Source: a virus
Taxonomy: Duplodnaviria; Caudoviricetes
Strand: one strand, 5' to 3'
Virus record (IMG/VR): IMGVR_UViG_3300034356_000821
Coordinates: 1 to 56,635 of that record
DNA length: 56,635 nt
Shown: one piece after another, positions 1 to 56,635 of the stretch
Numbering within the stretch: the first letter of the stretch is position 1
How the letters are laid out: the number at the start of each line of letters is the position of its first letter
Translations under genes and position numbers: made by a program
The notes under the pieces: model-generated
What the model was told of the DNA's origin: nothing
The model's input: only the letters and a program-made list of their open reading frames with translations
Database searches by the model: none

Positions 1-139
1 CTCTGACCTTCACCAATGCATCAGCAATCTTGTATGCATAGCGGCTCAGTGCCAGCGGGTCTTCCACTGTCACACCAGAGGCAAGCACACCCTTCATCAC
101 CTCAAGCGAGAAGGTGTCACGCAGGGTAGGCTCTGCCTT
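1..139. repeat. Terminal direct repeat (copy at 56497-56635); circular-assembly overlap
   Basis: 1-126 is identical to 56497-56622; the last 13 nt have 3 mismatches; the repeat lies inside an ORF. Confidence 0.9.
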
Positions 140-220
140 CTCAGCGAATGAGGGACGGCCTCGGCTACGTGTTGGTTTATCAAGACTCATTGACGTTTCA
201 TGCAAATTGTTATCGCTCAT
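1..220 (-). CDS. Small phage protein spanning the origin (RGRP AT-hook-like motif plus TLRD...AYxIADA motif)
   Basis: ATG at 220 reads MSDNN...RGRPSFAEKAEPTLRDTFSLEVMKG...YAYKIADALVKVRDE and stops just beyond the end overlap. Confidence 0.75.
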   Translation of the reverse strand, partial: MSDNNLHETSMSLDKPTRSRGRPSFAEKAEPTLRDTFSLEVMKGVLASGVTVEDPLALSRYAYKIADALVKVR

Positions 221-221
221 G

Positions 222-686
222 TTAGTTTTTCCTGTAGAAAATGTGATTGTTTATAACAGCAACCCTGTTCAAAGCCTTACGCCACACAGGGTTGACATGC
301 TTGGTGTGGTAGTGGGTAGCACCACCTGTAATGTCCTGCATAGCACCTGACATAGCCTGTGCCACAACAATGTACAACACAGATGTGTCACCTTCGATGG
401 GCTTGTTGCGTCCCTTCGCTGTGTTCGTCCAACTGAATTGCTTTCGAGCATACACTGTGTCGCAGATGGTGGTGCCTGTCTGTGCTGCCCTGTTCAGTGT
501 GACAGCAGCCACTGCTTGCATGCCAGCAACACCCTCACCACGGGCTTCATGGTAGGTGTTCTTTAACATACAGCACCACTCAGCAGCCACAGCAGGGGAT
601 GGTACAGGTTGATGCTCACACGATGCTGTCGAGAGCAGCAAAGCGCCACAGAACATAGCGATGGGGAAGTGTCTGGTGATGTTCAT
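222..686 (-). CDS. SleB-like cell wall hydrolase (Hydrolase_2), possible lipoprotein
   Basis: YHEARGE, VAAVTLNR, QFSW, GATHYH, HIFY motifs; N-terminal hydrophobic stretch ending TASC. Confidence 0.9.
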   Translation of the reverse strand: MNITRHFPIAMFCGALLLSTASCEHQPVPSPAVAAEWCCMLKNTYHEARGEGVAGMQAVAAVTLNRAAQTGTTICDTVYARKQFSWTNTAKGRNKPIEGDTSVLYIVVAQAMSGAMQDITGGATHYHTKHVNPVWRKALNRVAVINNHIFYRKN

Positions 687-687
687 G

Positions 688-1053
688 TCACACCCCTTGC
701 TCTTCAGCCATCAGCGCTGCCCATTTGAGCCACATGTAACGCATGCCTTGGACTTCGTAGTTGATCTTGTCGTACTCTTTAGGATCACCATACCTTGCAA
801 ACAGGGTTGAACTACCTGTGTTGCATCCCATGTTACACAGTCCATCAAGGACACGGCGGCGCATTGGTGCTACTTCACCATTGTAGTAAGCACCATATAG
901 ATGATAGAGGGCTTCATCAATGCTACAGCATGAGAACTTTTCTCTACGACCACCTTCACCGTATCGCTCATGAGCAACTAAGCATTTGTCAGCGGCAAGA
1001 TGTAACACATCTGCAACGGTGTGTTGTTTTTTCATAACTTTCGTTGCACTCAT
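688..1053 (-). CDS. Hypothetical early protein
   Basis: 121-aa ORF with GAGGA RBS, packed in the early operon. Confidence 0.7.
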   Translation of the reverse strand: MSATKVMKKQHTVADVLHLAADKCLVAHERYGEGGRREKFSCCSIDEALYHLYGAYYNGEVAPMRRRVLDGLCNMGCNTGSSTLFARYGDPKEYDKINYEVQGMRYMWLKWAALMAEEQGV

Positions 1054-1116
1054 AATGGTGAATCCTCATGGTTGGATGGGTTGAATGGTGGACGTTTCCG
1101 TCCATCGTCGAGCGGG

Positions 1117-1416
1117 TTAGGCCATGCTGGAAACGGCCATGCTGTCGAAGCCATATTCATACCTTTCATAGCTACGGATGCGGCTGTCTGTGTCACTACG
1201 CTTCTCAACAAACTTGACACGGGTATCTCGTTCGTTCAGTGCCATGCACAGGGTGGTCAGGTCACAGTCTTCTTCGAGGTAGGCATAGTCGCCACGTTGA
1301 TAGCTGTAGCGGCTTATCTTGTCGGCAATGCCGAGGTTGACCAGTACGTCTCGCTTGACCTTTCCCCATCCATGACCGGGGTCTGAGTACATTGTGATGG
1401 TGAATGACTTGCTCAT
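1117..1416 (-). CDS. Conserved phage protein (DPGHGW...YLEEDCD family)
   Basis: Recognisable DPGHGW and YLEEDCD motifs. Confidence 0.75.
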   Translation of the reverse strand: MSKSFTITMYSDPGHGWGKVKRDVLVNLGIADKISRYSYQRGDYAYLEEDCDLTTLCMALNERDTRVKFVEKRSDTDSRIRSYERYEYGFDSMAVSSMA

Positions 1417-1598
1417 GCTTCTTCCCTTGCAAATATTTGATCAACGCTGTGTGTCTCCCACTCATCAGAGGGAGTCCATTCGTGTTGCATACGGTCTTGT
1501 TCTACCCAAGCCAATGCTTCGGCTTCTTCTCTGCTATTGGCATCAACTGTGACGTTGACATAGCTAGACCGCACAATTTGTACGATGTATGTTTTCAT
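1413..1598 (-). CDS. Small early protein (VxAxSxEEA motif)
   Basis: ATGA overlaps with both neighbours. Confidence 0.7.
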   Translation of the reverse strand: MKTYIVQIVRSSYVNVTVDANSREEAEALAWVEQDRMQHEWTPSDEWETHSVDQIFAREEA

Positions 1599-1861
1599 GC
1601 TGTCACCATTGCATTGTTGTTGATGGTCAAGCCTTCACATGTCACCGACACAATGGTGTCTTTGTTGACACAGCGATAGCCTGTGTTGAGGGTGTCATAA
1701 ACGATGATGTATTTGTCAAGATCGACAGTGGTTGTACCGTTCTTGAGGTATTTGGTAACACCAATGCGACCATTCAGTTTACGGACAGTGCCATCTTTCT
1801 TGATGAAGTTGACGGTGATGAACTTGCCCTTGCTTTGGGCGATGAAGTCTACGATTTTCAT
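1595..1861 (-). CDS. SH3/WYL-like small phage protein
   Basis: FITVNFIKKDGTVRKL motif; AAGGA RBS before ATG at 1861. Confidence 0.7.
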   Translation of the reverse strand: MKIVDFIAQSKGKFITVNFIKKDGTVRKLNGRIGVTKYLKNGTTTVDLDKYIIVYDTLNTGYRCVNKDTIVSVTCEGLTINNNAMVTA

Positions 1862-1932
1862 TTGTTTTCCTTTGGAAGGTTGATACGATAGTGTATCGGT
1901 GATGGCCCTCATAAGACCATCACAGGACACTG

Positions 1933-2094
1933 TCAAAATATCTTCGTTGTCTTGTCACCCTCAACCGACCACACACTGACCACATCAGGGTGCATGGTCA
2001 AGCTGACTCTGTAAATGAACATATACATTTCATCTTCGTTTGTGAATGTTTGTTGCCAAACATGATCGTTCCTAAACTTCCAGTGCAGTGTCAC
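1933..2094 (-). CDS. Hypothetical 53-aa protein
   Basis: GTG start overlapping the upstream stop, GGAGG RBS; read manually. Confidence 0.55.
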   Translation of the reverse strand: MTLHWKFRNDHVWQQTFTNEDEMYMFIYRVSLTMHPDVVSVWSVEGDKTTKIF

Positions 2095-2261
2095 AGTTCA
2101 CCTCCACCCATGTAAGCCAATGTAAAGTCGGCAATTTCATCCTCGCTCAACCACTTACCAGCTTGAATGTGATCAAGGGACTGTGAGTCAATTCCGAAAG
2201 TGTGCCGCAGAAAAGCAGCAGCAAAGAAGAAGTCTTTGTGCATCTTGCGGTATGTATTCAT
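2091..2261 (-). CDS. Hypothetical protein
   Basis: MNTYRK start directly after the upstream stop. Confidence 0.6.
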   Translation of the reverse strand: MNTYRKMHKDFFFAAAFLRHTFGIDSQSLDHIQAGKWLSEDEIADFTLAYMGGGEL

Positions 2262-2262
2262 G

Positions 2263-2655
2263 TCACCACCAGCTATCATAGTACACAGCCTTGCCATAGT
2301 CCAGTGCCTCTCTTGCTTTAGCAATGAAGTCGGCAACGCTTTCGAGTTGTTCGGGGTACACCACTTGAGCACCAAAGAAGCTACCCTGAACAGGTTGCAT
2401 AGTGCCTGCTTCACGCTCAAGCCTGTCTAGGTCTTCGCTGGTCAATCGAACAGTGGTGCAGTTGAAGCTTGCTTTAGCACCACCTTTGATGCGGTATAGC
2501 TGTTCCATCCAGCCATGCAAAGCATTGAACTTGCGCCAGTAGAATAGCTCTGTCTTGTCGATCTCGTTGTCTGTGCCATAGTTGATGTCTAAGTCAACTA
2601 CGTTGTCGCCAGCATCCTTTGCTGACACGGTAAAAGCATACATGTCTAAGCCCAT
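2263..2655 (-). CDS. Conserved phage protein (MGLDMY...YWRKxNxLHGW...YxSWW family)
   Basis: Characteristic motifs; hairpin RBS. Confidence 0.8.
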   Translation of the reverse strand: MGLDMYAFTVSAKDAGDNVVDLDINYGTDNEIDKTELFYWRKFNALHGWMEQLYRIKGGAKASFNCTTVRLTSEDLDRLEREAGTMQPVQGSFFGAQVVYPEQLESVADFIAKAREALDYGKAVYYDSWW

Positions 2656-2666
2656 GATAGTTCCTT

Positions 2667-2843
2667 TCAGGAGAGTTGTTCTTGAATGATGTAAGTCGAT
2701 GCAGCCAGTGCATCTTTGATGGAGTCTACTGCCCAACCAGTGTATGTCTGCCCTTCGTTGTCAAAGAACAACTCATAGACCTGTGCTGTCTGGTCAAACT
2801 GTGCCCATATTTCGATGCCACTTTTCTTGGTGATCAATCGCAT
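2667..2843 (-). CDS. Hypothetical 58-aa protein
   Basis: MRLITKKSGIEIW...; AAGGA RBS; stop lies inside the next gene's RBS hairpin. Confidence 0.7.
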   Translation of the reverse strand: MRLITKKSGIEIWAQFDQTAQVYELFFDNEGQTYTGWAVDSIKDALAASTYIIQEQLS

Positions 2844-2854
2844 GATGTTTCCTT

Positions 2855-3046
2855 TCAGGAAATGTTGATGATTGTGAAGCCCTCAATCTCGGCAAAGAGG
2901 TTGAGCAGCCTGCTGCTCAGTTGCATGTTGCCACCGTAGACGACGACACGTTCGATGTTACCGTCTGCATGCTTTATATCGGCATAAAAAGCATCACCGA
3001 TACCATTGTCACAGCCTATGGCTCTGATGGTTGTTGCAGGTGTCAT
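2855..3046 (-). CDS. Hypothetical protein
   Basis: ATG at 3046 with AAGGA RBS. Confidence 0.7.
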   Translation of the reverse strand: MTPATTIRAIGCDNGIGDAFYADIKHADGNIERVVVYGGNMQLSSRLLNLFAEIEGFTIINIS

Positions 3047-3065
3047 GTTGTTTCCTTTCAGGAAG

Positions 3066-3422
3066 TTAAAAAACTTTACGTGAAACGATACCGAAACCAA
3101 CAGGCTTCGGGGTTTCATATCGCACAGCATCACTCAAATGATACATGTACTTCGCATCTTTGATGTAGAAAATACTGTGCTTCGCAACAAGGTGTTGGTC
3201 ATACAGATCATCGAATGCTAAAGCATCGCTGACCAGTGAGCATCCAACGACATTGACTTGACCAATTGCAAAGGCTTTGCCTTGTCCTGTTCGAACAATC
3301 GCAACGGTCTTGCCAATGTAGGGATGTAAGCTTTTACTATTCCTTGTCTCGATGGTTTTGATACCATCGACAATGAGATCAGCAAAGGCAACATCGGTGT
3401 TTCGCACATTGATGCCTATCAT
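3066..3422 (-). CDS. ASCH/PUA-like domain protein
   Basis: FADLIVDGIKTIETR matches the GxKxxExR ASCH signature. Confidence 0.85.
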   Translation of the reverse strand: MIGINVRNTDVAFADLIVDGIKTIETRNSKSLHPYIGKTVAIVRTGQGKAFAIGQVNVVGCSLVSDALAFDDLYDQHLVAKHSIFYIKDAKYMYHLSDAVRYETPKPVGFGIVSRKVF

Positions 3423-3423
3423 A

Positions 3424-3810
3424 TTAGTTCCAGACGTTGATGTGAGAACGTTTGTTCTCGCTTACAGTCAGTGCCACAAGACGACCTGTCTTGCATGGAT
3501 GCTCACCGTACAAGTGAACGAAGGTGTCGTACTTGTATGGGTTGTAGGTGATGGGTGTGCCGACTGTGGTGACACGATCAATGGTGATCAGGTCAGTGCC
3601 TGTCATGTCCCAATGACCAACAACACCAGCATGAACATTCTTCTTACGTTCACGAAGGACACGCTGTCGCCCTGCCTCAGACACCTTGAAGGTGGCATCG
3701 AACAGCAACACATCGTCACGATGTGCCACGACACGGCCCTTGTTCTTACCCTCAAGCGCTTTGATGCTGAAGCATTTGCGGTGCAGATTAAAGTATACAT
3801 AAACTCGCAT
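3424..3810 (-). CDS. Conserved phage protein (VYFNLH...RKKNVHA...YNPYK family)
   Basis: Recognisable motifs; strong RBS at ATG 3810. Confidence 0.8.
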   Translation of the reverse strand: MRVYVYFNLHRKCFSIKALEGKNKGRVVAHRDDVLLFDATFKVSEAGRQRVLRERKKNVHAGVVGHWDMTGTDLITIDRVTTVGTPITYNPYKYDTFVHLYGEHPCKTGRLVALTVSENKRSHINVWN

Positions 3811-3832
3811 GATGTTTCCTTTCAGGAATGAA

Positions 3833-3997
3833 TTAGGCAAAATCGCCCCGTTTGTCAAAACCAATTGATGCACAGAAAACATGTAATGTGTTTTCCCATT
3901 TTGTTTCTTCAATGCAAATAGACTTTGCTTCCCATGCAAAGCTTGCCTGAATGGTGTATGACGTATTGTCCCGCATTGTGACTGTGATTGTATGCAT
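3833..3997 (-). CDS. Hypothetical 54-aa protein
   Basis: ATG at 3997 with AAGGA RBS; read manually. Confidence 0.65.
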   Translation of the reverse strand: MHTITVTMRDNTSYTIQASFAWEAKSICIEETKWENTLHVFCASIGFDKRGDFA

Positions 3998-4015
3998 GTT
4001 GTTTCCTTTCAGGAA

Positions 4016-4204
4016 TTAATAATCTTCGTACCCATAATGGGGGGTTTGCAGTTGCTGACCGAAGCAATTGAAATATCGGTCACATTCACATACAATGTCA
4101 TAACCACCATCACTTGATTGCACCTCGATGATTTGGTGGCATGCACATGTCCACTTCCGAGTGTATGTGCCATCATCATGTTCAATGATTGTCATATCAG
4201 TCAT
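4016..4204 (-). CDS. Small Cys-rich protein (CxC...CxC...YFNCFGQ), possible Zn finger
   Basis: ATG at 4204 with AAGGA RBS. Confidence 0.7.
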   Translation of the reverse strand: MTDMTIIEHDDGTYTRKWTCACHQIIEVQSSDGGYDIVCECDRYFNCFGQQLQTPHYGYEDY

Positions 4205-4237
4205 TTTGTTTCCTTTAGGAAGGCTTGATATAAACTC

Positions 4238-4448
4238 TGTAACCCTGTGCCACAAAGCTTATGAAAGCCACATCATATAGCACCGACCCCGATGCCATGA
4301 TGTGTCCCCTATGCACATTATCATCCTCATGTGCTATGAGCAGTGTAGAACGTTACGTATCTACAATTACGCTGGCCTATTTCAGGCTGCAACATACTTG
4401 CTACATATGTTGCATCCATACTGACACCACGTTACATTTTTAAAGATC
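4238..4448 (-). ncRNA. Putative multibranched structured leader RNA with a boxA-like element
   Basis: Long basal stem and five internal hairpins found by inspection; lies between a promoter and the first ORF. Confidence 0.65.
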
Positions 4449-4480
4449 AATTTGTTGGTGACGATGCACTGTTGGCCTAA

Positions 4481-4510
4481 ATTATACAGGCTTTGCAAAA
4501 CCCCTGTCAA
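4481..4510 (-). promoter_or_regulatory. sigma70 early promoter TTGACA-N18-TATAAT
   Basis: Perfect consensus hexamers; -35 flanked by an inverted repeat. Confidence 0.85.
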
Positions 4511-4528
4511 CTGTAGGGACTTTGCAAA

Positions 4529-4549
4529 GCCTCCCCCGAAGGGGAAGCA
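4529..4549 (-). terminator. UUCG-capped hairpin after the GP88-like gene
   Basis: GCTTCCCC-TTCG-GGGGAGGC followed by TTT. Confidence 0.55.
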
Positions 4550-4554
4550 TTGTC

Positions 4555-5310
4555 TCATGCCGCTTGCAACATGAACACAGACTTAGGGGTGTCAACGACG
4601 AAGCCTGTCATATCAAGCTTTGCTTTGCCCTTGGCATACAGTGCCACAATGACGCCCTTATCCTCAAGGTGGCGAATGTCGCTGTTGTCACCACCGATGA
4701 CAGGCATGCCCTTGAACACAGCGGGTATCGATGCTTCGGTACGGAATACGACAGCGACTCGCATGCCATTGTCAATGGCCTTGTTGACATATGGCTGAAA
4801 GCCAACAACACCACTGTAGGAGAACGTCAGATCATAATTCAAAGGTAAACCTTTACGATTCACATCCTTGGTGTAGTCGTAGAATTGAACGTCAGGAAAT
4901 GCAGCAAATATGTTTACATATTCTGTGCCGTCAACATCAGTAAAACCTACAGTTTCCCAACGAATGTCTGACGTGCCATTCAAACGAACAAGCGGAATCA
5001 AGCTTTGCTTTGCAGCTTTTTTGACAAGCTGTCGAATGTTGACAACCAATTGCTGCATGAAAGTGGTTCGCTCAGTGAAAAACCACACTGTCTTATTGAT
5101 TCGACCCTGTGCCACTGTTGACATGGCACCACGCCCTGCACTGAACAAGCATGCAGTGCCACACTCTGCAATTTGTGCCATGCTGCATGTATTCCACTCC
5201 GTGGATTTGTAGGGTGCAAGATACATGATGCCAGTCAGAAAACCGAAGGTTTCGCCCTTCGATGTTTTCGCATCGGCATTGATTGACAAGAGAGATTTTG
5301 ACTTGAACAT
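4555..5310 (-). CDS. GP88-like (radical-SAM-related) Cys-motif protein
   Basis: Cx7CxxxC, RLNGTSDI, FYDYTK, LTFSYS motifs. Confidence 0.75.
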   Translation of the reverse strand: MFKSKSLLSINADAKTSKGETFGFLTGIMYLAPYKSTEWNTCSMAQIAECGTACLFSAGRGAMSTVAQGRINKTVWFFTERTTFMQQLVVNIRQLVKKAAKQSLIPLVRLNGTSDIRWETVGFTDVDGTEYVNIFAAFPDVQFYDYTKDVNRKGLPLNYDLTFSYSGVVGFQPYVNKAIDNGMRVAVVFRTEASIPAVFKGMPVIGGDNSDIRHLEDKGVIVALYAKGKAKLDMTGFVVDTPKSVFMLQAA

Positions 5311-5358
5311 GATGTTTACCTTCGGTAAGAGACAGCGGGATTGCCGTCGATGCTTTCA

Positions 5359-5388
5359 ATTGTACAGACCTTCGAAAAGCCCTGTCAA
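5359..5388 (-). promoter_or_regulatory. sigma70 early promoter TTGACA-N18-TACAAT
   Basis: Part of a ~90-bp cassette repeated at 5825-5913. Confidence 0.85.
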
Positions 5389-5396
5389 ATGCAGGG

Positions 5397-5624
5397 TTAT
5401 TTGAAACGTTTTGCTGCAACGAAGTTGCCACGGCGGTATACAGTCGCTGCATCATAGCATGCTGCCCATTGTGCAGCTTCGCTGTAGGTGAAAGTGTAGT
5501 GACGTTTTTTGAAGCCTTGACCGATTGTCATAAAACCGAAGGTTTTCTTCAGTTGCAAAGCGATTTCAGCTTGCATGATGTATGAAGCAATAGCGAGTGA
5601 TGCAATGGATGTGAGCAATAACAT
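5397..5624 (-). CDS. Hypothetical protein
   Basis: 75 aa; hairpin RBS. Confidence 0.7.
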   Translation of the reverse strand: MLLLTSIASLAIASYIMQAEIALQLKKTFGFMTIGQGFKKRHYTFTYSEAAQWAACYDAATVYRRGNFVAAKRFK

Positions 5625-5635
5625 GATGTTTACTT

Positions 5636-5827
5636 TCAGTAAGTGAAGCCGATGACGACGATTTTGTCTGCCTTGACGTAAACACAGCGGTTTATGTCTT
5701 CGACATCGACCAACTCAAACGACTTCGTCGTTCTGTCGTATGCACCTTTGATGTATACAGCTTTGCTGTCGCTTTTCCGTTTGACGTAGTCACCGGGTTT
5801 GACGTTTTTGATTGTGATGTTTTGCAT
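5636..5827 (-). CDS. Small SH3-like early protein; first gene of the early arm
   Basis: IKNVKPGDYVKRK motif; directly downstream of a promoter. Confidence 0.75.
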   Translation of the reverse strand: MQNITIKNVKPGDYVKRKSDSKAVYIKGAYDRTTKSFELVDVEDINRCVYVKADKIVVIGFTY

Positions 5828-5875
5828 GATGTTTACCTTCGGTAGTACGACGACCCGATGCCGTCGATGCTTTCA

Positions 5876-5905
5876 ATTGTAGCGACCTTCGAATGGCCTT
5901 GTCAA
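5876..5905 (-). promoter_or_regulatory. sigma70 early promoter TTGACA-N18-TACAAT
   Basis: Second copy of the promoter cassette. Confidence 0.85.
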
Positions 5906-5913
5906 ATGTAGGG

Positions 5914-6868
5914 CTATTCAACCACAATCGGTGAAGGGTCTTTCTCGTGTGTGCAGGCATTATGCAGCGGGTAAGGCTTCGTTGCCGATATCGTATACCG
6001 CCCCTTTTACTGACCCGTTAGTCATTAAAATCAACCGTTTTCAGGGTATCGAAGATATCGGCAACTGTTTTTGAATCAGTTTCTCATATGCGTGTAAGTC
6101 TTTGAATTCATTGAAGAATATGCATGCATGGTGTAATGCACAGCGTATGCATCACTCACCTGTGCAGCTATGTATGCCTATGCACTCATGCCTGTGCAGC
6201 GCAGCGCTATGCGGCCCGTGCGTGGGCCAGTAGGGGGTGGGGCGCTATATGTATACAACGAAGCCCACAGAACAGCTTTTTCAGACCTGTTAACCACCAC
6301 CGCCTAAAACACTCTATCCGTACACACTGTAGCCCACACAAGTGCTACACAGCCTCTACAATCGCTTAACGTCACAGGAGTGTTGCAGAGGCAACACCAC
6401 CCCCTACAGGACCAACAAAGCGTTTCAGACAACACAGCCTATGCTGCTACAGAAAACCAACCATGAATACATAGACTACTACTATCCACTTACACTATGT
6501 TGCAACAAAACAACATATGCAAATATATCGCTTGACAACATTTTACGTGTCGATATAACATAGGGGTATTGGGGCTTGGGGCTATGTAGACTATGTAGTG
6601 ATGCAGAGAGCATAGATGACATAGGGTACATAAATGTTCTTGCTCTATGTTGACAAACGATTATAGACCATCATCAACCCCTAAACACAGACTATGAAGT
6701 CTATAAAGCCGCTAACGCAATATCGACCATGAAGATAACAACTATTGATTGTTTATTGTTTTTCTTTTATTTGTTGTTTGCTTTGTTGTTGTTTAGCGAT
6801 ATACTCTCTCATCACTAGCCTACACATCTATAGATAGGCAGCTATGAAGACCTATATAGTAGAAGCAT
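5914..6868. other. ~950-bp non-coding region between the divergent arms; candidate true genome end or replication origin
   Basis: No credible ORF; short CTATG and CCTGTGCAGC repeats; T-rich tract at 6745-6795. Confidence 0.5.
6532..6559 (+). promoter_or_regulatory. Possible rightward promoter TTGACA-N16-TATAAC
   Basis: Near-consensus hexamers upstream of the late arm. Confidence 0.45.
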
Positions 6869-7123
6869 ATGAATATTTTGTTAAGTAGAGAAGCGGTAGA
6901 ATCTAAAGGGATGTTAAATAGTCCCCCTTATTCTGTTGCATCAATTGTGTTTAAAGCGATTCATCGTGACAACTTAGACAATACACATATACCGCATAGT
7001 GATGTATATTACGTCAGAGCCGCTTTAGAGAAGCATACGGGCTATTATTTCCCTTTAGATGTTGTAGAAGATGCGATGCACGAAGAAGGCTGGCGTGACC
7101 GTAAAGGTAAAGGACGATATTGA
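6869..7123 (+). CDS. Hypothetical protein
   Basis: 84 aa; first ORF of the plus arm. Confidence 0.7.
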   Translation: MNILLSREAVESKGMLNSPPYSVASIVFKAIHRDNLDNTHIPHSDVYYVRAALEKHTGYYFPLDVVEDAMHEEGWRDRKGKGRY

Positions 7124-7124
7124 T

Positions 7125-7379
7125 ATGGCAATCAAAAGAGGCAGTGAAGAGTTTAGCGGCTACAATAAGCCGAAGGCAACACCCGATCATCCGACAAAGA
7201 GCCATGCTGTGCTGGCTAAGGATGGAGCAACTGTGAAGTTGATCAGGTTTGGACAGAAGGGTGTTGAAGGAAGTCCCGATGGTAGTAAGCGTAACGAGGC
7301 TTTTAAAGCCCGTCATGCCTCTAACATTGCAAAGGGCAAGATGTCGGCTGCATACTGGGCTAACAAAACTAAGTGGTGA
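7125..7379 (+). CDS. Conserved small basic viral protein (KLIRFG...FKARH...AYWA..KW family)
   Basis: Recognisable motifs; AAGGA RBS. Confidence 0.8.
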   Translation: MAIKRGSEEFSGYNKPKATPDHPTKSHAVLAKDGATVKLIRFGQKGVEGSPDGSKRNEAFKARHASNIAKGKMSAAYWANKTKW

Positions 7380-7404
7380 ACAAGCTGTAAAAGTGCTATA
7401 ACAT

Positions 7405-7605
7405 ATGTACGTTGCTCAATATATCATCTGCATTGTTCAAGCGTGTATGATGTTTGAGTATGAGCATTACGTAATGTATAAAGACCTACAGCGCTGTCAA
7501 GCTACAGAGGCTGTGAAGGCTCAGGAGTTAATGGCATTGTTGAAAGACAAGCCTGTTAGTGCTGTGGCGTTTCGTTGTGTAAACAAAAGCGACAGTAGTG
7601 TTTGA
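7405..7605 (+). CDS. Small Cys-containing protein
   Basis: 66 aa; four Cys; hydrophobic N-terminus. Confidence 0.6.
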   Translation: MYVAQYIICIVQACMMFEYEHYVMYKDLQRCQATEAVKAQELMALLKDKPVSAVAFRCVNKSDSSV

Positions 7606-7637
7606 GGCATAGCCTCTATTTTTGTTAAAGGAAAAAC

Positions 7638-7979
7638 ATGGCTATGGATAACACAGCAGCTAAGGTTGCTAAATTGCGTGAAATGGCAAAGGACAAGAAC
7701 CTGCCACAGGACGTGCGTAACACCTATCTTGACGAAGCTGTGAAGCTGGAAGAGAAGGCGGCTATGAAGTCTGGTGTGAGGATGGCTAAGGGTGGTATGC
7801 CAATGGTTGAGAAGGCTGGCGTTAAAGTTCCAGCGTTTGCTGCTGACGGTGTTGGTAAGATGGCTAAGGGTGGCGCTGTTGTCGCCAAGGCTCCAACTAA
7901 AGACCTGCCAATGCGCGGTAGCCGTACAGCCACCAACATGGCGAAGGGTGGCTCTGCTATGAAGAAGGCTAAGAAGTAA
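7638..7979 (+). CDS. Basic protein with three MAKGG motifs
   Basis: MAKGG at 7782, 7860 and 7938; AAGGA RBS. Confidence 0.85.
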   Translation: MAMDNTAAKVAKLREMAKDKNLPQDVRNTYLDEAVKLEEKAAMKSGVRMAKGGMPMVEKAGVKVPAFAADGVGKMAKGGAVVAKAPTKDLPMRGSRTATNMAKGGSAMKKAKK

Positions 7980-7980
7980 G

Positions 7981-8418
7981 ATGGCTAAGAACAAGAACAT
8001 CGACGACGACACCCGCGCTCGTGCTCGGAAGTTTGTTGAAGAAAATAATAAAGGTGTTGACAGCGAAGGCTACGATTCACGAGAGTATCGGTCCGATCCT
8101 TATTCAGCAATGACTAAGAAGCAGCGTGATGCTCGTTTTGGCTATCCAGACGACTTCCCCCCTGCTGTTGTTTCAAAAGCTTTTGACGATGCCACTAAGA
8201 GTGTTGCTAAAGACAAACCTCGTGTTGTCAGCAAGAAAGAGTTGGAAGCGTCTGGTCTTAGCTTGCGTGACTTCCTCAACAAAGAGCGCGGCCTCACACG
8301 CCGTGAAGACAAACCTGACAGCAAAGTTGAAGCGGCTAAGAAGCAGTTGAAACTCAACAAAGGTGGCATGGCTAATTGTGGTGCATCTGTACCTGCTGCA
8401 CAGAAAGCTAAGAAGTAA
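7981..8418 (+). CDS. Charged protein with C-terminal LNKGG motif
   Basis: 145 aa; tightly packed; LNKGG at 8353. Confidence 0.8.
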   Translation: MAKNKNIDDDTRARARKFVEENNKGVDSEGYDSREYRSDPYSAMTKKQRDARFGYPDDFPPAVVSKAFDDATKSVAKDKPRVVSKKELEASGLSLRDFLNKERGLTRREDKPDSKVEAAKKQLKLNKGGMANCGASVPAAQKAKK

Positions 8419-8419
8419 T

Positions 8420-8602
8420 ATGGCTACCAAGTCTAAAGTGAACGCTGCTAACAACTACACCAAGCCTGAGTTGCGTAAGAAGATTGTGTCGCAAGTTAAG
8501 TCTGCTGCAACACAGGGCACTGGCGCTGGTGAATGGTCGGCTCGTAAGGCTCAGCTTGTTGCTAAGAAGTATAAGGCCGCTGGCGGTGGCTACAAAGACT
8601 GA
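8420..8602 (+). CDS. DUF5872-like protein, N-terminal half
   Basis: YTKPELR...WSARKAQ...YKAAGGGY. Confidence 0.75.
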   Translation: MATKSKVNAANNYTKPELRKKIVSQVKSAATQGTGAGEWSARKAQLVAKKYKAAGGGYKD

Positions 8603-8603
8603 T

Positions 8604-8837
8604 ATGAAAGCTTCACAGAAATCTCTCAAAGACTGGACAGACCAAGAGTGGACAACTAAGTCTGGAAAGCGTTCCTCTGATACGGGGGAGCGCTATCTAC
8701 CCAAAGCTGCCATCAAGAGTTTGACATCAGCAGAGTATGCTGCCACCACCAAAGCTAAGCGTGAAGGTAAAGCTGAAGGTAAACAATTTGTTGCTCAACC
8801 AAAGAGCATTGCTAAGAAGACGGCTAAGTACCGTTAA
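8604..8837 (+). CDS. DUF5872-like protein, C-terminal half
   Basis: SLKDWTDQEWTTKSG...ERYLPKAA. Confidence 0.75.
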   Translation: MKASQKSLKDWTDQEWTTKSGKRSSDTGERYLPKAAIKSLTSAEYAATTKAKREGKAEGKQFVAQPKSIAKKTAKYR

Positions 8838-8847
8838 AGGAAACATC

Positions 8848-9012
8848 ATGGCTACAAAGAAAGCGTTTAAGCCCTGCGAAGGCTGTCCCACTCCTGCTAA
8901 ATGCAAGGCTGCTGGTAAGTGTATGGCTAAAGAAGGCAAGGGTGGTAAGCCTGTTGTCGCCATCATGATTGGTGTTGGTAAGCCAATGAAGGCTAAGAAG
9001 AAAGCTACATAA
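8848..9012 (+). CDS. Lys-rich mini-protein with CxxCx5Cx5C motif
   Basis: AAGGAAACATC-ATG start; four Cys. Confidence 0.75.
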   Translation: MATKKAFKPCEGCPTPAKCKAAGKCMAKEGKGGKPVVAIMIGVGKPMKAKKKAT

Positions 9013-9524
9013 TGGAACAAAAAGAAATTGATGAAACCCGTGCTAGATTTAGTCTGCAAGGGGGAGCTAATACATTCAAAGACTCTGGTGCTCAAGGCGC
9101 TGGTGGTGGTGGACGTGTTGGAGTATCTAAAGAACTAGACTCTGGTGGTCGAGTATCTGCTGGTGTTAGTGGTATGGCATCGAAGGTTAAGGTTGATACT
9201 CCTGAAGGTGAAAAGACATTTAAGCAAAGCAGGGTCACTGGTGTTGACGCTTCTTATTCCAAAAATGATACCACCTATGGTGTTTCAGCGTCTAGGCAAC
9301 CTATGATGGACGGTAAGATGGATAAGAAACTTAACTTGTCCATTACAAAGTCGTTTGCTAAAGGTGGTGCTGTCACTAAGAAGAAGCAAACCACCAAAGT
9401 TGCTAAAGTGATGGGAGAGTTCAAAGAAGGCTCTCTGCACAGCGGCAAAGGCGGCAAAGTTGTGAAGAGTCCTAAGCAGGCTATAGCAATTGCTTTGTCT
9501 GAAGCTAAGAAGCCTAAGAAGTAA
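9012..9524 (+). CDS. Two-domain protein: beta-strand-rich N-domain, FAKGG, then DUF6496-like domain
   Basis: C-terminal KVMGEFKEGSLHSG...KQAIAIALSEA. Confidence 0.8.
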   Translation: MEQKEIDETRARFSLQGGANTFKDSGAQGAGGGGRVGVSKELDSGGRVSAGVSGMASKVKVDTPEGEKTFKQSRVTGVDASYSKNDTTYGVSASRQPMMDGKMDKKLNLSITKSFAKGGAVTKKKQTTKVAKVMGEFKEGSLHSGKGGKVVKSPKQAIAIALSEAKKPKK

Positions 9525-9874
9525 TGAACAAAGAACCAAAGATTAGAAGCCTTGGTAAGGTGTTGACAGCTAACGTTGCCAACACTATCTATACCTGCCC
9601 ACCCAATTACATTGCTAAGATGGTGTTGTTGTTTATTTCCAACCACGCAGGTAATAACAAGACTGTTCAGGTTCAATGGACTGATGTTAGTGCCAGTGGA
9701 ACCTATCACATTGTTGGTGGATACGTCTTAGCATCTAATGCATATTTAAAGCTTGATGGTAGCTACCTTGTCCTCAATCCCGGTGACACTGTCCTTGTAA
9801 CACCCGAAACTGGTTCAACTATGGATGCCACAATCACCATTGAAGAATATTTTGAACCTACACAAACAACATAA
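9524..9874 (+). CDS. Small beta-rich virion-associated protein
   Basis: TIYTCP...LVLNPGD...IEE pattern. Confidence 0.7.
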   Translation: MNKEPKIRSLGKVLTANVANTIYTCPPNYIAKMVLLFISNHAGNNKTVQVQWTDVSASGTYHIVGGYVLASNAYLKLDGSYLVLNPGDTVLVTPETGSTMDATITIEEYFEPTQTT

Positions 9875-9876
9875 CA

Positions 9877-10251
9877 ATGTCTAAAAAAGAACTAACAGAA
9901 CAACAGAAACGATTCCTTGAGGTGTTGTTTGCTGAAGCCAATGGCAACATCAACCAAGCTATGAAGATGGCGGGGTTCTCTGAAGGCTATAGCCGCAGAC
10001 AACTCACCAACTCATTGAAGGAAGAAATCATTGAAGCTACACAGCTTTACATTGCTATGGCGGCTCCAAAGGCTGCGGTGGCTATGATCAATGCCATTGA
10101 CGATCCTACAGAGCTTGGCCTCAAAGAGAAGATGTCAGCCGCCAAAGACTTGCTTGACCGTGCTGGATTGGTGAAGACCGAGAAGGTGCAAGTAGAGAGC
10201 AACACAGGCGGTGTCATGATATTGCCTGCTAAGGAACGCGAAGAAGAATGA
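9877..10251 (+). CDS. Terminase small subunit (putative)
   Basis: LTEQQKRFL...AMKMAG HTH-like N-terminus; AAKDLLDRAG; position before TerL. Confidence 0.75.
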   Translation: MSKKELTEQQKRFLEVLFAEANGNINQAMKMAGFSEGYSRRQLTNSLKEEIIEATQLYIAMAAPKAAVAMINAIDDPTELGLKEKMSAAKDLLDRAGLVKTEKVQVESNTGGVMILPAKEREEE

Positions 10252-10727
10252 CAACAGATGTTGTTACAACAGACTATGATTTTGGTCTAGGTGTCTTCAT
10301 ACTGCCACAGCCCAAAGATGCTAAAGAGTATGTTAAGATACCACGATTGGGAAGAACTATACCTTTTGGTTATGTAGTTGATGAAGCCGATGATGGCTGG
10401 CTTGTTCCTGTAGCTTTAGAGATAGAGGCGCTGGAGAAAGCTAAGAAGCATCTGAAGCAATACAGCTTGAGGCAGGTATCGGCTTGGCTCACTACTGTGA
10501 CTGGTAGAGAAATAAGTCATGTTGGTTTAATGAAGAGGATTAAGAGTGAACAGTCCCAAAGACGTAAGTCCTCTACTTATCGAGAGCTTGCCGACAGGTA
10601 CGAAAAAGCCCTTAAGAAAGCGCAAGAGTACGAAAAAAGAACAGGCACCGGACAAGACAGCTTCTTCGGTAGTGATCGATTCGTCCAACTTAGCGCCACC
10701 TTCCCCGACAGAAGCGCCGATAGCTGA
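10248..10727 (+). CDS. DNA-binding protein (PFGY recombinase-like/HTH domain)
   Basis: RTIPFGY...YSLRQVSAWL...ISHVGL. Confidence 0.7.
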   Translation: MTTDVVTTDYDFGLGVFILPQPKDAKEYVKIPRLGRTIPFGYVVDEADDGWLVPVALEIEALEKAKKHLKQYSLRQVSAWLTTVTGREISHVGLMKRIKSEQSQRRKSSTYRELADRYEKALKKAQEYEKRTGTGQDSFFGSDRFVQLSATFPDRSADS

Positions 10728-12132
10728 ACCTGTTGAGTATGAGAACATCATATTCAAACCCAACCCCGGTCCTCAGACATCCTTCCTAGCTGCTCCAGAG
10801 CGTGAAGTGTTGTATGGTGGTGCAGCAGGTGGTGGTAAGAGCTATGCCATTCTTGCTGACCCTCTGCGCTACATGGCTCATCCTCAATTTTCTGGTTTGA
10901 TTCTTCGACACACCACAGAAGAACTACGTGAACTCATTTGGAAATCGCAAGAGTTGTATCCAAAGATATATCCCGGCATCAAGTGGAGTGAGCGTAAGAT
11001 GCAATGGCAGCACCCAAGTGGTGGCAAGCTGTGGATGTCCTACCTTGACCGTGACGAAGATGTTATGCGTTATCAGGGTTTGTCGTTCTCATACATCGCT
11101 TGGGACGAGTTGACACAGTGGCCTACACCGTTTGCCTACAACTACATGCGTTCTCGTCTGCGTACAGCAGCACCTGATCTGCCTGTGTTCATGAGAGCTA
11201 CCACCAACCCCGGTGGTCCCGGCCATCAATGGGTCAGGAAGATGTTTATTGTCCCTTCACCGCCCGGTAAGAGCTTCTATGCTACCGATATTGAGACAGG
11301 ACAGACGCTAATCTATCCTAAAGGACACAGCAAAGAAGGCTTGCCTCTGTTCAAACGCAAGTTTATATCGGCTAGGTTGGCAGACAATCCCTATTTGGCT
11401 GAGTCTGGTGACTATGAAACCATGTTGTTGTCTCTACCAGAGCACCAACGTAAGCAATTGCTTGAGGGAAACTGGGATGTTGCTGAAGGTGCAGCGTTTT
11501 CGGAGTTCAATAGGGCTATTCACGTAGTAGACCCGTTCACTATTCCATCAAGTTGGCCCCGTTTTAGGTCTGCTGACTACGGATATGGTAGCTATAGCGC
11601 TGTATTGTGGTTTGCTGTAGCACCAGATGACAGCGTGGTGGTCTATAGAGAGCTTTATGTCAGCAAAGTGCTGGCAGAAGACCTTGCTATGATGATATTG
11701 AACGCAGAAGACGGTGAAAAAATACGTTATGGTGTGTTGGATAGCTCATGTTGGCACAAACGTGGTGACACTGGACCCTCTATTGCTGAAAGAATGATCA
11801 TGAAGGGGTGTAGATGGCGACCCGCTGATCGTTCTGCTGGTAGTAGGGTGGCTGGTAAGAACGAAATACACCGCCGTCTACAGGTTGATCAATATACTGA
11901 AGAGCCTCGCATGGTGTTCTTCAATACATGTACACAAATCATTGCAGACTTACCAACTTTACCAATTGATAAGACAAACAACGAAGACATTAACACCAAA
12001 GTAAGCAATGATCACACATATGATGCGTTGCGTTATGGTGTAATGAGCCGTCCACGTAGTGGATTGTTTGATTTTGATCCTGCTTCACAATCATCGGGAA
12101 TGAAGATAGCAGACCCTGTGTTTGGATATTGA
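10546..12132 (+). CDS. Terminase large subunit
   Basis: Walker A GGAAGGGKS, Walker B WDE, ATTNPGG, RNase H-like DYG and DHTYDALRY; GTG start with GAGGA RBS. Confidence 0.95.
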   Translation: MNSPKDVSPLLIESLPTGTKKPLRKRKSTKKEQAPDKTASSVVIDSSNLAPPSPTEAPIAEPVEYENIIFKPNPGPQTSFLAAPEREVLYGGAAGGGKSYAILADPLRYMAHPQFSGLILRHTTEELRELIWKSQELYPKIYPGIKWSERKMQWQHPSGGKLWMSYLDRDEDVMRYQGLSFSYIAWDELTQWPTPFAYNYMRSRLRTAAPDLPVFMRATTNPGGPGHQWVRKMFIVPSPPGKSFYATDIETGQTLIYPKGHSKEGLPLFKRKFISARLADNPYLAESGDYETMLLSLPEHQRKQLLEGNWDVAEGAAFSEFNRAIHVVDPFTIPSSWPRFRSADYGYGSYSAVLWFAVAPDDSVVVYRELYVSKVLAEDLAMMILNAEDGEKIRYGVLDSSCWHKRGDTGPSIAERMIMKGCRWRPADRSAGSRVAGKNEIHRRLQVDQYTEEPRMVFFNTCTQIIADLPTLPIDKTNNEDINTKVSNDHTYDALRYGVMSRPRSGLFDFDPASQSSGMKIADPVFGY

Positions 12133-12189
12133 AACATTTACTACTAAGAGGTTCAATGTTATACCTCTGCAACATCTTTACGGAAAACT

Positions 12190-14274
12190 ATGGCACTAAT
12201 TGACAAACCACAAAGCGACAAGAATATTGTCTTGGACGATTCCTCAAAAACTGAAGATACCTTCAAGGCTGGTGGTCTAATCGCCTTCGTTAATCAACGA
12301 TATACTCGTTCTGAAGAAAGTCGTCGAACTGATGAGACACGTTGGCTTCGTGCTTACCGCAACTATCGTGGCCTCTACGGTCCCGATATGCAATTCACAG
12401 CAACAGAGAAGTCGCGTGTGTTTGTGAAGGTGACAAAGACTAAAGTGTTAGCTGCATATGGGCAAATCATTGATGTGTTGTTTTCTAACAACAAATTTCC
12501 ATTGAGCATTGACCCGTCTGTGTTGCCTGAAGGTGTGTTGGATTCTGTTCACTTTGATCCAAAAGCTCCAGAGTCTGCACCAACCATTCCTTTCGGTGAA
12601 GAAGGTGGCGCTAATATCGGTAAAGACTTTGACCTCGACAATCTTGAAGAGATGTTGGGTGCGTTGAAGAATGACTTGAAAGATGTTCCCGGTTTGAAAA
12701 AAGGGCCGGGACAAACACCTACTTCTATAACATTTAGTCCTGCTATGGTGGCAGCTAAGAAGATGGAGAAGAAGATTCATGATCAGCTTGATGAAAGCAA
12801 TATGAATAAACATCTCCGCGCTACAAGCTTTGAAATGTCATTGTTTGGTACAGGTGTAATGAAGGGTCCATTCGCTGTCAATAAAGAATATCCAAACTGG
12901 AAAGAAGACGGTGTATATTCTCCCGTTATTAAAACAGTACCAGAAGGTTCTCACGTTTCTATCTGGAACTTCTATTGGGACCCTGATGCAAATAACACAG
13001 ACGAATGCCAATATGTTATTGAGCGACACAAGATGTCACGTACTCAACTTCGTCAACTGAAGAACCGTCCTTATTTCCGTAAGAACGTTATCGACGACAT
13101 CATTGCTGGTGGCGAAGGATACTCGAAAAAGTATTGGGAAGATACCATCAAAGATTATTCTTTAAATTATGGTGTTGATCGTTTTGAAGTGCTTGAGTAT
13201 TGGGGTAATGTTGATGTTGATATGCTCATTGAAAATGAAGTTGATATTCCTAAAGAGTTAGAAGATGTGGGTGAGTTGCAAGCAAATATCTGGTATTGCA
13301 ACGGTAAGATTCTTCGTTTAGTTTTGAATCCTTTTAAGCCTTCAAACATTCCATACTATGCCGTACCTTATGAACTCAATCCATATAGTCTTGCTGGTAT
13401 TGGTGTTGCAGAAAACATGGATGATACACAGACGCTGATGAATGGTTTCATGCGTATGGCTGTTGATAATGCTGTGTTGTCTGGTAACTTGGTGTTTGAG
13501 ATTGATGAAACCAACCTTGTACCCGGTCAAGACATGAGTGTATATCCCGGCAAAGTGTTTCGTCGTCAAGGTGGCGCTCCCGGTCAAAGCTTGTTTGGTA
13601 CAAAGTTTCCTAACGTATCGCAGGAAAACCTTCAGTTGTTCGACAAGGCTCGTCAGCTTTCCGATGAATCAACAGGTATGCCCTCGTTTGCTCACGGTCA
13701 AACTGGTGTGAGTGGTGTTGGTCGTACAGCTTCTGGTATTTCGATGTTGATGAATGCTGCCAGCGGTTCAATTAAGACTGTTATCAAAAACGTTGATGAC
13801 TACTTGCTGGCACCACTCGGTAAATCTTTCTTCAGCTTTAACATGCAATTTGATTTCGATCCAGAAATCAGAGGCGACTTGGAAGTTAATGCTCGTGGCA
13901 CAGAATCGTTGATGGCTAATGAAGTGCGTAGTCAACGCCTTATGCAGTTCTTGCAGATTGTTAGCAATCCTGCTCTTATGCCATTCGCTAAGATGCCCTA
14001 CATCATCCGTGAGATTGCTAAGTCAATGAACCTTGACGAAGACAAAGTTACAAACAATATGGATGAGGCTGCTCGTCAGGCAGCGTTGATGGCACCGCCT
14101 GCTGCACCCGCTGGCGCTCCAGCCGCTGGTGCTCCACCTATACCGGGTGCTGGCGGTCCTCCCGGTGTTGCAGACATGACAGGCGGTGGTGGTGGCAACA
14201 TCGGTATTGGTGCTGCCCCTGTACCGGGTGAGCAAGGCTTTAGCGCTGCACCTCCACAGATGCCGGGGATGTAA
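12190..14274 (+). CDS. Portal protein
   Basis: 694 aa after TerL; GTGVMKGP, GIGVAE, RTASGISML motifs; Pro/Gly tail. Confidence 0.92.
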   Translation: MALIDKPQSDKNIVLDDSSKTEDTFKAGGLIAFVNQRYTRSEESRRTDETRWLRAYRNYRGLYGPDMQFTATEKSRVFVKVTKTKVLAAYGQIIDVLFSNNKFPLSIDPSVLPEGVLDSVHFDPKAPESAPTIPFGEEGGANIGKDFDLDNLEEMLGALKNDLKDVPGLKKGPGQTPTSITFSPAMVAAKKMEKKIHDQLDESNMNKHLRATSFEMSLFGTGVMKGPFAVNKEYPNWKEDGVYSPVIKTVPEGSHVSIWNFYWDPDANNTDECQYVIERHKMSRTQLRQLKNRPYFRKNVIDDIIAGGEGYSKKYWEDTIKDYSLNYGVDRFEVLEYWGNVDVDMLIENEVDIPKELEDVGELQANIWYCNGKILRLVLNPFKPSNIPYYAVPYELNPYSLAGIGVAENMDDTQTLMNGFMRMAVDNAVLSGNLVFEIDETNLVPGQDMSVYPGKVFRRQGGAPGQSLFGTKFPNVSQENLQLFDKARQLSDESTGMPSFAHGQTGVSGVGRTASGISMLMNAASGSIKTVIKNVDDYLLAPLGKSFFSFNMQFDFDPEIRGDLEVNARGTESLMANEVRSQRLMQFLQIVSNPALMPFAKMPYIIREIAKSMNLDEDKVTNNMDEAARQAALMAPPAAPAGAPAAGAPPIPGAGGPPGVADMTGGGGGNIGIGAAPVPGEQGFSAAPPQMPGM

Positions 14275-14486
14275 TGATGGATAAGCCGTTTCTGCCAAAG
14301 CTTAAAGGTATGTTGAACAGTCCTCATTTGTGGGAAGCCTTTGTTGAGAAGCTTGATTATGATATTGAGCAACACCAACGCAAGCTGGAACAAACGACTG
14401 AGATGTCTGACGTGTTTAAAGCACAAGGTGCAATAGTTGCACTACGTCAGCTAAAGTATTTGAAGGAAGAAATCAATGCTAAATGA
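14274..14486 (+). CDS. Small portal-adjacent protein
   Basis: FKAQGAIVALRQL motif; overlapping starts and stops. Confidence 0.75.
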   Translation: MMDKPFLPKLKGMLNSPHLWEAFVEKLDYDIEQHQRKLEQTTEMSDVFKAQGAIVALRQLKYLKEEINAK

Positions 14487-15873
14487 AATGTATAAACTGT
14501 TTGCCGAGGGCGGTGTCATGCAAGAGGGTGGCACAGTCGATCCAGTTTCTGGTAACGATGTACCTCCCGGTGCTATGGCAGAAGAAGTTAGGGACGACAT
14601 TGACGCTAAACTTAGCGAAGGTGAGTTTGTCATTCCAGCCGATGTGGTGAGATACATTGGTTTGGAAAAGCTGATGATGATGCGTGACAAAGCTAAGGCT
14701 GGTCTTAAGCGTATGAACGATATTGGTCAGATGGGTAATGCTGAAGAAGTTCCTGATGCTGAAGCCCTGCATAGCGGTGGAGATGAAATGGATGATGAAT
14801 CTTTCTCGTCAGAGATTGATTCCATTATGGGTGAGGATGGGGGTCAAGAATATGCAGCAGGCGGTGATGTACGTAAGTATGCGCCGGGTGGTTATATTGG
14901 TGGCACTGCAAATCAAGAACTTTATAAAGATGCACCAATCCGTGGCTTTGAAATGGTAGAGATGGTGAATAAGGATGGTCAAGTCATTTACATCCCGTTC
15001 ATTAATGGCAGACCTCAGTTATCTATCCCTCAAGGATATACAGTTAAGTCGTCTGATATAACAACTACCACACCAACTACTCCTGCAACTGGTACAGGCA
15101 CAACCACTCCACAACCTACTGATGGTGGCGGCGCTGATGCTGGTGCTCCCGCTGCACCATCGTCACCGGGCTTTACTATTGGAGAAGACGGGGTTGCTAC
15201 TGCAAATACAACAAGCACCACTATTGGTTCTGTACTAGGTGCAGTTGTTGGTATGGTTACAGGATTATCTCCTGCCATGACATCACAGATTGGTAAGTCA
15301 GCGGTCAACCAATCAAACATTGCAAACACCCAAGCTGCGTTGTCTTTCAACACTGCTGTTGCTGATAACATGGCAATGGACAATTCACCAGCCGCTACCG
15401 CTGGTCCTACTGGTACAGGTGCGGCAGCAGCCTCTGCTGGTTCCGCTGCTGCCGCTGCTGCTACCGCTGTTGGTCATTCACCCGAAGCAGTTGCTGCTGC
15501 TGCACAGGCTGCTGCTACTGCTACAGTTGGTGGCGCTGGTCCCGCTGCTGCTGCCGCTGCTGCTGCCGATGCCGCTAACGCTGTCGCTGCCGATGCAGCC
15601 GATGCTGAAGGTGGTGGTCTTGGTACTGGTATCGGTATAGGTAGTGGTGGTACTGCCGCTGCTGATGGTGTAGGTGCTGATGGTATGGGTGTCGGTGCTG
15701 GTGTAGGTGGTGTAGGTGGTGAATCAGGTGTCAGCGCCGCTGGTGAAGCTGCTGGTGGCGCACCGTCAGGTGGTGGTGCTGACGGTGATGGTACTTATGC
15801 CAAAGGCGGCTTTGTATCCAAGAAGAAAACTACAACACCTAAATCAACATCGCTAGTATCTCGTCGTAAGTAA
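14476..15873 (+). CDS. LSEGEFV-domain protein with five tag motifs and an Ala/Gly-rich tail; candidate maturation or cargo factor
   Basis: DDIDAKLSEGEFVIPADVVRYIG; FAEGG, MQEGG, YAAGG, YAPGG, YAKGG. Confidence 0.8.
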   Translation: MLNEMYKLFAEGGVMQEGGTVDPVSGNDVPPGAMAEEVRDDIDAKLSEGEFVIPADVVRYIGLEKLMMMRDKAKAGLKRMNDIGQMGNAEEVPDAEALHSGGDEMDDESFSSEIDSIMGEDGGQEYAAGGDVRKYAPGGYIGGTANQELYKDAPIRGFEMVEMVNKDGQVIYIPFINGRPQLSIPQGYTVKSSDITTTTPTTPATGTGTTTPQPTDGGGADAGAPAAPSSPGFTIGEDGVATANTTSTTIGSVLGAVVGMVTGLSPAMTSQIGKSAVNQSNIANTQAALSFNTAVADNMAMDNSPAATAGPTGTGAAAASAGSAAAAAATAVGHSPEAVAAAAQAAATATVGGAGPAAAAAAAADAANAVAADAADAEGGGLGTGIGIGSGGTAAADGVGADGMGVGAGVGGVGGESGVSAAGEAAGGAPSGGGADGDGTYAKGGFVSKKKTTTPKSTSLVSRRK

Positions 15874-15886
15874 GCTATAATATAAA

Positions 15887-15981
15887 TGCTAAAGTCTGTG
15901 GTGGGCAGACTAGCACTTAATAACACCCACCATCATTGGCTACCTGACTCCCCGATATTATCGGCTACAGCGCGGCCCCAA
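15887..15981 (+). promoter_or_regulatory. Structured leader of the scaffold gene (pseudoknot plus double internal-loop stem)
   Basis: Pairings found by inspection; TATAAT at 15876. Confidence 0.65.
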
Positions 15982-15995
15982 CTTAAAAGGTATTT

Positions 15996-16859
15996 ATGAC
16001 TGAAATGGTAATGGAACAGAAAGCTGTTGTTGTCCCCTTTGGTAAACGCAACGCCAACCGTGAACGCATCGAACAAGAAGAAGCTGAACTTAAACAACTA
16101 AGCGAAGAAAATGTTAACGGAAAGCGCAACTCTGAAGAAAATAACGAAGACGATAGCAACTTGAGCGCTGAAGAGAAAAGCTTCAAGAAACGTTATGGTG
16201 ATCTTCGTCGCCATTCACAACAGCAATCTTTGGCTTTGCAGAAACAAATTGATGAACTGCGTAGTCAACTTACTCAGTCTACCGAGAAACAAATTAAGCT
16301 GCCAACGAATGAAGAAGACTTGGCTAAGTGGGCAGCAACATACCCTGATGTGGCAAAGATTGTAGAGACAATTGCCATTAAGAAAGCTAAAGAGCAAACT
16401 GCTTCAATGGAGCAACGCTTTGCGGCATTGGACGAACAAGAGAAACTAACAGCACGAGAAAAGGCTGAACTTGAACTTACAAGAATTCATCCAGACTTCG
16501 ACACCATCCGAGACACCGATGACTTCCATACTTGGGCAGATGAACAACCAGCTTGGGTACAACAAGCTTTGTATGAGAATGATACAGATGCTCGTTCTGC
16601 TGCTCGTGCCATTGATCTGTATAAGAGTGATCGCAACATTAGTAAGGCGAAATCGGAGAAGAAAACTTCTGGTGCAGCAGAGAGTATCAACACTCGCGGT
16701 AGCCGATCTGCTCCGTCCGGTGTAGACACTGATGGTCTAATCTACGAATCGCAAGTGAACAAAATGAGTTCTTTGCAGTACGAAAAGAACGTTGAAGCTA
16801 TTCAGAAGGCTATGCAGACTGGTAAGTTTGTGTACGATATGAGTGGCAATGCACGATAA
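15996..16859 (+). CDS. Capsid scaffolding protein
   Basis: Acidic coiled coil; FKKRYGDLRRH, HPDF motifs; precedes the capsid gene. Confidence 0.88.
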   Translation: MTEMVMEQKAVVVPFGKRNANRERIEQEEAELKQLSEENVNGKRNSEENNEDDSNLSAEEKSFKKRYGDLRRHSQQQSLALQKQIDELRSQLTQSTEKQIKLPTNEEDLAKWAATYPDVAKIVETIAIKKAKEQTASMEQRFAALDEQEKLTAREKAELELTRIHPDFDTIRDTDDFHTWADEQPAWVQQALYENDTDARSAARAIDLYKSDRNISKAKSEKKTSGAAESINTRGSRSAPSGVDTDGLIYESQVNKMSSLQYEKNVEAIQKAMQTGKFVYDMSGNAR

Positions 16860-16862
16860 CAG

Positions 16863-16892
16863 TTGACAAGTTTTGAAAAATCATAGTATAAC
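16863..16892 (+). promoter_or_regulatory. sigma70 promoter TTGACA-N18-TATAAC for the capsid gene
   Basis: Near-consensus hexamers. Confidence 0.75.
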
Positions 16893-16928
16893 TATGACAT
16901 GGTGGTGGAATGCCACCGACACTACATC

Positions 16929-17100
16929 ACTGCCGCTGCTTGCAACAGCCACCAGTCATTAGTACTTTTAGTAAAGACACTTGTTGTGTCAATCTGTAAC
17001 GCAAAACAATGAACTGTCAGAAATACCTGAAGTTTTGTTAGCCCGTTATTTTCCGTTGGGCACTTCGGAATAATAATGTACCTAGCGAAGTCAGCCTCTG
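16929..17100 (+). promoter_or_regulatory. Structured leader of the capsid gene with CC/YAC internal loops
   Basis: Same architecture as the scaffold leader. Confidence 0.6.
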
Positions 17101-17154
17101 TAGTAGTGTTAGCGTATTTAATTATATGCCAATATATCTATAGGAGATTTTAAT

Positions 17155-18225
17155 ATGGCTTTCCCATCAGCAGTCGGTAACGGCAATCTGCCCAATGGTA
17201 ACTTCAGTGCAGTTATCTATTCCAAGCAAGTACAACTTGCATTCCGTAAAGCTTCTACAGTTGAAGACATCACCAATAGCGATTACTTCGGTGAAATCGC
17301 TAACATGGGCGACAGCGTAAAAATCATCAAAGAACCTGAAGTGTCGGTGCAAGCCTACGCTCGTGGTACTCAGATCACAGCGCAAGACCTCGACGACGAA
17401 GACTTCACCTTGGTTGTTGATCAGGCTAACTACTACGCCTTCAAGATCGACGACATCGAAGCTGCTCACTCGCATGTGAACTTTATGCAGATGGCATCGG
17501 ACCGCGCTGCCTATCGTCTGCGTGACAACTACGACCAAGACGTGTTGGCGTATCTGGCTGGCTTCCAACAGTCTGCTAAGCATGCTGCTGGCGACACCAC
17601 TCGTACCACTGCTCCCGGCACCAAAGCTGTTGCCTCCGCTGGTTCTGACGAATTGTTGGCTACCATGAAACTGAGCCGTCCTAGCTTTGGCAACTTGACT
17701 AGCGCTGGTTCTACTGGTGACTCCATCCCATTGGCCCCACGCTTCCCCGGCGCTACTGCTGTTTCCACTACCACTGTGTCCCCTCTGACTGTGATTGCCC
17801 GTATGGGTCGTCTGTTGGATACACAGTTTGTGGACACTCAAGGTCGCTGGTTGGTCGTTGACCCCGTGTTCGTTGAGATGTTGAAGGACGAAGACAGCCG
17901 CCTGTTGAATGGTGACTTCGGTGGTTCTGGTCTGCAAAACGGTTTGATCTTGAACAACCTGCATGGCTTCCGTATCTATGTGTCGAACAACACTCCTAAG
18001 TTTGGTACTGGCCCCGGCACTGCTGGTGCTTCTGCTCAGGCTACCAACTTCGGTGTGATCGTTGCTGGTCATGACTCTGCTGTGGCAACTGCTCAACAGT
18101 TGACAAAGACTGAGACATATCGTGACCCCGATAGCTTCGCTGACATCGTGCGCGGTATGCACCTGTATGGTCGCAAAATCTTGCGTCCTGAAGGTATCGT
18201 GGTTGCACGTTACAACGTGGCCTGA
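17155..18225 (+). CDS. Major capsid protein
   Basis: GEIANMGDSVKI, GRWLVVDP, FADIVRGMHLYGRKILRPE; AGGAG RBS; strongly biased codon usage. Confidence 0.95.
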   Translation: MAFPSAVGNGNLPNGNFSAVIYSKQVQLAFRKASTVEDITNSDYFGEIANMGDSVKIIKEPEVSVQAYARGTQITAQDLDDEDFTLVVDQANYYAFKIDDIEAAHSHVNFMQMASDRAAYRLRDNYDQDVLAYLAGFQQSAKHAAGDTTRTTAPGTKAVASAGSDELLATMKLSRPSFGNLTSAGSTGDSIPLAPRFPGATAVSTTTVSPLTVIARMGRLLDTQFVDTQGRWLVVDPVFVEMLKDEDSRLLNGDFGGSGLQNGLILNNLHGFRIYVSNNTPKFGTGPGTAGASAQATNFGVIVAGHDSAVATAQQLTKTETYRDPDSFADIVRGMHLYGRKILRPEGIVVARYNVA

Positions 18226-18228
18226 TGA

Positions 18229-18259
18229 AACAGGGGAGGCTCACGAGGCTTCCCCGTTT
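18229..18259 (+). terminator. Hairpin/terminator after the capsid gene
   Basis: GGGGAGGCTC-AC-GAGGCTTCCCC followed by GTTT. Confidence 0.55.
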
Positions 18260-18287
18260 ATACATTTACACATAAAGGAAATTTAAA

Positions 18288-18779
18288 ATGGCTACTGTTA
18301 CTACTCTTGCTGGCGGCGCTACCGCTGGTCGCACTGCTGGCTCCGTGCCCTATCTGGTTGATAAAACTATTGACTTCGCTGCTGCTGCAACCGCTAAAGG
18401 TTCTGCGTTGGCTGCTGCTGACGTGATTGAGTGCATCTCTGTTCCCGTCAACACCCTCATCTTGAATGCTGGTATCGAAGTTATCACCGTACTTGGTGGT
18501 GAGTCGAACGATACAACTTTCGACTTGGGTGTGACCACTACTGAGCCTGACAACTTTGTTGACGGCTTTGACGCTGACGCTGCTGCCGCTGGTGCTTATG
18601 CACAGAACGCTGCTGCTTTCCAGCCTATCGTGATTGGTGCTACTGCTGACACTATCGACTTGTTGATTGCAACCGCTACTACCGCCCCCACCTCCGGTGT
18701 TGTGCGTGTGTGGGCTGTGTTGATGAACGTTGATGGTCGTATCGCTGCCGACGAAGTTGACCGCGACCAGTTGGCCTAA
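18288..18779 (+). CDS. Capsid decoration or minor capsid protein
   Basis: Beta-rich 163 aa after the capsid gene; high-expression codon bias. Confidence 0.75.
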   Translation: MATVTTLAGGATAGRTAGSVPYLVDKTIDFAAAATAKGSALAAADVIECISVPVNTLILNAGIEVITVLGGESNDTTFDLGVTTTEPDNFVDGFDADAAAAGAYAQNAAAFQPIVIGATADTIDLLIATATTAPTSGVVRVWAVLMNVDGRIAADEVDRDQLA

Positions 18780-18795
18780 TCTTTTAGGCTGACCT

Positions 18796-18836
18796 AAGAG
18801 GGAGGGTCTTCCACGAGGCTCTCCCTTTTCTTGTTT
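18796..18836 (+). terminator. Rho-independent terminator
   Basis: AGGGAGGGTC...GGCTCTCCCT followed by a T-rich tail. Confidence 0.75.
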
Positions 18837-18852
18837 ATAACTAGGAAATATT

Positions 18853-19296
18853 ATGGCTATCACCTCCGCACTTTGCACCAGCTTCAAGAAAGAATTGTTG
18901 GAGCGTAAGCACGACTTCAATACCACTAGCGGCCACACATTTAAACTTGCTTTGTTCACATCAGCAGCATCACTTGGTGCATCCACTACCAACTACACTA
19001 CCAGTAATGAGGTTGTTGGCACAGGCTATACAGCAGGTGGTGTTACGTTGACAAACATTGACCCAACAACATCAGGCACTACAGCCTTCATTGACTTTGC
19101 TGATGCAACATTCTCTAGCGCCACCATCACTGCTGCTGGCGCTGTCATCTATAACACTACCACTGACGGTGGTTCAAGTACAACCAACGCTGTTGCTGTC
19201 ATCTCCTTTGGTGGCGACAAGACATCGACCAACGGTGACTTTGTTGTGCAGTTCCCTGTTGCAGACGCTTCCAACGCCATTATCCGTATCGCTTAA
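18853..19296 (+). CDS. Virion structural protein
   Basis: FKLALFT, NEVVGTGYTAGG, FGGDKTST motifs. Confidence 0.8.
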   Translation: MAITSALCTSFKKELLERKHDFNTTSGHTFKLALFTSAASLGASTTNYTTSNEVVGTGYTAGGVTLTNIDPTTSGTTAFIDFADATFSSATITAAGAVIYNTTTDGGSSTTNAVAVISFGGDKTSTNGDFVVQFPVADASNAIIRIA

Positions 19297-19308
19297 TAGG
19301 CGGTACAA

Positions 19309-20283
19309 ATGGCAACAACTGTACGCTCTGGCGCTATATACGGTATAGGCACCTATGGTGTCGTCCGTTATGGCATTAGCAATGTAGCCTATACACCCGA
19401 TGGTGTAGCTGGTGTTGCTACATCAGACAGTGGTGTCGTCATTACAGGCGATTCCAACCACGTTGTTGTCAGCTTAGTTGGTACTGCCGCTGTAGGCAGT
19501 GTAGGTGTTGTTGGTGTAGCTGTTACAAGCGTCACAGGCGTTGAAGCTCTTGCTTCGTTGAATGACAATGTGTCGTTCAGCTTAGGTTGCAAATTCTCTG
19601 TTAATGGTGTTGATGCGACAGGTGTTGTCGGAACAACAACTGTTGTTGCCAATTCGACAACACTTCTTTCCGGTGTCAGTGCTACAGGTTTCGTTGACTC
19701 GCTTACCATAGCTGCTGATGCCAACATAGACATCACAGGTGTTGAAGCTACTTCATCGCTTGGTATAGTTGATGTTAGGTCAATTAACCGAATCCCTGTA
19801 GATGGACTAGTTGCTACAGGTGCTGTTGGTGATGTAGTTGTTGTTGCAAATGCCAACACATCCTTGTCTGGTGTTGCTGCACAGGCTTTGTTGGGTGATG
19901 TTATTATCACTGCCAATAACGTCTATGAACTCATTGGTGTAGATGCAACATCTACCTTGGGTGATGTTACCATTGCAGAGAATGCTAGGCCAACATTTGA
20001 TGGTGTCTTTGCTATTGGTGTTGTTGGTACTGTTGTTATAACTACTGTTGTTTTCAACTACAACAACATTGCTGCTCTGTACGATAGACGTAGAACTGTC
20101 AGTGTTGACAGACGTACTAGCAGCAGTGATAGAACAGTGTTTGTGGCGATGCAGGACAGAACCGTGTATGTCGATGGAGTGTCTACACCATCAACACGTT
20201 CTATACATGTGTCGAGCGAAGACAGAAAAGTGTACACGTATAGAAAACCTAGCTCATCTGACCGATCAGCATTGGTGGCTTAA
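19309..20283 (+). CDS. Repeat-rich virion protein (GVxATxxVG repeats; Arg-rich C-terminal repeats)
   Basis: About eight ~24-aa repeats followed by RTVxV repeats. Confidence 0.75.
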   Translation: MATTVRSGAIYGIGTYGVVRYGISNVAYTPDGVAGVATSDSGVVITGDSNHVVVSLVGTAAVGSVGVVGVAVTSVTGVEALASLNDNVSFSLGCKFSVNGVDATGVVGTTTVVANSTTLLSGVSATGFVDSLTIAADANIDITGVEATSSLGIVDVRSINRIPVDGLVATGAVGDVVVVANANTSLSGVAAQALLGDVIITANNVYELIGVDATSTLGDVTIAENARPTFDGVFAIGVVGTVVITTVVFNYNNIAALYDRRRTVSVDRRTSSSDRTVFVAMQDRTVYVDGVSTPSTRSIHVSSEDRKVYTYRKPSSSDRSALVA

Positions 20284-20302
20284 ATAGGAATAGAGGACAT
20301 AT

Positions 20303-20620
20303 ATGTCGTTTAAATGGCCTTCAAAGGACAAAGATGAAACACTAGACTACAGCATTGACTGGTCTAGGTTTCTTAATGGTGCGACGATTAGTTCCATCAC
20401 ATGGTATGTTGATAATTCCAGCGGTGTTGCCACTGTTATTACTGCTGGCTCCACCGTCAACGGTATTCAGAATGTTGCACAGACCATCAGCGGTGGTGTA
20501 GCCACTATCAATCTTGGATTGGGTACTAACAACTATGAGTACAAGTTCACATGCCAGATGGCTGACAGCACAGGTAGTGTTGCCGAACGTGTTGTACGTT
20601 TGAAGATAAAGGAACAATGA
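20303..20620 (+). CDS. Fibre/tail adaptor-like protein
   Basis: KDKDETLDYSIDWS motif. Confidence 0.75.
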   Translation: MSFKWPSKDKDETLDYSIDWSRFLNGATISSITWYVDNSSGVATVITAGSTVNGIQNVAQTISGGVATINLGLGTNNYEYKFTCQMADSTGSVAERVVRLKIKEQ

Positions 20621-20621
20621 T

Positions 20622-21344
20622 ATGGCATACGACTACATTGGTTTAGTGAATGAAGTGAACCGACGACTCAACGAAGTTGAACTCACCTCTGCAAACTTTA
20701 CTGCTACATCTGGTTTCTATTCACAAATCAAAGACTCCGTAAATGCTTCGTTGCGTGATGTATATGATGCTGGTCAAGACTGGGCCTTCAATCATGTTAT
20801 TGCTGAAGACACTTTGTCTGTTGGTATTAGTCGTTATGCTTTCCCGTCTGATGCATCAACTATTGACTTTGACACCTTTCGCATCAAGGCTGACAGTACA
20901 TTGGGTAACGAAACAGTCAAGTTGTCAATCATGCAATATGAAGACTATCTTGAGAGGGCTGTAGATCAAGAATACTCGACAGACACTTCCAAACTCACTG
21001 TGCCTAAGAGTATTGTTCATGCTCCTAGTTTAGAGTGGTTGGTTGTACCTGCCCCCGATCAGGTGTATGAGGTGGTGTATGAGTACTACCGAGTTCCCGT
21101 AGACCTTCTTATCTCTACAGATGTTCCTGCTGTCCCTGAGCGTTTCAGACATGTTGTCATTGATGGCGCTATGTATCATGCATATATGTTCCGCAGCAAC
21201 GAGCAATCTGCCAACTTAGCTAAGAACAAGTTTGAAGAAGGTATTAAGCGTATGCGTACTATGTTGGTTAATCGTGTTAGCTATATGCGATCCACTGCTA
21301 TTAACCAAAGCTCGTTATCTACATTCGGTGAAAGGGTTAAGTAA
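20622..21344 (+). CDS. Tail tubular protein A / adaptor
   Basis: LVNEVNRRLNEV; VPAPD..YEVVYEYY; PERFRHVV. Confidence 0.85.
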   Translation: MAYDYIGLVNEVNRRLNEVELTSANFTATSGFYSQIKDSVNASLRDVYDAGQDWAFNHVIAEDTLSVGISRYAFPSDASTIDFDTFRIKADSTLGNETVKLSIMQYEDYLERAVDQEYSTDTSKLTVPKSIVHAPSLEWLVVPAPDQVYEVVYEYYRVPVDLLISTDVPAVPERFRHVVIDGAMYHAYMFRSNEQSANLAKNKFEEGIKRMRTMLVNRVSYMRSTAINQSSLSTFGERVK

Positions 21345-23323
21345 TGGCTGACGGATGGCAGACATATCCTTTTGAGTTTCGTGGCGGGTTGGTATCAAAC
21401 CTATCCCCTCTACAACATGGCACTCAATCACCCGGTAGCGCACGACTGCTGAAGAACTTTGAGCCTTCAGTGGATGGTGGTTATCGTCGTATTGAAGGCT
21501 TTGATAAATACTCAAGCTCTTTCGTTCCAGCATATGGTGAGCCGTTAGTACAGGGTGGTAGCCAAACAGGTACAACATTGCTTGTCTCCAACTTGTTTAC
21601 CGCACCTGTAGCTGGTGACACATTCACAATTGCTGGCGTTACAGGCACCTACACAATCGCCACTGCTGGTGTCAGCTATAACAGCACCCACAAGCAAGCA
21701 ACACTGACCCTTACAACTTCGTTAGCATCTAGTCCTGCTGACAAAGCAATCATCAGCTTCACCAGCCATCAAGGACTAATTGAAGGTGTTGTTGCTTGGA
21801 ACAGCACAGTGCTGGTCTATCGAAACAGTGACATCTATTCCACCACTGGCTCAGGCTACACCAAAATCAATAAGCCTTCATACGGCACTGTGTTGGTTAA
21901 TGGTGGTAGTCAAACAGGTGCAACACTGGCTGTTGATGGTTTGACCAGTGTTCCACAGATTGGTGACACTTTCTCCATTGCTGGTGTTGCTTTGGTGTAT
22001 ACGGTGTTGGCTGTACCAACTGTTACTGCCACTGCTGCCACCATCAGTATCTATCCATCTTTAGCGTCTAGTCCCGCTAATAACGCCGTCATCACTTGGC
22101 AATCTGTTAGCCGAGCCAGTGGTGATAAATTACGCACTACTAAGTATCGCATTAATGGTGTCGATAAGGTGATAGGCGTTGATGGTTTTAACTATCCTTT
22201 TACGTGGAACGGTACAACCTTCACAGTGTTGTCGTCTGCTCCGTCTGATGTACTTGGTGCTGCATTTGTTGTCTATCACAAGAATCAAATGTTCTTTGCT
22301 AAAGGTGAAACCATTGTCTTCACCGCACCCTATACAGACTCAGACTTCTCTGTTGCTAATGGTTCTGGTGTCATCAATGTTGGTGGAGCCATCACTGCAA
22401 TCATTGTGTTTCGTGAAAACCTCATCATCTTTACTGACAAAACAATTAGTCAATTGACAGGTAACACGTTGCAAGACTTTGTGTTGCAGCCCATCACACG
22501 TAACGTAGGCTGTGTTGCCACTGACACTGTTGAAGAGATTGGTGGTGATGTCATCTTTCTTGGTCCTGAAGGGTTACGTTTGCTGAGTGCTACAGATCGT
22601 GTGGGTGACTTCAACTTGGGTGTGGTATCTAAGCCAATTCAAAATGAGATGACTTCGCTCATTTCATCTAGTTCATCCTTTGCGAGTTGTGTCATTAAGC
22701 AGAAGAGTCAATACCGCATATTCGGATATAACAGCAGCATTACGGCAACAAACTCAAAAGGTATTATCGGCACACAAACTGTAGGTAATGACACCAGCAC
22801 TATGTCGTGGGCAGAGACAGTTGGTATCAAAGCCTATGTTAGTGACAGTGACTATGTCAATCAGACAGAGACTTTGGTGTTTGCTCACAATGATGGCTAT
22901 GTGTATGAGATGGAAAGTGGTAACAATTTTGATGGTCAAAACATCATTGCTTCGTTCGCTACACCCTTTGTTTATATCAACGATCCTCGTGTCCGTAAGA
23001 CTTTCTACAAGATGGTGTTGTATACAGACCCACAGGGTGGTGTCACTACTTCCGTCAACTTGAAGCTTGACTTCGACAACTTTGGTTCCATTCAACCTGA
23101 GACAATTAACTTGTCGAATGAAACAGGTGTTGTAGGCTTCTACGGTAATAGCGGTGCTAAATATGGCACTACGATCTATGGCACCAAGTTGAAGAAGCAG
23201 TTTGAGACACAACTGATTGGTTCAGGGTTTAGTGTTTCGATTCAGTTTGTATCTGATGGACAGAATGCTCCGTTCTCTTTAGACGCTGCAACCATCGAAT
23301 ATAGTACACACGATAGACGCTAA
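21344..23323 (+). CDS. Tail tubular protein B / nozzle with two inserted domains
   Basis: FRGGL, NFEP..GGYRRI, GCVA, DVIFL motifs; duplicated GDTFxIAGV inserts. Confidence 0.85.
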   Translation: MADGWQTYPFEFRGGLVSNLSPLQHGTQSPGSARLLKNFEPSVDGGYRRIEGFDKYSSSFVPAYGEPLVQGGSQTGTTLLVSNLFTAPVAGDTFTIAGVTGTYTIATAGVSYNSTHKQATLTLTTSLASSPADKAIISFTSHQGLIEGVVAWNSTVLVYRNSDIYSTTGSGYTKINKPSYGTVLVNGGSQTGATLAVDGLTSVPQIGDTFSIAGVALVYTVLAVPTVTATAATISIYPSLASSPANNAVITWQSVSRASGDKLRTTKYRINGVDKVIGVDGFNYPFTWNGTTFTVLSSAPSDVLGAAFVVYHKNQMFFAKGETIVFTAPYTDSDFSVANGSGVINVGGAITAIIVFRENLIIFTDKTISQLTGNTLQDFVLQPITRNVGCVATDTVEEIGGDVIFLGPEGLRLLSATDRVGDFNLGVVSKPIQNEMTSLISSSSSFASCVIKQKSQYRIFGYNSSITATNSKGIIGTQTVGNDTSTMSWAETVGIKAYVSDSDYVNQTETLVFAHNDGYVYEMESGNNFDGQNIIASFATPFVYINDPRVRKTFYKMVLYTDPQGGVTTSVNLKLDFDNFGSIQPETINLSNETGVVGFYGNSGAKYGTTIYGTKLKKQFETQLIGSGFSVSIQFVSDGQNAPFSLDAATIEYSTHDRR

Positions 23324-23354
23324 TGCGTTATAACTAACTAGCTAAGGAAAACAT

Positions 23355-25463
23355 ATGGCAGGCTATACCCGTACAGACACCACTAACAACATTGCTGATG
23401 GCAACATTATTAATGCTACCGATCTCGACAATGAGTTCGATGGTATTCAAGCAGCATTCAGTAGCTCCACTGGTCACAACCATGATGGCACCACTGGTGA
23501 AGGCGCTCCCATTCTTGTGTTGGGTCCAACACAGGACGTGGTAGTTGGTGCTTCCACTGTCACTCCAAAGACCACCAACACTGTAGACATTGGCTCTAGC
23601 TCGTTGAAATACAAAGACCTGCACATGGCAGGCAATGCTCTTGTTGGTGGCACACTAGGTGTTACAGGTATTGCTACATTCACAGCACAGCCTGTGTTGT
23701 CTTCGTTGACAGCTTCTAGCGCTGTTGCCACTGACGCAAGTAAGGGTCTGGTCAGCGTGACCAACACGGGCACAGGCAACAACGTCCTTGCCACTTCTCC
23801 AACTTTGGTAACTCCTGCATTGGGCACACCAGCATCGGGTGTAGTGACAAACCTGACAGGTACAGCCTCTATCAACATCAACGGCACTGTGGGCGCTACA
23901 ACGGCCACCACAGGCGCATTCACTACGCTCGGCGCATCGTCCACGGCTACGCTAAACACGCTTGTTTCAAGCGGTGCAACACTGACAGGCGGGACAATCA
24001 ATGGGATGACTGTGGGCGCTACAACGGCCTCTACGGGTGCGTTCACATCCCTGACCGACTCTGGCAACCTAGCCTTCACAGGCACTGGCAACCGCATCAC
24101 TGGCGACTTTAGCAATGCGACTATTAACAACCGGGTAGCGTTCCAAGGGGTGAGTGGGTCAACTACGGATGTGGGTTCCATTCCTCCTTCTGCCGCATCA
24201 GCAGCAAGTTTTATTGCATTTAACTCAACAGACACTGGGAATGCTGGGTTTGCTCAACTGCGAATAGACGGTAGTGAAGCCAGAGTTGCGTCAAGTCGTA
24301 CGGGCACAGGCACATATGTACCGATGGTCTTCTACACCGGAGGCAGTGAGCGAGCTAGGATTGATACGTCTGGCAACGTGGGGATTGGGGTAAGCAGTAC
24401 AAACGGATTTTGGGGTTCATCTTCATTAAATGCAAGAACAGTTATTTCTCAGTCTTCAAGCGGGACAGCTATAGACACCGCTGATAAAGCGCTGGTATTG
24501 GTAAATTCAAATACAACTACCAGCAACACAACTTCACTTGTTTTGGGGACGGTAAATACAGGCGGTACAGGCATTGCTCAAGCGGCTGTTTATTCAATTA
24601 ACGGAACTCGTGGCGGAGCGTTTAATACTGGTCAACTTGGCTTTGCTTGCGCAAATTCTTCTGGCTCTCTTATTGAAGCTGTCCGCATCGACTCCTCCGG
24701 CAACGTAGGCATTGGGACGAGTTCGCCAAACACAAAGCTGGAAGTTTCTAACGGCGCGTTAATGGCTGGCACTTCAGGGCAAGTTCTTTTAGGGCGCGTC
24801 AGTTCTTCATTCCCCACCACAACGACCACTGGTTATTTTAGTCTTGATACAAACAACGTTGACGGCACTAACGGCGGTTTAACAATCAAAACGCTTGCGT
24901 CTAATGTTTTAACCGAACGCGCCCGTATCGACTCCAGCGGGAATTTGCTGGTGGGGGCTACGAGTCAAGTAAGTAATGAAAAACTTTCAGTAGTAACAGG
25001 AAATACTACTGGAATGGTTGTTAAAACCACTGGTGGGGCTACATATGTTCCTATTTACTCTTGGAACGCTACAACTACTGGTGACGGATATTTTGCAGGA
25101 TTCTTTACTGAAGCATCTCCAACATTAAGAGGCTCAATCTCATACAACCGTGCTGGTGGTCTTGTTGCGTACAACACTACATCAGACTACCGTGCCAAAG
25201 ACATTACTGGCTTGTTGACCAACAGCGGTGCATTGATTGACTCCGTGCCTGTTTACATGGGCAAGATGAAAGGCGCAACACAAGAGCGTCCAATGTTCAT
25301 TGCTCACGAAGTCCCTGCCTACGCACACACTGGCGAGAAAGACGCAGTGGATAAAGACGGTAAACCTGTTTACCAACAGATGGATGCTTCTGCCCTTGTG
25401 CCAGTGATGTGGGCTGAAATCCAATCCCTCCGCGCCCGTGTGCAAGCCCTCGAATCTAACTAA
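23355..25463 (+). CDS. Tail fibre with C-terminal S74 intramolecular chaperone
   Basis: N-terminal anchor GHNHDG; RIDxSGNVGIG repeats; TTSDYRAK and coiled-coil end. Confidence 0.9.
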   Translation: MAGYTRTDTTNNIADGNIINATDLDNEFDGIQAAFSSSTGHNHDGTTGEGAPILVLGPTQDVVVGASTVTPKTTNTVDIGSSSLKYKDLHMAGNALVGGTLGVTGIATFTAQPVLSSLTASSAVATDASKGLVSVTNTGTGNNVLATSPTLVTPALGTPASGVVTNLTGTASININGTVGATTATTGAFTTLGASSTATLNTLVSSGATLTGGTINGMTVGATTASTGAFTSLTDSGNLAFTGTGNRITGDFSNATINNRVAFQGVSGSTTDVGSIPPSAASAASFIAFNSTDTGNAGFAQLRIDGSEARVASSRTGTGTYVPMVFYTGGSERARIDTSGNVGIGVSSTNGFWGSSSLNARTVISQSSSGTAIDTADKALVLVNSNTTTSNTTSLVLGTVNTGGTGIAQAAVYSINGTRGGAFNTGQLGFACANSSGSLIEAVRIDSSGNVGIGTSSPNTKLEVSNGALMAGTSGQVLLGRVSSSFPTTTTTGYFSLDTNNVDGTNGGLTIKTLASNVLTERARIDSSGNLLVGATSQVSNEKLSVVTGNTTGMVVKTTGGATYVPIYSWNATTTGDGYFAGFFTEASPTLRGSISYNRAGGLVAYNTTSDYRAKDITGLLTNSGALIDSVPVYMGKMKGATQERPMFIAHEVPAYAHTGEKDAVDKDGKPVYQQMDASALVPVMWAEIQSLRARVQALESN

Positions 25464-25472
25464 GGAAACACC

Positions 25473-25775
25473 ATGACAACTTACCTCTGGACAATCTCGC
25501 AAATGGATCGCCTGACTGCTGACGGCTTTGTCGTCACAGTGCATTACAACGTGTCTGCCACTGATGGCACATACAACTCATCTGTCTACGGCACTGTGGG
25601 CTACCAAGAGCAGCCCGGTGAGACATTCATCCCCTATGCTGACCTCACTGAAGCCATTGTGGTTGGCTGGGTGCAAACAAGCCTTGGGAAAGACACTGTG
25701 GAAGCCAGCTTGCAAGATCAAATCAACGCACAGATCAACCCCGTACAACAATCAGGCACACCTTGGAGCGCATAA
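25473..25775 (+). CDS. Tail fibre-associated chaperone-like protein
   Basis: FIPYADLTEAIVVGWV...PW motif; position after the fibre. Confidence 0.75.
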   Translation: MTTYLWTISQMDRLTADGFVVTVHYNVSATDGTYNSSVYGTVGYQEQPGETFIPYADLTEAIVVGWVQTSLGKDTVEASLQDQINAQINPVQQSGTPWSA

Positions 25776-26207
25776 ATGAAACATTTAATTATCTCATTGG
25801 CTTTTGTTTTGACCGGATGCGGTGGAGGCTCAGAGCCTGAACCAGCAAAAATGCTTGTTCAGTTGTCAGCAGACACTGAATTACCCTCTCCCTTTGTCAT
25901 TGGACCAACGCCTGCTCAGCCTTCATTGGTTGGAGTTGGACCGGGTAACCTTGCTCCGTTTGTCATTGGCCCTACTAATACTCAGGTTGTGGTTGGTCCC
26001 ACTCCTGTTCAGCCTGCAATGGTTGTGGTTGGTCCCACAGTGAGCTTCGTCGCTGGTCCGGTGGTCGGTCCTGTAGCTGTAGTAACAACTCCCGTTGTTA
26101 GCACTCAACCTAATACTCCTGAGCCAAACTGGTGTACTGATGGGTTTGTAATTGGTCCGTGTGTTCAACGATGCCAGCCTAATCAAGTTGTTATTGGCCC
26201 TTGCTGA
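25776..26207 (+). CDS. Lipoprotein with repeated V-x-G-P motifs
   Basis: Signal peptide with LTGC lipobox; nine hydrophobic-GP repeats. Confidence 0.8.
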   Translation: MKHLIISLAFVLTGCGGGSEPEPAKMLVQLSADTELPSPFVIGPTPAQPSLVGVGPGNLAPFVIGPTNTQVVVGPTPVQPAMVVVGPTVSFVAGPVVGPVAVVTTPVVSTQPNTPEPNWCTDGFVIGPCVQRCQPNQVVIGPC

Positions 26208-26214
26208 GTTGGAT

Positions 26215-26421
26215 ATGCACGATATTATTAATCCGGTTGAATACGGAAAACTAATCAGCACTGTCGATAGTCTAACTAAGAAAGTCGATAGTATGGATGC
26301 TGACATCAAAGAGCTATTACAACTTGCTAATCAAAGCAAGGGTGGTTTCTGGATGGGTATGACTATCGCTTCAATCTTCGGAGGCTTCCTCACCTTTGTT
26401 GGTGAAAGGTTGCTGCGATAG
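26215..26421 (+). CDS. Small coiled-coil plus TM protein (holin/XhlA-like)
   Basis: Coiled coil followed by a C-terminal transmembrane helix. Confidence 0.65.
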   Translation: MHDIINPVEYGKLISTVDSLTKKVDSMDADIKELLQLANQSKGGFWMGMTIASIFGGFLTFVGERLLR

Positions 26422-26861
26422 TGCTTGCAGAACTGGCTGTAGCCAACGCAGCCTTTAGTGTCATTAGAGAAACAGTACAGAATGGTGGAGACATATTCTC
26501 TGCTGGCAAATCTCTATTTAGTTATTTTGATAATAAGTCTGCGATACAACGCAAGGTAAACGAAGGTGGTGAGAACGCCTTAGAAGAATTTGCAGCGCTT
26601 GAACAACTAAAGACACAAGAGGCTGAACTAAAACGTATGATGGTCTATCACGGTCGTGCTGGACTATGGGATGATTGGCTTAAGTTTCAAGCTGAAGCTG
26701 CACGTAAACGTGAGGCAGATAAAAGAGCCGAAGCATTGCTGAAGCTGAAGAAGGCTGAGAAGATTGCATCCATCTTTTGGAACACATGTTTAGCTATCGT
26801 GTTAGCTTTCTCCATTTACTTTTCAGCTATAGTTTATGCATTGTTTAGGGATAGAGGATGA
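26421..26861 (+). CDS. Membrane-anchored hypothetical protein
   Basis: GTG start; C-terminal transmembrane helix. Confidence 0.7.
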   Translation: MLAELAVANAAFSVIRETVQNGGDIFSAGKSLFSYFDNKSAIQRKVNEGGENALEEFAALEQLKTQEAELKRMMVYHGRAGLWDDWLKFQAEAARKREADKRAEALLKLKKAEKIASIFWNTCLAIVLAFSIYFSAIVYALFRDRG

Positions 26862-27253
26862 CTAAAAAACTACAAGAACATTCTGCATACAATGAATTTG
26901 ATATGAATCAAGATGGCATTGTGACAGACGAAGAGCTTGACCGCAGTGAGAAGATGTTGCAAATTGACAACATGGATAAGCTTGCAGATCAGCAACGCAT
27001 TATGGCTTGGTTGGCTTTGTTCTTACCATTTGTTCTTATTGTTTATTTAACTTCAGGATTTGTGGAACCACAAAGGGTGACAATGATAATGAGTTTGGTG
27101 GCAACATTCTCTGCATCAATGGGTACAGTTGTTGTTGCATTCATGGCTGCTACAGCATATGTTCGTGGTAAGATGACAGATATGCAAAAGATTATGACAC
27201 CTCCTCCCCCACGCCCTATGCCACGTCCTCATCAGCAGGAGTACAATCCGTGA
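26858..27253 (+). CDS. Putative holin with EF-hand-like loop
   Basis: DMNQDGIVTDEE; two transmembrane helices; within the lysis cassette. Confidence 0.65.
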   Translation: MTKKLQEHSAYNEFDMNQDGIVTDEELDRSEKMLQIDNMDKLADQQRIMAWLALFLPFVLIVYLTSGFVEPQRVTMIMSLVATFSASMGTVVVAFMAATAYVRGKMTDMQKIMTPPPPRPMPRPHQQEYNP

Positions 27254-27702
27254 ATATAATCACCATTGTTATAGCCATTGCCGCCTTCTTAGGTGGCTTT
27301 GCTGTTCAGGGATGGAGAATGAAATCAACCATTGCTGAAATTGAAGCAACTAATGTTGCTGCTGTAGTGGCTGCAACAACCGCAGTGGCTGAAGAGGCTG
27401 CTCGTTTACAAGGACAAAAAGATGATGCTCTCAAAGCTGCTCAACAACAAATTCGTAAGAACACTCTTGCTGCCGATGCTGCTCGTATTGAGCTTCACAG
27501 GGTGCGGGTCGAAGCAAACCGTGCCACCACCGCCATTGTTACAGCTACCTGCCCCGCCGTTAGAGACTACGCCACAACCTCAACGTCCGTATTCGGAGAG
27601 TGTACAGTTGCTCTTGAAGAAATGGCAAGACTCGCTGACGGACACGCAGTTGATGCAAAAGCCTTGAGAGATGCTTGGCCTACAACCAAGGAAACAAAAT
27701 GA
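27250..27702 (+). CDS. Rz: i-spanin
   Basis: N-terminal TM with VQGWR; Ala-rich coiled coil; two Cys. Confidence 0.85.
   Translation: MNIITIVIAIAAFLGGFAVQGWRMKSTIAEIEATNVAAVVAATTAVAEEAARLQGQKDDALKAAQQQIRKNTLAADAARIELHRVRVEANRATTAIVTATCPAVRDYATTSTSVFGECTVALEEMARLADGHAVDAKALRDAWPTTKETK
27422..27667 (+). CDS. Rz1: o-spanin lipoprotein embedded in Rz (+1 frame)
   Basis: FTGC lipobox; Pro-rich mature part; fully nested in Rz. Confidence 0.85.
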   Translation: MMLSKLLNNKFVRTLLLPMLLVLSFTGCGSKQTVPPPPLLQLPAPPLETTPQPQRPYSESVQLLLKKWQDSLTDTQLMQKP

Positions 27703-28169
27703 CAATGCTAACTAACAACTTCTCTTTGCACGAGATGATTAAGAGTGAGACAGCTTCGCGTAGAGATATGGACAATACACCGCATAGCGATGAAGTTGTG
27801 CAGAACTTGACAGTGTTGTGTGAACAAGTGTTGCAGCCTTTGCGTGATGCATATGGTGTTGGTATTAAAGTTAATAGTGGCTATCGTAGCCCTGACGTGA
27901 ATGCTGCTGTCGGTGGTAGTCGCACTAGCGATCACTGCAAAGGACAAGCTGCTGACATTGAGATTCCCGGTGTAGCTAATGCAGACCTTGCACAGTACAT
28001 CGCAGACAACTTTGATTTCACACAACTGATATTGGAGTTTTATACACAGGGTATTCCTGATAGTGGTTGGGTACATGTTTCATATGACAGTAACAATCTC
28101 AAACGACAAGTGATGACAGCGGTTCGCCAAAATGGTAGAACTGTTTATCTCCAAGGTTTGGTAGCTTAA
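27699..28169 (+). CDS. Endolysin, peptidase M15A
   Basis: SGYRS..VN..VGG...SDHCKGQAADI, WVHVS. Confidence 0.92.
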   Translation: MTMLTNNFSLHEMIKSETASRRDMDNTPHSDEVVQNLTVLCEQVLQPLRDAYGVGIKVNSGYRSPDVNAAVGGSRTSDHCKGQAADIEIPGVANADLAQYIADNFDFTQLILEFYTQGIPDSGWVHVSYDSNNLKRQVMTAVRQNGRTVYLQGLVA

Positions 28170-28180
28170 AAAGGTAAGAC

Positions 28181-30817
28181 ATGGCTGAAAACTTTACAGC
28201 AAAACAAAAAGAAATCGTAGCACGTAAGATGGGCTATGACGGTCCTATGCAGGGCTTTGATCAATTCCTTAATTCATCTCCGTCATTAGGCATGCGATAT
28301 TCATCCATCACTTCTAAGTTTGCTGAGCGCATGGCAAAGGGTGGTGTTGTAAAGAAGTTTAATGTTGGTGGCTCTGTCATGTCGCCTGAACAACTTCAAA
28401 GTATTAACGCATTTTTAGCAACCAATCCTTCCCCTCAAGAGTTGGCTGCTGCACAACAACAATATGGTGTGACTGAAGTAGATTTGGCCGCTGCTAGGCA
28501 GCTTAGCGATTCTAGTCAACTAGCTGCTAATCGTGCAGCCGTTCGTGCTGACATGGCTGTAACAGGTGAAGAGTTTCGTATTGCCAACCCCGGTGGTGAT
28601 GTGACAATTCAAGGCACACAACGACCTGCAATGTCTGCCATTCCACAGTCTGAAATTGATGCTGCACGGGCACGCCTGACACCAGAGCAGCAACAGTTTA
28701 TTGATTGGAAGATGAAACAGATTGATCCAATTCAGCAGGGAACAATTGGCGACCAGTTTGCCCGTAGTGGGGTCAACCCATATCTGGATGCAGCAGGAGC
28801 GCAGACACAGATTGACCGTGCCACAAGTCGTGAGGCGGCGTTTCAGCAGGCTGGTGTTACACCAGAAACTAACCTACGCCCGTGGACAACGGCATCAACT
28901 ACAACTCCAGCAGCCAACACAACAACAGCATCAAGAACAGTTGTTGGCGGTGGCAATACAACTACTACACCTTCTCCATTTGTGATTGGCGGTGGCAATC
29001 CAACACCTTCAACAACAGTTGGCCCCGGCCCTATAACACCTTCACAGGTTGGTAATACTCCCGGCTTGGGTGCAGGTGGTATCGGTGTTAACGTTGGCAC
29101 CACAGGCACTACAGGTACAACAGGCACAACAGGCACCACAGGCACCACAGGCACCACAGGCACCACAGGTACAACACCCACCACAGTCACTGCGCCCGAT
29201 GGACCAGTTATGGGTGCTACACCAACCTACACAGCAGCACAAACTGCCACTACTGGTTTGGGAGCACAGGCTACTACTATTGCTCCCATTACTACAGCCA
29301 CTGCTGCTGCTCCTGTTGAAGCGGCAGGTGTCACTGCTCCTGCTCCAATTGTTGCACCAACTGTCACTGCTGCACAATCTGCTCCCGGTGTTAGTCAAGC
29401 GGTGTCGGGTGTAACTGCTGAGCAAGGTACGTTGTCACAACAAGCGCAGGTAACAGCGGCTCAACAAGACCCACGTACAACTGCTGTTTCTACTCTCACT
29501 GCTGCACAGGGTGAAGCTGCTCAGGTTGCTGCTCCTGCTGTTCGTACAGCGCAGGCTGGTGAGATGGTGTCTGGTTCAGCCGTTGACATGGGTAGGGTTG
29601 ATACAGAACTTGCAAAGACACAGGCTGCTCAGGGTGTTGTCACTGAAGAGATGACAGTGCAGGGTCAGTTGAACAAACTCACTAAAGACTTTGACGCTGG
29701 CAATCCACCACCTTGGGCTGCTGCGTCCATGAGGGCGGCTACAGCACAGCTTGCTGCCCGTGGCCTTGGTGCTAGTAGCCTAGCTGGTCAAGCCATCATT
29801 CAAGCCACGCTAGAGGCTGCTACACCCATTGCTGCTGCTGACGCTAAAGTGTTTGAGACAATGGGGTTGCAGAACTTGTCCAACCGTCAGCAAATTGCTG
29901 TGCTTGTTGGTCAACAACGTGCTCAGTTTCTTAGTCAAGAGTTTGATCAAAACTTTCAGTCTCGTGTTATCAATGCTGCAAAGATTAGTGACATTGCTAA
30001 CAAGAACTTTGATGCTACAGTTACTATTGCTTTGGAGAACGCTAGGCTTGCCAACACAATGAACCTTGCCAATCTTTCGTCAAAGAACGCATTGATCTTG
30101 GAGGAGGCTGCTGCCATGTCTCGCTTGGAGACACAGAACCTGAACAACCGTCAACAGGCTGCTGTTCAGAATGCTCAGAACTTCTTACAGATTGATATGA
30201 AGAACTTGGAGAATCGTCAACAGACATCAATCTTCAAGGCACAGGCCATTGTTAATTCGTTAGTGAGTGATGCTGGTTTTGAGAATGCTACACGAGCAAC
30301 CAATGCCAGCAATAAACTAGAAGCTGATAAAATCTCTGCAACATTGGCACTCACGGCTCAACAGTTTTCAGCGTCTGAGAAGAACAAGCTTGCTGTTGCC
30401 AACATGGATGCAGCCAATGAGCTTATTAAATTTAATGCTCAAGAAGCTAATGACAGAGCAGACTTCAATAATAAAATGTCTGCGGAGATTAACGTAGCTA
30501 ATGCTAGAATATTAGCTGAAGTGTCTACAGCCAACACCGCTGCTGTCAACGCAGCCAATGCTCTTAATGCTAAGAACGCCACAGACTTGACAGCAGCACA
30601 GTATGCACAGCAGAGTCAGACCTATCGTGACTTGCTTGAGATGTCTTGGAAGACTGGTGAAAGTGGTAAAGATCGTATTGTTAATTTGGCAATTGCTTCT
30701 ATCGCAAGAGATGTTCAGAATATTAAAAGTGATAGTGAAAACAGTTCGGCTTGGGGTAAGTTATTCATTGAAGGTGTAAAGAACTGGGACACCCTGAAAA
30801 ACATCATTAGTGGATAA
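28181..30817 (+). CDS. Internal virion / ejection protein
   Basis: MAKGG and FNVGG near the N-terminus; Thr/Pro linker; Asn/Gln/Ala-rich helical repeats. Confidence 0.8.
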   Translation: MAENFTAKQKEIVARKMGYDGPMQGFDQFLNSSPSLGMRYSSITSKFAERMAKGGVVKKFNVGGSVMSPEQLQSINAFLATNPSPQELAAAQQQYGVTEVDLAAARQLSDSSQLAANRAAVRADMAVTGEEFRIANPGGDVTIQGTQRPAMSAIPQSEIDAARARLTPEQQQFIDWKMKQIDPIQQGTIGDQFARSGVNPYLDAAGAQTQIDRATSREAAFQQAGVTPETNLRPWTTASTTTPAANTTTASRTVVGGGNTTTTPSPFVIGGGNPTPSTTVGPGPITPSQVGNTPGLGAGGIGVNVGTTGTTGTTGTTGTTGTTGTTGTTGTTPTTVTAPDGPVMGATPTYTAAQTATTGLGAQATTIAPITTATAAAPVEAAGVTAPAPIVAPTVTAAQSAPGVSQAVSGVTAEQGTLSQQAQVTAAQQDPRTTAVSTLTAAQGEAAQVAAPAVRTAQAGEMVSGSAVDMGRVDTELAKTQAAQGVVTEEMTVQGQLNKLTKDFDAGNPPPWAAASMRAATAQLAARGLGASSLAGQAIIQATLEAATPIAAADAKVFETMGLQNLSNRQQIAVLVGQQRAQFLSQEFDQNFQSRVINAAKISDIANKNFDATVTIALENARLANTMNLANLSSKNALILEEAAAMSRLETQNLNNRQQAAVQNAQNFLQIDMKNLENRQQTSIFKAQAIVNSLVSDAGFENATRATNASNKLEADKISATLALTAQQFSASEKNKLAVANMDAANELIKFNAQEANDRADFNNKMSAEINVANARILAEVSTANTAAVNAANALNAKNATDLTAAQYAQQSQTYRDLLEMSWKTGESGKDRIVNLAIASIARDVQNIKSDSENSSAWGKLFIEGVKNWDTLKNIISG
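29096..29176 (+). repeat. 9-nt tandem repeat x9 encoding (Gly-Thr-Thr)9
   Basis: GGCACCACA-type units counted directly. Confidence 0.9.
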
Positions 30818-30826
30818 AGGAAATAT

Positions 30827-31027
30827 ATGCAACACATTAAAAATTATATGAATAAAATTGAAGATTTAATTTCTTCAAGAGAAAAAGAAGCCAAGAAAAC
30901 AAAAGAAGTTAAGGGACTTCTGACACCAGTAAAGTCTTCAACACCTTCTCAAAAAACTGAGTTGGATATTGTTGCCAGCTTTGTTCAAAGTATTCGACAA
31001 ACCCGAGAGGAAATGAATAATGGCTAA
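30827..31027 (+). CDS. Small internal virion protein
   Basis: AAGGA RBS; within the ejection cluster. Confidence 0.7.
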   Translation: MQHIKNYMNKIEDLISSREKEAKKTKEVKGLLTPVKSSTPSQKTELDIVASFVQSIRQTREEMNNG

Positions 31028-31511
31028 TCTTAGTCCCCTTGATGTTATTAAACCTGTACCACCCGGTATCTCGTGGACAGCAGAACCACGTAGTCGTCCT
31101 TGGTCTACACCACCTAAATTTGTTACAGTGAATGATGTTGCTCAAGGATACGTCAACAATCTGTCGTCTGCTAATATGGTTAACTCCACTCTCGACGCAA
31201 TTGAGACTGGTGTGCCGTTGGCCGCATTAGCTAATGGAATGATGTTGTCCGGTGTAGCTTCTGGTATTCATACGATTGATACAGGCATCTTAGTAACTCC
31301 AGTTATTATTGAAATGTTGAAGACGATTGCTGAGATTCATGGTATTAAATATCAAGTATTTGAAGAGGATGAAGATGCTGGTATTATTCCTGATCGCGTA
31401 GCGAAACAGGCAATGAAGAAAGCTTCGTCTGTTGTTGAAGAAGTTGTTGAACCTAAAGTAGAGCTTTTAGGGTTGATGGCTCGTAATCCTAAAAAGATGG
31501 AGAGTATGTAA
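31020..31511 (+). CDS. Internal virion protein
   Basis: PGISWT...PW..PP motif; C-terminal GLMAR. Confidence 0.75.
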   Translation: MANLSPLDVIKPVPPGISWTAEPRSRPWSTPPKFVTVNDVAQGYVNNLSSANMVNSTLDAIETGVPLAALANGMMLSGVASGIHTIDTGILVTPVIIEMLKTIAEIHGIKYQVFEEDEDAGIIPDRVAKQAMKKASSVVEEVVEPKVELLGLMARNPKKMESM

Positions 31512-32908
31512 TGGGATTTAAATTTAGCTCATTTGCGGCTGGTGCCGCTGAAGCTGTTGTAGATACTCTCAAAAAAGATGAAGAAGAAGCATCTAAGGTC
31601 GGAGTGTATGGTGTTAAAGCACTCAAAGAAAACTACGACAAGGTGATGGCTGATAATCGAAAGCTTGAGAACGAAGTGTCTGAAAACATCAAAGCTTTGC
31701 GAACGTTTGATAGCACAGCCACCGAAGCTGAACTGTTTGCTGCTGCTACTAACAAGACTTATATGTCTATGGCGGTTGAAGCAGCCAAGAGTAATCCTGC
31801 AACATTTAAAGTTGGTGATGTAGTTAAGATTAAAGAAGATAATGTATCTAATTTAACAGCTATGGATATGCTGAAAGCGTATACAGAAATTCCTGCGGTG
31901 TCTGAGTCTGCTCGACGGGCTGAAGGTGTTACTGTTAATAAAGACATGAACTTCTTCGATAGGATTAGAAAGGGTGCGAGTGATCGTGCAGGTACTAAAG
32001 CCGAAGAACAAACCGCAAAAGCTATGGGTGTTTCTATTGAACAGCTTCGTGGTGCTAGTGAGTTTAAACGACCTGCACTTAACACTGGTGCTGAGTTTGA
32101 TATGGCTAAGTTTCAGAAAGAGAAAGGCTACGACGAGCGTGAAAAAGACGCTAAGCTTGCTTTGTTGAAAGCTGAACAGAGTGGTGATGCTAAAGCTATT
32201 GGTGTTGCCAAAGCTGACATTATGATATTCGGTAAGATTAAAGAAACACTGACATCTGAACAACAACAGTTTGCTAACAAAACTGCTGACATTAAGAATC
32301 GTTATATGTTTGGTAGTCCTGAAGAACGTAAAGCAGCTAAGCCTGAATACGACAAACTCATGGCTGATGTCCGTGCTGAAGCATTGGCTAAGAAGGTTAC
32401 TAAAGACGGTGAGGGTGAAGGTAAGATTCCAGCATTGGGTACATTGAATACCTTTACGTCTGCTTCTGTTGCCCGTGCTGTTGCAGCTAAGCATGGTGAC
32501 TTGATTAAGACTAAGCAGCTTGCTATTGTTGAGAAGGCTGACGGTAGTGTTGGCATTGACTACATTGGTGACAATGAAACTCTTCGTCGTCAAATCTTGG
32601 AGACACAGGCCACCGCAGCGAAGAACGCCTTGTCGTTGTATACAGACGCTAAGGGTCAACCATTTAACCGCGATGTTGCATCTGTGTTGAACTCCTACAC
32701 ATCTATTGTTCCTTCTGTTGTTAGAACAGATGGTAGTGCTACACCTGCTGCTGCTGGACCACAACCTACTGCAAAGCCTACAGCGTCTACACCTGCTGCA
32801 AAATCCACATCGACAATACCTGCTCCTAAGACCAAAGCAGAGTATGATGCTCTGCCACCGGGTACACGTTACATCGATATAGATGGTAAGACAAAAGACA
32901 AAAGCTAA
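31511..32908 (+). CDS. Internal virion / ejection protein
   Basis: Amphipathic N-terminus; C-terminal EYDALPPGTRYID..G mini-domain. Confidence 0.75.
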   Translation: MGFKFSSFAAGAAEAVVDTLKKDEEEASKVGVYGVKALKENYDKVMADNRKLENEVSENIKALRTFDSTATEAELFAAATNKTYMSMAVEAAKSNPATFKVGDVVKIKEDNVSNLTAMDMLKAYTEIPAVSESARRAEGVTVNKDMNFFDRIRKGASDRAGTKAEEQTAKAMGVSIEQLRGASEFKRPALNTGAEFDMAKFQKEKGYDEREKDAKLALLKAEQSGDAKAIGVAKADIMIFGKIKETLTSEQQQFANKTADIKNRYMFGSPEERKAAKPEYDKLMADVRAEALAKKVTKDGEGEGKIPALGTLNTFTSASVARAVAAKHGDLIKTKQLAIVEKADGSVGIDYIGDNETLRRQILETQATAAKNALSLYTDAKGQPFNRDVASVLNSYTSIVPSVVRTDGSATPAAAGPQPTAKPTASTPAAKSTSTIPAPKTKAEYDALPPGTRYIDIDGKTKDKS

Positions 32909-32918
32909 AGGATAAATA

Positions 32919-35900
32919 ATGGCGTTTGGTATTAACGACAAAGAAGTTTCTACAGGCTTTGGGGCCAATGATAAAGTTGTGAGTGGTGGTTTTGGTGCAA
33001 ACGATGCTGTTGTTTCTAAGCCAACACCACAGTCTGAAGTAGACCTGACTAAGCCTGCCTTTGCTGCACCACGTCAACGTGCTACAGAGTTAAAGAAGGC
33101 TCAAGCTGTTGCCATCTCAGGTCGAGATGAAAAGAATGAAGGTCTTACTTGGAACGACCTCACAACCAATCCTAGCCTTCAAGACATTCAGAAACAGTTT
33201 CTGGAGATTCGTACAGGCAAGAAAGCTGAAGGTATTAGCGGCGTAGAGTTGTCAAATCAATTCATGTCTAGTGCTCGTGCTGATGAATGGAACACCTTCA
33301 GTAACATTGCATATTTGAATCAACTTCGTAACTCTCCGTTGCCTGACAAAGAGAAGTTGGCATTGGGTAAGCTTGTGTTTGAACGAACAAAGAGTGCATT
33401 GGAAGAAGGTGGTCAACCCGGTGCTCGTCCATATGTTGATGCAGTGACATCAGCCTTCACAGACTTGTCCAACTATGTTGGTCTTGGTGTTGGTGCTGGT
33501 TTGAAGAAGGGTGTTGCTAAAGAAGTAACCAAAGCTGCCACTCGCGCAGCATTGGGTGAGGTGGCTGAGACAGGTGTCAAAGCTAAGCTTGCTCAAGCTA
33601 TGACCGTTACACCCCTGAAGGCTGGTCTTGGTGTTGTAGGCACCGAAGCTGTCATTGGTGGTGGTCAAGCTGCTGTCGAACAGAAGGCGCAGGTTGCTAC
33701 ATCAAAGGTATTGGCTGAACAACGTCCCGATCTTGGTGTTGCTCCTAAAGAGTTTGACGACACTGCTGTTGCTGTTGCTGCATTGTTCTCTGCTGCCTTC
33801 GGTGGTGTTGAGGCCGTTGGTATTATGAAAGCTAAAGGCGGTAAGTCTGGTGCTGAACAACTCAATGATGTTCTCAAAGACAAGATTAAAACTTCAACAG
33901 ACCCTAACGCACCACCCACAAAGGTTGAACGTGTACTGACCGATCCTGTTGCACAAAATATGGACAAGGTTGTTGAAGAGTTCATGAATATTCAAGGTCG
34001 TCAGGTTTTGAATGAGGTCAATCCAGCAACAGCATTAACTGATGCAAAGATTCAGAAAGACTTGTCTGCTCGTGCTGTACGTGTAGCGTTGCACGTCATT
34101 GAACAAGACCCCACATTCCGTCTGCGTCCTAACCAGAAGACAAGCACAGCCATTGCTGAAGTGTTCTCTCAACTGGATACCATTGACGATGCGTTGCTTG
34201 AACAGGCCATTCGCAAGGAAGGGTTGACTCCTGATCAATTCGCTGCTGCTAACAAGCTGACAGTTACAGAGGCTGCTCAGGTGATGCAGCAATACTCTGC
34301 TGCTTCAAAGGTGTTGAAGCGCATGTCAGAGATTGATCCAGAATTCAAGAAGCAAGTTGATGCTTTGTTTGAAAAGCCTGATGAATATGTATCAGCACTT
34401 GGTCGCTTGGGTCAGGGTATTCAGACACTTGAGCGTGAATCAAAGGCTTGGATTGTTTCAGGCATTGGCACCACTGTCCGTAACGTCATTGGCACATCTA
34501 TTGGTCTGACATACAACTCTGCTGCTTCATTGATTGAAGGCGCTTTGTACACTGTCGGTAGAACACTGGATGGTGCTGCCAGCGGTAAGCGTATTGAAAC
34601 TGCAAAGAACAGTTTGGGCGACACCATGCGTGATGCATTCGGTGTGTATGGCTACATGGCTAAGGGTGGTTTGTCTACAGAGGTCACTGACACTTTGTTG
34701 CAACACAACCCCGCCATTCGTAACAACATATTGAGCGCAACACAGGAAAGTTCCACTAAGGAAATCTCTAAAGCTGCACAGGTCTTCAACAGCTTGAACG
34801 TAGCACAGGATGCTTTCTTCCGTAAAGCCATATTTAACGCTTCGGTTGAGAAGCATATGCGCCGTGCTGGTCTTGATATGTATGAGGTCATTGCTGAAGG
34901 TAAGACAATTCCCGCATCGGTCTTGAAAGAAGCTGCTGATGAAACGTTGAAGGCTACGTTCTCCTACACACCAAAGGCACAGAAGAAGGGTATTCAAACC
35001 TTTGAGGCTGGTGCTGAAGCTGCTGGTAACTTGTTCGTTAAAGCTGCTGAGTTCCCCGGTGGTAGCTTGCTTGCTACATTCCCACGCTTCATGTCGAACG
35101 CCATTGCTTTCCAATATCGATACAGCGTGTTCGGTGCTATATCGGGTGCTGAAGACTTGGCTCAGGGTGCATTAATGAAGGCTGCTGGTTCTTCTGGTGG
35201 TGAAGCTCTCATCCGTAAAGGACAACAGAACATTGCCAAGGGTGTTGTTGGTACTGCTGCATTGGCTGCTGCCTATGACTACCGCATGAACAACCAAGAC
35301 ACTGAATGGTACAACATGAAGAACGACGATGGTTCTACTGTTGACACTCGTGCCATCTTCCCATTGGGTCCAACACTGGCTGTTGCTGACTTCATGGCTA
35401 AGCGTAAACTTGGTCTTGAACCAAAGACTGCCGAGGCATTGGAAGCCGTTGTTGGTATGAAGATGCCTGCTGGCACACAGAACCAATTCCTTGATCAAGT
35501 GTTTGCTGCGTTCTCTTCTGAGAAAGAAGCTGATAAGTTGGAAGTGGCTGTTGGTAAAGTTCTTGGTGACTTCACTGCACGTTTTGCTCAACCGTTTGTG
35601 TTTAAGAGCGCTTACGAATTCTTAGATTTGTTCCGTGAGGAAGGCGCTATTCAGCGTGACCCTAATGTGTTGACTGCTGAAGGTGGTGGTGGTCGCTTGG
35701 TTGAAGCTGCTGTCAATCGTGTGCAGTCTAAGTTGCCTGTGCTGAAAGAAGATTTGCCTGAAGCAATCCCTCGTTTGCGTGAAGGACCAGTATATAAAGA
35801 AGGTGAATTCTTTTATAGCTTGGTTGGTGTTAGAGAAACTCCCAATAAGACTCCTGCTGAGAAAGAGATTGTTCGTCTTGGCATTGACCCTTTCAAACTG

Positions 35901-38153
35901 TATGGCCCTTCATCTGGTGACAGAATGTATGATCGTGCCTTTGTTGAGAACGCCAACCCTATGGTGGTTGCTGCCATTGATAGGACAATGGCTAACAACA
36001 GATACAAGGCTTTGTCACCCACTGAACAGAAGTTGGCATTGACCAATGTTGTTCGTGACGTTACAGGTATTGCTCGTGACAAGACAGACGGTAAGTTCAT
36101 GTCTGAAGACCTGACTCGTGTTAAGAAGATGCGCTTTGACAAACTGTCTGCTGATCAACGCAAGGTTATTAACGAACGTTATGCCAAAGACAACAAAGGT
36201 GTAACTCTCGAAGAAGCTAAAGACTACCGCGCTGTCGATAAGTATGAAGCTATGTTGGGTAACTTAGCCTTTGCCAAAGGTGGTCTTGCTGCCAAGATTG
36301 TAGGTAAGAAGGTTGCTGGTGAAGCTGTTGATTCTGTGACAAGCAAGCTTAAAAGCCTGACACCAACACCAACGCCTGCTGCTGACAACGCAGCAATCGA
36401 TGCCATCATCAACAAAGAACTTGGTGCTCCATCACCCGCCATCGATCAAACAGCTAACATGTTGATGGGTAAGAAGCCTGTGCTTCCTAAAACCACAGCA
36501 AAACAAACGCCTTCGCTTCCTGAAGAGCCAGCAACACCTGCACCAACCACACCAGAAGCGCCTGTGTTGAGCCAAACAGATGATGCCCTGCCTACCCTAC
36601 CTGCACAGACAATGGAGGCTCCTACGCTCTCTAAAGCCTTTGCTGATGAAGACTATGTCAAGGGTGAAGAGGCTATGCTTGAGTCGTACACACCTGCTCA
36701 GCTTAAGAGTTGGAAGATAGCCAACCCTGAAGACTACGAAAACACTCTTCATAGCTTTACTGGTCAAGCTAAAGGACTGAAATATTCTGAAATGCCACCA
36801 CAGCCTTTTGCTAAGAAGACTGATGAGGCTGCTGAGTCTTTGGTTGATGAAGTTGAATATGATATGGATGGTAATCCTGTTAGTGTTGGTGGTGTTGCTG
36901 TTAAGAAAGCTACACCAGTTGCTGATGAGTATGGTGTTGACCTTAAGTACTTGTCGGGTGATGCCAACTCTGTAGTTAAGAAAACCAGTGTTGCTCAACG
37001 TAACGCTGCTGTGTCTGCCATCAAAGAGACACGTGAAGACAACTTCTTCAAGCTGCGTAACAATGATAAGTTTGCTTCAGTAGATGATGATGTGTTGGGT
37101 GTGGTGTTGGGTGACTATCGCTACTCACGTGGTGCTGAACTCAACCCTAAAGACCCTGACATGCTTGCTGACGCTGTAAAGATGGCTGGTCAATATCAGA
37201 AACGTCTTGATGTTTTGCGTGAGAAGTATAAAGATGTACCACCTGTGAAGCTGTTCCACGGTCAAGGTACAACCTCTGCCATTGAACCAATTAAGAAGTC
37301 AGGCTTCACGGACCCGTCTAAGCGTGATGAGTTCTTCCATTCTGAAATGATGGTGGGTGCTCCATCGTTTACCAAAGACTTGAACCTTGGCTTTCGAGGT
37401 ACGCCATTTGGTGGAACAAGACCAGAGAACTATGTTGTCACAGAGATTCCTTATGCTGATTATGTGTTCAACAAAATCAATATGTCACCTGAGAATTATG
37501 ACAAGAAAGATATGAACACCATTCTTCGTGCCGTCACTGGCGCACCCGGTGTTGTTCGTCCTGTTGGCTTACCTCGTGCTGGCTTCTTAGAGACTGAAGA
37601 CATGATGCTGGAGGCTGAGAAGCTTCGCGTCAAAGGTAGAGATGCTAAGTTGCGTAGTGGTGAAAAGGATGTTGCTCAGGTGCTGGACACTGGTGGTAAA
37701 GGTCTGAGTCGAGCAACGATGAAGGGTGAAGAAGAAGTTGTGTCAGAGTATATGAAGCTTGCTCGTACCACTCCAGACCCTAAAGAGAAGATGAAGCTGG
37801 CATACATGTCCTACACTGGCATCAAAGACTTGATGAACAATTATCTGGATATGGCTACAGCAACGTCTACGAAGTCTGGTCTTGGTCAACAATATCAAGC
37901 TGCCATTAACAACTTTGCAGACTACTCAGGTATTCAGCGACAGATGCGTGAAGTCGCTGACATCTTGGATGCTGGTGGAGCTAAGCAGAAAGCACAGAAC
38001 CTGTATGAACTTACAGACAAGTTGAAGAAGTTTCAACAGTCTGAACCTGCAATCTCCACAGCGGTTGATGAAAGCAAACGAATTAAACCACTGGACGAGG
38101 TGAGAAAGTTTGTACCAAAGCTGGCAAAGGGTGGTCTAGCAAGTCGTCGGTAA
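32919..38153 (+). CDS. Large ejection protein (1744 aa) with C-terminal ADP-ribosyltransferase-like module
   Basis: Last gene of the virion arm; FGxND x3 at the N-terminus; LFHG...SFT...ETE; three AKGG motifs. Confidence 0.8.
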   Translation: MAFGINDKEVSTGFGANDKVVSGGFGANDAVVSKPTPQSEVDLTKPAFAAPRQRATELKKAQAVAISGRDEKNEGLTWNDLTTNPSLQDIQKQFLEIRTGKKAEGISGVELSNQFMSSARADEWNTFSNIAYLNQLRNSPLPDKEKLALGKLVFERTKSALEEGGQPGARPYVDAVTSAFTDLSNYVGLGVGAGLKKGVAKEVTKAATRAALGEVAETGVKAKLAQAMTVTPLKAGLGVVGTEAVIGGGQAAVEQKAQVATSKVLAEQRPDLGVAPKEFDDTAVAVAALFSAAFGGVEAVGIMKAKGGKSGAEQLNDVLKDKIKTSTDPNAPPTKVERVLTDPVAQNMDKVVEEFMNIQGRQVLNEVNPATALTDAKIQKDLSARAVRVALHVIEQDPTFRLRPNQKTSTAIAEVFSQLDTIDDALLEQAIRKEGLTPDQFAAANKLTVTEAAQVMQQYSAASKVLKRMSEIDPEFKKQVDALFEKPDEYVSALGRLGQGIQTLERESKAWIVSGIGTTVRNVIGTSIGLTYNSAASLIEGALYTVGRTLDGAASGKRIETAKNSLGDTMRDAFGVYGYMAKGGLSTEVTDTLLQHNPAIRNNILSATQESSTKEISKAAQVFNSLNVAQDAFFRKAIFNASVEKHMRRAGLDMYEVIAEGKTIPASVLKEAADETLKATFSYTPKAQKKGIQTFEAGAEAAGNLFVKAAEFPGGSLLATFPRFMSNAIAFQYRYSVFGAISGAEDLAQGALMKAAGSSGGEALIRKGQQNIAKGVVGTAALAAAYDYRMNNQDTEWYNMKNDDGSTVDTRAIFPLGPTLAVADFMAKRKLGLEPKTAEALEAVVGMKMPAGTQNQFLDQVFAAFSSEKEADKLEVAVGKVLGDFTARFAQPFVFKSAYEFLDLFREEGAIQRDPNVLTAEGGGGRLVEAAVNRVQSKLPVLKEDLPEAIPRLREGPVYKEGEFFYSLVGVRETPNKTPAEKEIVRLGIDPFKLYGPSSGDRMYDRAFVENANPMVVAAIDRTMANNRYKALSPTEQKLALTNVVRDVTGIARDKTDGKFMSEDLTRVKKMRFDKLSADQRKVINERYAKDNKGVTLEEAKDYRAVDKYEAMLGNLAFAKGGLAAKIVGKKVAGEAVDSVTSKLKSLTPTPTPAADNAAIDAIINKELGAPSPAIDQTANMLMGKKPVLPKTTAKQTPSLPEEPATPAPTTPEAPVLSQTDDALPTLPAQTMEAPTLSKAFADEDYVKGEEAMLESYTPAQLKSWKIANPEDYENTLHSFTGQAKGLKYSEMPPQPFAKKTDEAAESLVDEVEYDMDGNPVSVGGVAVKKATPVADEYGVDLKYLSGDANSVVKKTSVAQRNAAVSAIKETREDNFFKLRNNDKFASVDDDVLGVVLGDYRYSRGAELNPKDPDMLADAVKMAGQYQKRLDVLREKYKDVPPVKLFHGQGTTSAIEPIKKSGFTDPSKRDEFFHSEMMVGAPSFTKDLNLGFRGTPFGGTRPENYVVTEIPYADYVFNKINMSPENYDKKDMNTILRAVTGAPGVVRPVGLPRAGFLETEDMMLEAEKLRVKGRDAKLRSGEKDVAQVLDTGGKGLSRATMKGEEEVVSEYMKLARTTPDPKEKMKLAYMSYTGIKDLMNNYLDMATATSTKSGLGQQYQAAINNFADYSGIQRQMREVADILDAGGAKQKAQNLYELTDKLKKFQQSEPAISTAVDESKRIKPLDEVRKFVPKLAKGGLASRR

Positions 38154-38168
38154 TAAGCACCGACAATA

Positions 38169-38200
38169 AGAAAGGGGAGCCTATGTAGCTCCCCTTTTTG
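38169..38200. terminator. Bidirectional terminator between the converging arms
   Basis: AAAGGGGAGC-N7-GCTCCCCTTTTT. Confidence 0.85.
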
Positions 38201-38202
38201 TT

Positions 38203-38278
38203 TGGCCTACCCCGTAGGAGTCGAACCTACAACCTACGGATTTGGAGTCCGTTGCTCTGCCAGTTGAGCTAGAGATAG
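38203..38278 (-). tRNA. trnW: tRNA-Trp(CCA)
   Basis: Complete 76-nt cloverleaf; anticodon loop CTCCAAA; GTTCGA T-loop; encoded CCA end. Confidence 0.95.
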
Positions 38279-38279
38279 A

Positions 38280-38350
38280 TGGAAGCGGGGGAAGTATTCG
38301 AAACTTCTGCGTAGAGCTTATGAGACTTACGGATGCCCTGAATCCCCGCT
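38280..38350 (-). tRNA. Atypical tRNA-like RNA with CAT anticodon and reduced D-arm
   Basis: 7-bp acceptor stem, T-arm, CTCATAA loop and CCA end; 71 nt. Confidence 0.65.
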
Positions 38351-38362
38351 GTCAATGTTATA

Positions 38363-38746
38363 TCACACCTTGAACGCTTCTTTCAACTGTTCTGTTGCAG
38401 CTTCAATAAGCTTGGGATGACGGAACTTAAACATGTCAGGAATCTCCAACACATAATGTTCCATGTTGTCGATCAGTTCTTTGTGATCATAGCAAGCTGA
38501 GATGTAATTGCCATCATCAACAAACACTACAACATCAGCCCACTGTAGCTGCACCTCATCAAGCACAATCAATGCATACTCACTGGATGTACCAACAGCA
38601 CGAGTGTTGTAATTGAAGGGTTCGTTAGACAATATCCACGCCAGTGTAGGGCTACGCAGCAGTCCAGCAGAACAGACACACAGCACCTTCTTTGCATCCC
38701 CTTGATTGGGATTTTTCATGTTATGAAGTCGATTGAATGTTGTCAT
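38363..38746 (-). CDS. Low-molecular-weight phosphatase (LMW-PTP/ArsC fold)
   Basis: VLCVCSAGLLRS Cx5R P-loop; WADVV; IPD. Confidence 0.85.
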   Translation of the reverse strand: MTTFNRLHNMKNPNQGDAKKVLCVCSAGLLRSPTLAWILSNEPFNYNTRAVGTSSEYALIVLDEVQLQWADVVVFVDDGNYISACYDHKELIDNMEHYVLEIPDMFKFRHPKLIEAATEQLKEAFKV

Positions 38747-38919
38747 TTTGTAATCCGTGAAAGGTTGTCAAAGTATGCAGCGTTGAAGCCACGTTCCCAT
38801 TCCATACCAGCCAAGCTAGATGGATCGTAGCTGTTGGTCAGCCAACCACGACTGAAGGCATAGTAGCCCTTGTCAAACTGGATACGCAGCAAATGTTGTG
38901 GTCGTTTAAACTGTTGCAT
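38743..38919 (-). CDS. RMF-like small protein
   Basis: GYYAF..G...EWERGF pattern. Confidence 0.55.
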   Translation of the reverse strand: MQQFKRPQHLLRIQFDKGYYAFSRGWLTNSYDPSSLAGMEWERGFNAAYFDNLSRITK

Positions 38920-39199
38920 GATTGTCTCCATAGAGTTCGTTGCTAAGCAGATAACCTTCTAGCTCCCACATCTTGTTGATGGCATCCTCGTAAGCATACT
39001 TCTCGCCAAGGGCTGTGTTGAACTTAGCAGGGTCTACACAGGCACTCTTACCAATGATAAGAAAGCCACAATACAGATGCATGAAGCAGAGCGTTGTTGT
39101 TGTGTCAGGCACCACATAGTACTCCACCTTCTTAGTCTTCTCGGCCATGTCTGTCGTGGTGATAGAGGTGCGCTTCACGGGTTTATTCGGTTGGTTCAT
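38906..39199 (-). CDS. N4 gp49 / Sf6 gp66 family protein
   Basis: GF.IIGKSACVDPAKFNTALG..AYEDA..KMWELEGYLL. Confidence 0.85.
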   Translation of the reverse strand: MNQPNKPVKRTSITTTDMAEKTKKVEYYVVPDTTTTLCFMHLYCGFLIIGKSACVDPAKFNTALGEKYAYEDAINKMWELEGYLLSNELYGDNHATV

Positions 39200-39368
39200 C
39201 TTCATCGGCCTCATTAACTTTTTCTGTGATGTACTGATAGGCCAACACAGCAGCGATGTGTGCATTGCTTTCTTTGTTGACTGGTTCAGGGGTGAACAAG
39301 ATTTGCATTTCAAGACCTCCATCGTTGTTGTCAGTGAAGATGATGGTGGCTTTATTAACGGGTGGCAT
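39183..39368 (-). CDS. Hypothetical protein
   Basis: AGGAG RBS; 61 aa. Confidence 0.65.
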   Translation of the reverse strand: MPPVNKATIIFTDNNDGGLEMQILFTPEPVNKESNAHIAAVLAYQYITEKVNEADEDEPTE

Positions 39369-39843
39369 AAGTATGCTCCTTTAGTTGGTGGATAGGAAGG
39401 TTGTAACAATCGCTCTTAACTACATAGCCATTGTCGGGATCAATTGTACCCTTAGTCATATACTTTGAGTCAAGCATGTATTGTTGTTTTTCGTACACAC
39501 CCAAGAACCAACCCACACTGAAGTCGTTCTTGACACGAACGAAAGCATAGTAGTCACACTCTTGGGTTGTATTCAAAGCAGCGATAGAGCACTCGTAGGT
39601 TGTCAAAGGTTTAACAGAAGTCTGCTTAGTCTTCACATCCACTGTCTTGCCGTTGCACAAGATGAGATCATAGTCGTAGGTGTTAGCGAGTACACCTCCC
39701 ATAACCTGCTCAGCAATAGCTTCACCGATGAAGCCAGCTAAGTTGCCTGCCCCACTGATGATGCTATTGCGTAGCCTACCCATCTCTGCCGCCTTGTCTC
39801 GGGCAGTGACGAGCATGTCGCCTGTGATGACAATCTCAATCAC
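39355..39843 (-). CDS. PD-(D/E)xK nuclease-like protein
   Basis: GFIGE...YDYDL...VDVKT. Confidence 0.65.
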   Translation of the reverse strand: MIEIVITGDMLVTARDKAAEMGRLRNSIISGAGNLAGFIGEAIAEQVMGGVLANTYDYDLILCNGKTVDVKTKQTSVKPLTTYECSIAALNTTQECDYYAFVRVKNDFSVGWFLGVYEKQQYMLDSKYMTKGTIDPDNGYVVKSDCYNLPIHQLKEHTYATR

Positions 39844-40022
39844 TCAGTATCACCAATTAAATTCATTTCACCAATGTAGATTTTGATGAACGGTAATAGG
39901 ATGATGATACCAATGAATGCAAACAACCCATCAGTTACTTCATCAGTGTCAGCGATATGACAGATGTCTTCGTTGTATTCAATGTCAAAGCCGATGCCTT
40001 GTCGTAAGTTGATAACCATCAT
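39840..40022 (-). CDS. Hypothetical protein
   Basis: 4-nt overlaps on both sides. Confidence 0.65.
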   Translation of the reverse strand: MMVINLRQGIGFDIEYNEDICHIADTDEVTDGLFAFIGIIILLPFIKIYIGEMNLIGDTE

Positions 40023-40201
40023 AGACTTGTTCCTATTTCTGTGAATTCAAAAGAGAGTTGCCAAAGATGTGCATAGCTAGGTTGATTGCGAAGCCATATC
40101 AGAAACTTACTCTGTGCTTCAGATATGGTGGCAGCTTCAACATGCAACACACCCTTGAACACATTGTTTTGGCTGCTATAGCTGACAGTGAAGTGTCTCA
40201 T
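40019..40201 (-). CDS. Hypothetical protein
   Basis: ATGA overlap with nrdB. Confidence 0.65.
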   Translation of the reverse strand: MRHFTVSYSSQNNVFKGVLHVEAATISEAQSKFLIWLRNQPSYAHLWQLSFEFTEIGTSL

Positions 40202-41160
40202 GCTGCCTTACCCCACACATCATCCCATGTCCCTGTTTGGGCACCCTTACTGTAGTCTGTCACCTTCTGTTCAAAGAAGTTGGTGTGGGATGTACCAAGC
40301 ATACCATCAACCCAAGGCAGAGGATTCTTCTTTATCTTGTAGATTCCTTTCATGCCCATTGAGATGAGGCGACGATCAGCAATGTAACGAATGTATTGCT
40401 TCACTTCTTCTTTGGTAAGCTTCTCAACTTCCAACATACCAAAAGCAAGATCAATGAACTTGTCCTCAATATCCACCATCTCTTGAGCAATCTTCTTAAT
40501 CTGCTCAGGTGTTGTTTCATCCTGATGATGTTTAACATATTCTCTGTATACCTTTATCATTCCTTCAGCATGCATAGTCTCGTCGGTGATGGACCAGCTA
40601 ATGATCTGACCCAACCCCTTCAACTTGCCGTTACGTGCGAAGTTTAGCAGCATGACAAAGCTAGAGAACAGTTGCATGCCTTCACCAAACGCAGAGATTG
40701 TAGCGATCTTTTCAGCCATTGGCGCACCATCAATGCGCTGAACATACTCATGCTTGTCCAACATCTCTTTGTACTGCAAGAACTCGTTGTAGGTTGATTC
40801 AGGCAATCCAAGTGTCTCAATCAAATGAGCATAGGCAGCAACGTGCAAAGCTTCACGGGCAGCAAAGCCACTCAACATCATCCTGATTTCATGGTTGCGA
40901 AACGCAGGGATGTAATGGTTGTGGTAGCCACCACCAATGTCCAAGTCGCCCTGTACAAAGAAGCGCAATATCTTTGTCAGAAACTCTTGTTCATCTTTGT
41001 TGAGTTTCTTATAGTCTTTAACGTCCTCAGACATTGGCACTTCGCTGTGCAACCAATGACTCTGCTCATGCTGCAACCAAGCGTCATGTGCCCAAGGGTA
41101 GGTGAAGGGACGGAACGCTGTAGTTTCCGTATCCATTTTATATTGTTTTATCATAGTCAT
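40198..41160 (-). CDS. nrdB: Ribonucleotide reductase class I beta subunit
   Basis: REALH, EGMQLFSSF, DETMH di-iron ligands; NFFE. Confidence 0.95.
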   Translation of the reverse strand: MTMIKQYKMDTETTAFRPFTYPWAHDAWLQHEQSHWLHSEVPMSEDVKDYKKLNKDEQEFLTKILRFFVQGDLDIGGGYHNHYIPAFRNHEIRMMLSGFAAREALHVAAYAHLIETLGLPESTYNEFLQYKEMLDKHEYVQRIDGAPMAEKIATISAFGEGMQLFSSFVMLLNFARNGKLKGLGQIISWSITDETMHAEGMIKVYREYVKHHQDETTPEQIKKIAQEMVDIEDKFIDLAFGMLEVEKLTKEEVKQYIRYIADRRLISMGMKGIYKIKKNPLPWVDGMLGTSHTNFFEQKVTDYSKGAQTGTWDDVWGKAA

Positions 41161-42935
41161 CCTTCGCAAGCTAAGCAGGTGTCACCATCTGCAATTTGTT
41201 TCAAATCAATTTCGTCTTCAATGCGTTGACGCTTTATCTGAGCACCAACCTTGTCTGCCTTACGCACCTTCTCGCTGCGTAGATAGTACAGGCTCTTCAG
41301 TCCACTCTTCCAAGCTAAAAAGTGAATGCTGTGCAGATACTTCACAGACACGTTAGCCGGGAAGAACAGATTCACACTCTGTCCCTGATCAATATATTTC
41401 TGACGGTCAGCAGCAAGCTCAATCAACCAGCGCTGATCAATCTCCATCGCTGTCTTGTACACTTCCTTCAGCTTCTCAGGTACGTCCAGATGCTGGATAG
41501 AGCCATCGTTGCTGATGATGGATGCCCATGTATCGTCATCGTCCATACCAAGCTTCTCAAGCTCTGCTTTGAGGAAACGATTCTTGTACACGAACGCACC
41601 AGATAATGTATCCTGACGGAATACATTGGCGCGGTAGGGTTCGATTGATGGGCTGGTGTTGCCCATGATTAGGCTGCTGCTGGCATTGGGAGCAATAGCA
41701 GTCCAATGACTAAAACGACGACGAACACCACTGAGATGTGCATCAGGGCATTCGCCACGTGATGTAACCAAGATAGCGTCACCAATCGTGCATTGGTTGT
41801 GGATGTGTTTGAAGATTTCATTGTTGTAACTCTTAGCTATTACACCATCGATGGCAACACCTTTCTTTTGCAAGAAAGCATGGAAGCCTAATGTACCAAT
41901 ACCAATACTTCGTTCCATCATCGCACTAGAACGAGCACGGGCGATAGAGTCTGGAGCATTGTCAATAAAGTATTGAAGTACATTATCAAGCATCTCCATA
42001 ACATCAAGTATAAACTGCTTGTTCTTTTTCCATTCATCATAGTACTCCAAGTTCAATGAAGACAAGCAGCACACGGCAGTGCGTTTCTCATTTGTCGGCA
42101 AGAAGATTTCAGTGCAGAGGTTACTACCGTTGATGGTCAAGCCTTTGTCTTTCAACCAAGACGGTAAAGCTTTGTTAGCTGTGTCGATGTAGATGAGGTA
42201 GGGTTCACCAGTCTGCATACGCAACTCAAGAATCTTTTGCCACAGATACTTAGCTGACACTGTCTCAATCACTTCACCATTGGCAGGGTTGACTAGGTTG
42301 AAGCTGTCGTCAGCATTGTCATCTTTCATGCATCTTTCAATGATGTTCATGAACTCATCGGTAATGTTAATACCGTGGTGCATGTTCAATGTACGCACGT
42401 TCTGATCACCAGTGGGCTTACGCATCTCCAAGAACTGGATGATGTCGGGGTGATGGATGTCAAGATAGGCAGCATAGCTACCACGGCGTGTACGTCCTTG
42501 ACGGTAGGCCAATGAACTAGCATCATAGATTTTTAAGTGAGGCATGACACCAGTGGACTTGTCATCGCTGTTACGAATACCAACGTGAATACCAACACCA
42601 CCACCCATCATCGATAGCCAGTTTGTCTCTGAAAGGTTATCGACCAAACCTTCTGCACTATCGTCCATGTAATTAAGAAAACAGCTAATAGGAAGCCCAC
42701 GCTTAGACCTACCAAAAGATAGGACAGGAGTAGAATAGCTGAGCCAATGTTTACTAGAGTATTCATATAGTCGCTGAGCATGTTCTTGGTTGCTTGCGAA
42801 TGAGGCTGATACAAATGCAAATCTTTCTTGCGGAGATACTTCGTCATCTTTCATGTAGCTTTCTTTAAGTCGTTGCCTACCTAGTTCGTCGAAAAGATTG
42901 TCTCGTGATAGGTCAATGTCAACCTTGAATGTCAT
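41157..42935 (-). CDS. nrdA: Ribonucleotide reductase class I alpha subunit (no ATP cone)
   Basis: ISCFL, SNLCTEI, IAPNASSS, DQGQS, LYY, C-terminal CLAC. Confidence 0.95.
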   Translation of the reverse strand: MTFKVDIDLSRDNLFDELGRQRLKESYMKDDEVSPQERFAFVSASFASNQEHAQRLYEYSSKHWLSYSTPVLSFGRSKRGLPISCFLNYMDDSAEGLVDNLSETNWLSMMGGGVGIHVGIRNSDDKSTGVMPHLKIYDASSLAYRQGRTRRGSYAAYLDIHHPDIIQFLEMRKPTGDQNVRTLNMHHGINITDEFMNIIERCMKDDNADDSFNLVNPANGEVIETVSAKYLWQKILELRMQTGEPYLIYIDTANKALPSWLKDKGLTINGSNLCTEIFLPTNEKRTAVCCLSSLNLEYYDEWKKNKQFILDVMEMLDNVLQYFIDNAPDSIARARSSAMMERSIGIGTLGFHAFLQKKGVAIDGVIAKSYNNEIFKHIHNQCTIGDAILVTSRGECPDAHLSGVRRRFSHWTAIAPNASSSLIMGNTSPSIEPYRANVFRQDTLSGAFVYKNRFLKAELEKLGMDDDDTWASIISNDGSIQHLDVPEKLKEVYKTAMEIDQRWLIELAADRQKYIDQGQSVNLFFPANVSVKYLHSIHFLAWKSGLKSLYYLRSEKVRKADKVGAQIKRQRIEDEIDLKQIADGDTCLACEG

Positions 42936-43019
42936 GTAATACCTTAGTGTTATTGAAAAAGAAAGCAGCCGAAGCTGCTTAGGTGTTGGGGGATAGAAGT
43001 TATATCATCTATCGAATGT

Positions 43020-43190
43020 TCATTCTGTTTCCTTTGTTGGTGTAGCTTCTTTACCCGTTTCAATAGCATCTGTGATGCAGGCAATGAGAGCATAGCGGAG
43101 CAGAAACTCTTTAGCTGCTTCGTCCATGTAGACATTGAAGTCGGCAGAACCGTCTTCGTTTTCTCTGTAGTTTTCAAGTTCAATTTTCAT
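43020..43190 (-). CDS. Hypothetical protein
   Basis: ENEDGSA motif; GAGG RBS. Confidence 0.65.
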   Translation of the reverse strand: MKIELENYRENEDGSADFNVYMDEAAKEFLLRYALIACITDAIETGKEATPTKETE

Positions 43191-43348
43191 TTCTTCCTCA
43201 CTGCATAAATAATAAGACCAATGATTGTGCTGATCATTGTAGCCACATGAAATAGTGTTGGTGCCAGTACAAACCACCAAGACCAATCAATGAATTCTGT
43301 CAACTTCAACGTGATGAAGATGAGGGTTAATACATTTAGAAAGCCCAT
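43187..43348 (-). CDS. Small membrane protein (FITLKL...IDWSWW.V.AP)
   Basis: Read manually; two hydrophobic helices; GGAG RBS. Confidence 0.7.
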   Translation of the reverse strand: MGFLNVLTLIFITLKLTEFIDWSWWFVLAPTLFHVATMISTIIGLIIYAVRKK

Positions 43349-44247
43349 TAGAACAACTCCTTTTTCAGTTCTTTAATCTTCGCTGTCACATAGTGCGACA
43401 ACACTTTGAAGTCAACCTTTGGATTCTTAAACTCTTTGATAAAGTTCCAAGTTTCCTCAGTGACTACATCGTACCACACGGTGTTGATCAGTCGAGGAAT
43501 ATATTTCGATGACCATCCACCCATCTCGTTGACAATCTTTGCTTCCACCTTGTCAACCAAAGCTTGCGTCACGTACTTAGCAGCAATCTTCTCTTCAACG
43601 ATTTCACCACCAATGACAGGCGCACCCATCTCAAGGTGATGCTTGGCTTTGAATTCGTTAGCGACAATCTTAGCCCATGTCTGACGACCATACTTGTTCT
43701 TGTAGTCATAGTTCTTGATGACAACACCTTCACCAGCGCCCTCACCGTCCTTCACCAGATAGTGTGCCTTACTCAGACACTCAGTGAAGTGGTCGATGCT
43801 GCCGTTCTTGATGATGGCAATTGGTGCAATGATGTTGATGCCAGCAGCAACGAGTCCTTCAGAGTATTCGTCATAGCTGAGCAAGCGTTCTTTGCTACGG
43901 TCAAACACATCGAACACATAGAACTTGCGCCATGCATCGTCGTTGTAGGTCTTCAGTGTGTGCGGTACAAGCCATTCACCGTAGAGGACATGTTCGGGAT
44001 TAGAATACATGTATGGAACAACAGAATAGTCATCAACCATAGCCTTCATAAAGCCAGCATTGTCGTTATCTATGGCAAGCTCACGGTTACGACTACCACA
44101 ACTGAACGGTATGGTTTTGGTTGGGTCCATCCAAACACTACCGTTAGTACCGTCCAGCTTAGGGAACACATAGCATGTACCCACTTCAATGCCTTCAACT
44201 TCGGTGTTGCCGTAGCGTTCAAGGTGTTGATATTTAATGAAGCTCAT
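43348..44247 (-). CDS. RNA ligase, Rnl2-like
   Basis: KLDGTN, SRN, YGEW, FYVFDV, EGVVIK, AKIV nucleotidyltransferase motifs. Confidence 0.88.
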   Translation of the reverse strand: MSFIKYQHLERYGNTEVEGIEVGTCYVFPKLDGTNGSVWMDPTKTIPFSCGSRNRELAIDNDNAGFMKAMVDDYSVVPYMYSNPEHVLYGEWLVPHTLKTYNDDAWRKFYVFDVFDRSKERLLSYDEYSEGLVAAGINIIAPIAIIKNGSIDHFTECLSKAHYLVKDGEGAGEGVVIKNYDYKNKYGRQTWAKIVANEFKAKHHLEMGAPVIGGEIVEEKIAAKYVTQALVDKVEAKIVNEMGGWSSKYIPRLINTVWYDVVTEETWNFIKEFKNPKVDFKVLSHYVTAKIKELKKELF

Positions 44248-44642
44248 ACTTTCTTTTTCCTTTCAAGTTTCTCTTGATCAGTTTTGATTTTATGGCAAGG
44301 CTTACAAAGCACCTGAAGATTCTTTATCTCACAGAACACACGATCAATGAAGTTGTCCCATGTAGTGAAGCCCTTCTTAGGGTCCACCACAGGACTGATG
44401 TGGTCAACCTGAACGTCTGTAGCCACGAAATATTTAGAACACTCAGCACACTTGTAATGCATTGCCTGCTTACCCGTCTTAGCATTCACCTTCCTGCCTA
44501 CGAAAGCTTCCTTCAAAGCCTTGTACTTGGGAGGCCAACGCCTTGACGCAGCACGTAAGGCAGAGGTCACGAAGCTTCTGAATCGTGCCTCTGTCCATTC
44601 ACCACCATTGCGTTCTTTAACGGTCACGAGGGACCGCTTCAA
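44244..44642 (-). CDS. HNH endonuclease
   Basis: CAEC...VDHI...NLQVLCKPCH. Confidence 0.9.
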   Translation of the reverse strand: MKRSLVTVKERNGGEWTEARFRSFVTSALRAASRRWPPKYKALKEAFVGRKVNAKTGKQAMHYKCAECSKYFVATDVQVDHISPVVDPKKGFTTWDNFIDRVFCEIKNLQVLCKPCHKIKTDQEKLERKKKV

Positions 44643-44808
44643 ACGCTATGTTGGTCATGTCGAGTTGGTCTTTGGTATCAACCAAAATGTTCTCAATGAT
44701 GCCACACACATCAGCAACGTCGAGAGCAACGAAGTAGTAGTGCTGATCCTCTCGCTCTTCAACACCAACAACAAAGCCATTTTCTGCCGTACTAATTGTC
44801 ACCCTCAT
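44617..44808 (-). CDS. Hypothetical protein
   Basis: ISTAENGFVV motif. Confidence 0.65.
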   Translation of the reverse strand: MRVTISTAENGFVVGVEEREDQHYYFVALDVADVCGIIENILVDTKDQLDMTNIAFEAVPRDR

Positions 44809-44981
44809 GTGAGTCCTTCTACGTCTACATTCCTGTAGCAAACGTCTTCAATGTTGAGTCGAGACAGCGCATATGTTACATGCTCTTTCAAGTCTTCAAC
44901 AAGCAAGTCTTCATGGGTGTAGATGCTGTCAAGTTCTGAGTTGTCTACTTCGGCAACAAAGGTCAGTGTAATCTTAGCCAT
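44805..44981 (-). CDS. Hypothetical protein
   Basis: AAGGA RBS; tight packing. Confidence 0.6.
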   Translation of the reverse strand: MAKITLTFVAEVDNSELDSIYTHEDLLVEDLKEHVTYALSRLNIEDVCYRNVDVEGLT

Positions 44982-45399
44982 TGTTTTTTCCTTCAAGTTC
45001 AATCAGCAGATCGATGTAATGCTTTGCTTTCTCAAGGTCAGCAATACCACCTTTGTCGCGCCAACGAGTGACATACTTGATGACGTTGCCTTCAAAGTAG
45101 CCAATCTTGTTGGTGTGGATGTACTCAACAGGTTGAATACCATGCTTCTTGTAATGATCACCAGAAACCTGCACAGCCAAAGCATTGAAGGCTACATCCT
45201 TCGGGTCATACTTAGGTGGTGGAATGACTCGTTGTGCCATAGCTTCACCGTGGTTGTCAATGTTCTTGAACACATCAACGGCTACCCACTTGGTGTACAT
45301 GTCTTTACCACCCACTGAGTTTGCACAGCAACTATCACAAGGCTCAGCACCAGCAGGGTAGTCTCCATAAAAACAGTTCTCACAGTTCTTATCTATCAC
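44974..45399 (-). CDS. DUF3310 (T7 gp1.7-like nucleotide kinase) with N-terminal Cys motif
   Basis: QVSGDHY, GNVIKYVTRWRDKGG..DLEKAKHY. Confidence 0.88.
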   Translation of the reverse strand: MIDKNCENCFYGDYPAGAEPCDSCCANSVGGKDMYTKWVAVDVFKNIDNHGEAMAQRVIPPPKYDPKDVAFNALAVQVSGDHYKKHGIQPVEYIHTNKIGYFEGNVIKYVTRWRDKGGIADLEKAKHYIDLLIELEGKNNG

Positions 45400-45737
45400 T
45401 GCACACCCCCAATCGTTTTCGTATATTTAGACAATACAAACTCCGCATCCTTGACATCATCAAGTTCTTCAAAAGCAGACTGGTTGTATTGCTCTTTCAC
45501 CTTGTCGAGGAAGCGAGCAGCGAGAGCAGGGTCTTCATCAATGAGTTGAACAGATGTTGCAATCACCATAGCAATATGAACAAGACTACCGAAGTCTTCT
45601 TCACTCATCGTGACAGGACCAACACCACTAATCATCACTTGAAAATTCCCGTCCCACTTCTCACCTTCTTTGTAATGAGGACGTATCACAAGAGCTACAT
45701 CGTTTGGTTTCAGTTTGTTAAGTCTGGTGGCTTCCAT
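45396..45737 (-). CDS. Hypothetical protein
   Basis: 113 aa in the replication operon. Confidence 0.7.
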   Translation of the reverse strand: MEATRLNKLKPNDVALVIRPHYKEGEKWDGNFQVMISGVGPVTMSEEDFGSLVHIAMVIATSVQLIDEDPALAARFLDKVKEQYNQSAFEELDDVKDAEFVLSKYTKTIGGVQ

Positions 45738-46408
45738 ATTTGACCTTCATGTCTACGTAGAAAAAGTAGATGTGCGTTCTCTATGACACGTTCTTCAACA
45801 CCGTCATAGGCTTCAACACACCGCTGATACATCTCACATTCATCAATGGCATCTTCCAATATCTTCTCAGCTTTCACTGGTCCAATACCTCTTAGGCCGA
45901 TGATGTTGTCTGCACTATCCCCTGTCAAGATTTGCATGTACAGTTTATGCACAGCTTCTTCAGGTGTAATGTAGTAGGCAATTTTCTTGATGAAGTTGTA
46001 GTGCCATCCCACCACCTGATCTAAGTCTTTGTCCAAGGAAACAATGACACCCTCGTCACCAAGGGTTGTAGCATCTGTGGCAATGGCATCATCTGCCTCA
46101 ATACCATCATAGACAACAGCGCCCCACTGGTCAATCAGGTGTTGTCTCACCGCAGCTAGATGCTTAGGTTTAACCTTGTCCACTCTGTTGCCCTTGTAAG
46201 GCGCTGTCACAGCTATGTTGTATCTAAAGTTGTTCTTACCTGTGAGGTAGAGTTTCCATGAATCAACATAGCCACATTTGTCTACACCGCACATGAGAGT
46301 GTTGATGATGAGAGAGTCTACAGACCGTATAGCCTGTAGCTCATCCTCGTTCTCACATGCTGCTGCGGCTCGGTATGCATAAATGTCCGAGTCCAGAAGC
46401 GCTATCAT
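45710..46408 (-). CDS. 5'-3' exonuclease (T7 gp6-like)
   Basis: DSDIYAY, YKGNR, EADD, DKDL, GDSADNIIG..GIG. Confidence 0.92.
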   Translation of the reverse strand: MIALLDSDIYAYRAAAACENEDELQAIRSVDSLIINTLMCGVDKCGYVDSWKLYLTGKNNFRYNIAVTAPYKGNRVDKVKPKHLAAVRQHLIDQWGAVVYDGIEADDAIATDATTLGDEGVIVSLDKDLDQVVGWHYNFIKKIAYYITPEEAVHKLYMQILTGDSADNIIGLRGIGPVKAEKILEDAIDECEMYQRCVEAYDGVEERVIENAHLLFLRRHEGQIWKPPDLTN

Positions 46409-46569
46409 CAGTCTGCAACAACAGCTTCTTCAGCTTGTGCTGGAGCCTGTGCAGCTTGGAATTGCTGAACAAGTTTCTGATGCAGTGGGAATGCACCAGA
46501 TTCTGTTGGTAGTTGTCCAAGTACACGGACAATGAAAGCGGCTTCGTTTGTGTCAATTGTGAAATTCAT
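46408..46569 (-). CDS. Hypothetical 53-aa protein
   Basis: Read manually; 1-nt overlaps on both sides. Confidence 0.6.
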   Translation of the reverse strand: MNFTIDTNEAAFIVRVLGQLPTESGAFPLHQKLVQQFQAAQAPAQAEEAVVAD

Positions 46570-46982
46570 TACAGTACATCCTCATCATCAGCAGAAATAC
46601 GACCACCACCGTCTGCATAGGCTACCAAGTCAGTGACAACCAGCTTAGCCAATGAAGGGCTGACACCCTTCTTGTTCTTGTACGTCCATGCGTAGCTACC
46701 GATCATACAGACAGCCTTGCTTCCGTTGCCAATGTCTTCAACGATTTCATCGTTGTCAGTATCAAAAGCTTTGATGGGACGCTGGCTCTTGCAGGTAATG
46801 TACTTGCCCTGCTCAGGCTTCCTATCAAGGTTCTCTTGCACAGAGATGCCCATGTCTTCCAGTGCAGCCACTGCTTTGTCAGACAGGTTACACAGATCAA
46901 TTGTGTAAGCATCAGCCATTTCATTCTTACGATTTAACGAAGCCCAGTAAACTGTAGCTTTGAGTTTCAACTTGTCACTCAT
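46569..46982 (-). CDS. Single-stranded DNA-binding protein (gp2.5-like)
   Basis: IGNGS motif; acidic tail DDEDVL; strong RBS. Confidence 0.85.
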   Translation of the reverse strand: MSDKLKLKATVYWASLNRKNEMADAYTIDLCNLSDKAVAALEDMGISVQENLDRKPEQGKYITCKSQRPIKAFDTDNDEIVEDIGNGSKAVCMIGSYAWTYKNKKGVSPSLAKLVVTDLVAYADGGGRISADDEDVL

Positions 46983-47004
46983 TTGAGTTTCCTTTGATTT
47001 AAAT

Positions 47005-47036
47005 GCTGACCAATTTAACAGGGGTCAGCTTCCTGC
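47005..47036 (-). promoter_or_regulatory. H-type pseudoknot upstream of the SSB gene
   Basis: CAGG/CCTG crosses GCTGACC/GGTCAGC. Confidence 0.6.
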
Positions 47037-47042
47037 ATCTCG

Positions 47043-49109
47043 TCATTGTATCACTAGCTTTGCAGCAGCGTCAATGTAGTATTGGTAGTCAACGTCTTTC
47101 CATGTGAAGTCATTGACATCATTACATGTCCACATACCGTAGCCTTCACCAATCGATATGCGTCTAGGTTCTGCTTCTTCCTTGATTGGTGGCATCACCT
47201 TAACCAACTCACCACCAGCACTGCATGCGTAGTAGCGACACGTATTCTGTTGCTTAATATGTACATTGTCAACAATGAGAAACAGACCACTGCTACGTGG
47301 CACCTTCACTCTAAGCATAAAGTCATACTTGTTCTTGTGACCCTTGATGTATGTGTCAAGAGAGATGCCATGAAGCATTGCAGCTTCAGCAGCCTTTGGT
47401 ATCACCAACCCACCCTGATCTTGATGCCAGCCTAAGTCTTCATACTGGTACGCACCCTTACGCTTCACCTTACCGTCTGTATATACAGCGATGTAGTTGT
47501 TCACGTCACGAATAATCATCTTGGAATACTCAGCATACTCAAGCTGCAAACCAACTTGCTTCTGCCATGCGTCACAAACTCTGTCGTACTGGTCGCGCTT
47601 ACTACGTGGCAGCTTCACAGTGATACCGTCTGTATTAACCTGCACAATGGACAAACCTTCAATGTCCATTAGCTTCTCAGCCAACAGGCACAGGCTAAGC
47701 TGACCATTAATGGTGATCGCCATCGTGTACTGAGGGTCGTAGAAGGGGCTGTACTTGTTGTTGCTATCACCGTATACACCGTTCAACGCAAGCTTCAGCA
47801 TGGCGTTCTCAGCGCTGCCCTTGGGGTAGCTCTTACGCTGCTCGTACACGTCTTGATAGATGTCACAGAACTTCTCAGACAAATGCTCAGGATAGATACG
47901 GTTGGCAATGGCAATGTTGGGATACATGGATGCCACGTCAGCATCAACAATCATGCGCGTGTCGCTGTCACTGACGATGGTGCTCTCAACAGACCCGTGA
48001 ATACCACCAGTGCCGAAGTCGAAACGAAAGCCACCGATTGTCACGTTCAAGTTGGTAGCAACTTTCCAGTTCTTCCAATAGCTGTACTGCTTCTCACCCT
48101 TCTTCTTAGCTTTCAGTTCCTCTTCAGACACCCACCCCATAGGATGCAATGCTTTGAAGCCAGCAATAACATCATCGCTTGGTTTGTTGAACCACTTCTG
48201 ACGCTTCGTCACCATCTCAGCATAGGCAGCTAAGTCACCAAGGTCGTCCTCTTCAATGTCAGACAATGCACCTTTTGTTTCTGTCAAAGACTGTGCAGCA
48301 AACCACTCCAGCACTAGCTGAAACTCAGGACGCAGAAAGTCGTAGTAGTTGAACAGACAATCTTTGATGTGAATAACTTCACGCCTAGTCTGATTAATGT
48401 GACGCTCACCCTTCTTACCAATACGATAGCAACTACCGGGCATGTTCTCTTCAAGCTTCATGATGAAGTAGTCTTTGCCGATCTTTGTATCGTTGTGGTT
48501 GAGAAAGTTGCGATTGTATTTAACAGACAACTCTTCACGAAACGTTATCTGTGATAAGCATTCTTTGTAGAACAACAACGTCATCTTCACATCATGCATG
48601 TTGTATTTTAACAACACATCTATCTGGTCATCGGTTAGGTCACTGTGTGGGTCGTATGGCAGGTCAACAATGCTGTCAGCTTTCATGTTGAACTCAAGCG
48701 CCTTCAACGATGTAGCCCTTGCAGGATTGTCGAAGTGCATGATTTTGTACAGGTCAATCTGCTGCACATACTGTGACTTGTCATGGATGATGTGACCAAA
48801 CCTGTCATCGCTACCGATGATGGACTGTGCCTTCTTGTACACCCGTGTAGCCACAGCCTTACCAGATACAGTGAGGGCTTTGTCAGATACAGAGATGAGG
48901 TCATGCAACACAGGGTAGTCAAAGCCTATGTTGTTGTACCCCACCATCCTGTGCTTCTTACGCTTGAGTTCCCCGAGGAAACTAAAAAGTTGCTCAGCTT
49001 CATTCTTTCGCTGTGAACATTCAAACGCTACAGCATGCGACTCATCAACGCTAATCGCTGAGAACGTGAACGCTGTCTTGTATGTCTCTATGTCCCATAC
49101 GTAGTCCAT
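47043..49109 (-). CDS. DNA polymerase family B with 3'-5' exonuclease
   Basis: DIET and YNNIGFD exonuclease motifs; DVASMYP, KLALNGVYG, NTDG polymerase motifs. Confidence 0.9.
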   Translation of the reverse strand: MDYVWDIETYKTAFTFSAISVDESHAVAFECSQRKNEAEQLFSFLGELKRKKHRMVGYNNIGFDYPVLHDLISVSDKALTVSGKAVATRVYKKAQSIIGSDDRFGHIIHDKSQYVQQIDLYKIMHFDNPARATSLKALEFNMKADSIVDLPYDPHSDLTDDQIDVLLKYNMHDVKMTLLFYKECLSQITFREELSVKYNRNFLNHNDTKIGKDYFIMKLEENMPGSCYRIGKKGERHINQTRREVIHIKDCLFNYYDFLRPEFQLVLEWFAAQSLTETKGALSDIEEDDLGDLAAYAEMVTKRQKWFNKPSDDVIAGFKALHPMGWVSEEELKAKKKGEKQYSYWKNWKVATNLNVTIGGFRFDFGTGGIHGSVESTIVSDSDTRMIVDADVASMYPNIAIANRIYPEHLSEKFCDIYQDVYEQRKSYPKGSAENAMLKLALNGVYGDSNNKYSPFYDPQYTMAITINGQLSLCLLAEKLMDIEGLSIVQVNTDGITVKLPRSKRDQYDRVCDAWQKQVGLQLEYAEYSKMIIRDVNNYIAVYTDGKVKRKGAYQYEDLGWHQDQGGLVIPKAAEAAMLHGISLDTYIKGHKNKYDFMLRVKVPRSSGLFLIVDNVHIKQQNTCRYYACSAGGELVKVMPPIKEEAEPRRISIGEGYGMWTCNDVNDFTWKDVDYQYYIDAAAKLVIQ

Positions 49110-49512
49110 CTTTCTTTTCCTTCTTTGGTTTGGGAAACAGTCTATCACGATACGCTCTCATCAGTGATGCACTCACATTCTGAATGGCGTATGCTTCTAT
49201 CTCGTTGCCGGGGTTGTCTTCACCAATGTATCTAAAGTATTCCTGCACCACATGCACAGCCTCATGTACTAACAATGTTGCAACGTCGATACCATCAGTC
49301 TGAGGTGTAACAGGGATGCAAACAATGCTCACTCTGTTGCCCTTCGGTGTGTTGAAATAGTGCGTGGTTGCTAATGATTCATGAATAAGCCATCTGTCCC
49401 ACTCATGTATAGGAACCTTCAAATATCTCAGTGTGCGATAGTAGTCTGACTCAGTGGTACAGACTTTTAAGAAATCACCTTCGATTAGGCAACGGTTTAA
49501 CCATGTAGTCAT
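49051..49512 (-). CDS. HExxH zincin-like protein
   Basis: LLVHEAVH...EIEAY. Confidence 0.75.
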   Translation of the reverse strand: MTTWLNRCLIEGDFLKVCTTESDYYRTLRYLKVPIHEWDRWLIHESLATTHYFNTPKGNRVSIVCIPVTPQTDGIDVATLLVHEAVHVVQEYFRYIGEDNPGNEIEAYAIQNVSASLMRAYRDRLFPKPKKEKKDGLRMGHRDIQDSVHVLSD

Positions 49513-49657
49513 GTGCCGCCATACTCACGGCTAAGAATGTGTTGGTCATATACATCAAGCTCCTGTTCAACATCTGCAAGCTCAGCATAAAGCTTAGCCA
49601 GTGTTGTGTCACCTTTGATGTAGGCATCACGCTCAAGTTCTGCATAGGTTTTCATGG

Positions 49658-50131
49658 TTAATCCCAAAGGCTTTGAAAGAAAATACCGAACAGCTTAGTG
49701 CCGTTGGCGATACGTTCGTGATGTTTCTGAAGACCAGCACGGTCACACAAGATAGCATCAATCTGCTCCATAAGTTCAGCTTCTTTGTTCACATTAGACA
49801 TGTCATAGAACAGGTCTTCATTGTCATGATCAACGATCTGTTCCATCGCCCAAATCATTTCATCAAGTACATATTCCCATCGTTCAAAGTGGTTGTTGTC
49901 AACATCCCACTCATGCTCTTTAGGTGGTGCTGCTGTAGAGCGAAGATGTTCTGGTACATACTCGTCATCAACTAACGGAGCACCATGCTTCGTAGCCTTC
50001 AACTGCTTGAGCATAGGCACGATGAGTAGCGCTAACGTGTGGTCCATACTCCATGTGTCATGCTCTTCAATGGTGATGTCAACTTGACGTGGAGTGTCGT
50101 CTTCTACATAGGGTCCGATAATTACTTTCAT
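49658..50131 (-). CDS. Conserved phage protein (DTWSMDHTLA family)
   Basis: DTWSMD, HGAP, LDEMIWA, LWD motifs. Confidence 0.8.
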   Translation of the reverse strand: MKVIIGPYVEDDTPRQVDITIEEHDTWSMDHTLALLIVPMLKQLKATKHGAPLVDDEYVPEHLRSTAAPPKEHEWDVDNNHFERWEYVLDEMIWAMEQIVDHDNEDLFYDMSNVNKEAELMEQIDAILCDRAGLQKHHERIANGTKLFGIFFQSLWD

Positions 50132-50281
50132 GTCAGTTCCTTTCGTGGTTGTTTAAAATTTGAAGGATGATGTTGATCGACTGCATCAACATCATCTGCT
50201 CCATTGGGTCAAGCTGGTGATAGCTAGGTTGTGGCGTAGGCCACTTCTTAATGATGGCGTTCCAGTATTGTTCTACTTCGC

Positions 50282-51883
50282 TCATAAAACATCCTGTTCT
50301 ACTTCGGTCTGGAACATTCTACCTGTCTCTTTGTTGTACAGCAAGTGACAAGCTGGACCAGTGACACCACTATAGCGGTTCTTTAAAACCCTGACATGTG
50401 TGGTGTTGCGCTCAGTCAAGTCTTCAGCTTGACCATTACGCTCCAGACCAATCACCATGTCGCTAAGCTGTGCAATGGATGCTGACCCACGAAGCTGAGC
50501 CAGTGATGTAGCAGCACCTTCTTCATGGCCCTTGTCAGACGGACGCTTCAAGTGGCTGACCAAGATGAGAGCGATGTTGGTTTCTTGCACCAGCATACGC
50601 AGCTTAGTCATCACTTCGTCCAAGGCTTTGCGTTCGTCACCACTCTCTTGACTTGAGATGATGATGGACAAGTGGTCAAGGAAGATGTAATTACATGACA
50701 TACCTTTTGCCAGATAGCGAACACGGTTGACAATGTTTTCAATGCTGGTCGATCCGAAGTGGTCGAACAGGTACAATCTACCAGTGCCAAGCGTTGCATC
50801 GAAAGCGTTCTTGCGTTCTTCATCAGACACAACAGCATCGGGTAGGTGTAGTGGTGCATTGGCAGCAAGCGACATCATAGACAGTGCAGTCTTACGAACA
50901 CTTTCTTCCAAGAACATCAAGCCGATGTTGTCTGGTGTGTTCTGAATCAAATGCCACACCAACTCACGCAACACCTGAGACTTACCCAACCCTGAGCCTG
51001 CTGTGATGGTGACAAGTTCACCGAGTCGGATGCCATAGGTTAGTTCGTTCAACCCATCCCACGGATACTTGCAATCAGCAGGTGCCATTGGTGTAGATAC
51101 CATGTCCCACAAAGTGCTACCTGAAACAATACCGTCTGGAACAAACTGCTCAGCCCTCCACCAACGGTCAACAAACTGTGCTTCCTTACTTGCTGACAAC
51201 CAATCACATGCATCCTTCAACTCAGGCATGGGCTTGAATATCTTGCACTTGCTACCGAACAACTCAGCCACTTCCTTTGCAGCCTTGATGCCGGGTTCAT
51301 CACCATCAAAGCAAACAACAATGGTTTCAAAGCTGTTGATGTATTCGTAGTTGGCTTTGCAATCTTTCAATGCTGAAGCTGCACCATTCCTGATCGACAC
51401 CACAGGCCATTTCGATCCTGTCATTTGGAATGCAGCCAGTGCATCGAACTCGCCTTCAGTGATGGTTAGATATTTACCACCGGACGGGAACAGGTTCTGC
51501 CCATACAGTGTTGCAGCTTTCCAGTTGCCAATAGCGCTGAAGTCTTTGCGGTCTACAGGTCGGACCTTTGCTGCCACCAGCACAGAGTCTTTGTCGTAGT
51601 AGGGGAAATAGTATTTGCCATTGTCACGGACAGTGCCATACTTCTCCATCGTTGTTTTGGTGATGCGTCTTTCTGACACAGACACTGGCACACCTGTGTT
51701 GAAAGCTTTGATGAAGCTTGTGTCAGACACTGCTGGTGTAATGGGTTCGATCACAATTATTCCTTCTGTACCGGGGGTTAGTGTTGAACAGACAAAGCAG
51801 TAGGCACTACCGTCTGCATTGATTGATGCACCATCACTGCTACCACAAGCAGGACAGGCAACGTGAGTGCGAATGAAACTCAT
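50282..51883 (-). CDS. T7 gp4-like primase-helicase
   Basis: Zn finger CPACGSSD..CFVC; TOPRIM EGEFDA and FDGD; GSGLGKS; DHL; LRGS. Confidence 0.95.
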   Translation of the reverse strand: MSFIRTHVACPACGSSDGASINADGSAYCFVCSTLTPGTEGIIVIEPITPAVSDTSFIKAFNTGVPVSVSERRITKTTMEKYGTVRDNGKYYFPYYDKDSVLVAAKVRPVDRKDFSAIGNWKAATLYGQNLFPSGGKYLTITEGEFDALAAFQMTGSKWPVVSIRNGAASALKDCKANYEYINSFETIVVCFDGDEPGIKAAKEVAELFGSKCKIFKPMPELKDACDWLSASKEAQFVDRWWRAEQFVPDGIVSGSTLWDMVSTPMAPADCKYPWDGLNELTYGIRLGELVTITAGSGLGKSQVLRELVWHLIQNTPDNIGLMFLEESVRKTALSMMSLAANAPLHLPDAVVSDEERKNAFDATLGTGRLYLFDHFGSTSIENIVNRVRYLAKGMSCNYIFLDHLSIIISSQESGDERKALDEVMTKLRMLVQETNIALILVSHLKRPSDKGHEEGAATSLAQLRGSASIAQLSDMVIGLERNGQAEDLTERNTTHVRVLKNRYSGVTGPACHLLYNKETGRMFQTEVEQDVL

Positions 51884-52134
51884 TTAGTTCCAGCCTTACT
51901 AAACATATGGAAGCGCTTGGCATGCAGCAAAGCCTCGTCACGTTCTTTGTTGAGGCCGTAGATTGTGCCCATGTCGGTGCCTTCATCACGCTTACGCTTG
52001 ACCACCTCTGTGCTAATTTGTGATGCTGTCTTACCTGACTGCTTAGCCTTGAACGTGGAGTCTTCAGCGAACATGGACGGGCGGGGATGTTGTTGCCAAT
52101 GAAACGGTGACAAGGGGTGGCAGTTGCAGGTCAT
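51880..52134 (-). CDS. Hypothetical protein
   Basis: 4-nt overlaps on both sides. Confidence 0.65.
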   Translation of the reverse strand: MTCNCHPLSPFHWQQHPRPSMFAEDSTFKAKQSGKTASQISTEVVKRKRDEGTDMGTIYGLNKERDEALLHAKRFHMFSKAGTK

Positions 52135-52775
52135 TGTTGTTCCCTAAAGAAAGCAGACATAGTAACAGGTGCAACATCACGCAACACAGCCAGCACATCC
52201 TGTGCCACCAACCTGTGTTCCTTCTGTGTGGATGGGTCGAGTCGTGCTTGCAAGAATGTAATCCAGCTACGCATAGTGCCGTTGACGTACAGCTTAGATG
52301 GTGTCAACCCTTCAGGCAACAAAGCACGAGCTTGCTCTTTGGCAATGCCACGCTTCAATGCTTCGCTGTACAAATACTCAGCCTCACCAACCATCCTAGC
52401 CTGTGCTGCTGCCCACCATATGGTGAGGTCAAAGTCGTCTGTCTCTAAAGAGTTCTGCCGATTCTTGTTGTCTTGCATTCGGCATTCTCGAATAGCGAAT
52501 TCACCAAGCTGTGTAGCGTCAGCATATCGCTGGCTAAACTCTTGAAAGCTAAAGCTTCTGTGTCGCAATAGTTGTCGTGCAATGTCGCGGGTGGTTGACA
52601 CTTCGATACACGCACTAGCCATTTCAAACACAGACCAGTGAGCATTCTTTGCACAATAACTTAGCAGCCCTGCCACGTTGGGGTTGTCTTGGTTGCCGGG
52701 GTTGCTGACACGGGCGCAATAGCCGATGTGTTTGTCAGCATCTGGTGTTGCCCAAATAAGTTTTGCTGTTGTCAT
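52131..52775 (-). CDS. thyX: Flavin-dependent thymidylate synthase
   Basis: HWSVFE; RHRSFSFQEFSQRY signature. Confidence 0.95.
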   Translation of the reverse strand: MTTAKLIWATPDADKHIGYCARVSNPGNQDNPNVAGLLSYCAKNAHWSVFEMASACIEVSTTRDIARQLLRHRSFSFQEFSQRYADATQLGEFAIRECRMQDNKNRQNSLETDDFDLTIWWAAAQARMVGEAEYLYSEALKRGIAKEQARALLPEGLTPSKLYVNGTMRSWITFLQARLDPSTQKEHRLVAQDVLAVLRDVAPVTMSAFFREQQ

Positions 52776-52921
52776 AGTTTCATTGCCTCCATAGTTAGTC
52801 CGATGTTACCAATGGCATAGCCAACAAAGGCTAAGCCAAGTCCTGTGTTGCCTTTAAGCAACAGATCAATTGCAATGACGGTGTACACAACACCTATAGT
52901 TGCTATAAGCCAAGCGCTCAT
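52772..52921 (-). CDS. Small two-TM membrane protein
   Basis: Read manually; ATGA overlaps. Confidence 0.65.
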   Translation of the reverse strand: MSAWLIATIGVVYTVIAIDLLLKGNTGLGLAFVGYAIGNIGLTMEAMKL

Positions 52922-54006
52922 ACCATTCCTCTCATGTTCTGTGCCACTGTAGCACTCTTCAATGTGTGTTTGACATACGGTGTAAGGCTATGCACTGTGG
53001 CATGACCACTCAGAGCCATGACGTTTGTGAGAGCTACACCAACTTCAACCATCTCTGTGATAGCTGTTCTACGCAAGTCCATTAGCTGAAGTTCATCAGG
53101 CAGTCCAGCTTCCTGCATCACCACCTTACCCGCCTTGCTCAACTGCTGCAAGCTGTAGGGCTTGGGTGTGTTCTTCGTTGAAGCTGGCATTATAAATGGT
53201 TGCCATGACAGGTCAACGTGTTGTTGCTTCAGCATCTCTTGCAAATCTTTTGGTAGCGGTATAGCCACCCTTGCCCTACGTTTGCTCTGCTCCAACGACA
53301 ACACCCCTGTGTTGATGTCATAGCTGTCCCATGTCAGCATACGCATGTCACCAAGTCGTTGCGCTGCACAGTAGGCTGTGTACACAATGAGTCCAATGCT
53401 TCGCCATTCATACTTGCTAAATGCTGTAGCCATGAAAGCTTTGATGTGTTCCTTCGTCCACACTGTGCGGCGTGGTCGGTCTGTCTGTCGCTTGACGTTG
53501 GTGAAGGGATTGAATGTACAGAATCCATTACGTATAGCATAGCTAAACAACAGACGATACACAGCCAATGAATGATTGGCTAAGCTAACACTGTTGCCAG
53601 CATGAGTGTCATAGATTTGTTGGCACATCGGTGTTGTCAAACTGCCAAGCCTCGTGTGCAACAACACCTGCCCTGCTGTGCGATCTTGATACCATTGCTT
53701 GAGATAGTAGGCATAGTCTGAACGTGTCTTGATACCAAGCCTGCTATGTTCAAGACTGTTGACATAGCTCTTGGTCAAGTCGTTGACGGTTGACTTGTCT
53801 GTCAAGTGTTTGAGGTAGCGGTGATGCTGCCTCCACTCGTCCATCAACTCGTTCTGTTCGTTGCAATAGTTGATGGCTTCAACAAGGTTGGTGCCTATCT
53901 TGATGCGCTTGACAATGTTGGCTTCGACAGCATCAGCGGGTGGGTTGTATCGGTAGTAGGCAACACCATCATTGTCAACACGCTGCATGTAACGGGCTAG
54001 GTTCAT
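52918..54006 (-). CDS. Tyrosine recombinase / integrase
   Basis: QRLGD, QSK, DLRRT, SGH, PY catalytic motifs. Confidence 0.88.
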   Translation of the reverse strand: MNLARYMQRVDNDGVAYYRYNPPADAVEANIVKRIKIGTNLVEAINYCNEQNELMDEWRQHHRYLKHLTDKSTVNDLTKSYVNSLEHSRLGIKTRSDYAYYLKQWYQDRTAGQVLLHTRLGSLTTPMCQQIYDTHAGNSVSLANHSLAVYRLLFSYAIRNGFCTFNPFTNVKRQTDRPRRTVWTKEHIKAFMATAFSKYEWRSIGLIVYTAYCAAQRLGDMRMLTWDSYDINTGVLSLEQSKRRARVAIPLPKDLQEMLKQQHVDLSWQPFIMPASTKNTPKPYSLQQLSKAGKVVMQEAGLPDELQLMDLRRTAITEMVEVGVALTNVMALSGHATVHSLTPYVKHTLKSATVAQNMRGMV

Positions 54007-54206
54007 TTAGTTTCCTCTTTAGGTTTCTTAGGCAATGGTGCCCAATGTGTCCAATACTTATCGTCACTACGCAACTCACCATACACAGCAACACCATGCA
54101 CACTCAGTAGCTGCACCTTCGCAGACCTTGGGCATGTTGCAATGGGTTGCCAATAGTATTCTGTATCGACAACGGCTGTGCCATCTCTGGTTAGTCTAAC
54201 TGTCAT
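54003..54206 (-). CDS. DUF551-like small protein
   Basis: WQPIATCP...THWAPLP. Confidence 0.75.
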   Translation of the reverse strand: MTVRLTRDGTAVVDTEYYWQPIATCPRSAKVQLLSVHGVAVYGELRSDDKYWTHWAPLPKKPKEETK

Positions 54207-55051
54207 ACATCACCCATGTTGTAGAGCATGGTTGCTGTCGCCAACAACTTGTTGTGATCAACCAATGCATCAAGCCAGCGCTGAGGGATACTGTCGTAGC
54301 CATACAAACGACCAGCAATCATGCCTGTCACAGCACCAACAGTATCAGCGTCACCGCCTTTGTTGATGGCATGAACAACAGCGTCTTCAAAGGAGTGTGT
54401 TGCACACACAGACTGCCATGCCGATGCATAGCAACCCATCACTGTGCCACTGTCTTCCCTGATACCCTTGTCGAACAGGGCTTGGTTGCCTGTAGTTGCA
54501 CCATCGAACAACTCTTCAGCCAATTGTGCTGTGTATGCTACGCAATTGGCAGTGCCATGAGTGAGCAAGCCACCAGCAACAGACTCAGCAATTGCCATCG
54601 TCTTGTTCGTGTGGTTGAACAAAATGTGTGGAGCCATTCGCATAGCGCTCCCATTACCATCTGTCATGAACGCACAAGAGCCACCATAGGGACGCTTGTT
54701 GGACGATGCGCTCAGCGCTTCAGCAGTAGTAGTTCCAATATCAAAACAATAATTTCTAGTACCGAAAGTTCCATTGTTTCTCCACTGCTTGAAGTTTTGG
54801 GCAATGATGCCGGGAGCAAAGCGTTTGTAGGTGAGGTAGGCATCGGCGATGCAGTTGCTCATGGCCCCATCATCGCTGTATTCTCCAACAGATGCATCGT
54901 GTACACCGCCACCAATCATGTCACGAACAGGTGATCCTGTGTTTGGTTCGGTGAACTCAAGAGCGATACCCATAGCATCACCAATATACAGACCCATGAA
55001 CATACCGATAGCATTGTTTTGATTCATAACATTGTTTGTGCTGTCTAACAT
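54203..55051 (-). CDS. ADP-ribosylglycohydrolase (DraG/ARH family)
   Basis: GDAMG..E, SDD, GNGSAMR, LTH, GGDADTVGAVTG. Confidence 0.93.
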   Translation of the reverse strand: MLDSTNNVMNQNNAIGMFMGLYIGDAMGIALEFTEPNTGSPVRDMIGGGVHDASVGEYSDDGAMSNCIADAYLTYKRFAPGIIAQNFKQWRNNGTFGTRNYCFDIGTTTAEALSASSNKRPYGGSCAFMTDGNGSAMRMAPHILFNHTNKTMAIAESVAGGLLTHGTANCVAYTAQLAEELFDGATTGNQALFDKGIREDSGTVMGCYASAWQSVCATHSFEDAVVHAINKGGDADTVGAVTGMIAGRLYGYDSIPQRWLDALVDHNKLLATATMLYNMGDV

Positions 55052-55148
55052 GAGCTATGTTAGATGTGTTGTTGATGTTGCATGTCTCTCCATGCTGTCA
55101 CCGATTGTCGTAACCAGAAGAACCCCATAGCGGTTAAGGCCATTGACG

Positions 55149-55988
55149 TTACGCTGTAACGTATTCGTCAGCAATGTTCCACAGTTCTGTGTTGATACGC
55201 ACAGCTTCCTTGATGGAGTTGACAGGTCGAGCCTTACGCATCACACCTTGAGGATGCACATCAGTGATGGACCTGATCAATGCATTGCCACGAACTACAC
55301 CTTCTTGGATGCGGTTGAACACAGTCCAAGCATCGTAGCCTCTGTCACCATCACGGCGTACACTCATCACATCCTTGACCGTCTGTGCCACAGCATAGGC
55401 ACCCTTGGCTTGACCAGTGTAGTCGTCCCAACGGGTAGCAACACCAGCAATAGCCATGTCATGTACATCACCAGTGGACAGTGACACACCACGCATCTTG
55501 TCAATGCGGCCCATCAAGGATGGCAGGGTAGCCACTGTGTTACGCAGCATCTCTTCAAAGCCGTTCAATGCTTTGCTGTGATAGATGCGAGACTGAAAGC
55601 CATCACCAGCCACGATGCCGTTGGAGCAGATGAAACGGAATGCACCAGCGAAGAGCTTCACACTACCACTACCATCATGAGAGTTGTACAAGATGATTTC
55701 AGGACGAATGTCATCAGCGGTGGCAAGGTCAACCACCTTGCTGAATGCCAACATGTGAGCAGCATGTAACGGGCTGGCCTTACGGCTACGTTTCTGTGCA
55801 GCCTGTGTCGGTACATAACCATAGTCTGCCATGATGGGCAGCACATCGCTTGTGTTGAGGGAGATGTAACGGTCGGTCAAGCGGTCTGCCTTGGTGACGC
55901 TGAATGCAGCAGGAGCACGTTGATGGATGGCTTCGATACTCAAGGCTGAGTTGTCGGCATTACGGGAGAAGATGACATGCTTAGACAT
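55149..55988 (-). CDS. DUF932 family protein
   Basis: NSHDGSGS, FRFICSNG, W.VFNRIQE, IN.ELW. Confidence 0.9.
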   Translation of the reverse strand: MSKHVIFSRNADNSALSIEAIHQRAPAAFSVTKADRLTDRYISLNTSDVLPIMADYGYVPTQAAQKRSRKASPLHAAHMLAFSKVVDLATADDIRPEIILYNSHDGSGSVKLFAGAFRFICSNGIVAGDGFQSRIYHSKALNGFEEMLRNTVATLPSLMGRIDKMRGVSLSTGDVHDMAIAGVATRWDDYTGQAKGAYAVAQTVKDVMSVRRDGDRGYDAWTVFNRIQEGVVRGNALIRSITDVHPQGVMRKARPVNSIKEAVRINTELWNIADEYVTA

Positions 55989-56036
55989 GATTGTTTCCTT
56001 ACGAGAGTTGTGGCAACATTGCCGGGTTGGGCCTTC

Positions 56037-56066
56037 AGTGTAAAGGCTTTCCAAATGGCTTGTCAA
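56037..56066 (-). promoter_or_regulatory. sigma70 promoter TTGACA-N18-TACACT
   Basis: Same spacer family as the other early promoters. Confidence 0.75.
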
Positions 56067-56092
56067 ATAAGCCATTCAGAAAACCCTACAAC

Positions 56093-56332
56093 TTAGTCGG
56101 GTTTGTCCTTCTTCACAAGCGGTGCAACCTCTGCCCATGCTTGCAAATGTATCACTTGATTTTTCATGTTCAGGCAGTAGCTGTACATGCCATCGATGTG
56201 GTCAAAAAACAACACTTCATCAATGCCTGTGCCATCCATCCACGGTAGCTTGATGTAGCTGCGAGGCTTCACCTTGTACAACTCACGCACTGGTAACAAA
56301 TCGTAGTCTGCAACATCTATTTCGCTAATCAT
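56093..56332 (-). CDS. Conserved small phage protein (FDHIDGMYSYC)
   Basis: Recognisable motif; AAGGA RBS. Confidence 0.75.
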   Translation of the reverse strand: MISEIDVADYDLLPVRELYKVKPRSYIKLPWMDGTGIDEVLFFDHIDGMYSYCLNMKNQVIHLQAWAEVAPLVKKDKPD

Positions 56333-56496
56333 TTTGTTTCCTTTTCAATGTCATTTTCCAAAGCTACAGCACCATCGATGTAGCCTTGCCTGTATTGCTT
56401 GTCTTCCCAACATCCTGTAGGGGTGAAGAAGGGACGCATCGGTTGGTTACGCAGGCCATGCATCCTGCCTAAAATATAGGCAACACTCTCACTCAT
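56329..56496 (-). CDS. Small protein, RMF-like pattern
   Basis: Read manually: AYILG..HG...YRQGYIDG. Confidence 0.6.
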   Translation of the reverse strand: MSESVAYILGRMHGLRNQPMRPFFTPTGCWEDKQYRQGYIDGAVALENDIEKETK

Positions 56497-56635
56497 CTCT
56501 GACCTTCACCAATGCATCAGCAATCTTGTATGCATAGCGGCTCAGTGCCAGCGGGTCTTCCACTGTCACACCAGAGGCAAGCACACCCTTCATCACCTCA
56601 AGCGAGAAGGTGTCACGCAGGGATGGCTCAGCCTT

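Follow-up and report, generated by a model that had tools for sequence, protein, structure and literature searches.

A CC/YAC internal-loop RNA motif conserved in covarying hairpins upstream of the scaffold-like and major capsid genes of a lake-water phage and its relatives

How the output of scaffold protein is balanced against that of capsid protein in tailed phages is largely unexplained. In the lake-water phage sequence analyzed here (IMG/VR record IMGVR_UViG_3300034356_000821; "the window" means this whole stretch of 56,635 nt), one small internal loop, CC opposite YAC, occurs in the leaders of both head genes, which raises the question of whether it could link their expression. A preliminary description of the sequence had placed five such loops in this region, including a separate copy in a short hairpin of the capsid leader, and all the strings were found at the coordinates that it gave (Table 1).

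Table 1. Genes, signals and RNA elements of the scaffold and capsid leaders, in window coordinates.
Feature	Position	Strand	Sequence or pairing	Basis or remark
Possible H-type pseudoknot, scaffold leader	15896-15935	+	AGUCUG - UGGUGGG - CAGACU - 14 nt - CCCACCA
Scaffold-leader double-loop hairpin	15936-15981	+	46 nt	Strings checked in sequence, covariance model R1, covariation
Scaffold hairpin P1	15936-39 / 15978-81	+	UUGG / CCAA
Scaffold hairpin loop A	15940-43 / 15976-77	+	CUAC opposite CC
Scaffold hairpin P2	15944-49 / 15969-75	+	CUGACU / AGCGCGG
Scaffold hairpin loop B	15950-51 / 15965-68	+	CC opposite CUAC
Scaffold hairpin P3	15952-56 / 15960-64	+	CCGAU-AUU-AUCGG (15952-64)	AUU triloop
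Shine-Dalgarno (SD) sequence and start codon, scaffold-position gene	15987-90; 15996-98	+	AAGG; AUG
Scaffold-like gene	15996-16859	+	287 aa	phrog_13678 (function unknown); assigned by position and long-helix model
Host-type promoter	16863-16892	+	TTGACA - 18 nt - TATAAC	Immediately 3' of scaffold stop codon
First capsid-leader hairpin	16901-16917	+	GGUGG-UGGAAUG-CCACC	Fold of region
Capsid-leader 5' hairpin module	16929-16956	+	ACUG-CC-GCUG(CUUGCAA)CAGC-CAC-CAGU	Strings in sequence, relatives
CA-rich single-stranded stretch	17000-17009	+	CGCAAAACAA	Recurs in relatives' leaders
Capsid-leader nested element	17018-17100	+	85 nt	Strings in sequence, covariance model R2
Nested element P1		+	CAGA / UCUG
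Nested element outer loop	17022-26 / 17095-96	+	AAUAC opposite CC
Nested element P2/P3	17027-41 / 17082-94	+
Nested element inner loop	17042-43 / 17079-81	+	CC opposite UAC
Nested element P4 hairpin	17044-78	+
Small hairpin between nested element and ribosome-binding site	17112-17129	+	GCGUAU-UUAAUU-AUAUGC	Conserved block in freshwater clade alignment
SD sequence and start codon, major capsid gene	17142-46; 17155-57	+	AGGAG; AUG
Major capsid protein gene	17155-18225	+	356 aa	phrog_267 major head protein, E 3e-63

The strings of the scaffold hairpin were as described, except for its tip. A six-base-pair apical stem (CCGAUA/UAUCGG) had been proposed, which would leave a 1-nt loop; the true stem is one pair shorter and closes on a triloop. 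Taken alone, the scaffold leader did not fold better than its shuffles (z -0.5), and RNAalifold predicted zero pairs on the plain MAFFT alignment of scaffold leaders, because elements with a 5-bp P2 and those with a 6-bp P2 are out of register. A structure supplied by hand, followed by covariance modelling and parsing of the elements, resolved this. R1, the covariance model of the scaffold element, matched the window just once (46.3 bits, E 6e-12; runner-up 11 bits) and matched 54 of 81 sources, these being the window and the loci of 80 relatives. Pairing within the element was 79%, as compared with 24-45% when the partners were slid, and changes on both sides were seen in 10 of the 13 pairs. 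Among 39 distinct sequences of the element there were 23 distinct pairs of P2 strands, whose complementarity was 0.875 for cognate and 0.42 for non-cognate strands.

The loop letters were kept: loop A was CUAC in 36 of the 39 distinct sequences, and loop B was CUAC in 31 and CAAC in six. In the MAFFT alignment of these 39 sequences (numbered on the first), T8, A9 and C10 of the first CUAC, C18 and C43-C45 were invariant. The distance from the 3' end of P1 to the AUG was 8-18 nt (median 14) in 44 distinct sequences, and the SD sequence began 0-6 nt past P1 or overlapped it. An independent pattern scan placed all 34 R1-positive loci directly 5' of a scaffold homologue. No terminator-like site was detected on the + strand between 15500 and 17500, and CCCCAACUUAAAAGG comes after the scaffold hairpin. 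The GC-rich hairpin and U run of an intrinsic terminator or attenuator were thus not seen.

The capsid leader is built from the same loop in a different arrangement. A consensus host-type promoter follows the scaffold stop codon in the window, as it does in every one of the 74 relatives' loci holding both genes. The first hairpin downstream lies at the likely 5' end of the capsid transcript, whose start is inferred from the promoter position. The 5' hairpin module, which holds only one loop, was found in 48 of 63 distinct capsid leaders (80 of 1260 shuffles). Two more loops are nested in the longer element, which reads CAGA, AAUAC, CUGA..UUUUGUUAG, CC, a long hairpin, UAC, CUAGCGAAG-UCAG, CC and UCUG. 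R2, the covariance model of this element, scored 70.1 bits in the window (E 3e-20) and matched 59 of the same 81 sources, with 81% pairing as compared with 29-39% for slid partners. The two models were built from homologous leaders, as the preliminary description had suggested, and both gave covariation. P2-P4 of the nested element were 82-90% paired, with changes on both sides in 13 of 14 pairs. In all five modules 2 nt face 3-5 nt and are flanked by covarying helices, the weak one being P1 of the nested element, which closes the fifth loop (61% paired, double change in one pair).

The capsid intergenic region folds better than its shuffles (z -3.16), and across the 54 distinct leaders that gave a parse, the nested element lay 45-62 nt (about 55 nt) 5' of the AUG. 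Six relatives carry an insert of about 500 nt between the promoter and the nested element, which still stands 45-56 nt from the AUG; the element therefore goes with the start of the gene rather than with the promoter. RNA-library contigs from four runs span 16926-17159 and 17019-17178 without mismatch, suggesting that the leader runs on unbroken into the capsid start, although weakly because DNA can occur in such libraries. The scaffold gene had no contig cover in these runs, from which nothing follows, and contig ends are not readable as RNA ends. In the relatives' leaders inspected by eye, CGCAAA(A)CAA-like blocks recur 5' of the main capsid element.

MFE folds of 36 sequences, 16 of them from the freshwater clade, add a further pairing in that clade, namely of the capsid SD with CCUCUGUAG (17095-17103). 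This string pairs with CUAUAGGAG, engaging 3-5 of the five SD bases in 14 of the 16 freshwater folds and two in the other two. The conserved block GCCUCU, which comprises the loop CC and the 3' strand of P1, might alternate between closing P1 and pairing with the SD, so that temperature, a ligand or a protein would gate translation. Such a conformational switch is highly improbable as an explanation of the elements: the pairing is missing from the folds of most marine relatives, RNAalifold gives it zero covariation because the letters are invariant, and the scheme is inapplicable to the scaffold leader, in which the SD comes directly after P1.

Irregular internal-loop hairpins between genes of a podophage late region could also be processing sites. 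T7 late mRNAs contain RNase III sites and the T7 gene 10 leader is structured; the present phages resemble T7 in having irregular internal-loop hairpins before podophage head genes and a long leader before the capsid gene. RNase III or RNase E would cut the hairpins and thereby uncouple and stabilize the scaffold and capsid messages, and the capsid element, with more than 30 bp in all, is long enough for RNase III. We consider this very unlikely. An RNase III site needs about two helical turns of largely continuous double helix, whereas the scaffold element has about 12-16 bp in P1, P2 and P3 taken together, with two loops interrupting them, which is less than a typical site requires. The capsid gene obtains a separate message from its own promoter without processing, and this promoter is of the host sigma-70 type, not a phage RNA polymerase promoter as in T7. 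In contrast to T7, the loop letters are here conserved across distant phages.

The significance of the loop comes from the relatives. In a loose search, 25 helix-CC-hairpin-YAC-helix places were found on both strands of the window, whereas 20 shuffles averaged 29.2; within the window alone the loose pattern is no commoner than chance. Among relatives, the loop of CC opposite YAC or CUAC is kept down to 66% capsid identity. Both elements are present in the cultured phages HMO-2011 and CRP-1, which are marine (hosts per records: Candidatus Puniceispirillum marinum and a Rhodobacteraceae bacterium), while the window comes from lake water; the motif also occurs in many uncultured relatives. The scan with the major capsid protein gave at least 600 matches. 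The same loop thus stands 5' of scaffold and capsid genes on differing stems, as first described. These data show that the stems vary and covary, that the loop letters are conserved and that the modules stand at fixed positions with respect to the start codons. R1 detects neither the capsid element nor any other copy in the window, so that the likeness of the two leaders rests on loop and architecture and not on model-level homology.

A cmscan search of 15000-18000 against Rfam 15, with E values up to 10, left the + strand of 15874-17154 empty, and the sole overlap was Hammerhead_HH9 on the - strand, whose 16.2 bits (E 2.2) fell short of the gathering score of 52. Weak Rfam matches within coding regions (PinT, isrG, miRNAs) were taken as chance. 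We found no description of the elements in the literature, and the 2023 IMG/VR structured-RNA catalogue may list them (PMC10690425).

We give about even credence to the view that the two leaders contain operator RNAs of modular build, and that a single protein binds them and so couples the translation of scaffold and capsid. Each module would be a helix broken by a small asymmetric internal loop, CC against YAC (mostly CUAC or CAC). The scaffold leader would present two opposed loops in a hairpin ending at the ribosome-binding site, and the capsid leader, transcribed from its own promoter, one loop in the 5' hairpin and two nested in the longer element, all being putative sites for the same RNA-binding protein. 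On the scaffold element this protein would block or modulate 30S entry, and on the capsid leader it would alter the fold or stability of that leader, with the result that the output of the two procapsid proteins would be coupled.

An operator co-regulating the two genes had already been suggested, with a dimeric protein as its ligand. The operator part agrees with the scaffold copy, a structured element that abuts or overlaps the ribosome-binding site, whereas the capsid element lies well upstream; at about 50 nt from the SD, direct occlusion is not applicable to it. The comparison speaks against one fixed dimer geometry. Between the opposed loops there are 5-6 bp in the scaffold element but a helix of about 13-15 nt in the capsid leader, six relatives have a single-loop scaffold element, and the capsid 5' hairpin likewise has just one loop, which makes a single rigid dimer site unlikely.

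The loop had also been assigned to the C-loop type. Two sources describe the C-loop as an asymmetric internal loop with three core unpaired bases, a longer strand that usually starts with C and a short strand of 0-2 nt (PMC9516175, PMC4551918). The phage loops are likewise asymmetric and lie within hairpin stems, their long strands CAC, CAAC and CUAC start with C, and their short strand is CC. They differ in that the common long strand has 4 nt (CUAC), that in many modules the long strand begins with U or A (as in the common variants UAC, AUAC and UUAC), and that the short-strand CC is conserved where known C-loops have a variable bulge. The sequence features are compatible with a C-loop, whose defining base triples, made by two crossing non-Watson-Crick pairs with the flanking pairs, are not readable from sequence.

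A loop of this kind may need no specific protein. The hairpins could protect the most abundant pair of late mRNAs from 5'-end-dependent decay, or provide a fold favouring initiation, with the CC/YAC loop as a self-contained module, for example a C-loop adjusting helical twist. The first hairpins do lie near the 5' end inferred for the capsid transcript, the loop signature fits C-loop sequence features, C-loops are described as architectural in PMC9516175 and PMC4551918, and the search of the window proteins revealed no RNA-binding protein. We nevertheless regard this explanation as rather unlikely, given what it leaves unaccounted for: the conserved short-strand letters (the short strand of C-loops is bulged and variable, 0-2 nt, in PMC4551918), the fixed abutment to the scaffold SD and the fact that both leaders use the same loop.

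Among the window proteins there is no recognisable RNA-binding family conserved with the motif. An ASCH ORF and a WYL_2-like ORF were considered as binders and rejected, being present in 0/5 and 1/5 of the other motif-bearing genomes, respectively. The genes common to all motif-bearing genomes compared are few, mainly head- and tail-module genes and an integrase-family gene, and a phage-encoded binder must be among them. The scaffold-like protein is the leading, unproven candidate. Its AF2 model consists mostly of long helices (pLDDT 75.6), in which no RNA-binding fold was seen, and matched nothing in the PDB at E <= 0.001 (best E 2.9). This null in the fold search does not count as evidence against binding. 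The best-conserved stretch of the protein in 51 sequences is FKKRYGDLRRH (residues 63-73), which is basic and aromatic, with eight residues invariant and two nearly so (G68 is not listed); we take it as a lead only for RNA binding.

In the most specific form of the proposal, free scaffold protein would bind the CC/YAC modules of both leaders through this stretch, and assembly, by consuming scaffold, would set the translation rates and the scaffold:capsid ratio. As a whole this form is unlikely. If true, it would constitute an assembly-coupled RNA feedback circuit conserved in an abundant aquatic phage group and the first defined RNA operator for P22-type scaffold autoregulation. The binder could also be a host factor, such as a ribosomal protein or an Hfq- or ProQ-type chaperone, with the modules recruiting it or mimicking its host RNA site. 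That no conserved phage RNA-binding family was found agrees with this, a CA-rich single-stranded stretch adjoins the capsid element, and a conserved host protein would fit the two different hosts of the cultured carriers together with the lake window. The motif is, however, strictly linked to the two head genes, and Rfam gives no match to a ribosomal-protein leader or to any other family, so that a host factor appears quite unlikely.

To our knowledge, no RNA operator has been defined and no RNA target identified for scaffold autoregulation in P22. Work ascribed to Casjens and Adams and to Wyckoff and Casjens, both of 1985, reportedly established post-transcriptional autoregulation of the P22 scaffolding protein gene. 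The order portal, scaffold, P22-type coat is common to P22 and the present phages (the HMO-2011 coat is annotated as Pfam PF11651, P22 coat), as is the proposed logic of a free head protein feeding back on its synthesis after transcription. They differ in that the RNA element is defined here while the regulator is only a candidate, and in that the capsid leader here also carries the motif.

In the E. coli thrS operator, hairpins just 5' of the SD that mimic tRNA anticodon arms, and are said to hold a C-loop-type internal loop, are recognized by a protein dimer, which competes with 30S subunits. The phage leaders share the structured hairpin just 5' of the SD, but contain nothing tRNA-like and have no Rfam match. 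In MS2 and PP7, translation is repressed by a symmetric coat dimer, which attaches to a small hairpin near the start site that contains an unpaired base. A capsid-related binder, here only a candidate, and a hairpin near the start site are common to both situations; the MS2 and PP7 operators are single hairpins that include the start codon in RNA genomes, whereas a dsDNA phage here has repeated modules 5' of two genes.

A compact, sequence-defined RNA module thus precedes both genes in the cultured pairs HMO-2011/SAR116 strain IMCC1322 and CRP-1/Roseobacter strain FZCC0023, and the shared loop probably lets a single factor tune both head-building proteins together. The coupling question is directly testable with a 46-nt RNA, a few core head proteins and simple loop mutants. 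The elements would give RNA databases a widespread phage cis-regulatory family and would improve the annotation of long 'empty' gaps in head modules.

The scaffold leader may contain one further structure, a possible H-type pseudoknot 5' of the double-loop hairpin, which we propose tentatively. Its pattern occurs in 26 of 53 leaders and in 69 of 530 shuffles, and among relatives both stem 1 (UCCUG/CAGGA, ACCAG/CUGGU) and stem 2 (UGACGGG/CCCGUCA, UAAGGGG/CCCCUUA) co-vary.

The preliminary description had reported, in the leaders of the scaffold and capsid genes, helices broken by a small asymmetric internal loop in which CC lies opposite YAC or CUAC. All of its quoted strings were found in place. 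The one correction is that the scaffold hairpin, at its apex, pairs over 5 bp and closes on a triloop. Within the window by itself the pattern lacks significance: a loose search counted 25 modules on both strands against a mean of 29.2 in shuffled sequences. The scaffold leader folded no better than shuffles (z -0.5), and the capsid intergenic region folded better (z -3.16).

Features of the window and of relatives' loci (L numbers); coordinates are those of the window unless a locus is named
Feature	Position	Sequence or remark
Terminase large subunit	10546-12132	
Portal	12190-14274	
70-aa ORF	14274-14486	between portal gene and 465-aa ORF
465-aa ORF	14476-15873	Gly/Ala/Thr-rich; precedes scaffold leader
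Scaffold-leader hairpin	15936-15981	UUGG-CUAC-CUGACU-CC-CCGAU(AUU)AUCGG-CUAC-AGCGCGG-CC-CCAA
Scaffold-like protein	15996-16859	287 aa, acidic; phrog_13678, without named function; scaffold position
Near-consensus host-type promoter	16863-16892	precedes capsid gene
Simple hairpin, capsid leader	16929-16956	ACUG-CC-GCUG..CAGC-CAC-CAGU
Capsid-leader element	17018-17100	CAGA-AAUAC-CUGA..UUAG-CC-[long hairpin]-UAC-CUAG..UCAG-CC-UCUG
Major capsid protein	17155-18225	phrog_267
Other TTGAC-N16-20-TATAA sites	4482-4510(-), 6532-6558(+), 53190-53216(-)	
Possible pseudoknot upstream of scaffold element		also in L001, L004, L005, L007, L009, L010, L017, L023, L030
Long-gap loci with inserted gene		L007, L008, L009, L015, L016, L023, L062, L063, L066, L069
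Insert in L084	L084 2549-3118	

The window is a complete virus record of 56.6 kb, and DNA nearly identical to it is present in lake-water metagenomes. Among named phages, the closest are Puniceispirillum phage HMO-2011, the CRP roseophages and the uncultured spring-water podophage MW202701. Searching IMG/VR with the capsid protein returned at least 600 stretches, of which the best 80 loci (66-97% identity) were taken; 74 of these 80 carry the scaffold gene as well as the capsid gene. The two genes are separated by 215-327 nt in 64 loci and by 756-918 nt in 10, the longer gap being due to an extra inserted gene, annotated as an HNH endonuclease in MW202701. Upstream of the scaffold leader, the 70-aa ORF has no family match, and a conserved counterpart is present in each of the five other motif-bearing genomes compared. 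The 465-aa ORF contains short DNA repeats (GGTGTAGGTGG...) and gave weak microRNA and isrG Rfam matches; its conservation in relatives is confined to its ends, the C-terminus keeping an RGGLAS-like motif. The window holds 51 copies of the hexamer GGCTAC, counted over both strands, against 17.2 +/- 4.4 in shuffles, mostly within genes; codon pairs or a modification- or restriction-related site are possible reasons.

The scaffold element, YUGG-CUAC-P2-CC-[CC..GG hairpin]-CUAC-P2'-CC-CCAR (helices numbered from the outside, P1 being the outermost), was parsed in the window and 38 distinct relatives. P2 is represented by 23 different strand pairs in these 39 sequences, with a complementarity of 0.875 for cognate and 0.42 for non-cognate strands. 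Loop A reads CUAC in 36 of 39 sequences and the opposed loop B reads CUAC in 31, CAAC in 6 and CUUAC in 2. Covariance models from the leaders of homologous scaffold (R1) and capsid (R2) genes, as the preliminary description had proposed, matched 54 and 59 respectively of 81 sources (the window and the 80 loci). R1 gave a single match in the window at 46.3 bits, the runner-up scoring 11 bits with filters off. In its alignment 79% of cells were paired against 24-45% with partners slid, 10 of 13 pairs had double-sided changes and the covariation score was reached by none of 500 shuffles, figures that tilt towards the structure because it guided the alignment and because the sequences are not independent of one another. 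A one-loop form, such as GGG-CCAC-CUG(AUGAGA)CAG-CC-CCC, is present in six loci. An independent pattern scan of IMG/VR yielded 80 loci with flanks, 34 of which pass R1; each of these 34 immediately precedes a scaffold homologue (43-61% identity), and the remaining 46 probably match by chance, the pattern being short and the collection very large. Directly upstream of the hairpin (15896-15935) lies an H-type pseudoknot candidate, both stems of which vary in step among relatives. Marine relatives have another pseudoknot-like arrangement, GAGGU-GGAUUA-GCUUC-UAAAAAA-UAAUCC, which overlaps the stop codon of the preceding gene. The pseudoknot pattern was found in 26 of 53 leaders and 69 of 530 shuffles.

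The capsid gene is preceded by a promoter, TTGACA...TATAAC, located after the scaffold stop codon in the window and in 74 of 74 relatives' loci with both genes. The spaced pattern TTGAC-N16-20-TATAA has four occurrences in the window where 0.5 would be expected, which suggests that hardly any units besides the capsid gene have a strong promoter of their own. When capsid leaders were folded over the final 125 nt ahead of a conserved AGCCUCUG block, most relatives gave a single architecture, NNRGA-(N)YAC-P2/P3-CC-P4-CAC-P3'/P2'-CC-UCUG. It was parsed in 54 distinct leaders and ends 45-62 nt before the AUG (L034, a doubtful parse of score 6, omitted). R2 scored 70.1 bits on the window, and 81% of its alignment cells were paired against 29-39% when slid. 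P2, P3 and P4 were 82-90% paired, with double-sided changes in 13 of 14 pairs; the outer loop is not as well supported as the inner one since P1 was just 61% paired. Among the 81 sources, R2 had no match in one marine subgroup or in a handful of further loci, which judged by eye carry a related but altered arrangement. The 5' hairpin module (helix-CC-small hairpin-(N)YAC-helix) was present in 48 of 63 distinct leaders, marine subgroup included, against 80 of 1260 shuffles, and one clade of nine leaders has in its place a plain hairpin with a UAGCUA-like loop. The inserted gene lies upstream of the promoter in 4 of the 10 long-gap loci and between promoter and main element in 6; in these six the element still adjoins the capsid start, which speaks for a function tied to the gene start and not to the promoter. 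A CA-rich single-stranded block, CGCAAAACAA (17000-17009), which most relatives also have upstream of the element in the form CGCAAA(A)CAA, could be an enhancer or chaperone site. The P4 hairpin is variable in sequence except that its apical loop (17055-17062 and the same place in relatives) often retains GGC(C)A, e.g. UUGGGCACU, AGGCCAAC or CGGCCA, which may be a contact point or further recognition site.

Both models also matched the cultured phages HMO-2011 (R1 46.9 bits, R2 66.3 bits) and CRP-1 (46.8 and 49.5 bits), as well as MW202701 (57.4 and 61.5 bits), in each a short way ahead of the scaffold-position and coat genes respectively. Two lake metatranscriptome libraries contain contigs matching 16926-17159 and 17019-17178 with zero mismatches, consistent with a leader that runs unbroken into the capsid coding sequence, although such libraries may contain DNA and contigs reveal no ends. 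Rfam 15 had no match in either leader, no terminator-like site was found on the + strand of the leader region, and full-text literature searches found no description of these elements. They could be included in a 2023 catalogue (PMC10690425), which lists 8,495 candidate structured RNAs found between genes in IMG/VR. As far as could be checked, they represent an undescribed, widespread phage leader RNA motif that offers a clear experimental handle. The observation in the preliminary description extends far beyond the window, and its interpretation is supported in part.

Where unpaired letters are conserved between covarying helices, they usually signal protein binding or a tertiary contact. In 44 distinct sequences, P1 of the scaffold element ends 8-18 nt (median 14) upstream of the AUG, and the Shine-Dalgarno sequence begins 0-6 nt past P1 or overlaps it (e.g. 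CCCUAG|GAG); this short hairpin ending at the ribosome binding site has the anatomy of a translational operator. The capsid leader contains three further copies of the scaffold-leader loop; a single factor shared by the two leaders is therefore suggested, and with it a joint control of both procapsid proteins. We give about an even chance to a protein-binding operator that couples their translation. A stabilising or architectural role of the RNA alone is unlikely: it accords with 5'-proximal hairpins and a C-loop-like signature, but leaves unexplained the conserved CC of the short strand and the abutment of the scaffold hairpin to the Shine-Dalgarno sequence. Nuclease processing of the hairpins is improbable, as the scaffold hairpin is short and the capsid gene has its own promoter. 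Slightly more remote still is an anti-Shine-Dalgarno switch, seen in minimum free energy folds of the freshwater clade only, its pairing being without covariation.

Each strand of the scaffold duplex reads GG-CUAC-N5-6-CC-CC, so that the duplex is pseudo-symmetric about a two-fold axis, as would suit a homodimer; the preliminary description had proposed a dimeric protein. The loop pairs are, however, separated by 5-6 bp in the scaffold leader but by 13-15 nt of helix in the capsid leader; together with the one-loop variants, this makes independent recognition of single modules likelier than one rigid dimer site. Candidate binder genes were sought by comparing the ORFs of the window with five other motif-bearing genomes. 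The shared set comprises two TerS-like ORFs, terminase, portal, the 70-aa and 465-aa ORFs, scaffold, capsid, adaptor and tail genes, ORFs 28181-30817 and 31020-31511, and an integrase. The window's sole RNA-binding-like families, those of the ASCH and WYL_2-like ORFs, fall outside this set and were rejected as binders. That a host factor binds the loops is doubtful, and the scaffold protein is a rather unlikely binder. The 287-aa product is called scaffold-like because of its position, composition and AlphaFold model, which has long helices (pLDDT 75.6) and gave no fold match against the PDB. Its best-conserved stretch, FKKRYGDLRRH (residues 63-73, window 16182-16214), is mostly invariant in 51 sequences; basic and aromatic, it resembles an arginine-rich RNA-binding peptide, a likeness that is suggestive only.
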